In this document: piece after piece, positions 1-44,775 of the stretch
How positions within the stretch are numbered: the first letter of the stretch is position 1
Layout of the letters: every line of letters starts with the position of its first letter
Origin: a virus
DNA: 44,775 bases
IMG/VR virus record: IMGVR_UViG_3300029532_000007
Span: 1 to 44,775 of that record
Reading direction: 5' to 3' (one strand)
Notes under the pieces: model-generated
Told to the model about the DNA's origin: nothing
What the model saw: the letters and a program-made list of their open reading frames with translations, nothing else
Databases searched by the model: none
Program-made: the position numbers and the translations under genes

Positions 1-99
1 CACCTGGTCGGATGACCTCGTGGACATCATCGGCTACAAGACCCCGGCGCCGAATCGAGCCTACGAGATCAATATCGAGGAACTCCGCGCAATCATCGA
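1..99. repeat. Terminal overlap copy A (identical to 44677-44775)
   Basis: Direct reading: cacctggtcggatgacctcgtgga...ccgcgcaatcatcga occurs at both ends. Confidence 0.95.
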
Positions 100-103
100 G
101 TAG
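1..103 (+). CDS. 3' end of the wrap-around tail-fibre-like ORF that starts at 44261
   Basis: Frame from ATG 44261 continues through the junction (..TWSDDLVDIIGYKTPAPNRAYEINIEELRAIIE*) to TAG 101-103. Confidence 0.75.
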   Translation, partial: TWSDDLVDIIGYKTPAPNRAYEINIEELRAIIE

Positions 104-105
104 CC

Positions 106-1545
106 ATGGATCGCAGACGAAGTTTGTTGAAGATCGCCGCGCTGCGCAGCGAACGCGAGCAGCAGGAGGGGGTGAATTGCACGAAAGGGTATCTCCAATT
201 ACAGAGCGCCGGACTGCTTTTCGAAGGCCCGCGAACTCTTGAGTGCCTTTTCAGGTACATCCCCAGCGATAAAATGCAAGTGATAGCCGGGTTTGGCATT
301 TCCATGATTGAAATTTATGCCCTGACGACAAATCAGCTTCGCGTCTATTGCGGGGGCGGAAACGCGACAGTAGACATTATTCCAGGGGATAGCTATCTTG
401 TTGATGTTGCCTACGACGGTACTACGGCGATATGCTATCTGAATGGGGCGGAGGCGGCTCGATTCCCGGTTACTGGATACAAGGTCATGGATTCATTCAG
501 GACCGGCAGCAATACATATATCCCCCAAGGCTCGCTCGTATTTTGCCGCCACTACAACTACGCCCTTTCCGCGGAAGAAGTAGCCGCACACTACAACGGC
601 GGTGATCCCGCAGGGTATGTGGTACCGTTAGCCGATAAATATCGTTGGGAAGCCTCTGAATCTAACATTGGAAATATCAGGTTCTATCCTAATAATGAAG
701 GGTCCGGTGTTACCTCTTATTTAGAGGATAATGCTAATGGTTTCACGGGTCGATACGCACATATAATTTCGGGATCGTCAGGTTTATTGTCGGTATACAG
801 CTATCGATTCATGGGGCATCCGGTCGGATGTGTTGTTGAAGCTAAATTCAAGTATCGTAGTAATGCTCCCGTACGCGTTCTGGCAGACAATAGTATTCTT
901 CCTATCAATATGGAGGATGCGGCTGACGCCACGATTGTATATCGCACAACAGGAACTAATATCACTGGTTTTAGTGTAACTGTACCAAATGCCGATGCAA
1001 ATTCATGGGTCGAAATTCAACCTGTGTCGTTACGAACGCTCGGCTGCATCGCCGAGTATTTGCCGCAGAACCTTGTGGGACAATGGCATGAGAAACCGTT
1101 TGAGCTCACGGGTATAACTACCTATACATGGACCGGAAAACCCGATGCTGTTTACTATCGGGAGCTTTTATTGGGAAGATTTATTCAAACGAGAGCGGTC
1201 GTGATGATTAAAGGTTCTGTGTCCGATTATCAAAGCGGAGAACCTTTTGTATATGTAGGGAATAGGCAGGCGATGATCCCTGCGCAAAATGGGAGTTTTA
1301 CGCTCAAGGTCATCAACAACCGGGACAATATCAACCGTATCTATTATTATGGCGGGACTGTGGGATCTGATCGACGGTTGACGATTACCATAAATAGTGT
1401 CGAGCTGATTCCCGATGTAGCCTTGTCCTGGCTCGACAGCGCCAAGCAGTTCCCGCTGAATGATGAATATCTTCCGCCGCTTTTGCAAAGCGACGGTGGG
1501 TATGACCTGACTGCGTCCGGAACGCCGGAAATAATCATCAAATAA
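106..1545 (+). CDS. Tail fibre / receptor-binding protein with LamG (concanavalin-A-like lectin) type domain
   Basis: 479-aa ORF starting 2 nt after the previous stop. The N-terminal ~170 aa (LECLFRYIPSDKMQVIAGF..LRVYCGGG..VAYDGTTAICYLNGAEA..LSAEEVAAHYNGG) resemble a LamG jelly-roll. It lies in the fibre block. Confidence 0.6.
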   Translation: MDRRRSLLKIAALRSEREQQEGVNCTKGYLQLQSAGLLFEGPRTLECLFRYIPSDKMQVIAGFGISMIEIYALTTNQLRVYCGGGNATVDIIPGDSYLVDVAYDGTTAICYLNGAEAARFPVTGYKVMDSFRTGSNTYIPQGSLVFCRHYNYALSAEEVAAHYNGGDPAGYVVPLADKYRWEASESNIGNIRFYPNNEGSGVTSYLEDNANGFTGRYAHIISGSSGLLSVYSYRFMGHPVGCVVEAKFKYRSNAPVRVLADNSILPINMEDAADATIVYRTTGTNITGFSVTVPNADANSWVEIQPVSLRTLGCIAEYLPQNLVGQWHEKPFELTGITTYTWTGKPDAVYYRELLLGRFIQTRAVVMIKGSVSDYQSGEPFVYVGNRQAMIPAQNGSFTLKVINNRDNINRIYYYGGTVGSDRRLTITINSVELIPDVALSWLDSAKQFPLNDEYLPPLLQSDGGYDLTASGTPEIIIK

Positions 1546-1555
1546 ACCGAAAACA

Positions 1556-1969
1556 ATGAACAACTACGCAAAACTGATCGACGGGCGTCTGAAGTACGCC
1601 CCTACAACAATCAGGACCGCCGAAGGGCTGGTCTGCAATCCCAGGCCGGACAAACTGATCCCGCTTGGATACAAAGAGGTGATCTTCGACGAGCATCCGG
1701 AACCGTCCGATCCGCCGAAGCATTACCGGGAGGTCTACACCGAAGAGGCGGACCGCATCCGGGTCGGCTGGGAAGAATACACGTCTGTACCGGAGCCGCA
1801 GCCCGATCCCGAACAACTCCGAGAGGCCGCCTACCGCGCCGAGGCGGACCAATATCTGATGGCCTACGAAGGCTACATTGCCGAGGGCAAGATACTCGAA
1901 GCGGACGAACAGAAAGCGCTGTACCTGGCCAAGAAGGCTGAGATCAGGGAGAGGTATCCGGACAAGTAA
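1556..1969 (+). CDS. Hypothetical protein downstream of tail fibres (possible fibre assembly/accessory protein)
   Basis: 137-aa ORF, 10 nt after the previous stop. No recognisable motif. Confidence 0.55.
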   Translation: MNNYAKLIDGRLKYAPTTIRTAEGLVCNPRPDKLIPLGYKEVIFDEHPEPSDPPKHYREVYTEEADRIRVGWEEYTSVPEPQPDPEQLREAAYRAEADQYLMAYEGYIAEGKILEADEQKALYLAKKAEIRERYPDK

Positions 1970-2017
1970 TGCAATCTGCAAGAACTCTTAATATTCCACA
2001 CTTTTACCATAGTATTC

Positions 2018-2377
2018 ATGGATTGGACTACGATCATCATTTCATTGGGCGGAGCGCTACTAACTGGCGGCGGAGCATTATCGCTTCTTTACTACAAAGA
2101 GAATCGACGAGCCAAGCAGATCGACAACGAGAAATCCATTATCGAGGAATGGCAGGGAGTAGCTAATGACAGGAAACTCCGGTGTGACGAATTGAAGGCC
2201 TCTTTGGATAACAAAGATCGCAAGATCGATGAACTTTACAAGGAGAATTCCGAGCTGCGTAAACGTAATGACAAGCTATCGTCTGCCAATACCGCGCTGT
2301 CAATATTCAAATGCAAAGTCGTCGGATGCGACAAGCGGCAACCGCCATTCGGGAAAAACGAAGCCTGTGAATCGTAA
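2018..2377 (+). CDS. Membrane-anchored coiled-coil protein, holin/spanin-like lysis candidate
   Basis: N-terminal TM segment (WTTIIISLGGALLTGGGALSLLYY) followed by a charged coiled coil. It sits immediately upstream of the putative endolysin. Confidence 0.5.
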   Translation: MDWTTIIISLGGALLTGGGALSLLYYKENRRAKQIDNEKSIIEEWQGVANDRKLRCDELKASLDNKDRKIDELYKENSELRKRNDKLSSANTALSIFKCKVVGCDKRQPPFGKNEACES

Positions 2378-2408
2378 ACCTAATGACTTAAATAAAATAG
2401 ATTGAGAT

Positions 2409-2825
2409 ATGACAACACCACGAGGACTTAGAAACAATAATCCGCTCAATATCGAAAAGACCAAAGGCGGCAACCCCTGGCAGGGCGAGATAGTGCCGTC
2501 CGGCGACAGCCGTTTCGCACAGTTCAGAACGATAGCTTACGGCTACCGTGCCGCCTTCAAACTGCTGAACAATTACCAGCGCAATTACGGTCTGGACACG
2601 ATACGCAAGATGATCGGCCGCTGGGCGCCGTCGAATGAAAACCACACGGACACCTATGTCCGTACCGTGGCGGAGAGATCGGGCGTACCAGCCGACAGTC
2701 GAATCACCACGACAAACCGGGATGTGATGGTGCCCATTGTGGCGGCGATGTCGTTTGTGGAGAACGGCGTTGATGCCAAGATGCTCGACGTACAGGCCGG
2801 ATGGGAACTATTTATCAAAGGATAA
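2409..2825 (+). CDS. Putative endolysin / cell-wall hydrolase family protein (RNNNP-x-NI motif family)
   Basis: 138 aa with N-terminal GLRNNNPLNIEK motif. I recall this motif from phage proteins annotated as structural protein P5 / peptidoglycan hydrolase. The position after a TM protein fits. Confidence 0.45.
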   Translation: MTTPRGLRNNNPLNIEKTKGGNPWQGEIVPSGDSRFAQFRTIAYGYRAAFKLLNNYQRNYGLDTIRKMIGRWAPSNENHTDTYVRTVAERSGVPADSRITTTNRDVMVPIVAAMSFVENGVDAKMLDVQAGWELFIKG

Positions 2826-2836
2826 AACGTATTATT

Positions 2837-3841
2837 ATGAGAATCAACTTATACAACGAAGATTGCCTGATTGGAATGAAGCGTATCCCCGATGCAAGTG
2901 TGGACTGCGTGCTGACCGACCCGCCGTACTTGTACCTCAAGAATCAGAAACTCGACCGTTCTTTCGATGAGCAGGCGTTTTTTGCAGAGGTAAAGCGGAT
3001 TTTGAAAAAAGATGGATTCATCGTAATGTTCGGACGCGGAACCTCCTTCTATCGCTGGAATACGATTTTGGCAGACCTTGGATTCAATTTCAAAGAGGAA
3101 ATCATCTGGGATAAATCTTATATCTCATCCCCATTGATGGCGATATCTCGTGTGCACGAAACCGTCTCGATATATACGAAGGGGAAGGGCACGATAAATC
3201 GCTGTAAGGTACCTTATCTGGAGGCGAAAGCGCATAATATTGACTCTATTATCGCTGACATCAAGCGATTATGCACTATTTTTCATAATCCAAAGTCATT
3301 AAAGGCCGTAGAGGATTTTTTGACACAAAATAAACTAAAATACGAGCCAGATAAACGCCGCAGATGTCACGTAACCGCGCAAACAGGCTTTGGCAGCGAA
3401 GATCGAAATGCCGCTGTCATGCGGGCAATGAGCGACGGATACACGGAAAAAAGTATTATCCGATCCGATTTATATAAATGTAGTACATCCAATAAACATA
3501 ATTTTCACGGTGATATGAGAGTAGGCGATCGATCATGTAATGTGATGCAATCTGTCGAGTTCGGTCAAAGCGAGAAATCCATCATCAAACAGCCCCGCGA
3601 TCACTATGCAACGATTCATCCTACGCAGAAGCCTGTGCGGCTGTTGGAACGCCTGCTTGCGCTCGTAACCAAAGAGGGCGATATAATACTCGATCCGTTT
3701 GCAGGTTCGGCCTCGACGGCCATTGCCTGCATGGATACGGGGAGGGATTTCATCGGATACGAGATCGACAAGGAGTATTATGTCAGAGCGATGGGTCGAA
3801 TTTCGAAACACCAACCGAAATTAGGTTTACAAACGGCATGA
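2837..3841 (+). CDS. Beta-class DNA methyltransferase (N6-adenine or N4-cytosine; N6_N4_Mtase type)
   Basis: Motif IV DPPY near the N-terminus (VDCVLTDPPYLY) and motif I at the C-terminus (ILDPFAGSASTAIAC..GRDFIGYEID). The start is moved to ATG 2837, after the upstream stop at 2825. Confidence 0.85.
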   Translation: MRINLYNEDCLIGMKRIPDASVDCVLTDPPYLYLKNQKLDRSFDEQAFFAEVKRILKKDGFIVMFGRGTSFYRWNTILADLGFNFKEEIIWDKSYISSPLMAISRVHETVSIYTKGKGTINRCKVPYLEAKAHNIDSIIADIKRLCTIFHNPKSLKAVEDFLTQNKLKYEPDKRRRCHVTAQTGFGSEDRNAAVMRAMSDGYTEKSIIRSDLYKCSTSNKHNFHGDMRVGDRSCNVMQSVEFGQSEKSIIKQPRDHYATIHPTQKPVRLLERLLALVTKEGDIILDPFAGSASTAIACMDTGRDFIGYEIDKEYYVRAMGRISKHQPKLGLQTA

Positions 3842-4521
3842 AAAAATATCTCTTCATCGCCCTGCTGATAGTTAGCGGGTTGTTGTGGCTGCAAACGGTG
3901 CGGTTGCGAGGTGAACGGTCCGAGCGCAAGCGCGTCCAGTCCAACAACGAGGTATTGACCGACAGCGTGGAGTTCTACCGGACGGCCAGCGGCAAACATG
4001 CCGCATCCCGGCAGATACTTGAACTCCGAACCGGAGAACTGGAGCGGTACAATGCGCAACTGGCCGCGCAGATCCGGGAGCTGCGGATCAAGGTCCGGCG
4101 GCTGGAGGCGGCGGCCACGACGGCCACGCGGACCGAGGTGCAGATCACGGCGCCCCTGGAACCCGCAGACCCGCAGTCGTCGTCAGCATGGGAGAAATAC
4201 GGCGCAGGGGTGCGGAGGGCTGCCGATTCGGTAAAGACGGCCCTTAACCGGAAATTCCCCGGACTGCCGAGCGTCCCCGAAGCGAAGGTTTTCAGATGGT
4301 CGGATCGCCATGTGAGCGTGGACGGCATAATCCGGGCTGATTCGGTGAGTTGCCAGGTTGTAAGCATCGACACACTCCAGCAGATTGTCCACCGGGTCCC
4401 GCGCCGGTTCCTGTTCATCCGATGGGGCACGAAGGCAATCCGGCAAGAGGTTGTATCGTCGAATCCGCATACCAACATTATCTATACCGAGTACATAGAA
4501 TTTAATAAAGGAAAGCGATGA
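3838..4521 (+). CDS. N-terminally membrane-anchored coiled-coil protein (function unknown; lysis- or envelope-associated?)
   Basis: 227 aa. Has the signal-anchor MKKYLFIALLIVSGLLWL, then an Arg/Glu-rich helix. The start overlaps the upstream stop (ATGA). Confidence 0.6.
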   Translation: MKKYLFIALLIVSGLLWLQTVRLRGERSERKRVQSNNEVLTDSVEFYRTASGKHAASRQILELRTGELERYNAQLAAQIRELRIKVRRLEAAATTATRTEVQITAPLEPADPQSSSAWEKYGAGVRRAADSVKTALNRKFPGLPSVPEAKVFRWSDRHVSVDGIIRADSVSCQVVSIDTLQQIVHRVPRRFLFIRWGTKAIRQEVVSSNPHTNIIYTEYIEFNKGKR

Positions 4522-4829
4522 AAATCATCTACAACAACATTATTCCATTCCCGGGATTTGCCGCCATAAACCTATTCGGGGTAATATTCGCCCGCAAAAA
4601 GTATCGCCCGCTGTCGGAAACAACCGTAAACCACGAAGCAATCCATACCGAGCAAATGAAAGAACTGCTGTATGTGGGATTCTACCTCTGCTACCTTGTC
4701 GAATGGATCGTGCGGCTGTTCATGAAAGGCAACGCCTACCGTAATATCTCCTTCGAAAGGGAGGCGTACAACTGCCAGCATATCCCCGGATATGCGCAAA
4801 TAAGGCAGCGGTTCGCACAATGGCGATAA
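4518..4829 (+). CDS. Small hydrophobic protein with HExxH motif (NHEAIHTEQ)
   Basis: 103-aa ORF overlapping the upstream stop. It has an HEAIH motif and hydrophobic segments. Confidence 0.55.
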   Translation: MKIIYNNIIPFPGFAAINLFGVIFARKKYRPLSETTVNHEAIHTEQMKELLYVGFYLCYLVEWIVRLFMKGNAYRNISFEREAYNCQHIPGYAQIRQRFAQWR

Positions 4830-4881
4830 ATTAATGTCTCTTGGGGATGGACATAAAAAGTCCCCAACGCTCCTCTCCATT

Positions 4882-4963
4882 ATACCACTAATGTGTGCCA
4901 TACGCACCGAGCATTGAGGACTATTCCTTAATTCGGGCGTATGGCTTTTTACATTAGTGGTAT
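4882..4963. repeat. Long imperfect inverted repeat / stem-loop in an intergenic region
   Basis: ataccactaatgt..gccatacgc (4882-4905) is complementary to gcgtatggc..acattagtggtat (4937-4963). Confidence 0.7.
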
Positions 4964-4988
4964 GTCAAATTTAAACTAAATATTTGAT

Positions 4989-5306
4989 ATGGAGATACGT
5001 AAAACCGAGATTTTTGCAAAAATACTCGATATTGTTGCAAATGAAACAGAATTGACATCCGAGCAAATCCTTTCGTGTTGTCGCACGGCCGAAACGGTTG
5101 ATGCCCGTTACATGCTCGCTCATCTATTGCGGCGCGAAGGTATATACATCAGCGAGATCGCCCGCATGATGCATTTCTCTCGCCGAGGGGTCGAAAAAAT
5201 GCTATCTCAATTCGACGACCGTCTTGCTCAAAGCGGGCCTTTATTCCAAATAACATTAAAACGCATTGCGAACAAAGTGCGCATAGCCTTCGAATCATCT
5301 CGTTGA
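4989..5306 (+). CDS. DnaA domain-IV-like helix-turn-helix DNA-binding protein
   Basis: 105 aa. The segment TAETVDARYMLAHLLRREGIYISEIARMMHFSRRGV resembles the DnaA C-terminal DNA-binding domain. Confidence 0.55.
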   Translation: MEIRKTEIFAKILDIVANETELTSEQILSCCRTAETVDARYMLAHLLRREGIYISEIARMMHFSRRGVEKMLSQFDDRLAQSGPLFQITLKRIANKVRIAFESSR

Positions 5307-5333
5307 CTACCCCAACGAACCGGGCCACCTTTG
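5302..5333 (+). promoter_or_regulatory. Candidate Bacteroidota-type promoter (GTTG-N20-CAccTTTG)
   Basis: It has the same architecture and spacing as the boxes at 29054-29085 and 42214-42245. It lies 67 nt upstream of ATG 5400. Confidence 0.45.
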
Positions 5334-5399
5334 CATTGTAGCTATCGGGATAGTCTGCCCCGCGTGCAGACATAGTTATCAATGTAAAACTCAAACATT

Positions 5400-6254
5400 A
5401 TGGGTTCGGACAAAACTTATATTTTCGACGGCGGCACCTCCGGGGGCGGCCTCGACATTGCGGCCCTCGTTTCCTCAATGATGGGGAACAAAGGGATGGA
5501 TCCAAATCTGGTTGCGGCTCTGATGAACGGCAACAATAACCGAGGCGCCTGGGGCGGCGACGGCTGTTGGTGGATATGGATTATCCTGCTGTTTTTCTGC
5601 TGGGGCGGGAACGGATTCGGAGGATTCGGCAACAATGGCGCTAACGGCCTTCCGGCACAGCTCAACAGCGACGCCGGGCGCGAACTGCTGATGAACGCCA
5701 TCCAGGGCAACGGCACCGCTATCAACCAACTGGCGGCATCGCTCAACTGCTCGACGCAGCAGATTCAATCGACGCTGTGCAGCATCGAAGGCAAACTCGG
5801 GATGTCGGGCCAGCAAATCATCAACGCTGTGCAGTCGATGGGATGCCAGATCGGCAATCAGATCGCCGAATGCTGCTGCAACGTTCGTCAGGACATCGTC
5901 AAGATGGGCTACGAAAATCAGCTCGCGACGATTAACCAGACCAATACGTTGCAATCTTCGGCAAGCACGCAGTTCAACATCCTCGGCGCCAAGATCGACG
6001 CGCAGACACAGATCATCAACGACCGATTCTGCCAGCTCGAAATGCGCGAAATGCAGAACAAGATCGACACGCTCCGTCAGGAAAACAGCAACCTTGCTTT
6101 GGCCGCTTCGCAGCAGGCTCAAACGGCTAACATCGTAAGCCAGCTGCGTCCGCCCTGCCCGGTTCCTGCATACATCGTGCAGAATCCGAATTGTTGCAAT
6201 ACGCCCACCGTGGCCGTAGCGGCAACCCCCGCGTGTGCAAGCACTTTATTTTAG
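5400..6254 (+). CDS. Gly/Asn/Gln/Cys-rich protein with one Trp-rich TM segment, unknown function
   Basis: 284 aa. It contains GGGLDIAAL, CWWIWIILLFFCWGGNGFGGFGNNG, an ECCCN cluster, a Q/N-rich coiled coil and a C-terminal PPCPVP..NPNCCN. Confidence 0.65.
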   Translation: MGSDKTYIFDGGTSGGGLDIAALVSSMMGNKGMDPNLVAALMNGNNNRGAWGGDGCWWIWIILLFFCWGGNGFGGFGNNGANGLPAQLNSDAGRELLMNAIQGNGTAINQLAASLNCSTQQIQSTLCSIEGKLGMSGQQIINAVQSMGCQIGNQIAECCCNVRQDIVKMGYENQLATINQTNTLQSSASTQFNILGAKIDAQTQIINDRFCQLEMREMQNKIDTLRQENSNLALAASQQAQTANIVSQLRPPCPVPAYIVQNPNCCNTPTVAVAATPACASTLF

Positions 6255-6272
6255 CAAAGAAAGGAGGCAAAC

Positions 6273-6785
6273 ATGTATCCTTTCCAAGCAGATATAAAGG
6301 TCGTCTTACCGCAAGGAGCACTCGTGCCTCGCGTTGACATCGGAGGTATATACACGCTCGCAACGACAGGCAAGGCCTCCGCAGGGGCCCAAACCGTAGA
6401 TTATGGTTTCAACCCATGCGCATGGAGGTTATTGCCCAACGAAGGCATTCTTCTCTGGAAGGTTCGCCATCCGGTTACAACGGAGGAGAGCGCATATGCC
6501 GTGAATGTCGTTGTCCCGACCTCCGGGCCGGCAAGAAGTACGGTAACGTCCCCTAACACGATCACCGGAACGTCCAAAGTTCCGGTAGTCGACAACAAGG
6601 GAACGCAGACCATCGGCAGCGACATTACGAATCCGACGGCAGGCGGCGAAGCGAGTGCCTACACGGAGCACCTGGTATACTTCAACAAATGCGCCGGAAC
6701 ATTCCGGTTGCTGGGCGTGAAGTCTACGACAGGAATCGAGGAAGCTAACAGCGAAGCAACGCAGGCAGCGGCAAAATCAAAGTAA
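6273..6785 (+). CDS. Hypothetical protein
   Basis: 170-aa ORF in the same-strand series, followed by a strong stem-loop. Confidence 0.6.
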   Translation: MYPFQADIKVVLPQGALVPRVDIGGIYTLATTGKASAGAQTVDYGFNPCAWRLLPNEGILLWKVRHPVTTEESAYAVNVVVPTSGPARSTVTSPNTITGTSKVPVVDNKGTQTIGSDITNPTAGGEASAYTEHLVYFNKCAGTFRLLGVKSTTGIEEANSEATQAAAKSK

Positions 6786-6796
6786 AACCGAAAGAA

Positions 6797-6820
6797 CGGG
6801 GAGGAGATCCCTTCTCCCCG
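6797..6820 (+). terminator. Strong stem-loop (10 bp, tetraloop) without a U-tract
   Basis: cggggaggag/atcc/cttctccccg, directly after the stop at 6785. Confidence 0.35.
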
Positions 6821-6843
6821 ACTTTCACAATCATTAACCAAAG

Positions 6844-7350
6844 ATGTTTCAGAACTTGAAGAAAGGCTCTTTAGTCTACGTTTTCGACAACAGGGAGAAA
6901 CCGAAGTATTACACAGCAGTAGTCAAAGATGTTTCGGCGCCTTATTTCCCGCCTCCCAAACAAGGGCAATTCACGCCGACACAGCAGTTTATCAACATTA
7001 CAATCGACGGCAACGAGCCGTGGGGTGTTCCTATGTTGGCAGACATAGTATCGAAAGACGGCCTTACTGTATCGACTTCGCGTGAAGGGCTAAAACCCAC
7101 AATCACCGAGGCGCAGCAGTTCAGTCGCGATATTGTCGAGTCTTATGACCGACATAAAGCCAACCTCGAAACGTATGACGAGATACTGCTGCAACTCGAC
7201 CCCGAGGCCGCCCGCACCAAAGAGTTGGAAGCCGAGAATCGGGAGTTGCGAAATTTGCTCGCCGGCATCAACGAACGGCTGAATAAGATTCCGACGACGG
7301 AAGAATTGAGGAGCCTTACCAAGGCTGAAACACCTGTAAAAACAAAGTGA
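6844..7350 (+). CDS. Hypothetical protein with C-terminal coiled coil
   Basis: 168-aa ORF. C-terminal heptad-like region ELEAENRELRNLLAGINERL. Confidence 0.6.
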   Translation: MFQNLKKGSLVYVFDNREKPKYYTAVVKDVSAPYFPPPKQGQFTPTQQFINITIDGNEPWGVPMLADIVSKDGLTVSTSREGLKPTITEAQQFSRDIVESYDRHKANLETYDEILLQLDPEAARTKELEAENRELRNLLAGINERLNKIPTTEELRSLTKAETPVKTK

Positions 7351-7625
7351 CTATGGGTTGGAGAATCATAGGCGAAGGCCGTGGCGGTTTTGACGGCGGC
7401 CACGAGGAGGAGATGGAGCGGGAGCTCGAGCGCGCATATCGGAAGGGGCGCGAGGATGAGCGCCGTGAAAGTCGTGAAAGCTACGGAGAGCGCGGCGGGT
7501 ACGGGCGCGGAAGCTACGGCGAGCGCGACGAGTATGACCGCGATGGGTATGATGACGATGACGGATACGGCGAACGCCGTGGGGTCAAAGGCACGGGACG
7601 TTATTCCCGCTATCGCAGGCGCTAA
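7347..7625 (+). CDS. Highly charged low-complexity (E/R/G/Y/D-rich) small protein
   Basis: 92 aa. It overlaps the upstream stop and has repeated YGERGGYGRGSYGERDEYDRDGYDDDDGYGERRG. Confidence 0.5.
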   Translation: MTMGWRIIGEGRGGFDGGHEEEMERELERAYRKGREDERRESRESYGERGGYGRGSYGERDEYDRDGYDDDDGYGERRGVKGTGRYSRYRRR

Positions 7626-7631
7626 ACCGGC

Positions 7632-7661
7632 GAGAGGGGCCGATGCGCCCCTCTCCTTTTT
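7632..7661 (+). terminator. Rho-independent terminator
   Basis: gagaggggc-cgatgc-gcccctctc followed by cTTTTT. Confidence 0.8.
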
Positions 7662-7673
7662 AAATTGTAAACT

Positions 7674-8075
7674 ATGGACAGATTAGATACATACGAGAAA
7701 TTTCCGGAAGGTTTCCGGGCGTATCTCGAAAACTACGGATGGCATTTTTCCAAGAAGATGTGCGAGTTCGCGGTATCCCGCATGAAGGATCGCAACGGCA
7801 AGAAGATCGAACCATACACCAAAGAAAAAGTAGATGCTCTGCTCAAGCAGTATGGCGTCGAACTCAAAAACGACAAAGGCTACGATTGCGTGTACGTCTG
7901 CAATATGGCGATCTCGGACTACCTTGGATCGTCAATACCTAACCAACAGTACTTGGCGATGTTCGTCAAAGACTATATCGACGACGAAGACGGCTATCCG
8001 GGATTGCCGTTCACGCGATACTATGCCGACACTATCGGCTCGGGGATTCCCATCATGTGGGAAGAAATGATGTAA
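7674..8075 (+). CDS. Hypothetical protein
   Basis: 133-aa ORF, the first gene after the terminator. No motif recognised. Confidence 0.6.
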   Translation: MDRLDTYEKFPEGFRAYLENYGWHFSKKMCEFAVSRMKDRNGKKIEPYTKEKVDALLKQYGVELKNDKGYDCVYVCNMAISDYLGSSIPNQQYLAMFVKDYIDDEDGYPGLPFTRYYADTIGSGIPIMWEEMM

Positions 8076-8078
8076 GCA

Positions 8079-8243
8079 ATGAAGAACATTGCTTCAATAG
8101 TCCGCAATTTGCCGACCGACAAGTATCAGGAGCTTGCCGGTGCCGTGAATGATGTACTGGAAAATAAGCGCTTCAACAGGGCGCAACGGCGAAAGCTGGC
8201 CCGCAGTTGGCGCAAATACGGGAAAAGAGAAGACGACCGATGA
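8079..8243 (+). CDS. Small basic hypothetical protein (54 aa)
   Basis: Hand-translated MKNIASIVRNLPTDKYQELAGAVNDVLENKRFNRAQRRKLARSWRKYGKREDDR*. It fills the gap and its stop overlaps the next start (ATGA). Confidence 0.45.
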   Translation: MKNIASIVRNLPTDKYQELAGAVNDVLENKRFNRAQRRKLARSWRKYGKREDDR

Positions 8244-8656
8244 AGATTAGGGATTTGGGTATTCGTAAATATGGATGGAGGTTGCGCATCTACTATGCCG
8301 TGACCTGCTATCATGCGGCTGAAATACTCGAATCCCTTAACGAGATTGGATGCCCAGCCGAACTTATGCAACGAATTCAGGGGAATTTGGAAAAGTGTGA
8401 TATGGACACCGGATTCACTTACTCAAACAAGGATCGCCGGGAAAGTGTTATTGTAATCGGATTGCACTCCTCGCCTCCTGAATTCATAAACTCCTTCGAG
8501 CACGAGCTCCGTCACCTTGTCGATGACATCGCCCATACATACGGCCTTGAAATGGCCGGCGAGGACGTAGCCTATCTGACCGGGGATGTGAACTCGGAGC
8601 TCTGGGAGGATATTCATTATTTCACTTGTTGTAAATGCCATGAACGAGAACATTAA
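8240..8656 (+). CDS. Hypothetical protein with HExxH motif (FEHELRHL) and C-terminal CCKCH cluster
   Basis: Internal ATG 8240 (MKIRDLG..) is chosen because it is coupled to the upstream stop. Confidence 0.55.
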   Translation: MKIRDLGIRKYGWRLRIYYAVTCYHAAEILESLNEIGCPAELMQRIQGNLEKCDMDTGFTYSNKDRRESVIVIGLHSSPPEFINSFEHELRHLVDDIAHTYGLEMAGEDVAYLTGDVNSELWEDIHYFTCCKCHEREH

Positions 8657-8742
8657 ATATTGGCTGTCGCAGCTCGAAATAAGCGAGTGCTCGGCACCGC
8701 TGTTCGCCCTTGTGATCGCAAAGATCATGGAGGCTATATGAA

Positions 8743-9972
8743 TCAAAACCGCGTCAGCAATGCGGCATTTTTCTCTCGTTCTTCTCGTTCAAAAGAAGCG
8801 AGATAATTTTCTGTCGTCTTCAAGTCCGTATGTCCGAGGCTTTCGGAAATATAGGCTATACTTGCCCCGGAACGCTTCAATACGGTGGCGAATGAATGGC
8901 GGGCCGTATATGTTGAAACCGGAGGCAACCCTAATGCTTTGGAAATAGACCTAAATTTACGATTTATGCAGCTTGTTAGGTCTTTTGCCTTTTGCCGCTG
9001 CTCCTCAATAGATTCTTTGCCCGTAAGAATAGGAAATATAAAACTATCAGGACTTTCTTTGTTGCCCCATCGTGATATAATATCCTGCATTTGAGGTACA
9101 ATTATCGCCCGCACGGCTTTCCGGGACTTTGTGCGGTGCTCCGTCTTTTTCCGTACATAACTTATTTCCCCGTCCTCAATATCACTATATCGCAACCTTA
9201 CGAAGTCGGCGACATTGATTCCATTGCACAAATACATAAACAGCCAATAATCGCGGTATTTTGCCGTTGCTTCGTATCCATCATCATAACGGGCTATCAA
9301 GCCTATCTGCTCCAATGTAAGGGCCAGTTTACGCCCCTCTCCTTCCTGTATCTCGTAGCGCCCCCGACCGAATGGATATTGCGCCTCCTTTACAATACCA
9401 ATAGCCCGGGCCTGGTTGAATATCGATCGCAGAGCGCGCATATATATCGCAATAGTTGTCTGTCCCTTACCCGAAGCACGCATAAACTCTTCGAATCGAC
9501 GCAGCCATGAAATAGATACGTCGATATATTGAACCTCCCGCTTTGAAAAAGCATTCATCGACAGCAACAATGCACGCAGAATATCCGCCGTCCCTATGTG
9601 GGATGTCTCCCGCAATTCCTGCTCTTTGATTTGGATGGATGCATTTACCGAAGTAGCGCCGGCTCCTTTCAAACGAGCACCTAACAATTCAAGCGTGAAA
9701 CAACCTTTTGACGTTAAATCCTCGACAGCTTGTCGAACCAATTCAAAACTATTTTCTATATCTTTGCGAACGGATACAAGCGAATGAAGGCGCGTCGCAT
9801 TGAGCCGCTGCCAATCATCGGGCATCATACTCTTACCGGTTGGGTAATAAGAGCGCACACGACGATACGATACCCGGATACGCACGGGATACTGGCCATT
9901 TGCCAACGCCCGGCGGGTGTCGAGAATAGTGGCCACCGTTACGCCATCCTTTGAATAGTAGTGGTTGTTCAT
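8743..9972 (-). CDS. int: Tyrosine recombinase / phage integrase (Bacteroidota type with N-terminal arm-binding domain)
   Basis: 409 aa. The C-terminal catalytic region has ARHSFATVLKRSGASIAYISESLGHTDLKTTENYL. attP lies immediately upstream. Confidence 0.9.
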   Translation of the reverse strand: MNNHYYSKDGVTVATILDTRRALANGQYPVRIRVSYRRVRSYYPTGKSMMPDDWQRLNATRLHSLVSVRKDIENSFELVRQAVEDLTSKGCFTLELLGARLKGAGATSVNASIQIKEQELRETSHIGTADILRALLLSMNAFSKREVQYIDVSISWLRRFEEFMRASGKGQTTIAIYMRALRSIFNQARAIGIVKEAQYPFGRGRYEIQEGEGRKLALTLEQIGLIARYDDGYEATAKYRDYWLFMYLCNGINVADFVRLRYSDIEDGEISYVRKKTEHRTKSRKAVRAIIVPQMQDIISRWGNKESPDSFIFPILTGKESIEEQRQKAKDLTSCINRKFRSISKALGLPPVSTYTARHSFATVLKRSGASIAYISESLGHTDLKTTENYLASFEREEREKNAALLTRF

Positions 9973-10006
9973 TGCACATTATTTGCACACATCTTATTTA
10001 TTGCGT

Positions 10007-10026
10007 GCAAAGATATGCAAAGATAT
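10007..10026. repeat. Tandem 10-bp direct repeat (gcaaagatat x2), candidate integrase arm site
   Basis: Direct reading. It lies between the int start and the attP core. Confidence 0.5.
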
Positions 10027-10064
10027 GAAAAATAAAATTGCTCGACAAGTGTTGTTGTAAACGA

Positions 10065-10094
10065 TATGAAAAGCTATGAAAAGCCATGAAAACC
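10065..10094. repeat. Three tandem 10-bp repeats (tatgaaaagc / tatgaaaagc / catgaaaacc), candidate arm-type sites
   Basis: Direct reading. They are adjacent to the tRNA-fragment core. Confidence 0.5.
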
Positions 10095-10103
10095 AATAAA
10101 ATA

Positions 10104-10148
10104 TGCATGGCATGCAAGAGGTCACGAGTTCGAATCTCGTATTCTCCA
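10104..10148 (+). other. attP core: 3' portion of a type-II (long variable arm) tRNA gene
   Basis: It has a variable-arm-like hairpin tgcat-ggc-atgca, a T-arm acgag-TTCGAAT-ctcgt and acceptor 3' strand attctcc+a. No matching 5' acceptor strand (ggagaat) lies upstream. Confidence 0.7.
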
Positions 10149-10162
10149 CAATTAAAAATCAA

Positions 10163-10196
10163 GGGGTTGCAATAGTTTGCAACTCCTAATTTTTTG
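10163..10196 (+). terminator. Rho-independent terminator downstream of the tRNA fragment
   Basis: ggggttgcaa-tagt-ttgcaactcc followed by taaTTTTTT. Confidence 0.7.
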
Positions 10197-10238
10197 CCGT
10201 TGCTCACACAATTTGCGCCTATCTGTAAAAATAGACAC

Positions 10239-10272
10239 AAAAAAAATCCCGCCGCTAGCCAAGACTGGCGAC
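10239..10272 (-). terminator. Possible terminator after the excisionase-like gene
   Basis: A weak GC stem (cgcc..ggcg) is followed on the minus strand by an 8-T run (A-run 10239-10246 on plus). Confidence 0.3.
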
Positions 10273-10284
10273 GAGATAATGATT

Positions 10285-10638
10285 CTACAAACTGTTCCCT
10301 CGACTTTCTTTCCGCATCGCACTTTCCGCTAACAATTTTCCCGCATTCGCCCGCGACACATCATGCTCGATCTGCTGGTCCACCCATTCCTGCAAATCAG
10401 ACTTCAAAAAAGATAGTTTGCCGTTGATCTTGGTAGACGGTATTTCTCCAGCGGCGGACAATTTGTAAAGTTTGCTTATCGTCGTTTTATATCCACGCCC
10501 ATCAAGAAATGCGAGAGCCTGGTCCTTTGTCAGGTGCTCGTTCGTGTGGTAAGATTGAGCGGCGATCAAGCGCTTAAAGCAGTCCTCCGTAGCCTCAAAT
10601 ACCCACTTGCGAATTTCATTCTTTGTAATTGCTCCCAT
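10285..10638 (-). CDS. Excisionase-like / MerR-type helix-turn-helix DNA-binding protein
   Basis: The start is moved to MGAITKNE. The pattern LTKDQALAFL..TTISKLYKLSAAGEIPSTKINGKLSFLKSDLQEWV is typical of Bacteroidota Xis-type HTH proteins. It is next to attP. Confidence 0.65.
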   Translation of the reverse strand: MGAITKNEIRKWVFEATEDCFKRLIAAQSYHTNEHLTKDQALAFLDGRGYKTTISKLYKLSAAGEIPSTKINGKLSFLKSDLQEWVDQQIEHDVSRANAGKLLAESAMRKESRGNSL

Positions 10639-10645
10639 ACCTATA

Positions 10646-10891
10646 TTAAAATAAAGGCAGCTCTTGCTGCCATCCGTCAATGTGTCCCCGTAAAATCCGT
10701 TTGAAAGCCCGCCACAAATGCGGCAAAGACCTATGTTTCTTGAAATGATATTTGAAATCGTGGTCGTGTTTGACCCCGATCTTTCGTTCCGTGTCCACAA
10801 CAAGCTGCATCAACTGTCCCCTCGAATAGCTTATATGGACCTCGGAATCGTCCCGCTGGCCGCCCCTGCGTTTTTCTTTCTGTTCGCCCAT
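10646..10891 (-). CDS. Hypothetical protein (weak call)
   Basis: 81-aa ORF filling the gap between two minus-strand genes. No motif. Confidence 0.35.
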   Translation of the reverse strand: MGEQKEKRRGGQRDDSEVHISYSRGQLMQLVVDTERKIGVKHDHDFKYHFKKHRSLPHLWRAFKRILRGHIDGWQQELPLF

Positions 10892-10916
10892 TGTTTTCCC
10901 GAATTAATAACTACCT

Positions 10917-11312
10917 TTACGTTGTCGGCGTTAGGGGTGATCTTTCGCTTTGCATCGCCTGCCCGGCATACACCCGCCGCCAGTACTCGCGGTCAGTATT
11001 TAAGTTTTGCTTAATAGCTGTCCCGACCATTTTGCGGGCGCCAGCAATATGGTCATACTCTCCCCGCTCCAGCTTCTCCAGATAGTCATCGTCGCGCATC
11101 ATCAGGTCGTCCTCACTTGCAATATCAGGGTACATTTGTCCGTTTTCAAGATAAGCACCAATTTCGGAATACAGTTTTTTAGGGTCGCCATAAACAAGCA
11201 CCCTAACAGGCAGGTAGGCACTATTTGTGATGTGTGAAAATTCAACGGGAAGCCCGCCCCTCGTGCACACCGCCGCACCTCGCTTGGCGGCCTCCAAATC
11301 GAAATTCTTCAT
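10917..11312 (-). CDS. Hypothetical early protein
   Basis: 131-aa ORF, 3 nt from the upstream gene. Confidence 0.6.
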   Translation of the reverse strand: MKNFDLEAAKRGAAVCTRGGLPVEFSHITNSAYLPVRVLVYGDPKKLYSEIGAYLENGQMYPDIASEDDLMMRDDDYLEKLERGEYDHIAGARKMVGTAIKQNLNTDREYWRRVYAGQAMQSERSPLTPTT

Positions 11313-11315
11313 GGT

Positions 11316-11750
11316 TTATTCAGTTTTAAGTAGTTCCGGATCGTCGTGGATGTTGCCGATGACTTCGCAACATTGCGATAACCATGATACGCTTTGCATT
11401 TCAGCAATGGAAGAATACGGATATACTGGCGCTCTATGGTCATAGCCGAACGACACAGGATTATCCTCGAAAGCAAGGCCGCCGGGCACTCGGAAGACTG
11501 ACCGCACAATTCCGCTACCGTCTTCTTTGAATATATCCCCCTCCCAAATATCCCTGCCGTTCTTGTCTCTCAACCCCGTGAACTGGCCGACGGTGTTGGG
11601 ATCAACCTCATGTTCGAAAGTATAATTACCGGAAAATTGAGTGATGAAATATCGTTCTTTTTTATCGTCTTTGAAATGACTAACCAATAACGAACCGTAT
11701 ATCCACTCCCCGTTGTCGAGGCGCTTGCCTCGGAATTTAATTTCTCTCAT
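11316..11750 (-). CDS. YopX-family protein
   Basis: MREIKFRGKRLDNGEW..TVGQFTGLRDKNGRDIWEGDIF..EVIGNIHDDPELL matches the YopX signature. Confidence 0.8.
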   Translation of the reverse strand: MREIKFRGKRLDNGEWIYGSLLVSHFKDDKKERYFITQFSGNYTFEHEVDPNTVGQFTGLRDKNGRDIWEGDIFKEDGSGIVRSVFRVPGGLAFEDNPVSFGYDHRAPVYPYSSIAEMQSVSWLSQCCEVIGNIHDDPELLKTE

Positions 11751-11757
11751 AACGATC

Positions 11758-12117
11758 TCATTTTACGATTTTCACACACTCATCCGCCCCGATGATTCCC
11801 TGGCGGCGCAGGCGCTTGATGAAGTTCTTCATGTTCAATGCCTGTTCGTAGTAGCAGTCCTTTTCGACCTTCACGTCCGATTTGACATGGCGGATAACCG
11901 TATCCGTATCAGGATCGTATTGGCGTGTTATCTCGGTTCGCACTTCGGCTTTCGAAGCCTCCCGCGTAGTCGCATTGAACTTGTAAAGGGTGTGACCGGG
12001 GACCTTCGTCAAACGACCGATCAGTTTGTATTCGTTCTGTTTCTTCTCGACGGCTTCGATCTGCGCCTTGCAAATCTTCTCGTTCGTGAGGCCGTCATGT
12101 GGAGTTAGAATATCCAT
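11758..12117 (-). CDS. Hypothetical early protein
   Basis: Start chosen at MDILTPH (4 nt after the upstream stop). The longer ORF would overlap the upstream gene. Confidence 0.5.
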   Translation of the reverse strand: MDILTPHDGLTNEKICKAQIEAVEKKQNEYKLIGRLTKVPGHTLYKFNATTREASKAEVRTEITRQYDPDTDTVIRHVKSDVKVEKDCYYEQALNMKNFIKRLRRQGIIGADECVKIVK

Positions 12118-12121
12118 AGCT

Positions 12122-12352
12122 CTATTCGTGAATCTCGCGCCAGCCGATGACTTGCTCATCCGATATTTCCCATTCTTCGGAATCGGCGTACCACCACCCC
12201 TCGTCACCCCGGTCTGCTAACGCATAACCTCTTCCGAAGTTGAGTTTTACTAACACAACCTTTTCAATAGGCGGCAACTCCTCTTTCAAGTCATGCACAT
12301 CTCGTCGGTATTGGTTCGCGTATTCTCGTGCTCTTTCCTCAATCGTTTCCAT
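12122..12352 (-). CDS. Hypothetical protein (DUF551-like pattern?)
   Basis: 76 aa. EKVVLVKL..GYALADRGDEGWWYADSEEWEISDEQVIGWREI is reminiscent of small phage DUF551 proteins. Confidence 0.5.
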   Translation of the reverse strand: METIEERAREYANQYRRDVHDLKEELPPIEKVVLVKLNFGRGYALADRGDEGWWYADSEEWEISDEQVIGWREIHE

Positions 12353-12395
12353 GTTTCAAGTTCTTTAAAGTGTTTAAAGATATTTACAGTTTTTT

Positions 12396-12425
12396 CGAGA
12401 TTTTACGAGAATCTCGCTATTTTTT
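12396..12425 (+). terminator. Plus-strand-oriented terminator-like hairpin inside the minus-strand block
   Basis: cgagatt-ttacgag-aatctcg followed by ctaTTTTTT. No plus-strand gene lies upstream. Confidence 0.35.
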
Positions 12426-12431
12426 CAGAAC

Positions 12432-12457
12432 GGGGAGTTGCAGTCTTTGCAAACCCC
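12432..12457. repeat. Stem-loop GGGGagTTGCA-gtctt-TGCAAaCCCC, related to the hairpin at 10163-10186
   Basis: Direct reading. It shares the GGGG..TTGCA / TGCAA..CC(C)C arms. Confidence 0.5.
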
Positions 12458-12589
12458 TCGGAATCTAAAGAACTCGTAATAACGCCCCAATATGCACACG
12501 GACAAATATCTTCGATACATATTGCGTTCACAGCTATTACACCCGCATCCCTGTATGCGCATTCTAAATATCGTCATAGCTCGCTCATT

Positions 12590-12772
12590 TCACCAAATCC
12601 ACTTCTTATCGCCGAAACACTTTCGAATAACGTCATCTCTGGCATCATCAGACAACATCCTCCATTTATACCTGTCGTAAATGATATTCCCGACATATTC
12701 TCCCGTATTCTTATAAACCGACACAACTACATCGTCGCTGCCAGCTAAAGGCTCTGTAATAAAGTAAGCCAT
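12590..12772 (-). CDS. Hypothetical small protein
   Basis: 60-aa ORF, 6 nt downstream of the previous gene. Confidence 0.45.
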   Translation of the reverse strand: MAYFITEPLAGSDDVVVSVYKNTGEYVGNIIYDRYKWRMLSDDARDDVIRKCFGDKKWIW

Positions 12773-12778
12773 ATCGTA

Positions 12779-13198
12779 TTATTTTTCACTCTTTTTGAAA
12801 TATTCGATAATCTCTGCGACCGTGGCCTTGCGGCAAGTAAGAGAATAAGCAAGGTTTGTATTTCGATTTTTGTGCACACAATACGAACTCCCGGCTAACT
12901 CGGTAACAAAATACTGCTCGTTGTAATTCTCATCGTTCATCGCCGCCAGCGCCTTGAACAGCTCGATGTTTTCGCCACAGTCAATAAATGCTGGTGATTT
13001 GGGTGTCTTAGCCCAAATACCAACATAACCATCCAAATCAGGATCGTAAGGTTCCGTAACTATTACCCAGTCTTTATGATAATCGCTTGATGTGACGGCA
13101 GGAGATACATACCGGCCTATACTCGACAGCCACACAGCCAGTTCTTTCCGCTTCTCCGCATCCTCGACGCGGACAAAGCACGGGGTGGTGAATTTCAT
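12779..13198 (-). CDS. Hypothetical early protein
   Basis: 139-aa ORF in a tight operon. Confidence 0.6.
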   Translation of the reverse strand: MKFTTPCFVRVEDAEKRKELAVWLSSIGRYVSPAVTSSDYHKDWVIVTEPYDPDLDGYVGIWAKTPKSPAFIDCGENIELFKALAAMNDENYNEQYFVTELAGSSYCVHKNRNTNLAYSLTCRKATVAEIIEYFKKSEK

Positions 13199-13199
13199 C

Positions 13200-13439
13200 C
13201 TATTCTTGTCGTTTTAGATTGTTTGTCCTGTTGATCTCCGCGGCAATAGCCTCGACGGTCTTGCCCCGGCCTCGGCCATTGCGGCGCACTCGCTCTATCT
13301 TCTGAAACCGACGAATAACTCCAGTAGGTTGAAGGTATTCGTCAAGACCCGAATAGGCGACAACCTCATTGAGCCATTCCTTTACGTCGAACCCATCCGG
13401 CGGTCCTTGCCAAATACCATCAATCAAAAAGTTTTTCAT
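13200..13439 (-). CDS. Hypothetical early protein
   Basis: 79-aa ORF whose start overlaps the upstream stop. Confidence 0.55.
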   Translation of the reverse strand: MKNFLIDGIWQGPPDGFDVKEWLNEVVAYSGLDEYLQPTGVIRRFQKIERVRRNGRGRGKTVEAIAAEINRTNNLKRQE

Positions 13440-13732
13440 TTCTCGTTCAGTTTTTGGATAAATTCATCCATATAGAAGCAGTCATGTTCACCGCATTTAG
13501 TTGCCGTATTTGCACATTCGCCATTGCGGAAGTTGCGGAAGAAACAGCGTTTTTTGTGCTCTTCTATCGCTTTCGCCCGTATCTGTTCATAAGCCTCCTC
13601 CTCGGCGAGTTCGATAGCGGTAGACACATCCCATCTTGACACGACCAACTCGCGCCCTCCGAATCTTTCAGCATACTCTTGTGCCGTACACGTGGCATGT
13701 GTAATGTATTCCTTTGCATTTTCGCTTTTCAT
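13436..13732 (-). CDS. Hypothetical early protein (Cys-containing)
   Basis: 98-aa ORF in a tight operon. Confidence 0.55.
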   Translation of the reverse strand: MKSENAKEYITHATCTAQEYAERFGGRELVVSRWDVSTAIELAEEEAYEQIRAKAIEEHKKRCFFRNFRNGECANTATKCGEHDCFYMDEFIQKLNEK

Positions 13733-13735
13733 GGC

Positions 13736-13897
13736 TCAATCGTTTTCATCGTTATCGTCATCGGGATAGCTCACATCCTCATAGTTCACGCAGAAGTCGA
13801 AGCCCGGATCTTCGTCGAATACTCCTTTGGCTCGGCATTCTTCGTACTTTCGGCAGTTGGCGCAATAACATTCGTTTATTTGCCTGTTGATTTTCAT
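13736..13897 (-). CDS. Small Cys-rich acidic protein (53 aa)
   Basis: Hand-translated MKINRQINECYCANCRKYEECRAKGVFDEDPGFDFCVNYEDVSYPDDDNDEND*. Its 21-nt initiation region is identical to that of the Dam gene. Confidence 0.45.
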   Translation of the reverse strand: MKINRQINECYCANCRKYEECRAKGVFDEDPGFDFCVNYEDVSYPDDDNDEND

Positions 13898-13923
13898 TTT
13901 CTCTTTCCTTTTAACCTCATAAA

Positions 13924-14346
13924 TCAGAATACTACAACCATGCTTGGGAACGGTGCGCTATTCTTCGCTCCGCCAAACTTTAACCGTCCTCGAATAAATC
14001 GAATCTCTTTCGCTTTACGATAAATAAACTCGTGAAAATAACATGTATCCGTTCGGGCCGGAATAAGGGCGACTACGATTGTTCCTGGCTTGCGCGATTC
14101 TTCATAGCACTTTTTTACCCAGTCACAAATACTCCTTCCATAAGGCGGGTTACAAAAAACAATTTCACCGGCCCAATTCTGCAATAACCCATCATCGTGT
14201 TTTGTGTAAAACTTCGCGCACTTCGCATTATCCGGACACGCGCAGGGGCCAAGAGTAAAATGAAACTCCGCATTGAGTTTGTCGAAGAAGTCCTGTGGAG
14301 TAGCCCACAAATCTGTTGCACTTGAAAACATTACATTTGTATTCAT
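13924..14346 (-). CDS. dam: Phage Dam-family DNA N6-adenine methyltransferase
   Basis: MNTNVMFSSATDLWATPQDFFDKLNAEFHFTLGPCA..NAKCAKFYTK..VFCNPPYGR..LIPARTDT..IRFIRGRLKFGG..APFPSMVVVF is the classic phage Dam (NPPY) pattern. The start is moved to ATG 14346. Confidence 0.9.
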   Translation of the reverse strand: MNTNVMFSSATDLWATPQDFFDKLNAEFHFTLGPCACPDNAKCAKFYTKHDDGLLQNWAGEIVFCNPPYGRSICDWVKKCYEESRKPGTIVVALIPARTDTCYFHEFIYRKAKEIRFIRGRLKFGGAKNSAPFPSMVVVF

Positions 14347-14423
14347 TTTCTCTTTCCTTTTAGCTCCGCAACGCGGCGGAGGATAAAGTTCTCTCGGTAT
14401 GCCATATACATCCGGTAATTCCA

Positions 14424-14525
14424 TCATTCAACAAATTCCGAAAAATGAATCGGATGTATCATGCGTATTGGAGCTAACTTCTTGTCAGCCTCCCGCCGCA
14501 GTCGTTTCGGTAGGCGTGTTTTCAT
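14424..14525 (-). CDS. Very small ORF (33 aa) bridging the Cys-rich protein and Dam (weak)
   Basis: MKTRLPKRLRREADKKLAPIRMIHPIHFSEFVE*. Its start overlaps the upstream stop (ATGA). Confidence 0.25.
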   Translation of the reverse strand: MKTRLPKRLRREADKKLAPIRMIHPIHFSEFVE

Positions 14526-14902
14526 CGTTTAATCAACTTTGCATGTAAACCATCAATCTCATACTCCCGGTAGCATTTATCGCAGATGATTGGCCCATCC
14601 TCATAAACCGGGCATTCCAAATCTTCCCAAACGTCAGTATAATTAATGCCCCTCGCCTGAATATCATTTCCGCAAATGCACCTGAACTCACAGACGACTT
14701 TATACTTAATATCTTCCACATGAATGTATACATCCAACCGGCCATCATTGGCATCCTTTTCCCGTTGTGTACGTTCGCGCTCGATCTTCTGCAAAAGCGC
14801 GATTTGTTTGGGATTGCCGATTTCAGGTTTTATATCCCCGAGCATAAACTTGCCATCCACGAGACGCAACGGCTGCTCAATGCTTGTTACCTGATCTTTC
14901 AT
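14522..14902 (-). CDS. Cys-rich (zinc-ribbon-like) protein of unknown function
   Basis: 126 aa. It contains CEFRCICGN ... ECPVYEDGPIICDKC. The start overlaps the radical-SAM stop. Confidence 0.6.
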   Translation of the reverse strand: MKDQVTSIEQPLRLVDGKFMLGDIKPEIGNPKQIALLQKIERERTQREKDANDGRLDVYIHVEDIKYKVVCEFRCICGNDIQARGINYTDVWEDLECPVYEDGPIICDKCYREYEIDGLHAKLIKR

Positions 14903-15777
14903 CTCTTGTAATTTTTAAATTCAACACTCTTAAAAATAGCCTTGTGATTGCACCAACGAGCCAATCGTTTCTGCTCATTCGTCGGTTTGATGTTATTATC
15001 GAAATCCCGGTAAGGCTGGGCAAACGGGCAGACTTTCAGCTTGCGTAGGGCGTTGATCCGCTCCAATGATTCATCGACATCTTGAATCAGACAGTAGACG
15101 AAAATGCGATATGGCTTGATGCCTCGGCGCCCCAACTCTTTGACACACTTTGTAACCGCCTCCAGTTGGGACATACGGTCGCAGGCGAACCGAATATGCC
15201 GAATCCATTTCACCCGTGCCAGCAGGTCGAGGATGTAGAGATCATCGCACGCCCTCCGGGCATCCAGCCCTTGATTGAAATCGACTGCGATCCCCATGCG
15301 GACAATCTCCTCGATCTGTTCCAATCCGAACTCCGACGCCAGCACGTTGTTGTCGAGCAACACGGCCTGACGCTTGTCGCCGAGGAACTCCCGGAGCGGG
15401 GATGCCGGTCGGATGGCTCCCTCCTTGTGCGAAACGATGCACCACGGGCAGCGGTTCGGGCAACCACGGGTCAGGAAACCATAGGCTTCCCTGACGCCAT
15501 AGAGCGAGTAATCCGGGCAGATGTGTTCCACCTCTTCCGGCAGCACCGTCGCATAGTCCCGGAATCCCGTTCCGCCCCGGATTACCTCGCAATGGTAGAT
15601 GTCCGGACAATCGGCCGTGAAGGTGAAGACCTTCGACATGTAAACCCGGTCGTAGCACCCGAACATCGGGTCTGCGAACTCCACTCGGTCGCCCTGCGCC
15701 TTATGCCACGCCGATATTTTCATCAGCGCGAGATTCGGGAAATGATGCCCGTCTATGTCAACCAAACCTATTCGCAT
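14899..15777 (-). CDS. Radical SAM protein, compact class-B-like (N-terminal Rossmann/B12-binding-like domain)
   Basis: It has GFLTRGCPNRCPWC (CxxxCxxC) about 105 aa from the MRIGLVDIDGHHFPNLALMKISAWHKAQGDRVEF start. The start is set at ATG 15777 because the longer ORF is an out-of-frame overlap with dcm. Confidence 0.8.
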   Translation of the reverse strand: MRIGLVDIDGHHFPNLALMKISAWHKAQGDRVEFADPMFGCYDRVYMSKVFTFTADCPDIYHCEVIRGGTGFRDYATVLPEEVEHICPDYSLYGVREAYGFLTRGCPNRCPWCIVSHKEGAIRPASPLREFLGDKRQAVLLDNNVLASEFGLEQIEEIVRMGIAVDFNQGLDARRACDDLYILDLLARVKWIRHIRFACDRMSQLEAVTKCVKELGRRGIKPYRIFVYCLIQDVDESLERINALRKLKVCPFAQPYRDFDNNIKPTNEQKRLARWCNHKAIFKSVEFKNYKR

Positions 15778-16916
15778 AGTCCGTATTTCAACATATTCCT
15801 GAATATCCCCATCATCGGAGCCTTTACGATACTGTTCCCGGCCAGCTTGTATTGCTGCGTATCGCTGATTCCCACAGCTTGTATCTTGTCGATGTCGCCG
15901 TCCGAAACATCCATCAGCCGCAAACATTCTCGGGGCGTAAGGCGGCGGATGCAGCCTGCATAGTCCAGCAAATTGTTCTGCTCCCACGCACTTCCTGTAA
16001 TCGTTCCGGGAATATCCGCTTCGCCGCCTTTGTTGAAGCCGCGTCCCCGCATCAGGATTTTTGGTTCGAGGCCGCCGCCCGATTTCGTCGTTATCGTCGG
16101 GCTGATGCCGGTCGGATCGTATACCCGGTATTGCTGTCGGTTCCAGTCCGTTTCCTTTGTCGCACCGATCTGAATAGACTTGTCGGATATGAAAGTACCA
16201 GTCCAATTTGCGCAACCTTTCGCTGTTAAACACATCGCCACTTCACCGTTGATAGCCGTATATTTCCCTAACTTCTTTTTGACGTAATTTATCCCGCGCT
16301 CGTTCAAAAAATACTTCTCGTCTACCTCCAGCTCCAGCACATCTTTCAGCCGCTTTTCCAACCGAACCGGATGCGGAAACTCATACCAGCATCCGTTAAG
16401 AATGGAGAGCATAAACACACGTTCCCGGTTCTGCGGCACGCCGTAGTCTTTGGCGTTGAGTATTTCCGTGTAATTGACATAATCGAGCGAGCGAAGCCAC
16501 GATTCCCATTTGAGAAACAGCGGACGGTATTTATCCGACACGAGGGCTTTCACATTCTCCATCAGCAGGAATTTAGGACGCTTGGCCGCGATCGGCCGAC
16601 GGCATTCCCATAACAGAGATGACCGGGTACCCGAATCTTCTTCGAAGCCCTTCTGTTCTCCAGCACTACTGATGTCGGTACACGGAAACGAGTAGGTGAA
16701 CAGGTCGAAGTCCGGAACGGCGTTCCAATCGATTTTCGTGATGTCGCCGTAATTTCGGTCTGCCAACTCCGGAAATACTGCATTATGGGCTTTGATCGCC
16801 CATCTGTCGATCTCCGACCAGCCTACGCACTCGTAATTCGCACCTATGTCCCGGAGGGCCATAAGTTGGCTGTCATAGCCGGAAAAACTTGTGAATACTC
16901 GTAATTTCATGGTCAT
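15768..16916 (-). CDS. dcm: DNA (cytosine-5) methyltransferase
   Basis: Motifs FSGYDS (I), FPCTDISSAG (IV), ENV (VI), QNRERVF (VIII) and GNSI (X). Candidate starts are 16910, 16916 and 16922. Confidence 0.9.
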   Translation of the reverse strand: MTMKLRVFTSFSGYDSQLMALRDIGANYECVGWSEIDRWAIKAHNAVFPELADRNYGDITKIDWNAVPDFDLFTYSFPCTDISSAGEQKGFEEDSGTRSSLLWECRRPIAAKRPKFLLMENVKALVSDKYRPLFLKWESWLRSLDYVNYTEILNAKDYGVPQNRERVFMLSILNGCWYEFPHPVRLEKRLKDVLELEVDEKYFLNERGINYVKKKLGKYTAINGEVAMCLTAKGCANWTGTFISDKSIQIGATKETDWNRQQYRVYDPTGISPTITTKSGGGLEPKILMRGRGFNKGGEADIPGTITGSAWEQNNLLDYAGCIRRLTPRECLRLMDVSDGDIDKIQAVGISDTQQYKLAGNSIVKAPMMGIFRNMLKYGLCE

Positions 16917-16987
16917 TCGCATAACAACTCGTAATAGCTCGCCGCAAGGCTGTCTTTTCCGCCCGAAAAGGTGACGATGACTTTCAT
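16913..16987 (-). pseudogene. 24-codon relic of a PP-loop ATPase (PAPS-reductase/DndC/QueC-type N-terminus)
   Basis: Hand-translated MKVIVTFSGGKDSLAASYYELLCE*. It has a beta-strand plus an exact SGGxDS PP-loop signature and stops inside the dcm start region. Confidence 0.4.
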
Positions 16988-16998
16988 AACGTCCTCCG

Positions 16999-17796
16999 TT
17001 AATACTCCACGGCCGCCCGGCGGTCGATGAAGAAGTGGATACCCGGAGCGCATTCGTTCCAGCGGTCACCGTCAAAGTCGGAGACCTCGACGGTAGCGCC
17101 GACCGTATACACGAAGTTCGCATCATGGGTCGAATGAATTGTCTCGATGTCGGCTTTAGTTCCATCAGCATTCTGAATCTCCACCACATAGGCTTTGTCG
17201 CAGCGACATTTTTCGCCTCCGGCAGAGCTGCGGCGGGCATCCTCCGGGATTTGCAGCTTCACGATATATTCCGAAGCCTTCTTCCAGCCGATAAAACTGC
17301 CATCGGTGGGGCAAGCCATGTATGTACCTATGGCTTCGCGCAGGTCGGCTCCGTACAGGTTGGCTTCGCGCAGGTTGGCTCCGTACAGGTTGGCTCCGCG
17401 CAGGTCGGCTCCGCGCAGTTTGGCTCCGTACAGGACGGCTCCGTACAGGACGGCTCCGCGCAGGTTGGCTCCGTACAGGTTGGCTTCGCGCAGGTCGGCT
17501 CCGTACAGGTTGGCTTCGCGCAGGTTGGCTCCGCGCAGGTCGGCTTCGCGCAGGTTGGCTCCGTACAGGTTGGCTCCGCGCAGGTTGGCTCCGTACAGGT
17601 TGGCTCCGCGCAGGTCGGCTCCGTACAGGTCGGCTCCGCGCAGTTTGGCTCCGTACAGGACGGCTCCGCGCAGGTTGGCTCCGCCTTTCAAGGCCTCCGT
17701 TACCGTTTTGGCAAGCGTATTGTCAACGCTCGAATACTCGAAAAGGATAGAACCTGTCCAGCGGTTCTTGATCGATATTTTAATCTCTTTGTTCAT
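16999..17796 (-). CDS. Pentapeptide-repeat protein with non-repeat C-terminal domain
   Basis: 265 aa. About 25 consecutive A(N/D)L(R/Y)(G/E) pentapeptides are followed by a ~100-aa domain ending in CAPGIHFF. Confidence 0.9.
17332..17676. repeat. 23 consecutive 15-nt tandem units (GGCTyCGyrCAGkwy) encoding the pentapeptide repeats
   Basis: Counted unit by unit. Only about 5 positions vary, and multi-unit blocks recur (e.g. 17407-17451 vs 17632-17676). Confidence 0.95.
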
Positions 17797-17806
17797 GGTT
17801 GTTGTG

Positions 17807-18166
17807 TCACATGGTTAAATACCAACGTATTTCCGACTGGAATTCCTCGATCGTCCGGCAGACGACGTGTCTGTTCCCGTTCGTGATTGCGAGTGAACGC
17901 CATTCGATTTGCGCGTCCGATAGGACGGAACGTCGGTCGGGAGTCTTCATTTCGATACATAGGGCGTTGAAGCCTCCACGTCCGAGCAGCAGGATAAGGT
18001 CGGTAACGCCTGCCGTTACGCCCTCGGCTTTCATTATCGCGGCTTCCGTGCGGCCCCGGGCGCCGCCGTTCGGTACGGCGAACAGGAGCTTCCCGATGTC
18101 CGGGTATTGGAGTCGAAACCAGCTGACGCACATTCGTTGCAGGTGTGATTCGATGTGTCGTGTCAT
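17807..18166 (-). CDS. VRR-NUC domain nuclease
   Basis: [51 protein letters not shown] is the VRR-NUC pattern (D..ExK). Confidence 0.8.
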
Positions 18167-18174
18167 GGTGATTA

Positions 18175-18666
18175 TTATAACTCGTCCGGGATATTATACC
18201 GCGCCTTGTCTCCTTTGAGCACCCATCCGGGCTTCTCGGCCCCGCTAATGCGTATCGGAGCATAATCGTCCGTGCTGCCGCCGTTCCGGGCCACCTCATT
18301 GCACATCGCGGAATACGTCAGAATCCGACATTTCACATCGATGCCCAAGATGTCGGCGATCGTCAGCCGTTTGTACGTGAACGCGTCCAGCACCCTGTTC
18401 AGGGCATATTCCAGCCGCTTCCCGCTCATTCCCGTCTTCTCGATACGCTCGGCAAGGATAGAGAAGAATTCGCTCGACATATCCGGAAAACATACGGACA
18501 GTTTATGCACCACCGTGGCGATATGTGCCGCCGATGCCGGAGGCCCTGCAAGTACGGATACTTCCTCACTCCCACTCTTGGCGAGTGTGAGCGCGATAGA
18601 TTCCCTCGGCGACGGCCCGAGCGAGCTCATCAGGGCCTGGGGGTTGATTTTTTGTACTTCGCTCAT
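18175..18666 (-). CDS. Hypothetical replication-module protein (start uncertain)
   Basis: Start set at MSEVQK. This still overlaps the upstream gene by ~100 nt. A later ATG (18630) is also possible. Confidence 0.5.
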   Translation of the reverse strand: MSEVQKINPQALMSSLGPSPRESIALTLAKSGSEEVSVLAGPPASAAHIATVVHKLSVCFPDMSSEFFSILAERIEKTGMSGKRLEYALNRVLDAFTYKRLTIADILGIDVKCRILTYSAMCNEVARNGGSTDDYAPIRISGAEKPGWVLKGDKARYNIPDEL

Positions 18667-19474
18667 GGTTCTTGATTCGTTGATCTTGTTCGTACTGTTG
18701 GTTCTTGCGCAGCCAGTTATTGAAATGCCTCTTGCAGTCTCGCTTGTCTTTGACCGTCTCGCCGCTATTTTGCACATCGGCAGCGTATTCGCGGATTTTC
18801 CGCTCGACATAGGATCGGTCAAGATGCTTGTTCATGCACAACGCCTCGAGCCATACGTCCTCGCCCGCCAGATATTCCGCAATGGCCGTCACGGGGACGT
18901 ATTCGAGCGTGCCATCGGGTGGCGGTTCCGGGGGGAGCTTTTCCGCGCAACCTTTTCGGGGGGCTTTTTTCGCGCAACTTTTTTCGGGGGCTACGTCCGG
19001 GGATTTACGGGGTTGGGCTTCCTGAGCACACGCAGTGATTCCACCCATCCCCGTTTCCTCCGGGATTTCCCCTTCCTCGCGCGTGCGCGCACCAGGAGAG
19101 GGAGAAGAATAATCTATTAGAGATAGATTGTCATACTCATTCTCATTATCGGCTTTTTTGGGTTTTAAAAAACCCACTGGGTTTTTTGGGTTATTTGGGT
19201 TTTCCGATCCTCGACTGCGGCTTTCTTCCTTGCTCGGTCTCCCACCTTTCGACCCGTTCCGCTTGTTTCGCTCGATTACTTTCTGGTATTTTCCCCCGTC
19301 AATATCCATTTGGTTCTTGAAGAAGGCGAATGCCATATGTATATCTGCATCCACTTGCGTACTACCGTCTATCTGATAGAGAAATATCGCTCGGAATAAT
19401 CGCCCCAGCTGCTTATCGGACAAACCCGAAACTGGCCCATAGAATGACTTGTACAACAAAAAACTATCTTTCAT
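18566..19474 (-). CDS. Putative replication initiation/loader-associated protein with low-complexity linker
   Basis: Start MKDSFLLYKSFYGPVSGLSDKQLGRLFRAIFLYQ, an N-terminal domain common in Bacteroidota phage replication modules as far as I recall, overlaps the upstream stop. It has a P/E/K-rich linker. Confidence 0.5.
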   Translation of the reverse strand: MKDSFLLYKSFYGPVSGLSDKQLGRLFRAIFLYQIDGSTQVDADIHMAFAFFKNQMDIDGGKYQKVIERNKRNGSKGGRPSKEESRSRGSENPNNPKNPVGFLKPKKADNENEYDNLSLIDYSSPSPGARTREEGEIPEETGMGGITACAQEAQPRKSPDVAPEKSCAKKAPRKGCAEKLPPEPPPDGTLEYVPVTAIAEYLAGEDVWLEALCMNKHLDRSYVERKIREYAADVQNSGETVKDKRDCKRHFNNWLRKNQQYEQDQRIKNHERSTKNQPPGPDELARAVAEGIYRAHTRQEWE

Positions 19475-19839
19475 AGACGCATCTTCTCTTTCTCGAAGCT
19501 TATCATCGTCCGTAGATTGTCGCATTGATGCTTACAAGCGGCGTTGATCCGATCTAACCATTTGGCCAGCGCATTCAGTTCTGATGCCGAGCTATCCACC
19601 AACTTATTGGCTAATGACGCTGAAAGGCTCGCAATAACCTCTTTTTCATCATGGAACATCTTTGCAACAGCCGCATCCCGCATTCCAATGACCTCGCTTA
19701 ACAACTCTCCGCTGCGGGCATAATACACGCCCAGCTGATCGAGGCGTCCGATCATCGCGTTGATGTCGGCATCATTGAGACATTCAAGCAGGTCTTGTAT
19801 GTCCCTGGCCTCCCTTCTGATCTCGTCGATCCTTGTCAT
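19471..19839 (-). CDS. Hypothetical protein
   Basis: 122-aa helical ORF in the operon. Confidence 0.55.
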   Translation of the reverse strand: MTRIDEIRREARDIQDLLECLNDADINAMIGRLDQLGVYYARSGELLSEVIGMRDAAVAKMFHDEKEVIASLSASLANKLVDSSASELNALAKWLDRINAACKHQCDNLRTMISFEKEKMRL

Positions 19840-19978
19840 GGCGTTTCATTATTTTCTTGTACAACAATTTGGCGTTTCGCAATGCGTTCTGCCCTTTCAC
19901 GGTTTGACCCCGGCATTGATCCAGGTCCCGGAGGATGCGCACCACCTGTGCGATCTCCCACTCTTTCAACTCATACAT
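19784..19978 (-). CDS. Hypothetical small protein (weak; overlaps the next gene by 56 nt)
   Basis: 64-aa ORF whose start overlaps the exonuclease stop. Confidence 0.35.
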   Translation of the reverse strand: MYELKEWEIAQVVRILRDLDQCRGQTVKGQNALRNAKLLYKKIMKRHDKDRRDQKGGQGHTRPA

Positions 19979-20625
19979 AAGCGAACCATTTTAGCGGCTA
20001 TTTGTTCCTTGATCCGGTCGGCGTTATCAAGGGCATCGCGGACTCTCTTTAGAAATGCCTCGTCCCGATCCACACGCAGGATTTTGAGCATGAAATATCG
20101 GTTTTGACACCGAGGGTCGTAGGATATGAAATCACACCACTTGCGTCCGGTTACGAGCAGGTTCCCTTGAATCTGGGCATAGTACTCGGGATTAATACCG
20201 TGCAGCTCCGAAGCAGTCTCCAACAGCAGATATTTGGCGTGTATCGCCGAGTTGTAAGGACACTTGATCTCGATGATACCGTCCTCTCCGACTAATCCGT
20301 CGGGGCTGCCTCCAAAAGTCCGCGACCACTCGATAAAACCGCACAGATCGACCGTGTTGCCCGTGCGATCCTCGTAAGCTATCCGAGCCTCCGGCTCGTG
20401 TTGGTGCCCCCATCGGACCTCGCGTGTGTTCAGTTCGTTATAGTCCAGGCAAGTACCGTTAGTCAAATCCTCGGCCAGCTTGTCGAAAATGTAGCTTTCG
20501 GTAACCTTCGATACGTCGCCCGACCTGGGTTTGGTCATTAGCTTGTGAAGCTCTGACGAGGTGAAATGAAATAAGCGGTCGTTGAACCATTCGGGGGTGT
20601 TCTGATATGTATTCGAGCCATTCAT
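19966..20625 (-). CDS. YqaJ-type (lambda Exo-like) recombination exonuclease
   Basis: TPEWFNDRLFHFTSSELHKLM..GHQHEPEARIAYE..SPDGLV..IIEIKCP..YYAQIQGNLLVTGRKWCDFISYD. It is paired with RecT. Confidence 0.85.
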   Translation of the reverse strand: MNGSNTYQNTPEWFNDRLFHFTSSELHKLMTKPRSGDVSKVTESYIFDKLAEDLTNGTCLDYNELNTREVRWGHQHEPEARIAYEDRTGNTVDLCGFIEWSRTFGGSPDGLVGEDGIIEIKCPYNSAIHAKYLLLETASELHGINPEYYAQIQGNLLVTGRKWCDFISYDPRCQNRYFMLKILRVDRDEAFLKRVRDALDNADRIKEQIAAKMVRLCMS

Positions 20626-20637
20626 ATACTTGTTTGA

Positions 20638-21471
20638 TTATTTTTCGGGGAAAAGTTTGCCGTCATCGACCATCACCCTCTCTGCTGCTGCGGCAATATC
20701 ATCGACAGCTTTCGTCTTTGTAATCATCTCGCGCAGGTTGTCGGCCTCTTCCTTGTTGATAAGCCCGCGGAGCAGCGCGGCATTCACATCCGCCTCGGTC
20801 TTGATGGATGAAATGTCGAATACGGCTGCCTGCCGCCCCGGAGTAACGCCTTCGTAGGTGGTATCTACCACATCGCGGATTTCCTCGACCGTCTGCATCC
20901 CCATAGATATTTCCGGGGCATATGTTCGCTGGAAAAACGCCGCCGAGCGGTACTGAAGCATCAGTTCGGGCATCGTCTTCCACTTGCTGCCGGCCTTGCC
21001 GTACCATCCTTCGTCTTTGGCCATCTGCATCGACACCCAGGCGCCGTGCAGCGGGCTGCCCGTGGTCTTGTCAATGGCCCAGGCCCGACAACGCCACTTA
21101 TCCAGATCGCCTTCGTTCTCATGTTCGTAGCGAAGCGGCGAGAACCGCCCGCAGGTGTTCAGCGCAGCGATCAGGAACTTCGACGACCAGCCTACATTAC
21201 CGTAGACTACGTAGAGGTTCTGCATCACCAGCAGCGGGGACATCCCGATACGGTTGGCCATTTCCAGCGCAATGATACAGTTGGCGACAGCCTCCGGGGT
21301 TTTAGATTTCTGATACTGCTCCGGGACGATGGTGGACGAAGCCAGCGATATAGCCATGCGCTGTGCGTTCTCGAAATTGGCCTGCGAGGCGAACACGAGC
21401 ATCGAATCCCCCGATGATGGGGCCGTAATAGTCGCAGGGACGGTTTCCTGCTGAATCTTGTTATCTTCCAT
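20638..21471 (-). CDS. recT: RecT-family single-strand annealing protein
   Basis: IALEMANRIGMSPLLVMQNLYVVYGNVGWSSKFLIAALN..CRAWAIDKTTG..MAKDEGW..SKWKTMPELMLQYRSAAFF. Confidence 0.85.
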   Translation of the reverse strand: MEDNKIQQETVPATITAPSSGDSMLVFASQANFENAQRMAISLASSTIVPEQYQKSKTPEAVANCIIALEMANRIGMSPLLVMQNLYVVYGNVGWSSKFLIAALNTCGRFSPLRYEHENEGDLDKWRCRAWAIDKTTGSPLHGAWVSMQMAKDEGWYGKAGSKWKTMPELMLQYRSAAFFQRTYAPEISMGMQTVEEIRDVVDTTYEGVTPGRQAAVFDISSIKTEADVNAALLRGLINKEEADNLREMITKTKAVDDIAAAAERVMVDDGKLFPEK

Positions 21472-21483
21472 AGTTGTTGTTGG

Positions 21484-21918
21484 TTATAAGTTGTTTCGTT
21501 TTGCGTAATCGTTCATTCGTTTTGCCAGGCACGGACGGGAACAATCATAGATCGTGTCCCATACTTCTGTAACCGTGAACCCCTCATCGGGGGCGCTCAA
21601 CAGATCGTCCCATAGGTAATGACGCTCCACGGTGATGTGAAATACACCCCAGTCCACTTCGAAGGTAAATCCGTCGACATCCCCGTAGGTATAATACTGG
21701 CCTCGATCTGAATCTTGGGCATCTCCGGGTGTCTTATGTTCGAAAAAAGCGGCGAACATTTTGAAGAGCAGCTTCATCGACTTGTCAGACAATGTGAATT
21801 CGTTAAGTGTCGGACGCTTTTTGACGTTGCCCGTAATATATTCGCTCGGGATGTCTACCAGCTCCTCCGATGCCGGAAGAACCGGGGATGTTGTTGTAAT
21901 GTGATATTGCGCGTTCAT
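21484..21918 (-). CDS. Hypothetical protein
   Basis: 144-aa ORF in the operon. Confidence 0.6.
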   Translation of the reverse strand: MNAQYHITTTSPVLPASEELVDIPSEYITGNVKKRPTLNEFTLSDKSMKLLFKMFAAFFEHKTPGDAQDSDRGQYYTYGDVDGFTFEVDWGVFHITVERHYLWDDLLSAPDEGFTVTEVWDTIYDCSRPCLAKRMNDYAKRNNL

Positions 21919-21920
21919 GG

Positions 21921-22052
21921 CTAATCGAATTTTTCAAAGACACGGTTCAGAATAGCGTCTACGGTATCGTAGATGCGCTTGTCAGAGTAGACGACGCCGA
22001 AAACTGCGGCTATGGGCAACATCCACAGCAGCAAGGTTACAAGGCTTGCCAT
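21921..22052 (-). CDS. Small membrane protein (43 aa)
   Basis: Hand-translated MASLVTLLLWMLPIAAVFGVVYSDKRIYDTVDAILNRVFEKFD*. It ends 2 nt before the next start. Confidence 0.4.
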   Translation of the reverse strand: MASLVTLLLWMLPIAAVFGVVYSDKRIYDTVDAILNRVFEKFD

Positions 22053-22063
22053 AATTCAGCGGT

Positions 22064-22342
22064 TTAATGTTTGACTTTGGGAGGGAATACCCGGCTTACG
22101 AGTATGGTGCCGACAACGACAGTATAGGCCGGATACATAATGCGGAACCGAGCCAGGAAACAGCCAAGGGCGTGTTCCTCGCAGGCAGCGCGGATAACAT
22201 CAGTGTAATCGACTTTGTCCGAAGAGAACATCGGTCGTGTTGCCTTGAGGTGGCAACGATAGAATACGGTGCGGCTTTTCTTTGCGCGCGGTGTGGTCTG
22301 GGTGTTATTTACCCGGGTACCACTTTTAACATCGGTCTGCAT
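22064..22342 (-). CDS. Hypothetical protein, basic N-terminus and hydrophobic C-terminus
   Basis: 92-aa ORF, the first gene after an internal promoter and a 160-nt leader. Confidence 0.5.
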   Translation of the reverse strand: MQTDVKSGTRVNNTQTTPRAKKSRTVFYRCHLKATRPMFSSDKVDYTDVIRAACEEHALGCFLARFRIMYPAYTVVVGTILVSRVFPPKVKH

Positions 22343-22508
22343 TGTCTGTTAAAAGTTTAGTTAATATGTAAAGGGCAATAAAAAAGGCGTTGCCCCAGTC
22401 AGGTTTGCAGACCGACACTATCAGCAAGCTGAAAGTGGACAAGGGACAACGCTTTATATAGCGTTAACTATGTACTTTGTTGATGCTAATAGCATCGGTC
22501 TGCAATTG

Positions 22509-22539
22509 CAAATATACAACTTCATTTCGAATCTGCAAA
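22509..22539 (-). promoter_or_regulatory. Canonical Bacteroidota promoter on the minus strand (TTTG-N19-TAtaTTTG)
   Basis: Plus strand shows caaatata (22509-22516) and caaa (22536-22539). It shares the TGCAAATAT core with the minus promoters at 26328 and 27527. Confidence 0.6.
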
Positions 22540-22540
22540 A

Positions 22541-22750
22541 TTATTTGCCATCGGCATCGAAAAAAGGTATCGACGGCTTCTCCTTAAGGGCGATTCGGTA
22601 CATCATTTCAGCCTTTGCGCCGTTGATGATCTTACCCGCAATGTTAGCAATCTCCGATGCCTCTTTGGTCTCGATCTCTCGTGCTCGAAGCTCTGCATAC
22701 ACGCGGCCCAAATCGGCCGTCAATTCCCGGATGTTCTTAATCTCTTTCAT
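22541..22750 (-). CDS. Hypothetical small helical protein
   Basis: 69-aa ORF. Confidence 0.55.
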   Translation of the reverse strand: MKEIKNIRELTADLGRVYAELRAREIETKEASEIANIAGKIINGAKAEMMYRIALKEKPSIPFFDADGK

Positions 22751-22772
22751 CGTTTTGTTGTTTTTTGATTTC

Positions 22773-23240
22773 TCAGTATAGCTTTAGTTGAATACGTTTG
22801 TAGTCGATTGTTTCTGGGGTTACTGGGAGGTTTAAGCGTTTTAATTTATCTATTAAATAACTGTCAGTCAGTTCTTCGCGATACTTGCGTTTCATTTCCA
22901 GTAACTTTTCGGTATTGGCAGCGTACCACTTGCGGTACCTTTGCCGCTCCTTTTCGGTATTGGCTTCACGCCACTTGTGGCGTATTTCCCGTATCTTTTC
23001 GGGATTGGCGGCACGCCACTTTCGGTTATATTCCCACCTCTTTTCGGGATTGGCGGCACGCCACTTTCGGTTATATTCCCACCTCTTTTCGGAATTGGCG
23101 GCACGCCATTTGCGGTATCTTTCCGCCTCGCATTGTTTGCAAGTATGGGTACGACCTAATACGCATCCCTTATTCTTCGCAAACTCTTCCAGCGGCTTTT
23201 CCTGCCCGCATTTGCGGCAGACGCGGGTAATGTCATCCAT
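22773..23240 (-). CDS. Zinc-ribbon protein with tandem RKWRAANPEK repeats
   Basis: N-terminal CRKCGQEKP..CKQCEAERY followed by about 6 copies of (Y)RKWRAAN(P/S/T)EK. Confidence 0.75.
   Translation of the reverse strand: MDDITRVCRKCGQEKPLEEFAKNKGCVLGRTHTCKQCEAERYRKWRAANSEKRWEYNRKWRAANPEKRWEYNRKWRAANPEKIREIRHKWREANTEKERQRYRKWYAANTEKLLEMKRKYREELTDSYLIDKLKRLNLPVTPETIDYKRIQLKLY
22995..23084. repeat. Perfect 45-bp tandem duplication inside the zinc-ribbon gene
   Basis: cttttcgggattggcggcacgccactttcggttatattcccacct occurs twice back to back, with diverged copies on both sides. Confidence 0.9.
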
Positions 23241-23313
23241 AATTTCTTACTTTTAGGGGTTATTCGTAGATAGGACGCCAGCCGACAATACTACTATGGC
23301 GGTAATACTATTG

Positions 23314-23410
23314 CGACGCAGGGAGGATTCGAACCTCCGACCTCCACAGGCAGACACTCCGACGCGTCGGGATGTCTGCCAGTAGCGCACTACCGCTGTA
23401 CTACTGCGTC
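23314..23410 (-). ncRNA. tRNA-like RNA lacking an anticodon loop (97 nt)
   Basis: Canonical 7-bp acceptor (GACGCAG/CTGCGTC), D-arm (GTAC-AGCGGTA-GTGC), variable loop AGGTC and T-arm (GGAGG-TTCGAAT-CCTCC). The anticodon loop is replaced by the 32-nt self-complementary GGCAGACATCCCGACGCGTCGGAGTGTCTGCC. Confidence 0.7.
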
Positions 23411-23418
23411 AGCCTTTA

Positions 23419-23841
23419 CTATTTCTTCGCTTCCAAGATAGGCAGATTAGCTTCCGTGGGAATATAAACCACCTTGTTGGGAATGTTATTCTGTTGGCGC
23501 ACCCACAAATACTGAATGTAGGTCGAAGTGATCGATCCGTTCTCAATCCGAATGGCTTCTGCCGCACCTTTTGCTCGCTCTATTTCTGCCTGTGCATTGA
23601 GTTTCTCGGCTTCCAGGTTGGCTTTCGCTTCCTCGATTTTGATACGTCGGTTTTGTTCAGCTTTGGCAAATTCCGCCTTGCCGCTCATTTCCTGCTGCCA
23701 TACGTTGTACGAAGGACATCCCACCATACAGACGGCAATGATACAACAGACGACTGCGACGATTGCAATCCATCCGGTTGCATGGAAAGTGATGTCATAA
23801 TCCCCGAATTGGTTTTTGTGTTTTTCGGTAAATAATTTCAT
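23419..23841 (-). CDS. Membrane-anchored coiled-coil protein (SPFH/prohibitin-like C-terminal region?)
   Basis: 140 aa. It has the TM segment GWIAIVAVVCCIIAVCMVG, then AEFAKAEQNRRIKIEEAKANLEAEKLNAQAEIERAKG..YIQYLWV. Confidence 0.55.
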   Translation of the reverse strand: MKLFTEKHKNQFGDYDITFHATGWIAIVAVVCCIIAVCMVGCPSYNVWQQEMSGKAEFAKAEQNRRIKIEEAKANLEAEKLNAQAEIERAKGAAEAIRIENGSITSTYIQYLWVRQQNNIPNKVVYIPTEANLPILEAKK

Positions 23842-23859
23842 AATTTTAATAATATTAGA

Positions 23860-24024
23860 TTAAAACTGATTTATTGCCAATTTCCGCGACCTTTCGGCGT
23901 TTTTGAGATAGCGCGCCTTGTATTTCTCATTGGCTTTCTCCGGAGGAACCAAGATTACCGTGTTTCTATCGAGCCGTAAGGGCACGAGACCCTTTTCTTT
24001 GAGCTCATTGATATAACTCTGCAT
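23860..24024 (-). CDS. Small hypothetical protein (54 aa)
   Basis: Hand-translated MQSYINELKEKGLVPLRLDRNTVILVPPEKANEKYKARYLKNAERSRKLAINQF*. Confidence 0.4.
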   Translation of the reverse strand: MQSYINELKEKGLVPLRLDRNTVILVPPEKANEKYKARYLKNAERSRKLAINQF

Positions 24025-24046
24025 ATAATAGATGATTGTTTATTTC

Positions 24047-24079
24047 AAAAAATGCGGGGGACTTACGACGATCCCCCGC
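24047..24079 (-). terminator. Rho-independent terminator (minus strand)
   Basis: An 8-bp stem gcggggga/tcccccgc with a 10-nt loop, followed on the minus strand by aTTTTTT. Confidence 0.75.
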
Positions 24080-24263
24080 GGTGGCGACACGGCTTCCGCG
24101 CCGCCGGTTTGCGTTCTTTATCTCCCGTTTCGTGGGCTTAACCCGCCTCGGCCTCGCTACTCTTATTCACGCGGCCTCGGATTGTCGAGGGATATACCCT
24201 CTATCGCTTCCGTTGATTGAATGACCCTTCGATCAAACTAACAACGTGGGGATCGCTCCCCTG

Positions 24264-24334
24264 TTGAGCTACCCGGAGTCGAACCGGAAGCGCCTCCTCC
24301 AAAGGGAGATGTGTTACCGTTACACCATAGCTCA
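24264..24334 (-). tRNA. tRNA-Gln: tRNA-Gln (anticodon UUG)
   Basis: Hand-folded: TGAGCTA|TG|GTGT|AACGGTA|ACAC|A|TCTCC|CTTTGGA|GGAGG|CGCT|TCCGG|TTCGACT|CCGGG|TAGCTCA|A. It has the U1-A72 pair typical of bacterial tRNA-Gln. Confidence 0.85.
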
Positions 24335-24480
24335 AAATGCCTGTCTTTCCAGGCTGTCAGATGCTTTCGTATAACCTGTCCGATAGAGTCAAGCGTCTGT
24401 TCCGCTTTGTCATTGCCGCGCAATCGGCAATAATCCCTTGCGCTATCGTCGCTCTACTTGCACCATCAACAAAGGGGTTG

Positions 24481-24565
24481 CGGAGGGTGAGAGATTCGAA
24501 CTCCCGAAGCGTTACCGCTCGCCGGATTAGTAAGCCGGAGCCTTCAACCACTCGGCCAACCCTCC
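24481..24565 (-). tRNA. Type-II tRNA (Ser-like body) with aberrant anticodon loop UUACUAA (nominal anticodon ACU)
   Basis: It aligns arm by arm with bacterial tRNA-Ser: GGAGGGT|TG|GCCGAGTGGTTGAAGGC|T|CCGGC|TTACTAA|TCCGG|CGAGCGGTAACGCTTC|GGGAG|TTCGAAT|CTCTC|ACCCTCC|G. The 31-39 pair is a C-U mismatch. Confidence 0.7.
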
Positions 24566-24624
24566 AAATATCGCCCGCGGGCCTCACGGATGGCAGACGA
24601 CGTGCAATGATGGATAAAGAAAGG

Positions 24625-24640
24625 AGGCGTTAATACGCCT
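24625..24640 (-). terminator. Possible terminator hairpin overlapping the stop codon of the 84-aa gene
   Basis: aggcgt-taat-acgcct, followed on the minus strand by the T-rich tcctttctttat. Confidence 0.35.
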
Positions 24641-24894
24641 TATTCTTTGATGAAACGCCCGTCGGCGCCTCGCTTGCGGGTATATTTCATCAGATCGAGT
24701 TCGACGGCAATACGCAGGTTGCGTTCCTCTGCGCACTTTTTCAGAAGATTATTGCGATCTTTCTCGCCTTCGGCAAAGCTCCGACGGATGTCCGCATTCA
24801 CGCGCTCGAGCCGTTCGATCTCCGCACGGTATCTTTTTCGCGGAGTGAAGTCAATACCCATAAATTTTCGGGTTTTGAATGCATCGGTTTTCAT
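24640..24894 (-). CDS. Hypothetical basic coiled-coil protein
   Basis: 84-aa ORF whose start overlaps the upstream stop. Confidence 0.55.
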   Translation of the reverse strand: MKTDAFKTRKFMGIDFTPRKRYRAEIERLERVNADIRRSFAEGEKDRNNLLKKCAEERNLRIAVELDLMKYTRKRGADGRFIKE

Positions 24895-25136
24895 ATTTGT
24901 GCAATTTCGGGGTTAACGACCATATGATACTCTTTGTAGCGGACAACCCGCCCTCTGTCTGCGTCGTGGCTGTAACACCAATCGCCAACGATGATGTAGC
25001 CTTTGCGCCGGAGCCTCGTGACAATCTTCCGCAGCTCCGTCGTGCCAAATTTGCTCATCGCTTTCCACACGGTCAGCGTGCCTCCTCTGATGAAGTAGGC
25101 CAATATGCGGGCCTGTGGCTTTTTTAAATTCTCCAT
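24891..25136 (-). CDS. Winged-helix DNA-binding protein
   Basis: 81 aa. QARILAYFIRGGTLTVWKAMSKFGTTELRKIVTRLRRKGYII is the typical wHTH pattern. Confidence 0.55.
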   Translation of the reverse strand: MENLKKPQARILAYFIRGGTLTVWKAMSKFGTTELRKIVTRLRRKGYIIVGDWCYSHDADRGRVVRYKEYHMVVNPEIAQI

Positions 25137-25580
25137 AGTTTTGAAATTTTAAGGTATTCGTGCCCTGACGCCATCGAAGACAAGGCTCGCCGAATAAATA
25201 GTGGTATACGCCAGCCGAAGCCGGTTATCTATTTGGTCGCCATCAGGGCATAAAAGCGGGATTGCGCAAATGACTACAAGCTTAAATCGCAAATGGACAG
25301 AAAGAACGTGTGCACAAAACCCGCATTGGAGCCCGGATAGGTACATTCAAACCACACCGGGCATAGTGTTGATACGGCTCACCGGATCGCTCCGGATCAT
25401 CGCTCGCTCGTTGGTATTTATCTGTTGCCAGCCCTTCTGCGCCAAGTCGCTCACTGGGTTTTACATCCACTCGGATGGTTCTCGTGTATCAATACGTCAA
25501 AGACCCGAAAATCGCTTTCTGCCTTGCAGCTGGGGTTATTGCCAGCGATTAAACCCCTAACCCTTGCGGGATGCTATCTT

Positions 25581-25616
25581 GGGAGTGCGGCAGGATTCGA
25601 ACCTGCCACGCACTCC
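25581..25616 (-). ncRNA. tRNA top-half minihelix (acceptor stem + T-arm only)
   Basis: Minus strand reads GGAGTGC-gt-GGCAGG-TTCGAAT-CCTGCC-GCACTCC-c: a 7-bp acceptor-like stem stacked on a 6-bp T-stem with a canonical T-loop. It starts 8 nt after the LuxR stop. Confidence 0.6.
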
Positions 25617-25624
25617 TTGTTGGT

Positions 25625-25987
25625 TTAGTTCTCTATCAGCTCCTCCACCCGGAAGCCTCGGCTTCGGCGGGGATTGCGCAACCTGCGACATTCGAAATCC
25701 GTACTGAACACCTCCACCGAGAACAGGCACAGCAGAACCGCGGCCCCGACGCGTCGGGTCATCTCGGACACGTTGAGCGTGATGCCGAAATTCTGCGTGA
25801 AATACCAGGTAACCAATGCCTGCAAGGTCCGCTTCGTCCCCGTCTTGTCGTAGATGCTCTGGAGATGGTTGGCTACGCATTGGTAGATCACGTTCATCCG
25901 TTCTGCGATCTCGCGGGCCGAATAGCCCAGCACGACGAGGTTCATTACCTCACGCTCGCGTTTGCTCAATAGGGCGTCAGTTTTCAT
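25625..25987 (-). CDS. LuxR/GerE-type HTH transcription regulator with hydrophobic C-terminal segment
   Basis: LSKREREVMNLVVLGYSAREIAERMNVIYQCVANHLQSIYDKTGTKRTLQALVTWYF. Confidence 0.8.
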   Translation of the reverse strand: MKTDALLSKREREVMNLVVLGYSAREIAERMNVIYQCVANHLQSIYDKTGTKRTLQALVTWYFTQNFGITLNVSEMTRRVGAAVLLCLFSVEVFSTDFECRRLRNPRRSRGFRVEELIEN

Positions 25988-25991
25988 AGTC

Positions 25992-26249
25992 TTAAGCCAA
26001 GCCCCAGGGATCGGATACGCCCCATTTGGTAAATATCTGTTCGATCTTTTCCCGTTCTGTGGGCGTATGGTTCACATAGCCGTATTTGCGATTGTGGAAC
26101 GCTTTGTCGCATAACCCGCCTTCTTTTAACGCCTGGCTGATCTCATCCATAGCAATGCTGGCGAGGTCCCGGCCTTTTCTCCGGGCGCGGATGACGTTGT
26201 AACCTTTTACAAAGGCGCAACGCTCGATGTCTTCTTGTGAATGATTCAT
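25992..26249 (-). CDS. Hypothetical protein, first gene of the leftward early operon
   Basis: 85-aa ORF directly downstream of the divergent promoter region. Confidence 0.6.
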   Translation of the reverse strand: MNHSQEDIERCAFVKGYNVIRARRKGRDLASIAMDEISQALKEGGLCDKAFHNRKYGYVNHTPTEREKIEQIFTKWGVSDPWGLA

Positions 26250-26304
26250 TGTTATTATCGTTTTTTTTGTATATTTTTACATTTTAATAATCGGCAGGTA
26301 ACTA

Positions 26305-26312
26305 TACCTTTG
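26305..26312 (+). promoter_or_regulatory. -7 box TAccTTTG of the rightward promoter for the XRE-HTH operon
   Basis: It matches the Bacteroidota TAnnTTTG consensus. The context aacta-tacctttgc-gtgta is repeated at 27491-27510. Confidence 0.5.
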
Positions 26313-26327
26313 CCGTGTATCACAATG

Positions 26328-26359
26328 CAAATATGTGCATATTATTTTAATTATGCAAA
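26328..26359 (-). promoter_or_regulatory. Leftward early promoter TTTG-N20-CAtaTTTG
   Basis: Plus strand shows caaatatg (26328-26335) and caaa (26356-26359) with a 20-nt spacer. It also lies within the imperfect palindrome ATGCAaATATgTGCAT (26325-26340). Confidence 0.55.
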
Positions 26360-26404
26360 TTTTATGCTCATATTTTTATAGGTTTTTTAATAGTCCCTTT
26401 GTAT

Positions 26405-26701
26405 ATGATTGATTTCAAACGTTTTCGAAAAGACAAAAGGTTAACACAGGCGGCACTCGCAAATATGTTGGGAATGGATCAAAGCCGCATTTCTCGAATG
26501 GAGAAGAACGGCGACGGATTTACGCCTGAGCATATGGACATATTATGCAGTCGATATGCCGACATTGACGATTACGTTATCGACGACTCCAACGTCGCCC
26601 CCGCTCCCACGGTTCCCGCATTGCTGGCTTTGGTTGCCTCCCAGCAGCGCACCATCGAGAACCTTTCCGAAACCATAAAAAGCCTAACATCAAAGAACTA
26701 A
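26405..26701 (+). CDS. XRE-family (Cro/CI-type) helix-turn-helix regulator
   Basis: MIDFKRFRKDKRLTQAALANMLGMDQSRISRMEKNG. Confidence 0.85.
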   Translation: MIDFKRFRKDKRLTQAALANMLGMDQSRISRMEKNGDGFTPEHMDILCSRYADIDDYVIDDSNVAPAPTVPALLALVASQQRTIENLSETIKSLTSKN

Positions 26702-26703
26702 TC

Positions 26704-27225
26704 ATGCAACCGTTAAGCCCGCGGGGCCAACTCGTTATCAGGTACGCCGATGCACTTATCAGGGACCGTAACGCCTACTTTGACGAGCTCGCCGTATGGA
26801 AATACCGCGTCCACTCCACTATGTTTGTTGCGTCGGCTACTATTCTGACTTTGGTTTGCTCATTAGGGCGGCCCATATCGGGCAATCCGGGTGGCATACA
26901 TGCTTGCTATCCGGATTGCACATATTGGATAAGCATTGCGACAGTATTGCTGAACGGAATATGTCTGCTTGCTCTTTCGGCCGCTCTGTATCAAAATATT
27001 CGCGCCACAAGTCAGGTAATGCACAGAATCGAAGAACGATTTGATGACTTAAAAGAAACACTTTTGATTCCTGCCGACGACGCTTTGATCGTTGACGGCG
27101 AATGCAAAATAATTTCACGCGTCGAAATATCGAGGTTCTTTTCGGTTTGTGAGATGGTTGCATATATTTCGTTTATATTAATGGTTATAGGATTGGTATT
27201 CCGTTATTGCTTCGTCCAGCCATGA
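26704..27225 (+). CDS. Three-TM membrane protein co-transcribed with the XRE regulator
   Basis: 173 aa. It has TM segments near residues 38-55, 74-96 and 144-166. The start is 3 nt after the XRE stop. Confidence 0.65.
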   Translation: MQPLSPRGQLVIRYADALIRDRNAYFDELAVWKYRVHSTMFVASATILTLVCSLGRPISGNPGGIHACYPDCTYWISIATVLLNGICLLALSAALYQNIRATSQVMHRIEERFDDLKETLLIPADDALIVDGECKIISRVEISRFFSVCEMVAYISFILMVIGLVFRYCFVQP

Positions 27226-27376
27226 AAGGATGGTCAAGGCGCTTATTCTGTATCTTTCTAATCTCTTTTAATACAGTCAAACGTCTACGCCGTATGCGCA
27301 GCGCGTCGAGCCGTAACCATATGGCCGTTATCAATAATGCAACATTCAGTATTTGCAACACCGTTAATGCAAGCAT
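27185..27376 (-). CDS. Small TM protein with Arg-rich tail, convergent and overlapping the 3-TM gene
   Basis: 63 aa (LALTVLQILNVALLITAIWL then RIRRRRL). A canonical minus-strand promoter lies 150 nt upstream. Confidence 0.45.
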   Translation of the reverse strand: MLALTVLQILNVALLITAIWLRLDALRIRRRRLTVLKEIRKIQNKRLDHPFMAGRSNNGIPIL

Positions 27377-27495
27377 AATGAAATGTATTCAAAGAACATT
27401 TGTAAACCCTATTGGCGCACTATTTTGCCCTTTCGGATTTGGTTGTTTCAATCTTTTTTATATATCTTTACATTGTTTTGCGGCGTAGAACTATT

Positions 27496-27503
27496 TACCT
27501 TTG
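27496..27503 (+). promoter_or_regulatory. -7 box TAccTTTG of the rightward promoter for the CI-like operon
   Basis: It has the same box and flanks as 26305-26312 and lies 90 nt upstream of ATG 27593. Confidence 0.5.
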
Positions 27504-27526
27504 CGGTGTAGTTCAATTCCACGATG

Positions 27527-27558
27527 CAAATATAAACTTTGTTTAGTGTATATCCAAA
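27527..27558 (-). promoter_or_regulatory. Canonical minus-strand promoter TTTG-N20-TAtaTTTG
   Basis: Plus strand shows caaatata (27527-27534) and caaa (27555-27558) with a 20-nt spacer. Confidence 0.6.
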
Positions 27559-27592
27559 CAAAAAGCAAACTATTTTTAGGCACATTTTATAA

Positions 27593-28030
27593 ATGACTGA
27601 GACTGAGAGAATAAAAAAAGCCATAAAATGGCTTATAGGTAGCGGCATTGCTAAAACTCAAGAAGGAATAGGTCTTCTAATGGGCTATTCCAATAAATCC
27701 GCATTCTCCCAAGTAGTCAACAACCCAGATAAAAGGCCGGAAGATTTTGTCGTGCGTTTATGCAACCTAAACAATGCACTAAACAAAAATTGGTTATTGA
27801 CCGGCGAAGGGTCAATGCTCAAAAATACCGACCAACCTGTCAGTCAAGGAGGAGAAGACGCAACACTTTCGGAAGCTGACTTAAATAATTCAAACACTAT
27901 GAAGAAGTATTTAGACCAAGTCCTTCGACAAAACGAGGAGCTAATTCGGCAAAATGGGGTACTACTTGATCTATTCCGAGAAGAGAGGGCTAAAAACAAG
28001 GGCGAAGTCGCCCTAAAAAAAGAGGGCTAA
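27593..28030 (+). CDS. Phage CI-repressor-like HTH protein with C-terminal coiled coil
   Basis: KTQEGIGLLMGYSNKSAFSQVV..NKNWLLTGEGSML (the WLLTGEG motif of the CI-repressor HTH family). Confidence 0.7.
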   Translation: MTETERIKKAIKWLIGSGIAKTQEGIGLLMGYSNKSAFSQVVNNPDKRPEDFVVRLCNLNNALNKNWLLTGEGSMLKNTDQPVSQGGEDATLSEADLNNSNTMKKYLDQVLRQNEELIRQNGVLLDLFREERAKNKGEVALKKEG

Positions 28031-28170
28031 AGGTGTTCTAATTAGACTAATGCCTACCGGAGGAGAGCTGGAACCGTATGCCAAAGCACACACATAATAG
28101 CACTAAACAAAAATGCCCCTCTCCGAGTATCCGGGGGGGGGTAAATTGTATAAACCAAAAATTAAACACC

Positions 28171-28887
28171 ATGAAGAAACTTTTACTTACATTCATCATC
28201 ATTTTAATATCTGGGATAACCTTTGCGCAAGACCGAGATTCTGTAAAATACAAATCGTACGACATCGAAAAAGCTGTATCTATTATCAAGTCAAGCCCGT
28301 ACGCTCCTGGTCTTATTACCACTTATAAAGGCCGTCGAGTATATTTTGATTATAAATCAGACCAATATATATTGGAAGAGCACTTCGCAAGAAGATACGG
28401 CCCGGGTATGGTAAAAGCGATGGATGAACTATATATAAAACAACGCGAAGAATATCAGAGAAAAATAGAGATGCAAAAGACTTTAGAATGTCAACGCCCA
28501 ACATTTAAGCCGGACCAAGGCATAGATGATGAGGGCAAAAAATATAAGCTCAAATTAAAGCCTCGGAACCTCGTAATAGGGACATCCGTCATTGGTGCAT
28601 CTGCTGCAGTATATATGCTGACCAGTTCTGCGGTCAGTACAAGGTCTAAAGGGCTGGCAGAAGAACTTGCAAATCACGATATTGATTCAGATGAATATGC
28701 AAAAGAAATAGAGTCTTTGGATAAGACGAAGCGTACCGTCGGGTTCATCTGCGCCGGAACATCTCTCGCAGGAGTAATCGTTGTGTTAACGGGAATATAT
28801 AGAGATTACGACAACGGAATAAATCTTGGTCATAATTTCACGGTTTCGGACTACGGCGCAGGAATCAGTCTGACAAAAAGGTTCTAA
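28171..28887 (+). CDS. Secreted/membrane protein (signal peptide + two C-terminal TM segments)
   Basis: The start is moved to MKKLLLTFIIILISGITFAQD. Later TM segments are LVIGTSVIGASAAVYMLTS and VGFICAGTSLAGVIVVLTGIY. The context is AT-rich. Confidence 0.65.
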   Translation: MKKLLLTFIIILISGITFAQDRDSVKYKSYDIEKAVSIIKSSPYAPGLITTYKGRRVYFDYKSDQYILEEHFARRYGPGMVKAMDELYIKQREEYQRKIEMQKTLECQRPTFKPDQGIDDEGKKYKLKLKPRNLVIGTSVIGASAAVYMLTSSAVSTRSKGLAEELANHDIDSDEYAKEIESLDKTKRTVGFICAGTSLAGVIVVLTGIYRDYDNGINLGHNFTVSDYGAGISLTKRF

Positions 28888-28901
28888 CCCACCCTCCCAA
28901 C

Positions 28902-28929
28902 TCCCGGGCCACGAGCTCGGGGATTTTTT
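28902..28929 (+). terminator. Rho-independent terminator ending the lysogeny-side island
   Basis: An 8-bp stem (tcccgggc / gctcgggg, 2 GU pairs) is followed by aTTTTTT. Confidence 0.55.
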
Positions 28930-29053
28930 ATACATATTGAACAATAAACCGCCCTGAAGCAGGCTTTCTTCTTAAGAAAAACACAAACTTTTTGAACAAT
29001 TCGTCCCATCAATCCCCTGGCCACAAAAAAATATGAAAATTTTTCGTCGAACT

Positions 29054-29085
29054 CTTGCATAATGTGCCGAGAGTTGGCTCCTTTG
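29054..29085 (+). promoter_or_regulatory. Candidate late/packaging promoter CTTG-N20-CTccTTTG
   Basis: It has the same spacing and ccTTTGc core as the boxes at 5302-5333 and 42214-42245. Confidence 0.45.
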
Positions 29086-29093
29086 CATCGTAA

Positions 29094-29228
29094 GGCTATG
29101 AAGATATAGCCCACAGACAAGACGAGCGGTAGCATCCGCGAATCTTAACGACGAAAGGACACGTTGTTGGTAGTAGGTTTCCTGGGAACGAGGGTCTGTG
29201 GCTATTCATCCGGCCGCAGACCCTTTTT
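29094..29228 (+). promoter_or_regulatory. Attenuator-like leader with four mutually exclusive pairing segments and a 3-codon mini-ORF
   Basis: Seg1 is ggctat (29094-99), seg2 atagcccacagac (29106-18), seg3 gggtctgtggctat (29192-205) and seg4 gccgcagaccc (29213-23) plus TTTTT. ATG-AAG-ATA-TAG lies at 29098-29109. Confidence 0.55.
29192..29228 (+). terminator. Strong intrinsic terminator 3 nt upstream of the terS start codon
   Basis: gggtctgtggc / gccgcagaccc (11 bp, 1 GU), 10-nt loop, then TTTTT. Confidence 0.75.
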
Positions 29229-29230
29229 CT

Positions 29231-29740
29231 ATGGCAAAGAGAACGGAAGGAATCAAGACGACAACCGACAGCAAGCCCACCCGTAAAGTGGGCCGCCCTC
29301 GTGCATATACCCCCGAAGCTCTTGAAGTCAAGTTCGAGGAGTATGCAAAATGGGTGAAAGCGAATCCACGATACAGCAACAGGGTATTGGCCGACGGCTC
29401 TGTTATTCCCGTACCTTACGAACGACCGCTGACACTATCCAGCTTTGCCGTATTTGCAGGAATTGTTCCGGAAACCTTTAGAAACTTTGAGGAACAAGAG
29501 GAATATTTTGGCGTGTGTGCGCGCGTGCGCGCGCGAATCGAATCCGATCAGTTGGAGGGGGCTATGTGTGAGCAGTACAACTCGACGATTGCGTCGCGTG
29601 TTCTGCATCTTGCCGACCGCCAGGATGTGACAACCAACGGCAAGGCGATAACGGCCGCAACACAGCCTATTTCCGTGGTCCTCGATCCCGAAGCTGCCAA
29701 GATCATTCAGTCCATCGGCAAAATGACAGTGAAGGAATGA
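29231..29740 (+). CDS. terS: Terminase small subunit
   Basis: KVGRPRAYTPEALEVKFEEYAKWV..PLTLSSFAVFAGIVPETFRNFEE is the typical phage DNA-packaging small-subunit HTH pattern. It is directly upstream of terL. The start is set at ATG 29231. Confidence 0.75.
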   Translation: MAKRTEGIKTTTDSKPTRKVGRPRAYTPEALEVKFEEYAKWVKANPRYSNRVLADGSVIPVPYERPLTLSSFAVFAGIVPETFRNFEEQEEYFGVCARVRARIESDQLEGAMCEQYNSTIASRVLHLADRQDVTTNGKAITAATQPISVVLDPEAAKIIQSIGKMTVKE

Positions 29741-30972
29741 CGCCCGATCCCGTAACATACAGAGGCAAGACCTACAAAGTCAAGATGTACCTCTACCAGC
29801 TATACGCCGGGAGCGGCGCCGTCGTCCGTATCTTCGACGAAGGAAGCTCCCGATCCGGAAAAACTTTCGACACGGCAGACTTTCTGTATGACATCTGCGC
29901 ATCATCGTCCGTACCTCTTAAAATATACTGTTATCGGGCCACGCTTCAAGATTGCAAGGAAAAGACGCTGGACGACTTCCGCAAGAAGCTGCAATTACGC
30001 GGCGCATACGATCCCGATTGTATGCGTGGCGAAAACATTCTCCCCGAATATCGCATCAAGGATAGCGTGATTCGTTTCCGGGGTCTCGACAAAATGGATG
30101 TCAAAGAGGGCCACGACTGCGACATCGTATATTTCAACGAGATGCTCGACGGTGTAAGCCGTGCGCAATTCGACAATATCACCATGCGTTGCACGCGGAT
30201 GGTCATCGGTGACTGGAACCCGAAATACACGGAGCATTGGGCGTTCCATATGGAGGGCGCTCCGGATACTATTTTCACGCACACGACGTACAAGGATAAT
30301 CCCTTCTGCCCGGCGGGGGTTCGCCGCACAATCGAGGGATACGAACCCACTCCCGAGAATATCGCCGCCGGAACTGCCGACGAATGGCGCTGGAAAGTGT
30401 ACGGCCTCGGAGTACGTGCCGCGCAGGAGGGGCTGATATTCCCCGACATCGACTGGATCGACGAATTCCCCGAAGACATCGAACGCGTTGTATTGGGCCT
30501 CGACTTCGGATTCACAGCAGACCCCACGGCCTGCGTACGTGTCGGATTCCGGGTCCCGAACCATCTTTACTTGCAGGAGCTGATATATCAGCCTATCGAC
30601 GACACTTCGAAATTATATGCAGCGCTTTCGCCGCACTTCTCAAACGGAGTATCCCGATGTTATGCAGATAGCGCCGACAAATATGCCAAATCCCCCGAAA
30701 GCATGATAACCGCAATGCGCATTAAAGGGCTTACGGTCATCCCCGTGCGGAAATACCCGGGGTCTGTCATGGACGGCATCACGGCCATGAAAGGATGCAA
30801 GATACATTGCGTGCGTTCGCGCAACATGCAGATAGAAGCAAACTCGTACGTGTGGGAGACGGTGAACGGCATCGCCATAAACTACCCGCACGACGAATTC
30901 AACCATCTATGGGACGCTGCCAGATATGCCGTTCAGTCTGAATTCAAGAACCTTATTCAAATAGCTGCATAA
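29737..30972 (+). CDS. terL: Terminase large subunit
   Basis: 411 aa. It has Walker A EGSSRSGKTF and a C-terminal nuclease-like region with conserved acidic residues. It overlaps the terS stop. Confidence 0.85.
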   Translation: MTPDPVTYRGKTYKVKMYLYQLYAGSGAVVRIFDEGSSRSGKTFDTADFLYDICASSSVPLKIYCYRATLQDCKEKTLDDFRKKLQLRGAYDPDCMRGENILPEYRIKDSVIRFRGLDKMDVKEGHDCDIVYFNEMLDGVSRAQFDNITMRCTRMVIGDWNPKYTEHWAFHMEGAPDTIFTHTTYKDNPFCPAGVRRTIEGYEPTPENIAAGTADEWRWKVYGLGVRAAQEGLIFPDIDWIDEFPEDIERVVLGLDFGFTADPTACVRVGFRVPNHLYLQELIYQPIDDTSKLYAALSPHFSNGVSRCYADSADKYAKSPESMITAMRIKGLTVIPVRKYPGSVMDGITAMKGCKIHCVRSRNMQIEANSYVWETVNGIAINYPHDEFNHLWDAARYAVQSEFKNLIQIAA

Positions 30973-32210
30973 TGAATCTATTCGGCTACGAAATACGCAG
31001 GAAAAGCAATAATACAGCCTCAAATTTGCCGGCATCGACATTGAGCTACATCGGCGTACCTCCGGTATTTCAGGGATCAACTGAAACCGTGGGGACGATC
31101 GACACCAGGGGCAAAGCGGGACAAGCCAAAGCATACGCACTTTGCTCGCCGCTGATGTCTGTAATCTCGAAGAAATGCGCGGCAATTAAGAATCTACGTC
31201 TTGCAGCCACCACGGAAGATGGTGAAGACCTCGAACGACCGGACGCCGTGCGGACCATATCGCATCCTAATAGCGTGCAGGGCATCGCGGACTTCGTGGC
31301 ACACATCGAGGCCATGACGCAGATTTTCGGCAAAGCCTATATCGTACGCATGGAATCAGTGGGATTCCCGGGAGCTTTCGAGCTGTTCGTCGCCCCCAAT
31401 CTTTGCGTCACGGAAAATGCCGCAATATCTCCGGCGTTATCGTTCATTCCCGATGCGGACATCGTGGATTATACCGTGACCATTTGCGGATCTTCGATGA
31501 AGATAGCCAAAGAAGATATGTTCATCGTGAGGGATGCCTCTTATGATCTCAATGCTTGCGGCGGCAACATCTCCCGAATGGTATCATTACAGAAGCCGGT
31601 GAATACTTTCGTAGCATCCTACGAAGCTGTGCATGAACTGATGATCAACCGCGGTATGCTGGCTATTATCTCGCTGACATCCGGAAGCGGCGATATTATT
31701 CGAGATGCTCGGCTGCCGGAAACAGAGTCGGAGAAGAAAAACATACAACAGGCATTCAGAAAGTACGGCATCCAGTCCGATCAATTCAAATACGCGATCA
31801 CGTCCATGAATGCTGCCGTAAGTCCGGTATCGTCAACGATTACCGATCTGGGACTGACAGACGTGCAGAAAGCCTGCAAGAAAGAAATTGCGGACATCTA
31901 CCAAGTGCCGAGCGTGCTGCTCGACGTAGAGGGTTCAACGTACGCCAACGCCAAAGAAGCGAAAACGATATTATATAACGACGCGATAATCCCCGAGGCA
32001 AATAATATATTCTCCGTGCTCAACAGGATATATGGCTTTGAGGATTTCAAGGTGATGCCCTACTACGATCATCTTGAACTCTTCCAAGAGTCTAAGCGCG
32101 AACAGGCGGCGGGCATGACCAATCTCGTAAATGCCTTGAATAACGCCGTGTCCGGAGGTCTGATGACTACGGAGCAGGCTAAAACAGAACTTTTGAAATA
32201 TATCGTATAA
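30972..32210 (+). CDS. Portal protein
   Basis: 412-aa ORF between terL and the prohead protease. Its size and position fit an HK97-type portal. Confidence 0.75.
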   Translation: MNLFGYEIRRKSNNTASNLPASTLSYIGVPPVFQGSTETVGTIDTRGKAGQAKAYALCSPLMSVISKKCAAIKNLRLAATTEDGEDLERPDAVRTISHPNSVQGIADFVAHIEAMTQIFGKAYIVRMESVGFPGAFELFVAPNLCVTENAAISPALSFIPDADIVDYTVTICGSSMKIAKEDMFIVRDASYDLNACGGNISRMVSLQKPVNTFVASYEAVHELMINRGMLAIISLTSGSGDIIRDARLPETESEKKNIQQAFRKYGIQSDQFKYAITSMNAAVSPVSSTITDLGLTDVQKACKKEIADIYQVPSVLLDVEGSTYANAKEAKTILYNDAIIPEANNIFSVLNRIYGFEDFKVMPYYDHLELFQESKREQAAGMTNLVNALNNAVSGGLMTTEQAKTELLKYIV

Positions 32211-32211
32211 C

Positions 32212-32913
32212 ATGAACTTATCTCAGCAAATAGAAGCGCGCCGGGCGGCAATGGGCAACACTTGCCGCAAAGAGTTCGCCGTGACAAAAGCGGACATTGC
32301 GAACGAGGACGAGCATATTATCCTCGTGAAGTTCGCCAATTTCGGCAACAAGGACAGCGCGGGCGATATTCTTATCAAAGGATGCTTCGCCAAGTCCATT
32401 AACGACAGGGGCCCGGGATCGGCCACAAACCGCAAAATCGCGTTCGTATGGCAACATGATTTCGCCGACCCTATCGGCCGGATACTGTCTATCGAAGAGC
32501 GTGAAGACGGTGCATATGCAGAAGTTAAGCTGAGCAACTTCGACGCGGTGCCGAATGCAAAGCGCGCGTGGTTCCAGCTCAAAGACGGCGATATTAATCA
32601 GTTCTCGTTCGGATTCAACTACGTATGGGACAAAATGGAATATGACGAAGCCCTCGACGCGTTCATCGTTAAGGAAGTCGTGTTGCATGAAATATCCGTC
32701 GTTACTGCCGGAGCCAACGAGGAAACGGCATTCGTCGGTGCTGTGAAGAGTTTACCGGACGCCATCAAGGTTATGAGCGATGCTCTCAATGCGGCGTCAT
32801 TGGAGGAGAAAATGAAGATCAAAAAGCAAATCATCGAGACATTGAACGCAGCCGAGCCGGAGAAACCACTCACTGAAAATATGTTCGGGAAAATAGGTTC
32901 ACATATCAATTAA
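32212..32913 (+). CDS. HK97-family prohead serine protease
   Basis: FGNKDSAGDILIKGCF..FVWQHDFADPIG..FSFGF..LHEISVVTAGANEE. Confidence 0.8.
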   Translation: MNLSQQIEARRAAMGNTCRKEFAVTKADIANEDEHIILVKFANFGNKDSAGDILIKGCFAKSINDRGPGSATNRKIAFVWQHDFADPIGRILSIEEREDGAYAEVKLSNFDAVPNAKRAWFQLKDGDINQFSFGFNYVWDKMEYDEALDAFIVKEVVLHEISVVTAGANEETAFVGAVKSLPDAIKVMSDALNAASLEEKMKIKKQIIETLNAAEPEKPLTENMFGKIGSHIN

Positions 32914-32932
32914 CCAAAAAACACAAAGAAGA

Positions 32933-34234
32933 ATGGAGATTAAATCATTTGTGCTTCCCGCTGGCGTAGAGTTCAGCGAGGACGAGAAAAAGGGCCTGAA
33001 CGCGCTCGGAGATTATATCAAAGGGCAGTTCGAGGAGATGGTCGCAGGCATCAAGTCACAGAACGAGATCGTCGAGGCTGTCAAGGAGGAGTTCGGGAAA
33101 CTCGGGCTGTCGCCGGCGAAGATCGAAAAACTGGAGGGCGCGCTTAAAGCTCAAGGCGTCGAGATCGCCACGATGAAGAAAGGCGCTCCCAAGCAGGAGG
33201 GACACAAAACGCTGGTCGCCGCTATGGAAGAGGTGCTGAAATCGGAAGAGTTCGCCGCCGCATATAAGGATATGCGGAACGGACGGGGGAGACTCTCGAC
33301 GGGCGAGTTCGCGCTCAAACTCGACACGTCGGCCGTGACGAACGAAGACCCCAACCGCACCGTGCTGACGACGAAGATTTACGCAGACGCCAGCCCCCGC
33401 AATGCGTTCGTGCAACTCTTCACGCGCATCAATGTGCCCGACGACAAGAACCGCATCATGTACAACGATGCTTCCTACACCGACGGCACCGGGTATGCAG
33501 AGGAGATGACAAAGCACACCAATACCGACACCGCCACGCTTACGGGCAAATACCGTGAGCTGGCAAAACTCGGTTCCGTGCTTCCTTTCTCGGCTGAGAG
33601 CGCCGAAGATTTCGGGTACTTCCTGGCATGGGCGCAGACGAAGGCCCAGCAGGGGATCGCAGCCAAGCTCGATTCTCTGCTGTGGGACGGTGACGGCGTG
33701 GATGCCTCCAAGCCCAAACACATCTACGGACTAAAAGCATCCGGCGTTACGGCATTCAATGCAACGACGGCGGGTGTGGCAACCAGCGTGTCAGCACCGA
33801 ACATCGCCGACCTGATCCTCGCCATGAAAACGCAGGCAAAGGTCGGGACCAACGATTCGATGGCTCCGAATTACGTGCTGATGAACTATGCCACCGAATT
33901 CAAGATGCGCACGCTGAAGAACACCCTCGGCGACTACATCACGGTGCTGCCCAATGGGGCCTTGTCGGTGCATGGCATGACGATTATCCCGACCCCGAAA
34001 CTCTCGGCCTCGGAGCTCGTCGTGCTCGATTCCACGACGCTCCAGCTGCACGACAAGCGCAATATCACTATGGAGATCGAGCGCGTCCCGGAGACGGATT
34101 CGTATCGTCTGTGGCTGTGGTATCGCGGGCAAGCCCTCGTTACACGGCCGGATATGAAAGCGAATATCTATGTCGCCGACATCAACACCGCTCTGGCCGC
34201 CATCGAGAAAGCAACAGCAGGATCGACCGAGTAA
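32933..34234 (+). CDS. Major capsid protein (HK97 fold family)
   Basis: 433 aa directly after the protease, with an N-terminal scaffold-like coiled coil. It is followed by a strong terminator-like hairpin. Confidence 0.8.
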   Translation: MEIKSFVLPAGVEFSEDEKKGLNALGDYIKGQFEEMVAGIKSQNEIVEAVKEEFGKLGLSPAKIEKLEGALKAQGVEIATMKKGAPKQEGHKTLVAAMEEVLKSEEFAAAYKDMRNGRGRLSTGEFALKLDTSAVTNEDPNRTVLTTKIYADASPRNAFVQLFTRINVPDDKNRIMYNDASYTDGTGYAEEMTKHTNTDTATLTGKYRELAKLGSVLPFSAESAEDFGYFLAWAQTKAQQGIAAKLDSLLWDGDGVDASKPKHIYGLKASGVTAFNATTAGVATSVSAPNIADLILAMKTQAKVGTNDSMAPNYVLMNYATEFKMRTLKNTLGDYITVLPNGALSVHGMTIIPTPKLSASELVVLDSTTLQLHDKRNITMEIERVPETDSYRLWLWYRGQALVTRPDMKANIYVADINTALAAIEKATAGSTE

Positions 34235-34237
34235 CCC

Positions 34238-34435
34238 ATGAAAGCGAAAGATGAAGCAGCTATGACACGCGCCCCCGTTAGGCGCGGTCGTCGCGCCCTT
34301 AAAGCCAACGTCCTGCGCGTCGAAGTCATTAGAGCGCATGACGGGATCGACAAGGGCGAAATACTCATCAAATCGCGGGCAACTGCGGAAATGATGATCG
34401 CCAAAGGGTTCTATAAAAAGGCCCTGGAGGAGTAA
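34238..34435 (+). CDS. Small basic hypothetical protein
   Basis: 65-aa ORF, 3 nt after the capsid stop. Confidence 0.5.
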   Translation: MKAKDEAAMTRAPVRRGRRALKANVLRVEVIRAHDGIDKGEILIKSRATAEMMIAKGFYKKALEE

Positions 34436-34438
34436 CCG

Positions 34439-34470
34439 GATAGGGGCGGCAACACGCCGCCCCTATCTTC
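34439..34470 (+). terminator. Strong hairpin after the capsid module (weak U-tract)
   Basis: ataggggcggc-aacac-gccgcccctat, then cttcaaat. Confidence 0.55.
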
Positions 34471-34482
34471 AAATAAAATACC

Positions 34483-34962
34483 ATGATCTTAGACGAGCGA
34501 TATTTCACCTACCCCGAGACATATATTGCGGGGATAGAGACCAAGAGCGACGGTAAACCCGCCGGACCTGCCCCCAAAATCATAAGCGATATTCAGGCAT
34601 ATATCGCCAAGTACGAACCTCGGTTTCTGCGAATGCTTCTGGGGTCGGATGTCGCCGACAATATTGAGGATTACCCAGCTATTGTGGCGCTGCTGGCTCA
34701 ACCGGACAAGGGGACATCCGTAATTGCCAAGTATATCTATTTCTACTACTCGCGCGACCATATGACATTCAACACCGTTGCCGGGGAAAAGCTGAAGAAC
34801 ACCGAAAGCAGCACCCGAACATCTCCGACACATCGGCTCGTCCGCGTGTGGAACGATATGGTAGACGAATGCCGAGAGATCATCCGCATCGTTGACGATG
34901 TTAAGCTGTGCCCGGACTTTTACGCGGAGATATTCGAACCGATCAATACTTACAACCTATGA
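34483..34962 (+). CDS. Head-completion / connector-region protein (unassigned)
   Basis: 159-aa ORF in the morphogenesis series. Confidence 0.6.
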   Translation: MILDERYFTYPETYIAGIETKSDGKPAGPAPKIISDIQAYIAKYEPRFLRMLLGSDVADNIEDYPAIVALLAQPDKGTSVIAKYIYFYYSRDHMTFNTVAGEKLKNTESSTRTSPTHRLVRVWNDMVDECREIIRIVDDVKLCPDFYAEIFEPINTYNL

Positions 34963-35618
34963 AGATAACCCCCAAAGATACGGTTAGTGATGTTGTGATG
35001 CGCAACCGTGCATTATTCAGCATGGGTACCGAACGTATCGTAAAAGCCATACAAGGCCTTCCGGAGCCGGAGTTCGTGCCTATGAAACGCCGAATGTGGT
35101 TCGACAAACGGCTGCCCGTGCGTGACATTGCCGACGTCACTATGGGCGAACTGAACGCCATAGAAGCCCGGAAACCGTCGTACGAATATTTTTGCATCGT
35201 GCTCGGCGTGATGCTCGGGCTCGTGAAGTTCAACCGCATAGGCGTTGACGATAATCCGGATTGGAACGCGGGGTTCAGCATAGACGAGGAGCAAATCGGA
35301 CGCCTCCGGTTCATCCGTGCCCAGCGCTATTTCATTGCCATACAGAAAGGGTTGGAAGGTATCGGCAAATCGTGGGAAAAGCTGGAAATGCCCCTCACGG
35401 CCGCCGAGATGAAAGCGCGTGTCAAGCGACCCAATCGCGGTCTTGTTGCCGTATGCCGCAAATACTGCCAGATCATGAACGGCGCCGTAGATATGAATAA
35501 AGCATGGAATACGCCGTGGGCGACAGTATACGAAGCATTCGAAGCCTGCAAGTGCGACAACATGGAACAGCGAGCCATCTATGAAGCGAACAAATCTAAC
35601 GGGAGACGGAGACGATGA
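34959..35618 (+). CDS. Morphogenesis-region hypothetical protein
   Basis: The start is moved to MKITPKD (ATGA overlap with the upstream stop). Confidence 0.6.
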   Translation: MKITPKDTVSDVVMRNRALFSMGTERIVKAIQGLPEPEFVPMKRRMWFDKRLPVRDIADVTMGELNAIEARKPSYEYFCIVLGVMLGLVKFNRIGVDDNPDWNAGFSIDEEQIGRLRFIRAQRYFIAIQKGLEGIGKSWEKLEMPLTAAEMKARVKRPNRGLVAVCRKYCQIMNGAVDMNKAWNTPWATVYEAFEACKCDNMEQRAIYEANKSNGRRRR

Positions 35619-36031
35619 AAAAAAGCATTAACGAGATATTCAGAGAGTGTGCCAAGGCGGACGGGATGCGCACCTGCATGTACGCACGAATTGCCGAAGC
35701 GAACTACTTGATGGACGATGTCAAGCAATACCCCGTATTGCTCCGTCAGTTCAACGAGACGATTTCCGAAACACGGATGTCGGACATGCGACGCCGGACG
35801 ACGACGCTCTATTTCTGCGACGCCCTCGGGAAAGCGGAGCCGAACACGGAGACCGAAGTGCAGCCAATCGTCGAAAAGATGGAAGAACGGGCATTCGCAT
35901 TTATCAATCGGCTACGGTCAATGGGCCTCGAAGTAGAACTCGTATCCAATGCAACGCCTTTCTACGGAAAATTCGATGCATTGGTGGCGGGAGTGACATT
36001 AAGTGCCACTATAACATACAATATATGCTAA
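35615..36031 (+). CDS. Morphogenesis-region hypothetical protein
   Basis: 138-aa ORF that overlaps the upstream stop. Confidence 0.6.
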   Translation: MKKSINEIFRECAKADGMRTCMYARIAEANYLMDDVKQYPVLLRQFNETISETRMSDMRRRTTTLYFCDALGKAEPNTETEVQPIVEKMEERAFAFINRLRSMGLEVELVSNATPFYGKFDALVAGVTLSATITYNIC

Positions 36032-36032
36032 T

Positions 36033-36596
36033 ATGCCAACTATCAGGCAAATAGAGGAAATATTTAGCCCCGAGCGGATCATCGCCATCTGTGAAGACGA
36101 GTTCGGTCCGCTGGCCGAGCAGATCGCCTTCAATATAATGACAAAGAGAACCAACAGCGGCGCCGATGTCAACGCCCTGAACGTTCCGGAGGAGACGACC
36201 GGCGCAACAGCTGAAAGCCTTAAAACCATCCATGAAGCTACGAACGGTGGACTTACGGTCTCATTTGTCGGGCGCAGGGGCATCAAGAATATCGACGAAG
36301 GAAGTTCCCCACAGGATGTGCAAGAGGAGTTCGGCAGCTTCGAGGCATTCCGGAACGCGATAGAGCGGTGGGCGCGGGTTAAAGAATCGAGATGGAACCT
36401 TGACCCAAGATCGATAAACGCATATGGCGTTGCTTCAAGCGTCTGGGATCACGGAAGCGTGCTTTATCAAGAGGGCGGAGGAACGGAGATAATGAAAGAC
36501 TTACTGCCCGAAGTTGTCGATAGAATCAGCAAAAAAATAACAGAGGAACTCGATACATCCATTTATCAACTATTAGATGCGACGATAGAATTATGA
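36033..36596 (+). CDS. Morphogenesis-region hypothetical protein
   Basis: 187-aa ORF, 1 nt after the upstream stop. Confidence 0.6.
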   Translation: MPTIRQIEEIFSPERIIAICEDEFGPLAEQIAFNIMTKRTNSGADVNALNVPEETTGATAESLKTIHEATNGGLTVSFVGRRGIKNIDEGSSPQDVQEEFGSFEAFRNAIERWARVKESRWNLDPRSINAYGVASSVWDHGSVLYQEGGGTEIMKDLLPEVVDRISKKITEELDTSIYQLLDATIEL

Positions 36597-37600
36597 TATT
36601 GCACACAAATGACGTATTCAAGGTAACCCGCCCAGAGGATATCTTCGAGACCCGGGGCCGTTTTGCGTATTTTCGGGTTGAACTGCTCTCCCAAAAGGGG
36701 AATATAGACGTGTCCCTTAAATTGACAGGAAGGCCCGATTGGACATTCACTCGGTCTATCACCTTGACACGCAAAACTAACGACAAAGGTGTGGCGGTAT
36801 TCCCTGTTGGGCGAATATGCGAAAGTCTGATTCAAGGAACCAAATCGAATTTAATCACCTATGCAATTACTGCCTCCGAACATAACAATACTGGACCGGC
36901 TCTTTACGCAGTCCCTGGATTTGCAGACCGGGAGATTCTCCTCGAATGGGGAGATGGGGAAAATATTTCACAATTCTATCCCGCTGCCCCCTGCATTGTG
37001 GTCTATCCGAACGCAGGATTCGAGCAGTCGCTATTTTTTCCGAAACAAACGGGCGAGCTTTTCGTGCTTACGCCCTCCTCGACAACAACAGAGAAATACA
37101 TCGGATATTCGACATTTTCTCCCATCATCCCGTTTGATCCGGCAAAAATCCCATCTGAAGACCTTGGCAAGCCGCTTGCTGTGGGAGCCACCCCGACAGA
37201 CTATAATGCGGAGATACGAACTTACTACGATTATTGCACCAAGGGGATATTTCTGAAATGGACGGATGCTGCCGGTATCCCCTATTTATACCGATGGACG
37301 CAGGAATCTAAAACCGACGAAATGTCTGTGGAATCTACTTATCATCAACTCGACGATACGCTGACACCTCGCGACGTGCAGAACAAGACGCTGGCCAAAC
37401 GCTATACCTTGCATAGTCGCATTGTTGAAAGGGATGTTTTCAACTTGTGCCGCACGATCCTCGGATGTCAGGATTTGTTTATGTACGACCCGGATGCGGG
37501 CAATTGGGTGCGTTTCATGGTTGAAGATTCAGAATCCGAAGACACGGGCGCGCCGATGCAAGATTTGGTCGTTGAAATAGTAAGATACGAATATCTATGA
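36593..37600 (+). CDS. Virion structural protein (tail/baseplate candidate)
   Basis: 335-aa ORF, overlapping its neighbours at both ends. Confidence 0.6.
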   Translation: MILHTNDVFKVTRPEDIFETRGRFAYFRVELLSQKGNIDVSLKLTGRPDWTFTRSITLTRKTNDKGVAVFPVGRICESLIQGTKSNLITYAITASEHNNTGPALYAVPGFADREILLEWGDGENISQFYPAAPCIVVYPNAGFEQSLFFPKQTGELFVLTPSSTTTEKYIGYSTFSPIIPFDPAKIPSEDLGKPLAVGATPTDYNAEIRTYYDYCTKGIFLKWTDAAGIPYLYRWTQESKTDEMSVESTYHQLDDTLTPRDVQNKTLAKRYTLHSRIVERDVFNLCRTILGCQDLFMYDPDAGNWVRFMVEDSESEDTGAPMQDLVVEIVRYEYL

Positions 37601-39807
37601 CAACCTACGAACTATACATCAACGATATTCTGTGCGACCTTTCGAGCGACGAGGTCGTAACCCTGCTCTATCAAAGCCCAATATTTTCGAGCCTTGACAG
37701 CATCCAGTCGAACCGGTCCTACAATGTTGCGCTGCCGCCTACGCCTACGAATATGCAGGCTATCGGTCAGGCAGCCCGTCCGGATGTGGATGCCTACGCT
37801 CCGTATGTGCGCCTCCCGGCGGCATTGTACCAGGACGGGGTGCCACTGTTCACGCAGGGGTTCGCCGTGGTAACGGATATTGCGGATACGATCAATGTAA
37901 CGCTTACGTGGGGCAACGTGGATAACTTTCAGCCTCTGTTTGACGCGAACCTGCGGGATTTGGGGCCGCAACTGGAAGAACTCGAAGCGGAGCGCATCGA
38001 CTGGAACGAAAACACGACCATTTTAGAAGGAAATACGACCAATGAATACCCCGGTGTAGCGTTTTGGGGCGTGAATTTCGGAATGGGACTGTCGAACCCC
38101 AAGTATTTGCACCCGTCCGTGCAGGTGAAAACAATTCTTTCGGCTATCGAAAAGTATAACGGGATCACTATCGACGGCAAGGAGCGGCTGGCGTACAGCA
38201 AGAATCTTGGGCCTATTATTCCGCTGGTGTCGAAAAATGCAGACTATGAACATAACTATGCGTACAAATCAAATGAAGAAAGCCCCATATCCATGAATTT
38301 GTATTTTAATGGACATGACCAAGCTGGTATCGTTGGGTTCCCATCCGGCACTATGGGGTTTAAGAACAATGGAGCAACAGCTATCAAAATATCAATTTCT
38401 TCTTCGGATGCCGATAAGTTTTATGTTAAATTTAATTGGCCGAGTTATGGTGAAGAGAAAGATGGCACTGCAACCATGTCTATATATGGCGTTCGTTATA
38501 CGGGAGAGCGGGACGTATTATATAAGGAAACGTCCCCGTATAATACTAAAAATGGCAAAGTATGGTTTAGTGCTTTAGTACTTAACATAAATGGCGCATC
38601 CCAATATACAGGGTTTAATGTCAACTTCGAATCAACAGACGTCTTGCCCGATGAGTATCTTGTGGGCGACGTTTTAGTTTTCGGCGACTTTGACAACTTC
38701 GAAATTAGCTATCCGAATGCTTTTTATGTCGCCCCCAACCTACCCGACATCTCGCAAGGCGATTTTATCCTCGCCCTGATGTCCATGAACGGCCTATTCG
38801 CCTATGCGGACAAGAATAGCCCGAACACGATCAAGCCGATAAGCATCGACGATATAATTGCCAATGTCCAGAACAACGACATCATCGACTGGAGCGACCG
38901 GGTTATCCTGAATGACCTGCACCGAGTCGATATGCCAGACGCCTCGATGTTCACCATCGACGACCTCGCGCAAAGCAACATCCTCGACTACGACAACGAC
39001 GACGATGTAAAGGCTGACACGCACGGCACCATCACGATCCGCAACGAAAACATCGAGAAAGAAACGGAGCTGGTGTCGCTGCCTTTCTCTGCATCTGAAA
39101 ATGCAACGACGGACGGGGTAAATTGCGCCGTTGTGCCGATCTATGAGGATAACGGAAAAGGCGGCGCCAATTATTCGGAGTGCTCACCACGCATTCTATC
39201 GGGGCGTGGAGCGTTTATGTCGGGCATTGCCCGATGTATTGGCGTATTCGATCCGTGGATGAAGTTCGGCGGCGAGGAAGGTATCGTAAAGACCCGATAT
39301 TCGTCCTATCAGAAAGTCGTTGACCGCCTGCGAATCATCACCATTCGGGCAAAACTCACGGCTCTCGATCTCTACAACCTCGACTACACGAAGCCGGTGT
39401 ATATAGCCCAATTCGGGCAGATATTCGCCATATATTCGGTAGAAACAGGCGAAAACGACATCTGCGACTGCCAACTGCTGAAACTGAAAGTGGACGGAGT
39501 GGTGGCAGCAACGTATTATCTGCGCTTGGACGGCAAGAATGAAGACAGCCAATGGGTTGCAGAAGCGGACGGCATTAACGGCACAGCGTATGCCATAACA
39601 TCGAACGGAACGCCATATATCGTCGATTACGATTCCCGCCTTTATGTCGATCTGTACGAGGAGGACGGCGATCTGTATCTGTCTATCTCCGCCCCCAAAA
39701 ACGCCGGAACCGAGGAAATTAATTACAACCCTGTCATTCTGGGAATTCAGGAGAACGACGCCGTGCGCCGGGAGGTGGCAGTATCCCAGAAAGCAAAGTC
39801 GGCTTAA
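37597..39807 (+). CDS. Large virion structural protein (tail/baseplate/central fibre candidate)
   Basis: 736-aa ORF immediately upstream of the tape measure. Confidence 0.6.
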   Translation: MTTYELYINDILCDLSSDEVVTLLYQSPIFSSLDSIQSNRSYNVALPPTPTNMQAIGQAARPDVDAYAPYVRLPAALYQDGVPLFTQGFAVVTDIADTINVTLTWGNVDNFQPLFDANLRDLGPQLEELEAERIDWNENTTILEGNTTNEYPGVAFWGVNFGMGLSNPKYLHPSVQVKTILSAIEKYNGITIDGKERLAYSKNLGPIIPLVSKNADYEHNYAYKSNEESPISMNLYFNGHDQAGIVGFPSGTMGFKNNGATAIKISISSSDADKFYVKFNWPSYGEEKDGTATMSIYGVRYTGERDVLYKETSPYNTKNGKVWFSALVLNINGASQYTGFNVNFESTDVLPDEYLVGDVLVFGDFDNFEISYPNAFYVAPNLPDISQGDFILALMSMNGLFAYADKNSPNTIKPISIDDIIANVQNNDIIDWSDRVILNDLHRVDMPDASMFTIDDLAQSNILDYDNDDDVKADTHGTITIRNENIEKETELVSLPFSASENATTDGVNCAVVPIYEDNGKGGANYSECSPRILSGRGAFMSGIARCIGVFDPWMKFGGEEGIVKTRYSSYQKVVDRLRIITIRAKLTALDLYNLDYTKPVYIAQFGQIFAIYSVETGENDICDCQLLKLKVDGVVAATYYLRLDGKNEDSQWVAEADGINGTAYAITSNGTPYIVDYDSRLYVDLYEEDGDLYLSISAPKNAGTEEINYNPVILGIQENDAVRREVAVSQKAKSA

Positions 39808-39838
39808 TTTATTAACCATTTAACCCATATGAAGAAAT

Positions 39839-42211
39839 ATGGCACAGGACACTATCGACAAGATTATTAATATCCAGTTCAGATACTCGGATTTAATTAA
39901 AGGGTGGGAGGCCGCCTCGACAGCTATTGACATAGCAAGAGCCAAACTGCAAAAGTTCAAGGAAGCAGGAGATTCCGAGGGTGTTGCCAAGCAAGCGCAG
40001 ATTATCAAAGCGTTGCGTACCGAGATGTCGGCCTATACCCGAGAGATTCAAGCCAATATCCGCGAAGAGGTTAAACTGAATGGCAGCGTCGAAAATTTAC
40101 GAGCCGGTATTCAGAAATTAACAGCTCAATACAATAAATTGGGCCGAGAGGAACGGAACAATGCGAAAATCGGAGGAGAATTAAGCGCAAAAATCCGGGA
40201 GATGCAAACCGAATTAAATGAGGCTAACGCATCGTTGCTAAACTTTCGAGATAATGTCGGTAACTATGCGAGTGCAGCAAAAGGTTTTACTCCGCTTGCA
40301 TTCCAAGTACAGCAACTCGCCCGGGAATTTCCGTCGCTCACGATGTCCGCCCAGCAGTTTTTTCTGGCGATTTCCAATAACCTGCCGATGCTTGCCGATG
40401 AACTGACCCGGGCAAGGATGGCCAACAAAGCGTTGCGAGCCGAGGGGAAAGCGACTATTCCGGTGTTCCGGCAGGTTATTTCGTCCATCTTTTCCTGGCA
40501 GACGGCTTTGGTCGTGGGCATTACTCTGCTGACAGCCTACGGTAAAGAGATTGGAACGTGGGTAAAGGGATTGTTTACGGCCAAAGAAGCGGCGCTCTCT
40601 ATGGCCGAGGCACAAGATAAGGTGAATGACGCTTTGAAGAAAGACGGGTACGGCATCGGTGAACAAATCGCCAAAGTGAAAGAATTGCAGATACAATGGA
40701 AGGCCTTGGGCGATGATCTTAAAGCTCGGAAGCAATTCATTGTTGACAACAAGGATGCTTTCGATGATCTGGGGGTAAAGGTCGATAGTGTTAACGATGC
40801 CGAGAATCTTCTCGTGACGAATACGGGTGCTTTCATCGATGCCCTAAGTGCGCGAGCACGGGCGGCTGCGGGGATGAAGCTGGCCGCCGAAGCCTATGAA
40901 AAGGCGCTAATTGAGCAGCAAAAGGTAGACGAGGAAATAAAGAAAGGTTATGTTAAAGTATTTGTCAACGAGGAATTAACAACTATAAAACGGCCTTATA
41001 CGGACGCCGAAAAAGAGGAGTTAATGGCCCCCGTTCGTGCTTTGGAAGCTCAGGCCGAAGCGTATCTAAATGTATCGGCTGAGAGTCAAAAAGCAGCATC
41101 GGAAATACTCAAAAATGCAGGCATTGAGGAAGCTGCCAATGATAAAGTAAACAAAAAGGTAAAAAAAGGCATAACACTTGCGGAGCAGCGAGCCCAAGCA
41201 GTAAAAGCCGCGCGGGAATCCATCGTAAAAGACATTACAGCAATCGGTAATGCTCTGGATAAAGAGTTGGCCGATGCTTTCAAGGCTGGAGATAGTGATA
41301 TTACTAAAGGCTTCAAATCGCAATTAGAAGAGCAGGCGCGAAAGTATCAAAATAGGCTTACTGAAGCCACATTATCGGGTGGAAGTTTAGGGGCTGCTAA
41401 AGAAACTATTGCAATAGCCAAAGAACAACTGGCGCAGTTGGACGATATAGCCAGCAATGAAGAGCTTATCAATCGGTTAGGCTGGGACGATGTGGAACTG
41501 CAACGCCAACGGCTCGACCTCCGTATGCAGATAGCGCACGCCGAACAGAGCATCGCCCGGGAGCAGGACCGCACGGCGCAAGAAGCGGCACGGCAGACGG
41601 CGCAAACTTTCGGCGAATTATCAGGCATGACAGGGGCCTTTTCTGCAATGTTCGATGCACTGGGCGGAGAGGGCGAACGTTATGCGGAATTTGCGAAAAC
41701 ATTGGCCGTATTTCAGGTTGTTTTAGCGCAGGCCGAAGCCATAGCCAACGCCGTAGCCTCGTCAGCTAAAGCACCGTGGTTCATGATACCGATAACTATT
41801 GCGTCAAGTATCGCTACGGTAGTCGCAGCCATTGCGCAAGCTACACAAATAACAGATTCAGCAGAGACCCCGAAATACGCCTCCGGCGGTCTTGTCACAG
41901 GGCCGGGCTCCGGAACTTCGGACAGCATCCCTGCAATGTTATCCAACGGCGAAGCTGTGATGACCGCCCAGGCTGTCAACGACTGGGGCGCAATGCTCTC
42001 GGCCATGAACGTGGCAAGCGGCGGAAACGCCATCCAAGTATCGAATCTTCCCCAGCGCAACGACGGAATGAAGGGGATGGAGCGCATGATGGAACGGGCC
42101 CTGATGAATATGCCGGCGCCCATTGTTTCGGTGGTTGACATCAACAAGGGGCAGAAGCGGGTCAAGGTTCAAAACAGCCTCGGAAAATTGGGGCGAAAAA
42201 AATACAAATAA
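39839..42211 (+). CDS. Tail tape measure protein
   Basis: 790 aa. It has long coiled coils, central hydrophobic segments (FSWQTALVVGITLLTAY; APWFMIPITIASSIATVVAAIA) and the C-terminal YASGGLVTGPGSGTSDSIPAMLSNGEAVMT motif. Confidence 0.85.
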   Translation: MAQDTIDKIINIQFRYSDLIKGWEAASTAIDIARAKLQKFKEAGDSEGVAKQAQIIKALRTEMSAYTREIQANIREEVKLNGSVENLRAGIQKLTAQYNKLGREERNNAKIGGELSAKIREMQTELNEANASLLNFRDNVGNYASAAKGFTPLAFQVQQLAREFPSLTMSAQQFFLAISNNLPMLADELTRARMANKALRAEGKATIPVFRQVISSIFSWQTALVVGITLLTAYGKEIGTWVKGLFTAKEAALSMAEAQDKVNDALKKDGYGIGEQIAKVKELQIQWKALGDDLKARKQFIVDNKDAFDDLGVKVDSVNDAENLLVTNTGAFIDALSARARAAAGMKLAAEAYEKALIEQQKVDEEIKKGYVKVFVNEELTTIKRPYTDAEKEELMAPVRALEAQAEAYLNVSAESQKAASEILKNAGIEEAANDKVNKKVKKGITLAEQRAQAVKAARESIVKDITAIGNALDKELADAFKAGDSDITKGFKSQLEEQARKYQNRLTEATLSGGSLGAAKETIAIAKEQLAQLDDIASNEELINRLGWDDVELQRQRLDLRMQIAHAEQSIAREQDRTAQEAARQTAQTFGELSGMTGAFSAMFDALGGEGERYAEFAKTLAVFQVVLAQAEAIANAVASSAKAPWFMIPITIASSIATVVAAIAQATQITDSAETPKYASGGLVTGPGSGTSDSIPAMLSNGEAVMTAQAVNDWGAMLSAMNVASGGNAIQVSNLPQRNDGMKGMERMMERALMNMPAPIVSVVDINKGQKRVKVQNSLGKLGRKKYK

Positions 42212-42213
42212 TT

Positions 42214-42245
42214 ATTGCACAACGTGCCGAAGGTTTACACCTTTG
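42214..42245 (+). promoter_or_regulatory. Candidate internal late promoter ATTG-N20-CAccTTTG
   Basis: It has the same architecture as 5302-5333 and 29054-29085. It lies in the 160-nt gap after the tape measure gene. Confidence 0.4.
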
Positions 42246-42371
42246 TCACGAACGCTTATGAAGATATAAGCCGCGGAATCATGTACGAAATAACACCTAC
42301 ATATCACCACCCTGTAGTGGCCGAATCTGCCATAAGCGCGAGTGCTTTGTCTAACTTAACACATCAAACTA

Positions 42372-42953
42372 ATGGCAGTACAGGCATGTACCACTACGCT
42401 CGGGCGAGACATTCTCAATGATTGCAACGAGCCCCACGCAAAAGGCGTGGAAAAGTTTTTCTATTTCATCTCCCGGGATGCTATCGACTGGGACAAATCC
42501 ACGCGCGAAGGCTTCGTGGTTACCAACTTGGTGGCCCTGGCCGGCAAGCGGGGTTACAAGGTCCGTAACCCATCGAATGAAACCCCGGCGATCACCATCA
42601 CAGACCAAAACCCGAGCATCGACGCCGCATGGGACAAGGTTCTCCCCGTTACCCTTTTGGCTGACAGCCCGGAGAATGCCGCCGCAGTTCTCGGATTGAA
42701 GCAGGACAAATATGTCTGCATCTACGAGAACATGGAGAAAGGCGACGCGGGCAAACAGGCGTTCGGCGTCATCGGCTGGGAGCAGGGCGCGACTGGCGTA
42801 GATCTGAATATGGACAAGAGCGGAGATGTCGGCGGATGGACCGGCAATATCACCGAAACCGGGGCCCCTACTCCTAATCTGTTCTTCTACAAGACGGATT
42901 ACGCCACGACAAAGGCAGCACTCGAATCGCTGTGTTCGGCCGCAGCAGCGTAA
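42372..42953 (+). CDS. Virion structural protein (tail tube-like candidate)
   Basis: 193-aa ORF behind its own candidate promoter. The composition is that of a beta-rich structural protein. Confidence 0.55.
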   Translation: MAVQACTTTLGRDILNDCNEPHAKGVEKFFYFISRDAIDWDKSTREGFVVTNLVALAGKRGYKVRNPSNETPAITITDQNPSIDAAWDKVLPVTLLADSPENAAAVLGLKQDKYVCIYENMEKGDAGKQAFGVIGWEQGATGVDLNMDKSGDVGGWTGNITETGAPTPNLFFYKTDYATTKAALESLCSAAAA

Positions 42954-42955
42954 TT

Positions 42956-43336
42956 ATGCAATCAGCTGAATGGTATAGAGAGAGGGTTTCTGCCCCCTCT
43001 CTATCCGATGCCGACAAGTCTGTTATCAGAGCAGATTGGAAGCAGGCCACGGGCAAGAATTTCACCGCATCATTCAACGCCCGGTGCCCGAACTGTCATC
43101 ACGATGCGGCAATACTAATTTTACGGACTATGGATAAGCAGGAAAACGGCGGATACATTCTTAAGAGGGGTGTCGCTTTCAGATATAAAGGCAAAGTATA
43201 TACCGCCGACAATATCACAGCTCCGGCCGCTGAATGGTATATCTCGCAAGACCTGAAGCACCGAGACGATTTCGAAGTCCTTGCAAAGGATTACGACGAG
43301 TACGAGATAGTATCTTTCAATCGCAAAGAGGAATAA
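42956..43336 (+). CDS. Hypothetical protein (CPNCHH motif)
   Basis: The start is moved to MQSAEWY, 3 nt after the upstream stop. Confidence 0.55.
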   Translation: MQSAEWYRERVSAPSLSDADKSVIRADWKQATGKNFTASFNARCPNCHHDAAILILRTMDKQENGGYILKRGVAFRYKGKVYTADNITAPAAEWYISQDLKHRDDFEVLAKDYDEYEIVSFNRKEE

Positions 43337-43337
43337 T

Positions 43338-44255
43338 ATGGCTGACGACAATATTCGCCACGTCAATTATGCCAGTGATTTCCGAGTGGTGTTTTCATTT
43401 CCAGACGGCAAACTCCCGGATTATCCTTGGCACATCGAGCTAAAGACACCGGACACCCCGGCGTATAATACTTATGTGGCCTCGTTTGACGGGTCAGTTT
43501 ACAGGCGGTGCGTGCCGCTTGAAGATAATTCCATTCTGGTGCTTGTGGATAGGCACCATCTTGCGCCCGGCATCCTGTGCTACCAGATGAAGCGAGATGT
43601 CCCTGACAGTCTATTCCCCGACGGTGAAATGAATATCACAACGCCGGGATGCACCAGCATTGAGTTGTGGAGTGGAACATCGGAAGAACTGCCCATTGAG
43701 CAGATCAATACGATCATTGCCACACTCAAAGGCGAGCCAGGAGACGCCGGACAAATAGAAAACATAACCGCTTCAGTTAATAATACAACCGGCGCACCAA
43801 ACGTAGAAGTTCAACTTGGAGGCACCCCCGAAAAACGAACTATAGCTCTTAAATTTTCGGGGATCAAGGGCGAAACTCCCAAAATATCGGCCGACGAGGA
43901 AGGCAATATCTATTCTGACGGAGAGCTTGTGACCGCTGTCGTGGCGAAGGTCGTCGTTAAAGCCGACACCGCGTCCACCAACGCCGACCAGCAGGCCGCG
44001 CGTGCGAAATCTCTGGCCGACCACCCTCCGAAGATCGTAACGGCCGACGATACGAATTACTGGGCCTTCTGGAATGAAGAGGCGAAAGACTATATCACCT
44101 CGTCCGTCCGCTCGGATGGCGGTCCGATCTTCGCCACGTTCGACATTGATCCGGCGACAATGCTCCTGGGCGTGAATTACCAGCCCGGCTACGGCCACGG
44201 TTCCGAGTTCGAACTCAAGGATGATGGGCATTTGTATTACGAAATTAACGACTGA
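43338..44255 (+). CDS. Tail fibre-like protein with short collagen-like G-x-y stretches
   Basis: 305 aa. It has LKGEPGDAG and GIKGETP stretches and is followed by further fibre genes. Confidence 0.6.
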   Translation: MADDNIRHVNYASDFRVVFSFPDGKLPDYPWHIELKTPDTPAYNTYVASFDGSVYRRCVPLEDNSILVLVDRHHLAPGILCYQMKRDVPDSLFPDGEMNITTPGCTSIELWSGTSEELPIEQINTIIATLKGEPGDAGQIENITASVNNTTGAPNVEVQLGGTPEKRTIALKFSGIKGETPKISADEEGNIYSDGELVTAVVAKVVVKADTASTNADQQAARAKSLADHPPKIVTADDTNYWAFWNEEAKDYITSSVRSDGGPIFATFDIDPATMLLGVNYQPGYGHGSEFELKDDGHLYYEIND

Positions 44256-44260
44256 CAGAT

Positions 44261-44775
44261 ATGGCAAAGACAAATTTAGGGAAAGTAGGCCTTACGCCCA
44301 AAAAGGCGTATTCGGCGAGCATTACATACGAGCGCCTTGACTTCGTTACAGCGGGCGATTCGTCCTATGTTTCACTCCAAGATAACAACCTCGGACACCC
44401 GGTGACGGATGGGGCTTGGTGGCAGGTTTTGGCCTCCGGGGCCGCTTCGACGGAAGCCGCAACCGCCGCCCTAGCCGCTGCCGCCAAAGCTCTCGAAGCC
44501 GCCGCAGCGGCCGCCCCCGTCGTTGTCAACGTCGAAGGTGCGGATGTCACGATCAACGTCGAAGGCAACCACAAATACATCTGCGGGGAGTTGACCTCGC
44601 TCAAGATCGGGACCGTGGAAAAATCGGCCCGGACTTCGGCGATCTTCTTCACATCGGGAAACGTTGCCACGGAACTCACCTGGTCGGATGACCTCGTGGA
44701 CATCATCGGCTACAAGACCCCGGCGCCGAATCGAGCCTACGAGATCAATATCGAGGAACTCCGCGCAATCATCGA
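44261..44775 (+). CDS. Tail fibre-like protein, 5' part (continues at 1-103 across the circular junction; 172 aa total)
   Basis: ATG at 44261 (MAKTNLGKVGLTPKKAYSASITYERLDFV..) with the Ala-rich stretch AATAALAAAAKALEAAAAAAP. The frame is open to the window end and is missing from the ORF track because it has no stop in the linear window. Confidence 0.7.
   Translation, partial: MAKTNLGKVGLTPKKAYSASITYERLDFVTAGDSSYVSLQDNNLGHPVTDGAWWQVLASGAASTEAATAALAAAAKALEAAAAAAPVVVNVEGADVTINVEGNHKYICGELTSLKIGTVEKSARTSAIFFTSGNVATELTWSDDLVDIIGYKTPAPNRAYEINIEELRAII
44677..44775. repeat. Terminal overlap copy B (identical to 1-99)
   Basis: Direct reading of both ends. A 99-nt exact overlap is typical of a circular contig. 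Confidence 0.95.

Follow-up and report, generated by a model that had tools for sequence, protein, structure and literature searches.

Organisation of the locus

The window, a DNA stretch of 44,775 nt, carries on its minus strand a compact operon in which a Dcm-type C5-cytosine methyltransferase (MTase) gene is followed by genes for a radical-SAM (rSAM) protein, a cysteine-rich protein, a 33-aa ORF, and a Dam-family MTase (Table 1). The closest genome matches of the window are to Muribaculaceae and Alistipes, and the operon may lie in the early, accessory region of a temperate phage genome from gut Bacteroidales, a placement that shares the even odds given below to the explanation as a whole. 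The initial annotation had described the five genes as an operon chained by overlapping stop and start codons, and the sequence confirmed all ORFs and junctions. The TAG stop of the Dcm gene (ending at 15768) and the ATG of the rSAM gene (15777) overlap by 10 nt within ATGCGAATAG, and ATGA overlaps link the rSAM gene to the Cys-rich gene (14899-14902) and the latter to the 33-aa ORF (14522-14525). If the longer possible start of the Dam gene at 14427 is used, the 33-aa ORF has ATGA overlaps at both ends. On the other side of the operon, the TGA of a remnant ORF overlaps the Dcm ATG at 16916, and other in-frame Dcm starts are found at 16922 and 16910. Such overlaps of stop and start codons are usual for this part of the phage and by themselves do not go beyond chance.

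Table 1. Genes and ORFs of the rSAM operon and its upstream flank, listed in the direction of transcription.
Feature	Position	Strand	Evidence
Pentapeptide-repeat and DUF5758 protein, directly upstream	16999..17796	-	PF00805 5e-54, PF19062 2e-35
24-aa remnant ORF of a PAPS-reductase-like gene, MKVIVTFSGGKDSLAASYYELLCE	16913..16987	-	Sequence; DNA alignment with L173
Dcm-type orphan C5-cytosine DNA MTase	15768..16916	-	PF00145 8e-54, TIGR00675 2e-53, PHROG 116
rSAM protein, 292 aa, mobile-element family	14899..15777	-	PHROG 9298 7e-91
Four-Cys protein, 126 aa, lineage-specific	14522..14902	-	No Pfam/PHROG/NCBIfam/PADLOC match
33-aa candidate ORF	14424..14525	-	Direct sequence reading; no family match
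Orphan Dam-family N6-adenine DNA MTase, 140 aa	13924..14346	-	PF05869 5e-30, PHROG 111 1e-59

Flanking methyltransferases and the Cys-rich protein

Dcm and Dam are ordinary orphan phage methylases, being full, high-scoring members of PF00145 and PF05869 with no cognate restriction enzyme nearby. Orphan phage methylases usually shield phage DNA against restriction. The Dcm is well above the PF00145 threshold (183.7 bits, cut-off 22) and has motifs I, IV, VI, VIII, and X (FSGYDS, FPC, ENV, QNRER, and GNS in the translation), in line with the canonical motifs noted earlier; its sole oddity is a chimeric C-terminus of five residues stemming from a PAPS-reductase gene. The Dam scores 104.8 bits against PF05869 (cut-off 28.1), contains the NPPY motif as CNPPYG, and reaches 85.9 with TIGR01712, which is under the equivalog cut-off of 97. 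Its start is ambiguous, with a longer ORF beginning at 14427 in an ATGA overlap with the stop of the 33-aa ORF. Residues 28-167 of this longer version align to positions 1-139 of the PADLOC orphan MTase profile (6e-72), and the fact that homologue profiles begin at residue 28 supports the start at 14346 named in the initial annotation.

The small protein encoded between the rSAM gene and the 33-aa ORF contains four invariant cysteines (C75, C77, C107, and C110, arranged as CxC...CxxC), which makes a zinc site plausible and agrees to that extent with its earlier description as zinc-ribbon-like. AF2 modelled it poorly (pLDDT 54). Its homologues number 194, none less than 69% identical, compared to more than 8,000 for the rSAM protein. 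By this distribution, it is lineage-specific and does not accompany the rSAM protein as a conserved partner, and the targeting role once suggested for it finds no support in a protein confined to close relatives.

A small radical-SAM protein with COG1032-like architecture

The motif TRGCPNRCPWC (residues 103-113) provides the rSAM protein with a single CxxxCxxC cluster at C106, C110, and C113. These residues are invariant and represent the only conserved cysteines among 95 diverse family members. The protein belongs to PHROG 9298 ‘radical SAM domain protein’, with residues 1-291 aligned to positions 1-292 of 305 (E = 7e-91). The match to the Pfam model Radical_SAM (PF04055) is below the cut-off (20.6 vs. 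29.5 bits) and covers the cluster loop only, and a precomputed PF04055 match exists for a minority of the homologues. The AF2 model (pLDDT 87.8) consists of a small N-terminal beta-alpha-beta sheet domain and a partial TIM barrel, with alternating beta/alpha units from residue ~98 on, and is matched by Foldseek to TIM barrels and HemN and, in BFVD, to numerous rSAM models from viruses. In the model, the first ~95 aa are consistent with the ~100-aa Rossmann-like domain that had been proposed to precede the motif, in a truncated form with four strands and one helix. The family is mildly basic (median pI 8.6), no DNA-binding domain was recognised in the rSAM core protein, and our literature search found no paper describing the family.

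The context of the cluster motif had been described as typical of class B or B12-binding-type enzymes. Like COG1032/class B enzymes, the rSAM protein combines an N-terminal Rossmann-like domain with a barrel carrying the RGCxxxCxxC loop, and it structurally matches viral proteins labelled ‘COG1032 Fe-S oxidoreductase’ and ‘B12-binding_like’ (E = 2e-5 to 1e-4, BFVD). In contrast to class B enzymes, it has only about half the usual size (292 aa), is matched by neither the Pfam B12-binding nor the NCBIfam B12-rSAM models, and its top Foldseek matches in the PDB include no solved class B structure. The best PDB sequence matches, insignificant and located at the cluster-binding loop (E = 0.06-1), are MiaB and RimO, which also carry a flavodoxin-like domain ahead of the rSAM core. 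Unlike these methylthiotransferases, the rSAM protein has neither a TRAM domain nor the three conserved cysteines near the N-terminus that would hold a second [4Fe-4S] cluster; with only three conserved cysteines in the family and a PDB match confined to the cluster loop, we rejected a methylthiotransferase identity. The protein was also correctly held not to resemble QueE, NrdG, or viperin, as no NCBIfam, PADLOC, or significant PDB sequence match was obtained. A 7-deazaguanine pathway was rejected because QueE models of NCBIfam and Pfam gave no match and QueC, QueD, FolE, and DpdA/TGT are absent among the annotated neighbours.

Exchange of the gene upstream of rSAM

Variability of the operon is most evident directly upstream of the rSAM gene. 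For rSAM proteins at least 79% identical to that of the window (79-94%), the upstream gene encodes a C5 MTase of one of two types, a PAPS reductase, or an N6/N4 MTase, and some loci (L009, L010, L028, and L031) have no upstream gene of these kinds within 10 kb. All C5 MTase and PAPS-reductase genes of this group end with YGLCE* at the same junction, TACGGAYTATGCGAATAGG. Two relatives (L173 and L174) encode an intact PAPS-reductase-like homologue of 292 aa with PF01507, and the PAPS reductase-rSAM pair is preceded there by the same pentapeptide-repeat gene as in the window. In the alignment with L173, Dcm is flanked by what is left of the PAPS-reductase gene, ~45 nt from its 5' end and ~20 nt from its 3' end. 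The remnant ORF joins the N-terminal PP-loop to the C-terminal end of the PAPS-reductase-like gene, and the last five codons of Dcm (YGLCE*) derive from the replaced gene. PAPS reductase-rSAM is thus the ancestral arrangement in this lineage, and Dcm recently replaced the body of the PAPS-reductase gene, of which the first and last codons remain. The 10-nt overlap between Dcm and rSAM, previously read as the sign of a common pathway, is therefore inherited from the replaced gene. In many lineages, the rSAM start overlaps the upstream gene because the conserved rSAM codons 3-4 (ATA GGN) contain TAG. The stop/start overlaps of the operon probably stem from the joint expression of genes in a compact phage operon and from the inheritance of a junction rather than from a dedicated Dcm-rSAM pathway.

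Irrespective of the upstream gene, rSAM is under strong purifying selection. Whatever the neighbour, dN/dS values were between 0.04 and 0.09 in seven of eight comparisons, the remaining one being 0.21 (vs. L020). Relatives with 88-94% identical rSAM proteins have no MTase within 10 kb, yet their dN/dS is ~0.06.

Distribution and gene neighbourhoods of the rSAM family

The rSAM family comprises more than 8,000 homologues, which form 4,198 clusters at 50% identity and are carried by phages, prophages, and ICE-like elements. The hosts are strict anaerobes, including those of archaeal Methanomassiliicoccales viruses, and the homologue in the archaeal virus vir335 is annotated as phrog_9298. Fusions are rare, with a handful among 150 listed representatives: a real 450-aa ORF (P0253) fuses rSAM to Dam, an ICE-like contig encodes an rSAM-ParB_N-HTH fusion, and P0244 has a weak, sub-threshold N-terminal HTH match (PF08222, E = 5e-4, under the cut-off). 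Neighbouring genes include ParA-ParB, ArdA and LPD28, TET-associated glycosyltransferases (TAGT) with ParB-like genes, and PP-loop proteins similar to BrxP, SspD, and DndC.

Neighbourhood statistics were calculated for 50 dereplicated lineages, using other genes of the same loci as controls. MTases were detected with home-made HMMs and the DPPY motif, so some MTase families may be missed. Within 300 nt of rSAM, an MTase or PAPS-reductase-like gene is found in 16 of the 50 lineages (32% vs. 8.9% of controls, p = 4e-6), a C5 MTase in eight (vs. 3.7%, p = 4e-4), and a PAPS-reductase-like gene in four (vs. 0.3%, p = 2e-5), and the density of DNA-modification genes is highest in the 1 kb upstream of rSAM. 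The family is statistically associated with DNA-modifying genes, often but not always: in roughly half of the lineages, no DNA-modification gene could be recognised within 2.5 kb, and the association could therefore mean a shared accessory-gene hot spot instead of a shared function. In the neighbourhood survey, as proposed in the initial annotation, C5 MTases were enriched compared to controls but present within 100 nt in only 9% and within 2.5 kb in only 17% of the lineages. TAGT genes occur near rSAM in three loci (L032, L069, and L076/L165), in the sequence of which no TET was found, and co-occur with rSAM in only two of 62 lineages.

Several cultured phages carry the gene (phiCT453B, LoVEphage, PV4-TP1, BI-TP1, and BKO1-TP3), making its function directly testable. 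The rSAM protein of Clostridium phage phiCT453B, whose genome is complete, has retained all residues whose conservation across the family is 90% or more. The annotation of this genome lists no MTase, PAPS-reductase, or ParB gene, and a six-frame HMM and motif scan found no MTase or PAPS-reductase match. In LoVEphage, a PAPS reductase is encoded 1.2 kb upstream and an RtcB tRNA ligase 1.2 kb downstream of rSAM.

Proposed role of the rSAM protein

We favour, with a probability of about one half, an explanation in which rSAM is a conserved backbone gene that anchors a recombination hot spot of exchanged DNA-modification and anti-restriction cassettes and whose product is self-sufficient and probably DNA-directed. 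The backbone gene would encode a small rSAM enzyme with a single [4Fe-4S] cluster and a COG1032-like architecture. In the window, the upstream slot holds an orphan C5 MTase in place of the ancestral PAPS-reductase-like gene (BrxP/DndC-type PP-loop), with the lineage-specific four-Cys protein and the orphan Dam-type MTase downstream. The rSAM enzyme would act alone, and not upon Dcm-made 5mC; it may reductively cleave SAM to yield a 5'-deoxyadenosyl radical that modifies a nucleic-acid target, most probably DNA, and could serve as an oxygen-independent counter-defence of mobile elements in anaerobes. More tentatively, the PHROG 9298 family as such might be a self-sufficient, O2-independent DNA-modifying enzyme whose radical-derived base or backbone mark blocks restriction or other defences. 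Its users would be phages, plasmids, and ICEs of strict anaerobes, bacterial and archaeal, and companion MTases or PP-loop enzymes would be optional. If true, this would be the first stand-alone radical-SAM enzyme writing a DNA mark.

It is rather unlikely that, instead of DNA, the enzyme modifies a tRNA, an rRNA, a protein, or a small molecule, such as in countering another defence system or in tuning host metabolism, with MTase proximity being a mere build-up of accessory genes at one early-region hot spot. The high variability of the neighbourhoods, half of them without DNA-modification genes, the solitary rSAM of phiCT453B, the RtcB gene of LoVEphage, and the missing DNA-binding domain of the core protein would fit such a role, as would the weak PDB matches to the RNA- and protein-modifying MiaB and RimO, whose auxiliary-cluster cysteines and TRAM domain are, however, absent. 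The independent fusions to Dam, ParB_N-HTH, and (weakly) HTH domains and the significant positional enrichment of DNA-modifying genes over same-locus controls argue against it and for a DNA-directed enzyme.

We consider it unlikely that the PAPS-reductase-like PP-loop ATPase and the rSAM protein form a functional pair, in which adenylation or thiolation would be followed by radical chemistry, loosely as in QueC/QueE or Dnd/Ssp; the Dcm insertion would then have broken the pair and left the rSAM of the window partly orphaned. PF01507 proteins directly upstream of rSAM in many diverse loci, their enrichment within 300 nt, the ancestral gene order in L173/L174, the upstream gene of LoVEphage, and the resemblance to BrxP, SspD, and DndC point in this direction. 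However, the combination is found in only 10-17% of the lineages and is absent from phiCT453B, and rSAM remains under strong purifying selection even where the PAPS gene was replaced or is absent.

Finally, the pathway put forward in the initial annotation, in which Dcm makes 5mC and the rSAM enzyme, perhaps guided by the Cys-rich protein, takes a hydrogen from the 5-methyl or a neighbouring position to create a hypermodified base as an anaerobic TET-MTase analogue, is highly improbable and mostly unsupported: the overlap in the window, the enrichment of C5 MTases, their position directly upstream of rSAM in several independent lineages (groups 0, 4, 12, and 13), the three TAGT loci without a detected TET, and the exclusively anaerobic hosts, in which an O2-dependent TET could not function, are outweighed by the rarity of nearby C5 MTases and TAGT, the conserved rSAM of close relatives and phiCT453B without MTase, the secondary arrival of Dcm at an inherited junction, and the narrow distribution of the Cys-rich protein.

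Significance and comparison with known hypermodification systems

Post-replicative hypermodification of phage DNA, as described, largely relies on polar chemistry or O2-dependent dioxygenases, and to our knowledge the diversification of DNA chemistry by mobile elements of strict anaerobes is largely unexplored. Among the uncharacterised radical-SAM families of the mobilome, that of the rSAM gene is one of the larger ones, with members in gut Bacteroidales, in Clostridia, and as far as methanogen viruses, and the gene anchors a slot exchanging C5, N6/N4, and Dam methylases, PAPS-reductase-like enzymes, ArdA, and ParB genes. Should its product act on DNA, a new field of enzymology would open, perhaps with a natural DNA modification not seen before, and this would matter for sequencing-based gut-virome epigenomics and restriction-evasion tools; otherwise, a phage gene so widespread and so strongly conserved still deserves a functional assignment.

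An rSAM isomerase is part of the 5-NedU pathway of phage M6 (Lee et al. 2018, PMC5889632). The 5-hmdU kinase, aGPT-Pplase, and PLP enzymes of that pathway are not among the families found here, but the isomerase and QueE are likewise phage-borne radical-SAM enzymes in a DNA-modification context. Clusters of phage TET/5mYOX, C5 MTase, and glycosyltransferase genes are known hypermodification systems (Burke et al. 2021, PMC8256090). As in these clusters, a phage C5 MTase adjoins an enzyme able to activate C-H bonds, and a few rSAM-related loci carry TET-associated glycosyltransferases with ParB-like genes. An obligate C5 MTase co-occurrence of the MTase-TET type was rejected, with a C5 MTase within 2.5 kb in 17% of the 50 lineages and none in near-identical relatives or phiCT453B. 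In contrast to the TET/5mYOX clusters, the window encodes no glycosyltransferase and a TET/JBP domain is absent from the operon proteins; a radical-SAM enzyme would act as the oxidant, and across the rSAM family the MTase can be dispensed with or exchanged.

Operon structure and genomic context

A direct reading of the sequence confirmed the operon described in the initial annotation, with all of its genes on the minus strand, from 13.9 to 17.0 kb: a C5-cytosine methyltransferase (MTase; Dcm), a radical-SAM protein (rSAM), a Cys-rich protein, a 33-aa ORF, and a Dam-family N6-adenine MTase. The junctions likewise read as described, with a 10-nt overlap between Dcm and rSAM (ATGCGAATAG) and ATGA overlaps joining rSAM to the Cys-rich gene and the latter to the 33-aa ORF. 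A longer version of the Dam ORF would yield one further ATGA overlap, the fourth, but homologue profiles prefer the shorter form annotated initially. A scan for sigma-70 promoters and terminators, which does not cover Bacteroidota promoters, returned nothing beyond shuffled expectation.

The replication/recombination block ends with this module; judging by its gene content, the window is a temperate phage or prophage. Since proteins of the pentapeptide type can mimic DNA, the pentapeptide-repeat protein may be a further anti-restriction or anti-gyrase-poison gene; its repeats also give rise to spurious long ORFs in the antisense direction (17035-17886 and 17195-17818). The third DNA MTase of the window is distant from the rSAM operon and lies on the opposite strand.

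Features of the window and of numbered loci (L) collected around rSAM homologues
Sequence	Coordinates	Strand	Feature	Details
Window	2801-3841	+	N6_N4_Mtase, third DNA MTase	PF01555, 1e-38
Window	3838-4521	+	DUF6549 protein	follows N6_N4_Mtase
Window	8743-9972	-	tyrosine integrase	
Window	13200-13439		79-aa protein	
Window	start 14346 or 14427	-	Dam-family MTase	PF05869, 5e-30; last gene of operon
Window	14424-14525	-	33-aa ORF	no family match
Window	14522-14902	-	Cys-rich protein	126 aa; no family match
Window	14899-15777	-	rSAM	292 aa; TRGCPNRCPWC; PHROG 9298 over full length, 7e-91
Window	15768-16916	-	Dcm	PF00145, 8e-54; TIGR00675, 2e-53; canonical motifs
Window	16913-16987	-	24-aa remnant ORF, MKVIVTFSGGKDSLAASYYELLCE	internally deleted PAPS-reductase-like gene (PP-loop SGGKDS)
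Window	16999-17796	-	pentapeptide-repeat + DUF5758 protein	directly upstream of module
Window	17807-18166	-	VRR-NUC nuclease	
Window	19966-21471	-	RecE-like exonuclease + RecT pair	
L007	10876-11109		chimeric ORF	77 aa
L124	9253-10200		DUF5131 protein (phage Gp37/Gp68 family)	PF07505, 1e-41
L162	684-2036		rSAM-Dam fusion	genuine 450-aa ORF
L163	6001-8439		rSAM-ParB_N-HTH fusion	812 aa; contig with relaxase, ParA and serine recombinase
L165 (= L076)	7015-10599		rSAM locus with ParB-like + TAGT gene pairs and rSAM-SPASM gene	environmental lytic-type phage; rSAM between primase and SNF2 helicase
L171	1456-2004		Dcm::Cys-rich hybrid ORF	182 aa
L172	1408-1956		Dcm::Cys-rich hybrid ORF	182 aa
L177	2702-4527		ParA-ParB-rSAM operon	4-nt overlap

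The radical-SAM protein family

The rSAM scores below threshold against Pfam Radical_SAM, has no NCBIfam or PADLOC model, and gives no significant PDB match by sequence or profile search. Its family comprises more than 8,000 proteins with shared words, and a profile search with a cut-off of E ≤ 1e-3 recovers 4,198 clusters (50% identity), or 707 if the cut-off is E ≤ 1e-30; no paper describing the family was found in the searchable literature. The AF2 model (pLDDT 87.8) is a partial barrel with a small N-terminal beta-alpha-beta domain, for which Foldseek returns only generic TIM barrels from the PDB, and viral proteins labelled as COG1032 Fe-S oxidoreductases or B12-binding-like from BFVD (E 2e-5 to 1e-4).

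Across 95 diverse members, the three cluster cysteines are the only conserved cysteines, alongside approximately 25 conserved polar or glycine positions; the protein is therefore a single-cluster enzyme that lacks the auxiliary cysteines of methylthiotransferases. Its invariant residues include N15, K20, D89, Y90, R104, E119, D142, N144, Q169, D172, R174, D200, and R240. Identities as QueE, NrdG, viperin, or a methylthiotransferase were ruled out by the lack of homology, partners, and auxiliary cysteines, and the first three had already been discounted in the initial annotation. We also rejected the idea that the 33-aa ORF or the Cys-rich protein is the peptide substrate of a class B RiPP-type rSAM, as neither is conserved beyond close relatives. 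Family members are carried by phages, prophages, and ICE/plasmid-like elements, all of strict anaerobes (Bacteroidales, Oscillospiraceae, other Clostridia, Desulfovibrio, Marinitoga, and, through their viruses, Methanomassiliicoccales). Carriers in culture include, besides Clostridium phage phiCT453B, LoVEphage, which has a PAPS reductase and a Dam near its rSAM, and the temperate Bacteroides and Phocaeicola phages BI-TP1, PV4-TP1, and BKO1-TP3.

Association with DNA-modification genes

Several family members are fused to, or share operons with, DNA-directed domains (L162, L163, and L177 in the table); a wHTH-rSAM fusion is a weaker case, and the terminal extensions (C- and N-) of the fusion proteins P0126 and P0155 gave no assignment. 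A ParB-like gene adjoins the rSAM in the archaeal virus vir335, an MTase gene overlaps it in the Oscillospiraceae phage NatCom_21982, and ArdA and LPD28 occur nearby in Oscillospiraceae elements. Other neighbours include TET-associated glycosyltransferases (TAGT) with ParB-like genes (L032, L069, and L076/L165) and PAPS-reductase-like proteins (PF01507 PP-loop proteins) similar to BrxP, SspD, and DndC. Taken together, these fusions, adjacencies, and neighbours group the rSAM with the DNA-modification and anti-restriction genes that mobile elements carry. A non-DNA substrate appears somewhat unlikely.

In L165, the rSAM and SNF2 genes are followed by two tandem pairs of ParB-like and TAGT genes and then by a second, unrelated rSAM-SPASM gene, with no TET/JBP gene within the 11 kb examined; in its sister contig L164, MTase and PLP-enzyme genes replace the TAGT pairs. 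Three lineages (L124, L142, and L075) have a DUF5131 protein encoded near their rSAM; it bears a CxxxCxxC-like motif of its own (GCLHGCQYC).

In all, 161 loci were surveyed, with ORFs called by a 'core overlap' rule and then clustered; C5 MTases and PAPS-reductase-like proteins were told apart by separate HMMs, with PP-loop motif and Pfam checks. Dereplication at 80% rSAM identity, restricted to loci flanked on both sides, left 50 lineages, in which a C5 MTase lies within 100 nt of the rSAM in 9% and within 2.5 kb in 17%. The corresponding rates are 17% and 38% for any DNA MTase, 10% and 17% for PAPS-reductase-like genes, and 25% and 49% for either class. An MTase or PAPS-reductase-like gene is found at most 300 nt from the rSAM in 16 of the 50 lineages, compared to 8.9% for controls taken from those loci (p = 4e-6), and the density of these genes is highest in the kilobase upstream. 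The association is real, but neither obligate nor specific for C5 MTases. Clostridium phage phiCT453B, whose complete genome measures 36.7 kb, has an rSAM of this family that is 39.7% identical to that of the window and retains all residues conserved in at least 90% of the family. Its annotation contains no MTase, PAPS-reductase, or ParB gene, and a six-frame HMM and motif scan found no MTase or PAPS-reductase match; we take this phage as a case in which the rSAM would be independent of any methylase.

Exchange of the upstream gene in close relatives

Upstream of rSAMs 79-100% identical to that of the window, the gene varies: there are C5 MTases of two types, PAPS reductases, N6/N4 MTases, or none of these within 10 kb. 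Regardless of the neighbour, rSAM dN/dS relative to that of the window lies at 0.04-0.09 in all but one of eight comparisons, the exception being L020 at 0.21. Every C5 MTase and PAPS-reductase gene in this group ends in YGLCE and a stop codon with identical junction DNA. In L173 and L174, the gene order is VRR-NUC, pentapeptide protein, an intact 292-aa PAPS reductase, and rSAM, with a 10-nt overlap identical to that of the window. Alignment with L173 shows that the window keeps the first ~45 nt of the PAPS-reductase gene and its last ~20 nt, which together flank the inserted Dcm cassette; the 24-aa ORF is what remains of that gene, whose N-terminus and C-terminal end are both kept around the cassette. 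Since the ends of that gene are kept, the Dcm-rSAM 'translational coupling' was inherited from an older PAPS-reductase/rSAM junction. Elsewhere, ArdA-like, primase, DnaC-like, and N6/N4 MTase genes overlap the rSAM start because its conserved codons ATA GGN contain TAG. A two-step pathway of PAPS reductase and rSAM is unlikely.

The close relatives settle the coupling question for the window: the upstream gene varies and the junction predates Dcm. That Dcm makes 5mC for the rSAM to elaborate, as first proposed, is highly unlikely, as C5 MTases near the rSAM are neither obligate nor specific, near-identical rSAMs have other or no upstream genes, phiCT453B lacks an MTase, and the coupling is inherited.

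Two further relatives, L171 and L172, derive from this locus by deletions that removed all of the rSAM and most of Dcm; a truncated PAPS reductase precedes a hybrid ORF in which part of Dcm is joined to the C-terminal portion of the Cys-rich protein. At least some relatives can thus do without the rSAM.

The Cys-rich protein

The four invariant cysteines of the Cys-rich protein (CxC...CxxC) make a Zn site plausible. Its AF2 model (pLDDT 54) is unreliable and too poor for a fold search. Only 194 homologues exist, all at least 69% identical, and the protein is confined to the rSAM lineage of the window; it cannot serve as a general targeting partner. A QKIER(E/V)R segment is common to this protein and the 79-aa protein, and the L007 chimera, combining the N-terminal half of the former with the C-terminal part of the latter, suggests that recombination or deletion took out the Cys domain and Dam.

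Function of the module

The best-supported reading of the module is an early-region anti-restriction island composed of a pair of ordinary orphan methylases, a small protein specific to the lineage, and a conserved rSAM. An rSAM module with DUF483 in Thermus phage Cumys has been described as a different one. Within the island, the conserved rSAM would be self-sufficient and probably DNA-directed, a reading to which we assign a confidence of roughly 0.5.

Follow-up and report, generated by a model that had tools for sequence, protein, structure and literature searches.

A conserved tRNA-shaped gene with a closed anticodon limb in gut phages is a candidate non-decoding tRNA mimic

The tRNA genes of phages are commonly taken to serve codon supply or to make up for tRNAs that host defence systems have destroyed. 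What use, then, would a phage make of a gene that keeps the shape of a tRNA and has no anticodon? Such a gene lies on the minus strand at positions 23314-23410 of the DNA analysed here, a stretch of 44,775 nucleotides from virus record IMGVR_UViG_3300029532_000007, referred to as the window. It is 97 nt long and encodes no CCA. From sequence comparison and predicted folds, we give a probability of roughly 0.55 to the reading that this element is the gene for a non-decoding tRNA mimic acting in trans.

The window encodes an integrase, the small and large terminase, a portal protein, a major head protein and a tape-measure-like protein, together with RecT, a YqaJ exonuclease and DNA methylases, and it reads as a temperate siphovirus-like phage. 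Among cultured phages its terminases are nearest to those of Bacteroides phages, at ~34% identity. The host is probably a gut Bacteroidales, because the 140-aa gene that neighbours the element is widespread in the genomes of Alistipes/Rikenellaceae and other Bacteroidales. The minus-strand gene string that holds the element begins with a LuxR-type regulator, a wHTH protein, tRNA-Ser, tRNA-Gln and a conserved non-coding stretch of ~215 nt ending in a strong terminator. This terminator-like hairpin and its T-run (24047-24079, minus strand) divide the tRNA-Ser/tRNA-Gln unit from the unit of the element, which continues with a 54-aa ORF, the 140-aa gene, the element itself, an endonuclease VII/HNH-like gene, two small ORFs, RecT and the exonuclease. 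The co-oriented 140-aa gene upstream (23419-23841, minus strand) matches PHROG 11227 ("protease"), has a weak match to a lipoprotein-named PHROG family, and ends in a stop codon 8 nt before the element. With default settings, ARAGORN finds just two ordinary tRNAs in the window, Gln(UUG) at 24263-24334 and Ser(ACU) at 24480-24565, and calls no tRNA at the element. Both of these genuine tRNAs also have a U at position -1 and no encoded CCA.

The tRNA-shaped gene reported by the first-pass annotation is present at 23314-23410, and the letters given there are the reverse complement of the plus strand. The canonical acceptor stem, U8, D-arm, AGGTC variable loop and T-arm that it described are borne out by the Rfam tRNA model RF00005, which matches the element on the minus strand with 46.3 bits against a gathering score of 29 (E of 7e-7, computed for the whole window). 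The alignment runs end to end over model positions 1-71, and the element has 34 nt where the model has 9. The 5' part of the element reads GACGCAG-UA-GUAC-AGCGGUA-GUGC-G-CUAC-U and leads into the hairpin, which reads 5' to 3' GGCAGACA-U-C-CCGA-CGCG-UCGG-A-G-UGUCUGCC and is followed by U-GUGG-AGGUC-GGAGG-UUCGAAU-CCUCC-CUGCGUC-G as the 3' part.

All parts of the tRNA body are given here on the minus strand. The 7-bp acceptor stem pairs the 5' strand GACGCAG (23404-23410) with the 3' strand CTGCGTC, which carries the discriminator G (23314-23321) and is followed by CAA, not CCA. The 5' strand of the acceptor stem and the T-arm GGAGG-TTCGAAT-CCTCC (23322-23338) are invariant across 7 aligned variants. 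The D-arm GTAC-AGCGGTA-GTGC (23387-23401), with A14, G18, G19 and A21, has a single change among variants, G24A, which turns a U.G into a U-A. The variable loop AGGTC has 5 nt (23339-23343, from the RF00005 alignment). Every landmark of the tRNA core is present, namely U8, A14, G18 G19, A21, the G15/C48 pair, G46 and the T-loop. The core thus described is that of a decoding tRNA in its 7-bp acceptor, discriminator, U8, D-arm G18 G19 and TTCRANY T-loop.

The anticodon arm is built otherwise. The RF00005 alignment and the comparison of limb folds leave a 4-bp remnant of the anticodon stem, CTAC (23382-23385, minus strand) with GTGG (23344-23347, minus strand), one of the pairs being U.G. Beyond this remnant, 34 nt stand in place of the fifth anticodon-stem pair and the 7-nt loop. 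They comprise a 32-nt closed hairpin (23349-23380, minus strand) and the two residues that flank it, U(23381) and U(23348), which form a conserved Y.Y mismatch. Read from its base, the limb consists of this U.U mismatch, the 8 bp of GGCAGACA/TGTCTGCC, a U.G, a C.A mismatch, the 4 bp of CCGA/TCGG and a CGCG loop, with the perfect 12-bp palindrome CCGACGCGTCGG at the apex of the hairpin (23359-23370, on either strand). The first-pass annotation had recognised the closed hairpin and its apical palindrome, and both stand; its description of the helix as perfect does not, given the Y.Y mismatch at the base and an irregularity of 1-2 nt after the 8 bp.

The whole element is predicted to fold into a cloverleaf with a long closed limb at -48.9 kcal/mol (z = -4.2), a value that none of 200 shuffles equalled, and its core has the normal L shape. 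In this predicted fold the closed limb is a rod of ~19 layers, ~14 base-pair layers longer than a normal anticodon limb. The rod is long enough for an RNase III substrate.

Can a gene of this build decode? A decoding tRNA was considered as its identity and rejected, as there is no 5-bp stem with a 7-nt loop carrying U33, an anticodon and a purine at 37, and 34 nt replace 9 positions. Since the anticodon loop is missing and the rod in its place is long and closed, the product would read no codon, would not fit the decoding site and would be excluded from accommodation in the A site. A tmRNA, with its tRNA-like domain and tag-peptide frame, was found neither by ARAGORN nor in Rfam. When the element alone was searched against Rfam at E up to 10, the tRNA model and noise were returned and nothing more, with no match to CRISPR-DR. 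A search for antisense targets within the window found no common word of at least 12 nt beyond the palindrome and generic T-arm words.

Relatives of the element were sought in collections of 2.9 million viral contigs using four kinds of pattern: (a) the D-arm and T-arm, spaced so that the anticodon region between them could be either normal or expanded, (b) the T-arm and acceptor, (c) the acceptor pair, and (d) the D-arm alone. Pattern (a) was also run against a metagenome collection, and it had zero matches in 185,579 genomes, one per species. The element was recovered in 16 other contigs, all of them human-gut viral or metagenome contigs, as 8 distinct intact variants (15 other contigs) and one decayed copy. 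The human-gut samples behind OLSM01000349, OGQI01000715, OURV01001567 and IMG 3300045988 are examples of those that carry these phages. All 8 intact variants have the closed limb, a helix capped by a CG-rich loop of 4-5 nt, and none has an anticodon loop. Two claims of the first-pass annotation, that the gene has neither a 7-nt loop nor an anticodon and that its insert is an elongated closed anticodon limb rather than a variable arm or a group I intron, are thereby backed in 8 of 8 cases. The base before the acceptor is U(-1) in every variant. No relative with an ordinary anticodon loop was found in the viral, genome and metagenome collections by scans that permit normal tRNA length; an ordinary tRNA at this site in relatives was the finding that the first-pass annotation had named as counting against its proposal. 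The tRNA-Gly(GCC) returned by the D-arm-only scan was rejected as a relative because it has the D-arm and variable loop alone in common with the element. Against GenBank phages, megablast of the region gave no match, and blastn of the element alone gave a single T-arm match to a tRNA-Met and nothing else.

The variants are close relatives with a mean column identity of 95%, and the clade that carries the element is narrow and recent. The element is accessory and is missing from most phages that have the 140-aa gene found beside it here. It occurs in two immediate contexts, either after the 140-aa gene or 6 nt after another, 74-nt odd tRNA-like gene, the latter in the copies designated L082, L090, L174 and L175. 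The downstream endonuclease gene is present next to some copies and absent from others. From these two contexts, with or without the endonuclease gene, the element therefore travels as a unit. A functional link to the adjacent endonuclease VII/HNH-like gene was considered and rejected, the gene being missing in four lineages that keep the element.

Is the element maintained? Among the variants, the tRNA body has 0-3 differences in 63 nt. Between the window and L083 or L082, the flanking RecT and exonuclease genes differ by 35-53% at their four-fold sites, while the body differs at 1 of 63 and 3 of 63 positions, respectively (binomial p ~6e-11 and ~1e-10). In the test for a tRNA pseudogene evolving neutrally, these two counts were set against a four-fold divergence of 35-40%. 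With so few changes against such four-fold divergence, the body is under strong purifying selection. The decayed copy, L174, has two mismatches in its acceptor, its variable loop is shorter and its limb is less stable (-16 kcal/mol, z = -1.3), and this joint decay of acceptor, variable loop and limb has the look of relaxed selection.

The limb varies more than the body, at up to about a quarter of its positions and with small indels, yet it stays paired. Standard pairs make up 97.9% of limb cells; sliding the 3' partners lowers this share to 38-52%. In ten limb pairs a single side varies and pairing is retained, and in one pair both sides are changed. A search for covariation in related phages had been proposed by the first-pass annotation, and its outcome is divided: pairing is kept through the 10 one-sided changes, but the column-shuffle control is not significant, nearly all changes being singletons that create G.U. 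Strict covariation support is weak and is not claimed here; the case for selection rests instead on the rate and strand-asymmetry arguments. Of the 8 informative transitions at Watson-Crick pairs, all produce G.U in the tRNA-sense strand and none produces A.C (p ~0.004, by our own count), and there is one disruptive transversion in the limb, in L004. The limb is also more stable in the sense strand than in its complement, at -21.8 versus -8.4 kcal/mol in L004, -25.8 versus -16.4 in L085 and -18.7 versus -11.9 in L082. The intact variants have a common architecture made of the 4-bp remnant, the Y.Y mismatch, 8 bp, an irregularity of 1-2 nt, 4-6 bp and a CG-rich loop of 4-5 nt, within which the sequence of the apical loop varies (CGCG, GCGC, GCAC, CGCGU). 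The pattern shows selection acting on the RNA, in the tRNA sense, for tRNA architecture and a closed limb.

Several other accounts of the locus can be weighed against this pattern. The gene could be an intron-containing tRNA from which a 25-nt hairpin is excised and the ends joined, giving a tRNA-Gln(CUG)-like product with the loop G-U-CUG-C-C. Run in intron mode, ARAGORN does place a 25-nt intron at 31/32, both in the window and in several variants, and names the result tRNA-Gln(CUG); the UGUCUG of the 3' strand is conserved, and a tRNA-Gln(UUG) gene lies nearby. The anticodon so obtained is forced, however, as other variants yield Ala(GGC), Ser(GGA) or Arg(UCU) with other intron positions; because it differs between variants, no conserved anticodon exists. 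The spliced loop would moreover carry G32 and a pyrimidine (C) at 37 on a U.U closing pair, the helix is continuous and has neither 3-nt bulges nor a bulge-helix-bulge, and wobble rules alone account for the conservation of UGUCUG. Group I tRNA introns are self-splicing elements of >200 nt with P1-P9 that reside in the anticodon loop. The 25-nt insert is far below group I size and has no group I Rfam match at E up to 10, and we know of no bacterial enzyme that excises such a hairpin and religates the ends. Glutamine codon usage in the window (CAA 144, CAG 180) does not discriminate between the readings. Splicing of this gene is considered highly improbable. Hardly more credible is a dead tRNA gene, broken by insertion of a palindromic element and now drifting neutrally, a possibility raised in the first-pass annotation. 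The copy in L174 is clearly decaying, and a sister tRNA-like gene in the window has been cut to a minihelix through a deletion between GCAGGTT repeats, which marks the region as prone to rearrangement. A dead gene would not, however, show 1-3 changes per 63 nt in its body against 35-53% neutral divergence, nor limb pairing that survives 10 one-sided changes, and the body rate and the retained pairing refute an inactivated gene under no constraint. Free-standing copies of the hairpin also occur neither in the window nor in the 2.9 million viral contigs. A mobile palindromic element of the MITE/REP type was rejected as the identity of the hairpin, which has no second copy in the window even when 3 mismatches are allowed and, in viral contigs, is found inside the element alone. 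It is similarly improbable that the palindrome matters as DNA, that is, as a protein-binding site, cruciform or recombination site within a tRNA remnant. In its favour stand the perfect 12-bp palindrome at the apex, the recurrence of an identical 13-mer at 25745-25758, and the adjoining recombination genes for RecT, the YqaJ exonuclease and the endonuclease VII-like protein. Yet the limb substitutions are G.T on one strand and an A.C mismatch on the other, the complement folds far worse, and the endonuclease gene is missing in half of the lineages that keep the hairpin. The second apex palindrome (25746-25757) was examined as a co-evolving partner and rejected, as it lies inside the LuxR-like ORF and shows no co-variation; its sequence departs from that of the apex in L001 and L003, the site is lacking in L004, L082, L085 and L091, and it is treated as a coincidence.

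The main rival is a role in cis, which we regard as unlikely but of more weight than the accounts above. Here the tRNA shape would punctuate or stabilise the mRNA, recruiting RNase P and RNase Z or guarding an mRNA 3' end. A polycistronic early transcript would be cut between the 140-aa gene and the downstream genes, and the anticodon loop would be closed to avoid interfering with translation. The position suits such a role, with the element 8 nt past a stop codon in a co-oriented string whose terminator stands upstream of the string and not beside the element. A bare minihelix of acceptor and T-arm, which is a minimal substrate of the RNase P/Z type, survives at 25582-25615 on the minus strand, and the middle parts of several sister tRNA-like genes are highly variable. 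A pure cleavage signal, on the other hand, needs neither the D-arm nor the tertiary-core bases nor the length and shape of the limb, all of which are conserved. In L082, L090, L174 and L175, furthermore, the element directly follows a tRNA-like gene and not an ORF. A role in cis thus explains where the element is placed, but not why its D-arm and limb geometry are conserved.

The favoured reading remains a non-decoding mimic that acts in trans. The element would share a minus-strand transcript with the 140-aa gene upstream of it. RNase P acts on a 7-bp acceptor that is stacked on a canonical T-arm and preceded by U(-1), and the same arrangement in the element would direct the cut at its 5' end. 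In bacteria, precursors that lack CCA lose whatever follows the discriminator, and the CCA-adding enzyme then completes the 3' end. The 3' end of the element would similarly be trimmed past the discriminator and receive CCA from the host enzyme, in likeness to the two nearby genuine phage tRNAs, which are also CCA-less. The expected product is a tRNA-shaped, nuclease-resistant RNA of ~100 nt. In trans it could draw off a host factor that recognises the tRNA shape, as a competitor or decoy, or it could be a tRNA scaffold on which the rod is displayed and stabilised. A decoy and a non-decoding substrate were both among the candidate roles in the first-pass annotation. Trans action is considered the most likely because the core of acceptor, T-arm and D-arm is what most tRNA-handling proteins read.

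Several known systems employ tRNA-like or hairpin-extended RNAs in related ways. The mascRNA, the MHV68 vtRNAs and the plant-virus TLS use tRNA mimicry for processing or stability without decoding. They differ from the element in domain of life, biogenesis and architecture, and to our knowledge none of them pairs a full canonical core with a long closed anticodon rod; the Rfam mascRNA model matches the element with 18.2 bits, below its gathering score of 42.5. In the IVS of bacterial 23S/16S rRNA, an extended hairpin replaces a short terminal loop and is a substrate of RNase III. These hairpins lie in rRNA, whose function is intact after their excision, whereas the loop replaced in the element is the functional anticodon. 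The RNAs C and D of phage T4 (RNAC and RNAD) are small stable RNAs, distinct from tRNAs, that are encoded among phage tRNA genes and for which no role is known (PMC3014915, PMC9697503). Their likeness to the element is that of small non-tRNA phage RNAs from a tRNA region; the host phylum differs, and no relation in sequence or structure is expected. The engineered tRNA scaffold, in which the anticodon stem-loop is swapped for a cargo hairpin, yields RNase P/Z-processed, nuclease-resistant RNA in bacteria (PMC3753655). Its topology is exactly that of the element, an intact core of acceptor, D-arm and T-arm with the anticodon arm extended into a closed helix. The scaffold, however, is man-made, whereas the element is natural, is under selection and carries a cargo without a known ligand.

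Among natural RNAs, the nearest to the element is YrlA. This tRNA mimic does not decode, also occurs in phages, and possesses true D- and T-arms together with an acceptor-like stem (PMC4201824). It is handled by tRNA enzymes, binds Ro60 and is encoded next to rsr (PMC4201824). Both YrlA and the element have a long helix at the position of the anticodon arm. In YrlA this helix is formed from its own 5' and 3' ends, whereas the ends of the element lie at the acceptor stem and its long helix is closed by a loop. The element also lacks a GNCGAA-type motif and has no Y-RNA or YrlA match in Rfam, either at the gathering score or at E up to 10. A PHROGs screen of 39 window ORFs, with Pfam added for 10 of them, revealed no Ro60, tRNA enzyme or RNA ligase. 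In the literature searched, which was incomplete, no account was found of a phage tRNA occurring in nature whose anticodon arm is sealed or extended, and an earlier report is possible.

Does the element stand alone? Other genes at related loci combine a perfect 7-bp acceptor and a canonical T-arm with a non-canonical middle, and there are length variants that have the same ends (90/130 nt, 82/114 nt and 95/120/154 nt). In L004, a 114-nt tRNA-like version takes the place of tRNA-Ser, and the 90-nt gene of L013 has a 6-bp stem with a tetraloop cap at the anticodon-arm position. Two contigs from other environments, L172 and L173, carry a 72-nt tRNA-shaped gene with an anticodon-arm stem of 5 bp and a GCAA or GCAG tetraloop; between them, 3 of the 5 anticodon-arm pairs are fully compensated. 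Further closed-arm examples were seen in related and in unrelated viral contigs. Anticodon-less tRNA look-alikes may be a broader class that standard annotation misses. ARAGORN is blind to the element, and other tools would call it a pseudo-tRNA or an intron-containing tRNA; being invisible to annotation in this way, similar genes may therefore be common and mis-filed.

A wider proposal, put forward tentatively and with less than even confidence, is that gut Bacteroidales phages, and probably others, carry a previously undescribed class of anticodon-less tRNAs that are made by host processing and used in trans. Possible uses would be to occupy or mislead tRNA-targeting defence nucleases or enzymes of tRNA modification or repair, or to display a ligand on a nuclease-proof scaffold. 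The element would be in nature what the tRNA scaffold is in the laboratory, and it would be an analogue of YrlA inverted end to end. A conserved phage gene that is fit for tRNA handling and yet does not decode hints at a use of the tRNA shape that differs from codon supply and tRNA replacement.

The closest IMG/VR contig to the window, L001 (3300045988_149882), is not identical to it and matches it exactly in patches only; the window genome is therefore related to L001 but distinct from it. The element, a tRNA-shaped gene whose anticodon loop is replaced by a closed hairpin (23314-23410, minus strand), has the same sequence in both. Its acceptor sequence, GACGCAG, is common to a 72-nt tRNA-shaped gene found in two viral contigs from other environments, L172 (3106-3176, minus strand) and L173 (3798-3868, plus strand). 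The anticodon arm of this 72-nt gene has a 5-bp stem closed by a tetraloop, GCAA or GCAG, and three pair changes between the L172 and L173 arms are fully compensatory. The T-stem of this gene appears to have 6 bp.

Other contigs carry families of tRNA-shaped genes in which the acceptor and T-arms are identical and the middle part differs greatly in length and fold, namely L004 (2812-2925), L026 (4947-5060 and 6972-7101), L013 (4986-5067 and 5996-6085) and, on the minus strand, L085 (9575-9694) and L082 (12267-12421). One such gene, of 114 nt, occupies the place of tRNA-Ser(ACU), and another, of 90 nt, has a stem capped by a tetraloop where the anticodon arm would be. The window itself contains a minihelix at 25582-25615 (minus strand; GAGTGCG-TG-GCAGG-TTCGAAT-CCTGC-CGCACTC-C) in which the acceptor stem is joined to the T-arm with no middle part. 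A 95-nt tRNA-shaped gene in L001 and the related contig L003 has ends identical to those of the minihelix, and versions of this gene reach 120 nt in L085 and 154 nt in L082. In the minihelix, the middle part looks to have been deleted between two direct repeats of GCAGGTT.

A 74-nt tRNA-shaped gene (GGGGATT...GGTGGTTCGAATCCACT-AAATCCCC) lies 6 nt upstream of the element in L082 (about 9949-10022, minus strand) and likewise in L090, L174 and L175. Its anticodon arm reads TGCA-CGCGCAA-TGCA, with G at the U33 position, and neither ARAGORN nor Rfam calls this gene. The palindrome at the apex of the element's hairpin, CCGACGCGTCGG, has a second exact copy at 25746-25757 (as a 13-mer, 25745-25758), in the C-terminal part of a LuxR-type ORF (25625-25987, minus strand); this copy shows no co-variation with the hairpin apex in the relatives compared.

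In the early region, a 444-aa radical-SAM-domain protein (14899-16233, minus strand) adjoins two or three DNA methyltransferase-like genes, and together these genes (13924-17240) possibly form a DNA-modification module. The element is followed immediately downstream by an endonuclease VII/HNH-like ORF (22773-23240, minus strand), which is found in some lineages only, contains five tandem repeats of 45 nt (15 aa) each at 22874-23143, and is only 61% identical between the window and L084, a contig also sampled as L003. This ORF behaves like a free-standing homing-endonuclease gene of a phage tRNA region.

The phage tRNA-Ser (24480-24565, minus strand) carries an unusual anticodon, ACU (A34), and the pair that closes its anticodon stem is mismatched; this tRNA is also conserved in L003, L091 and L175. 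Between the tRNA-Gln and a strong terminator lies a non-coding stretch of ~215 nt (24047-24263, minus strand) that is conserved across six variants and has no match in Rfam; it is predicted to form several hairpins, and the motif GCGUGAA...AGUAGC recurs within it. This stretch is a candidate ncRNA co-transcribed with both tRNAs.
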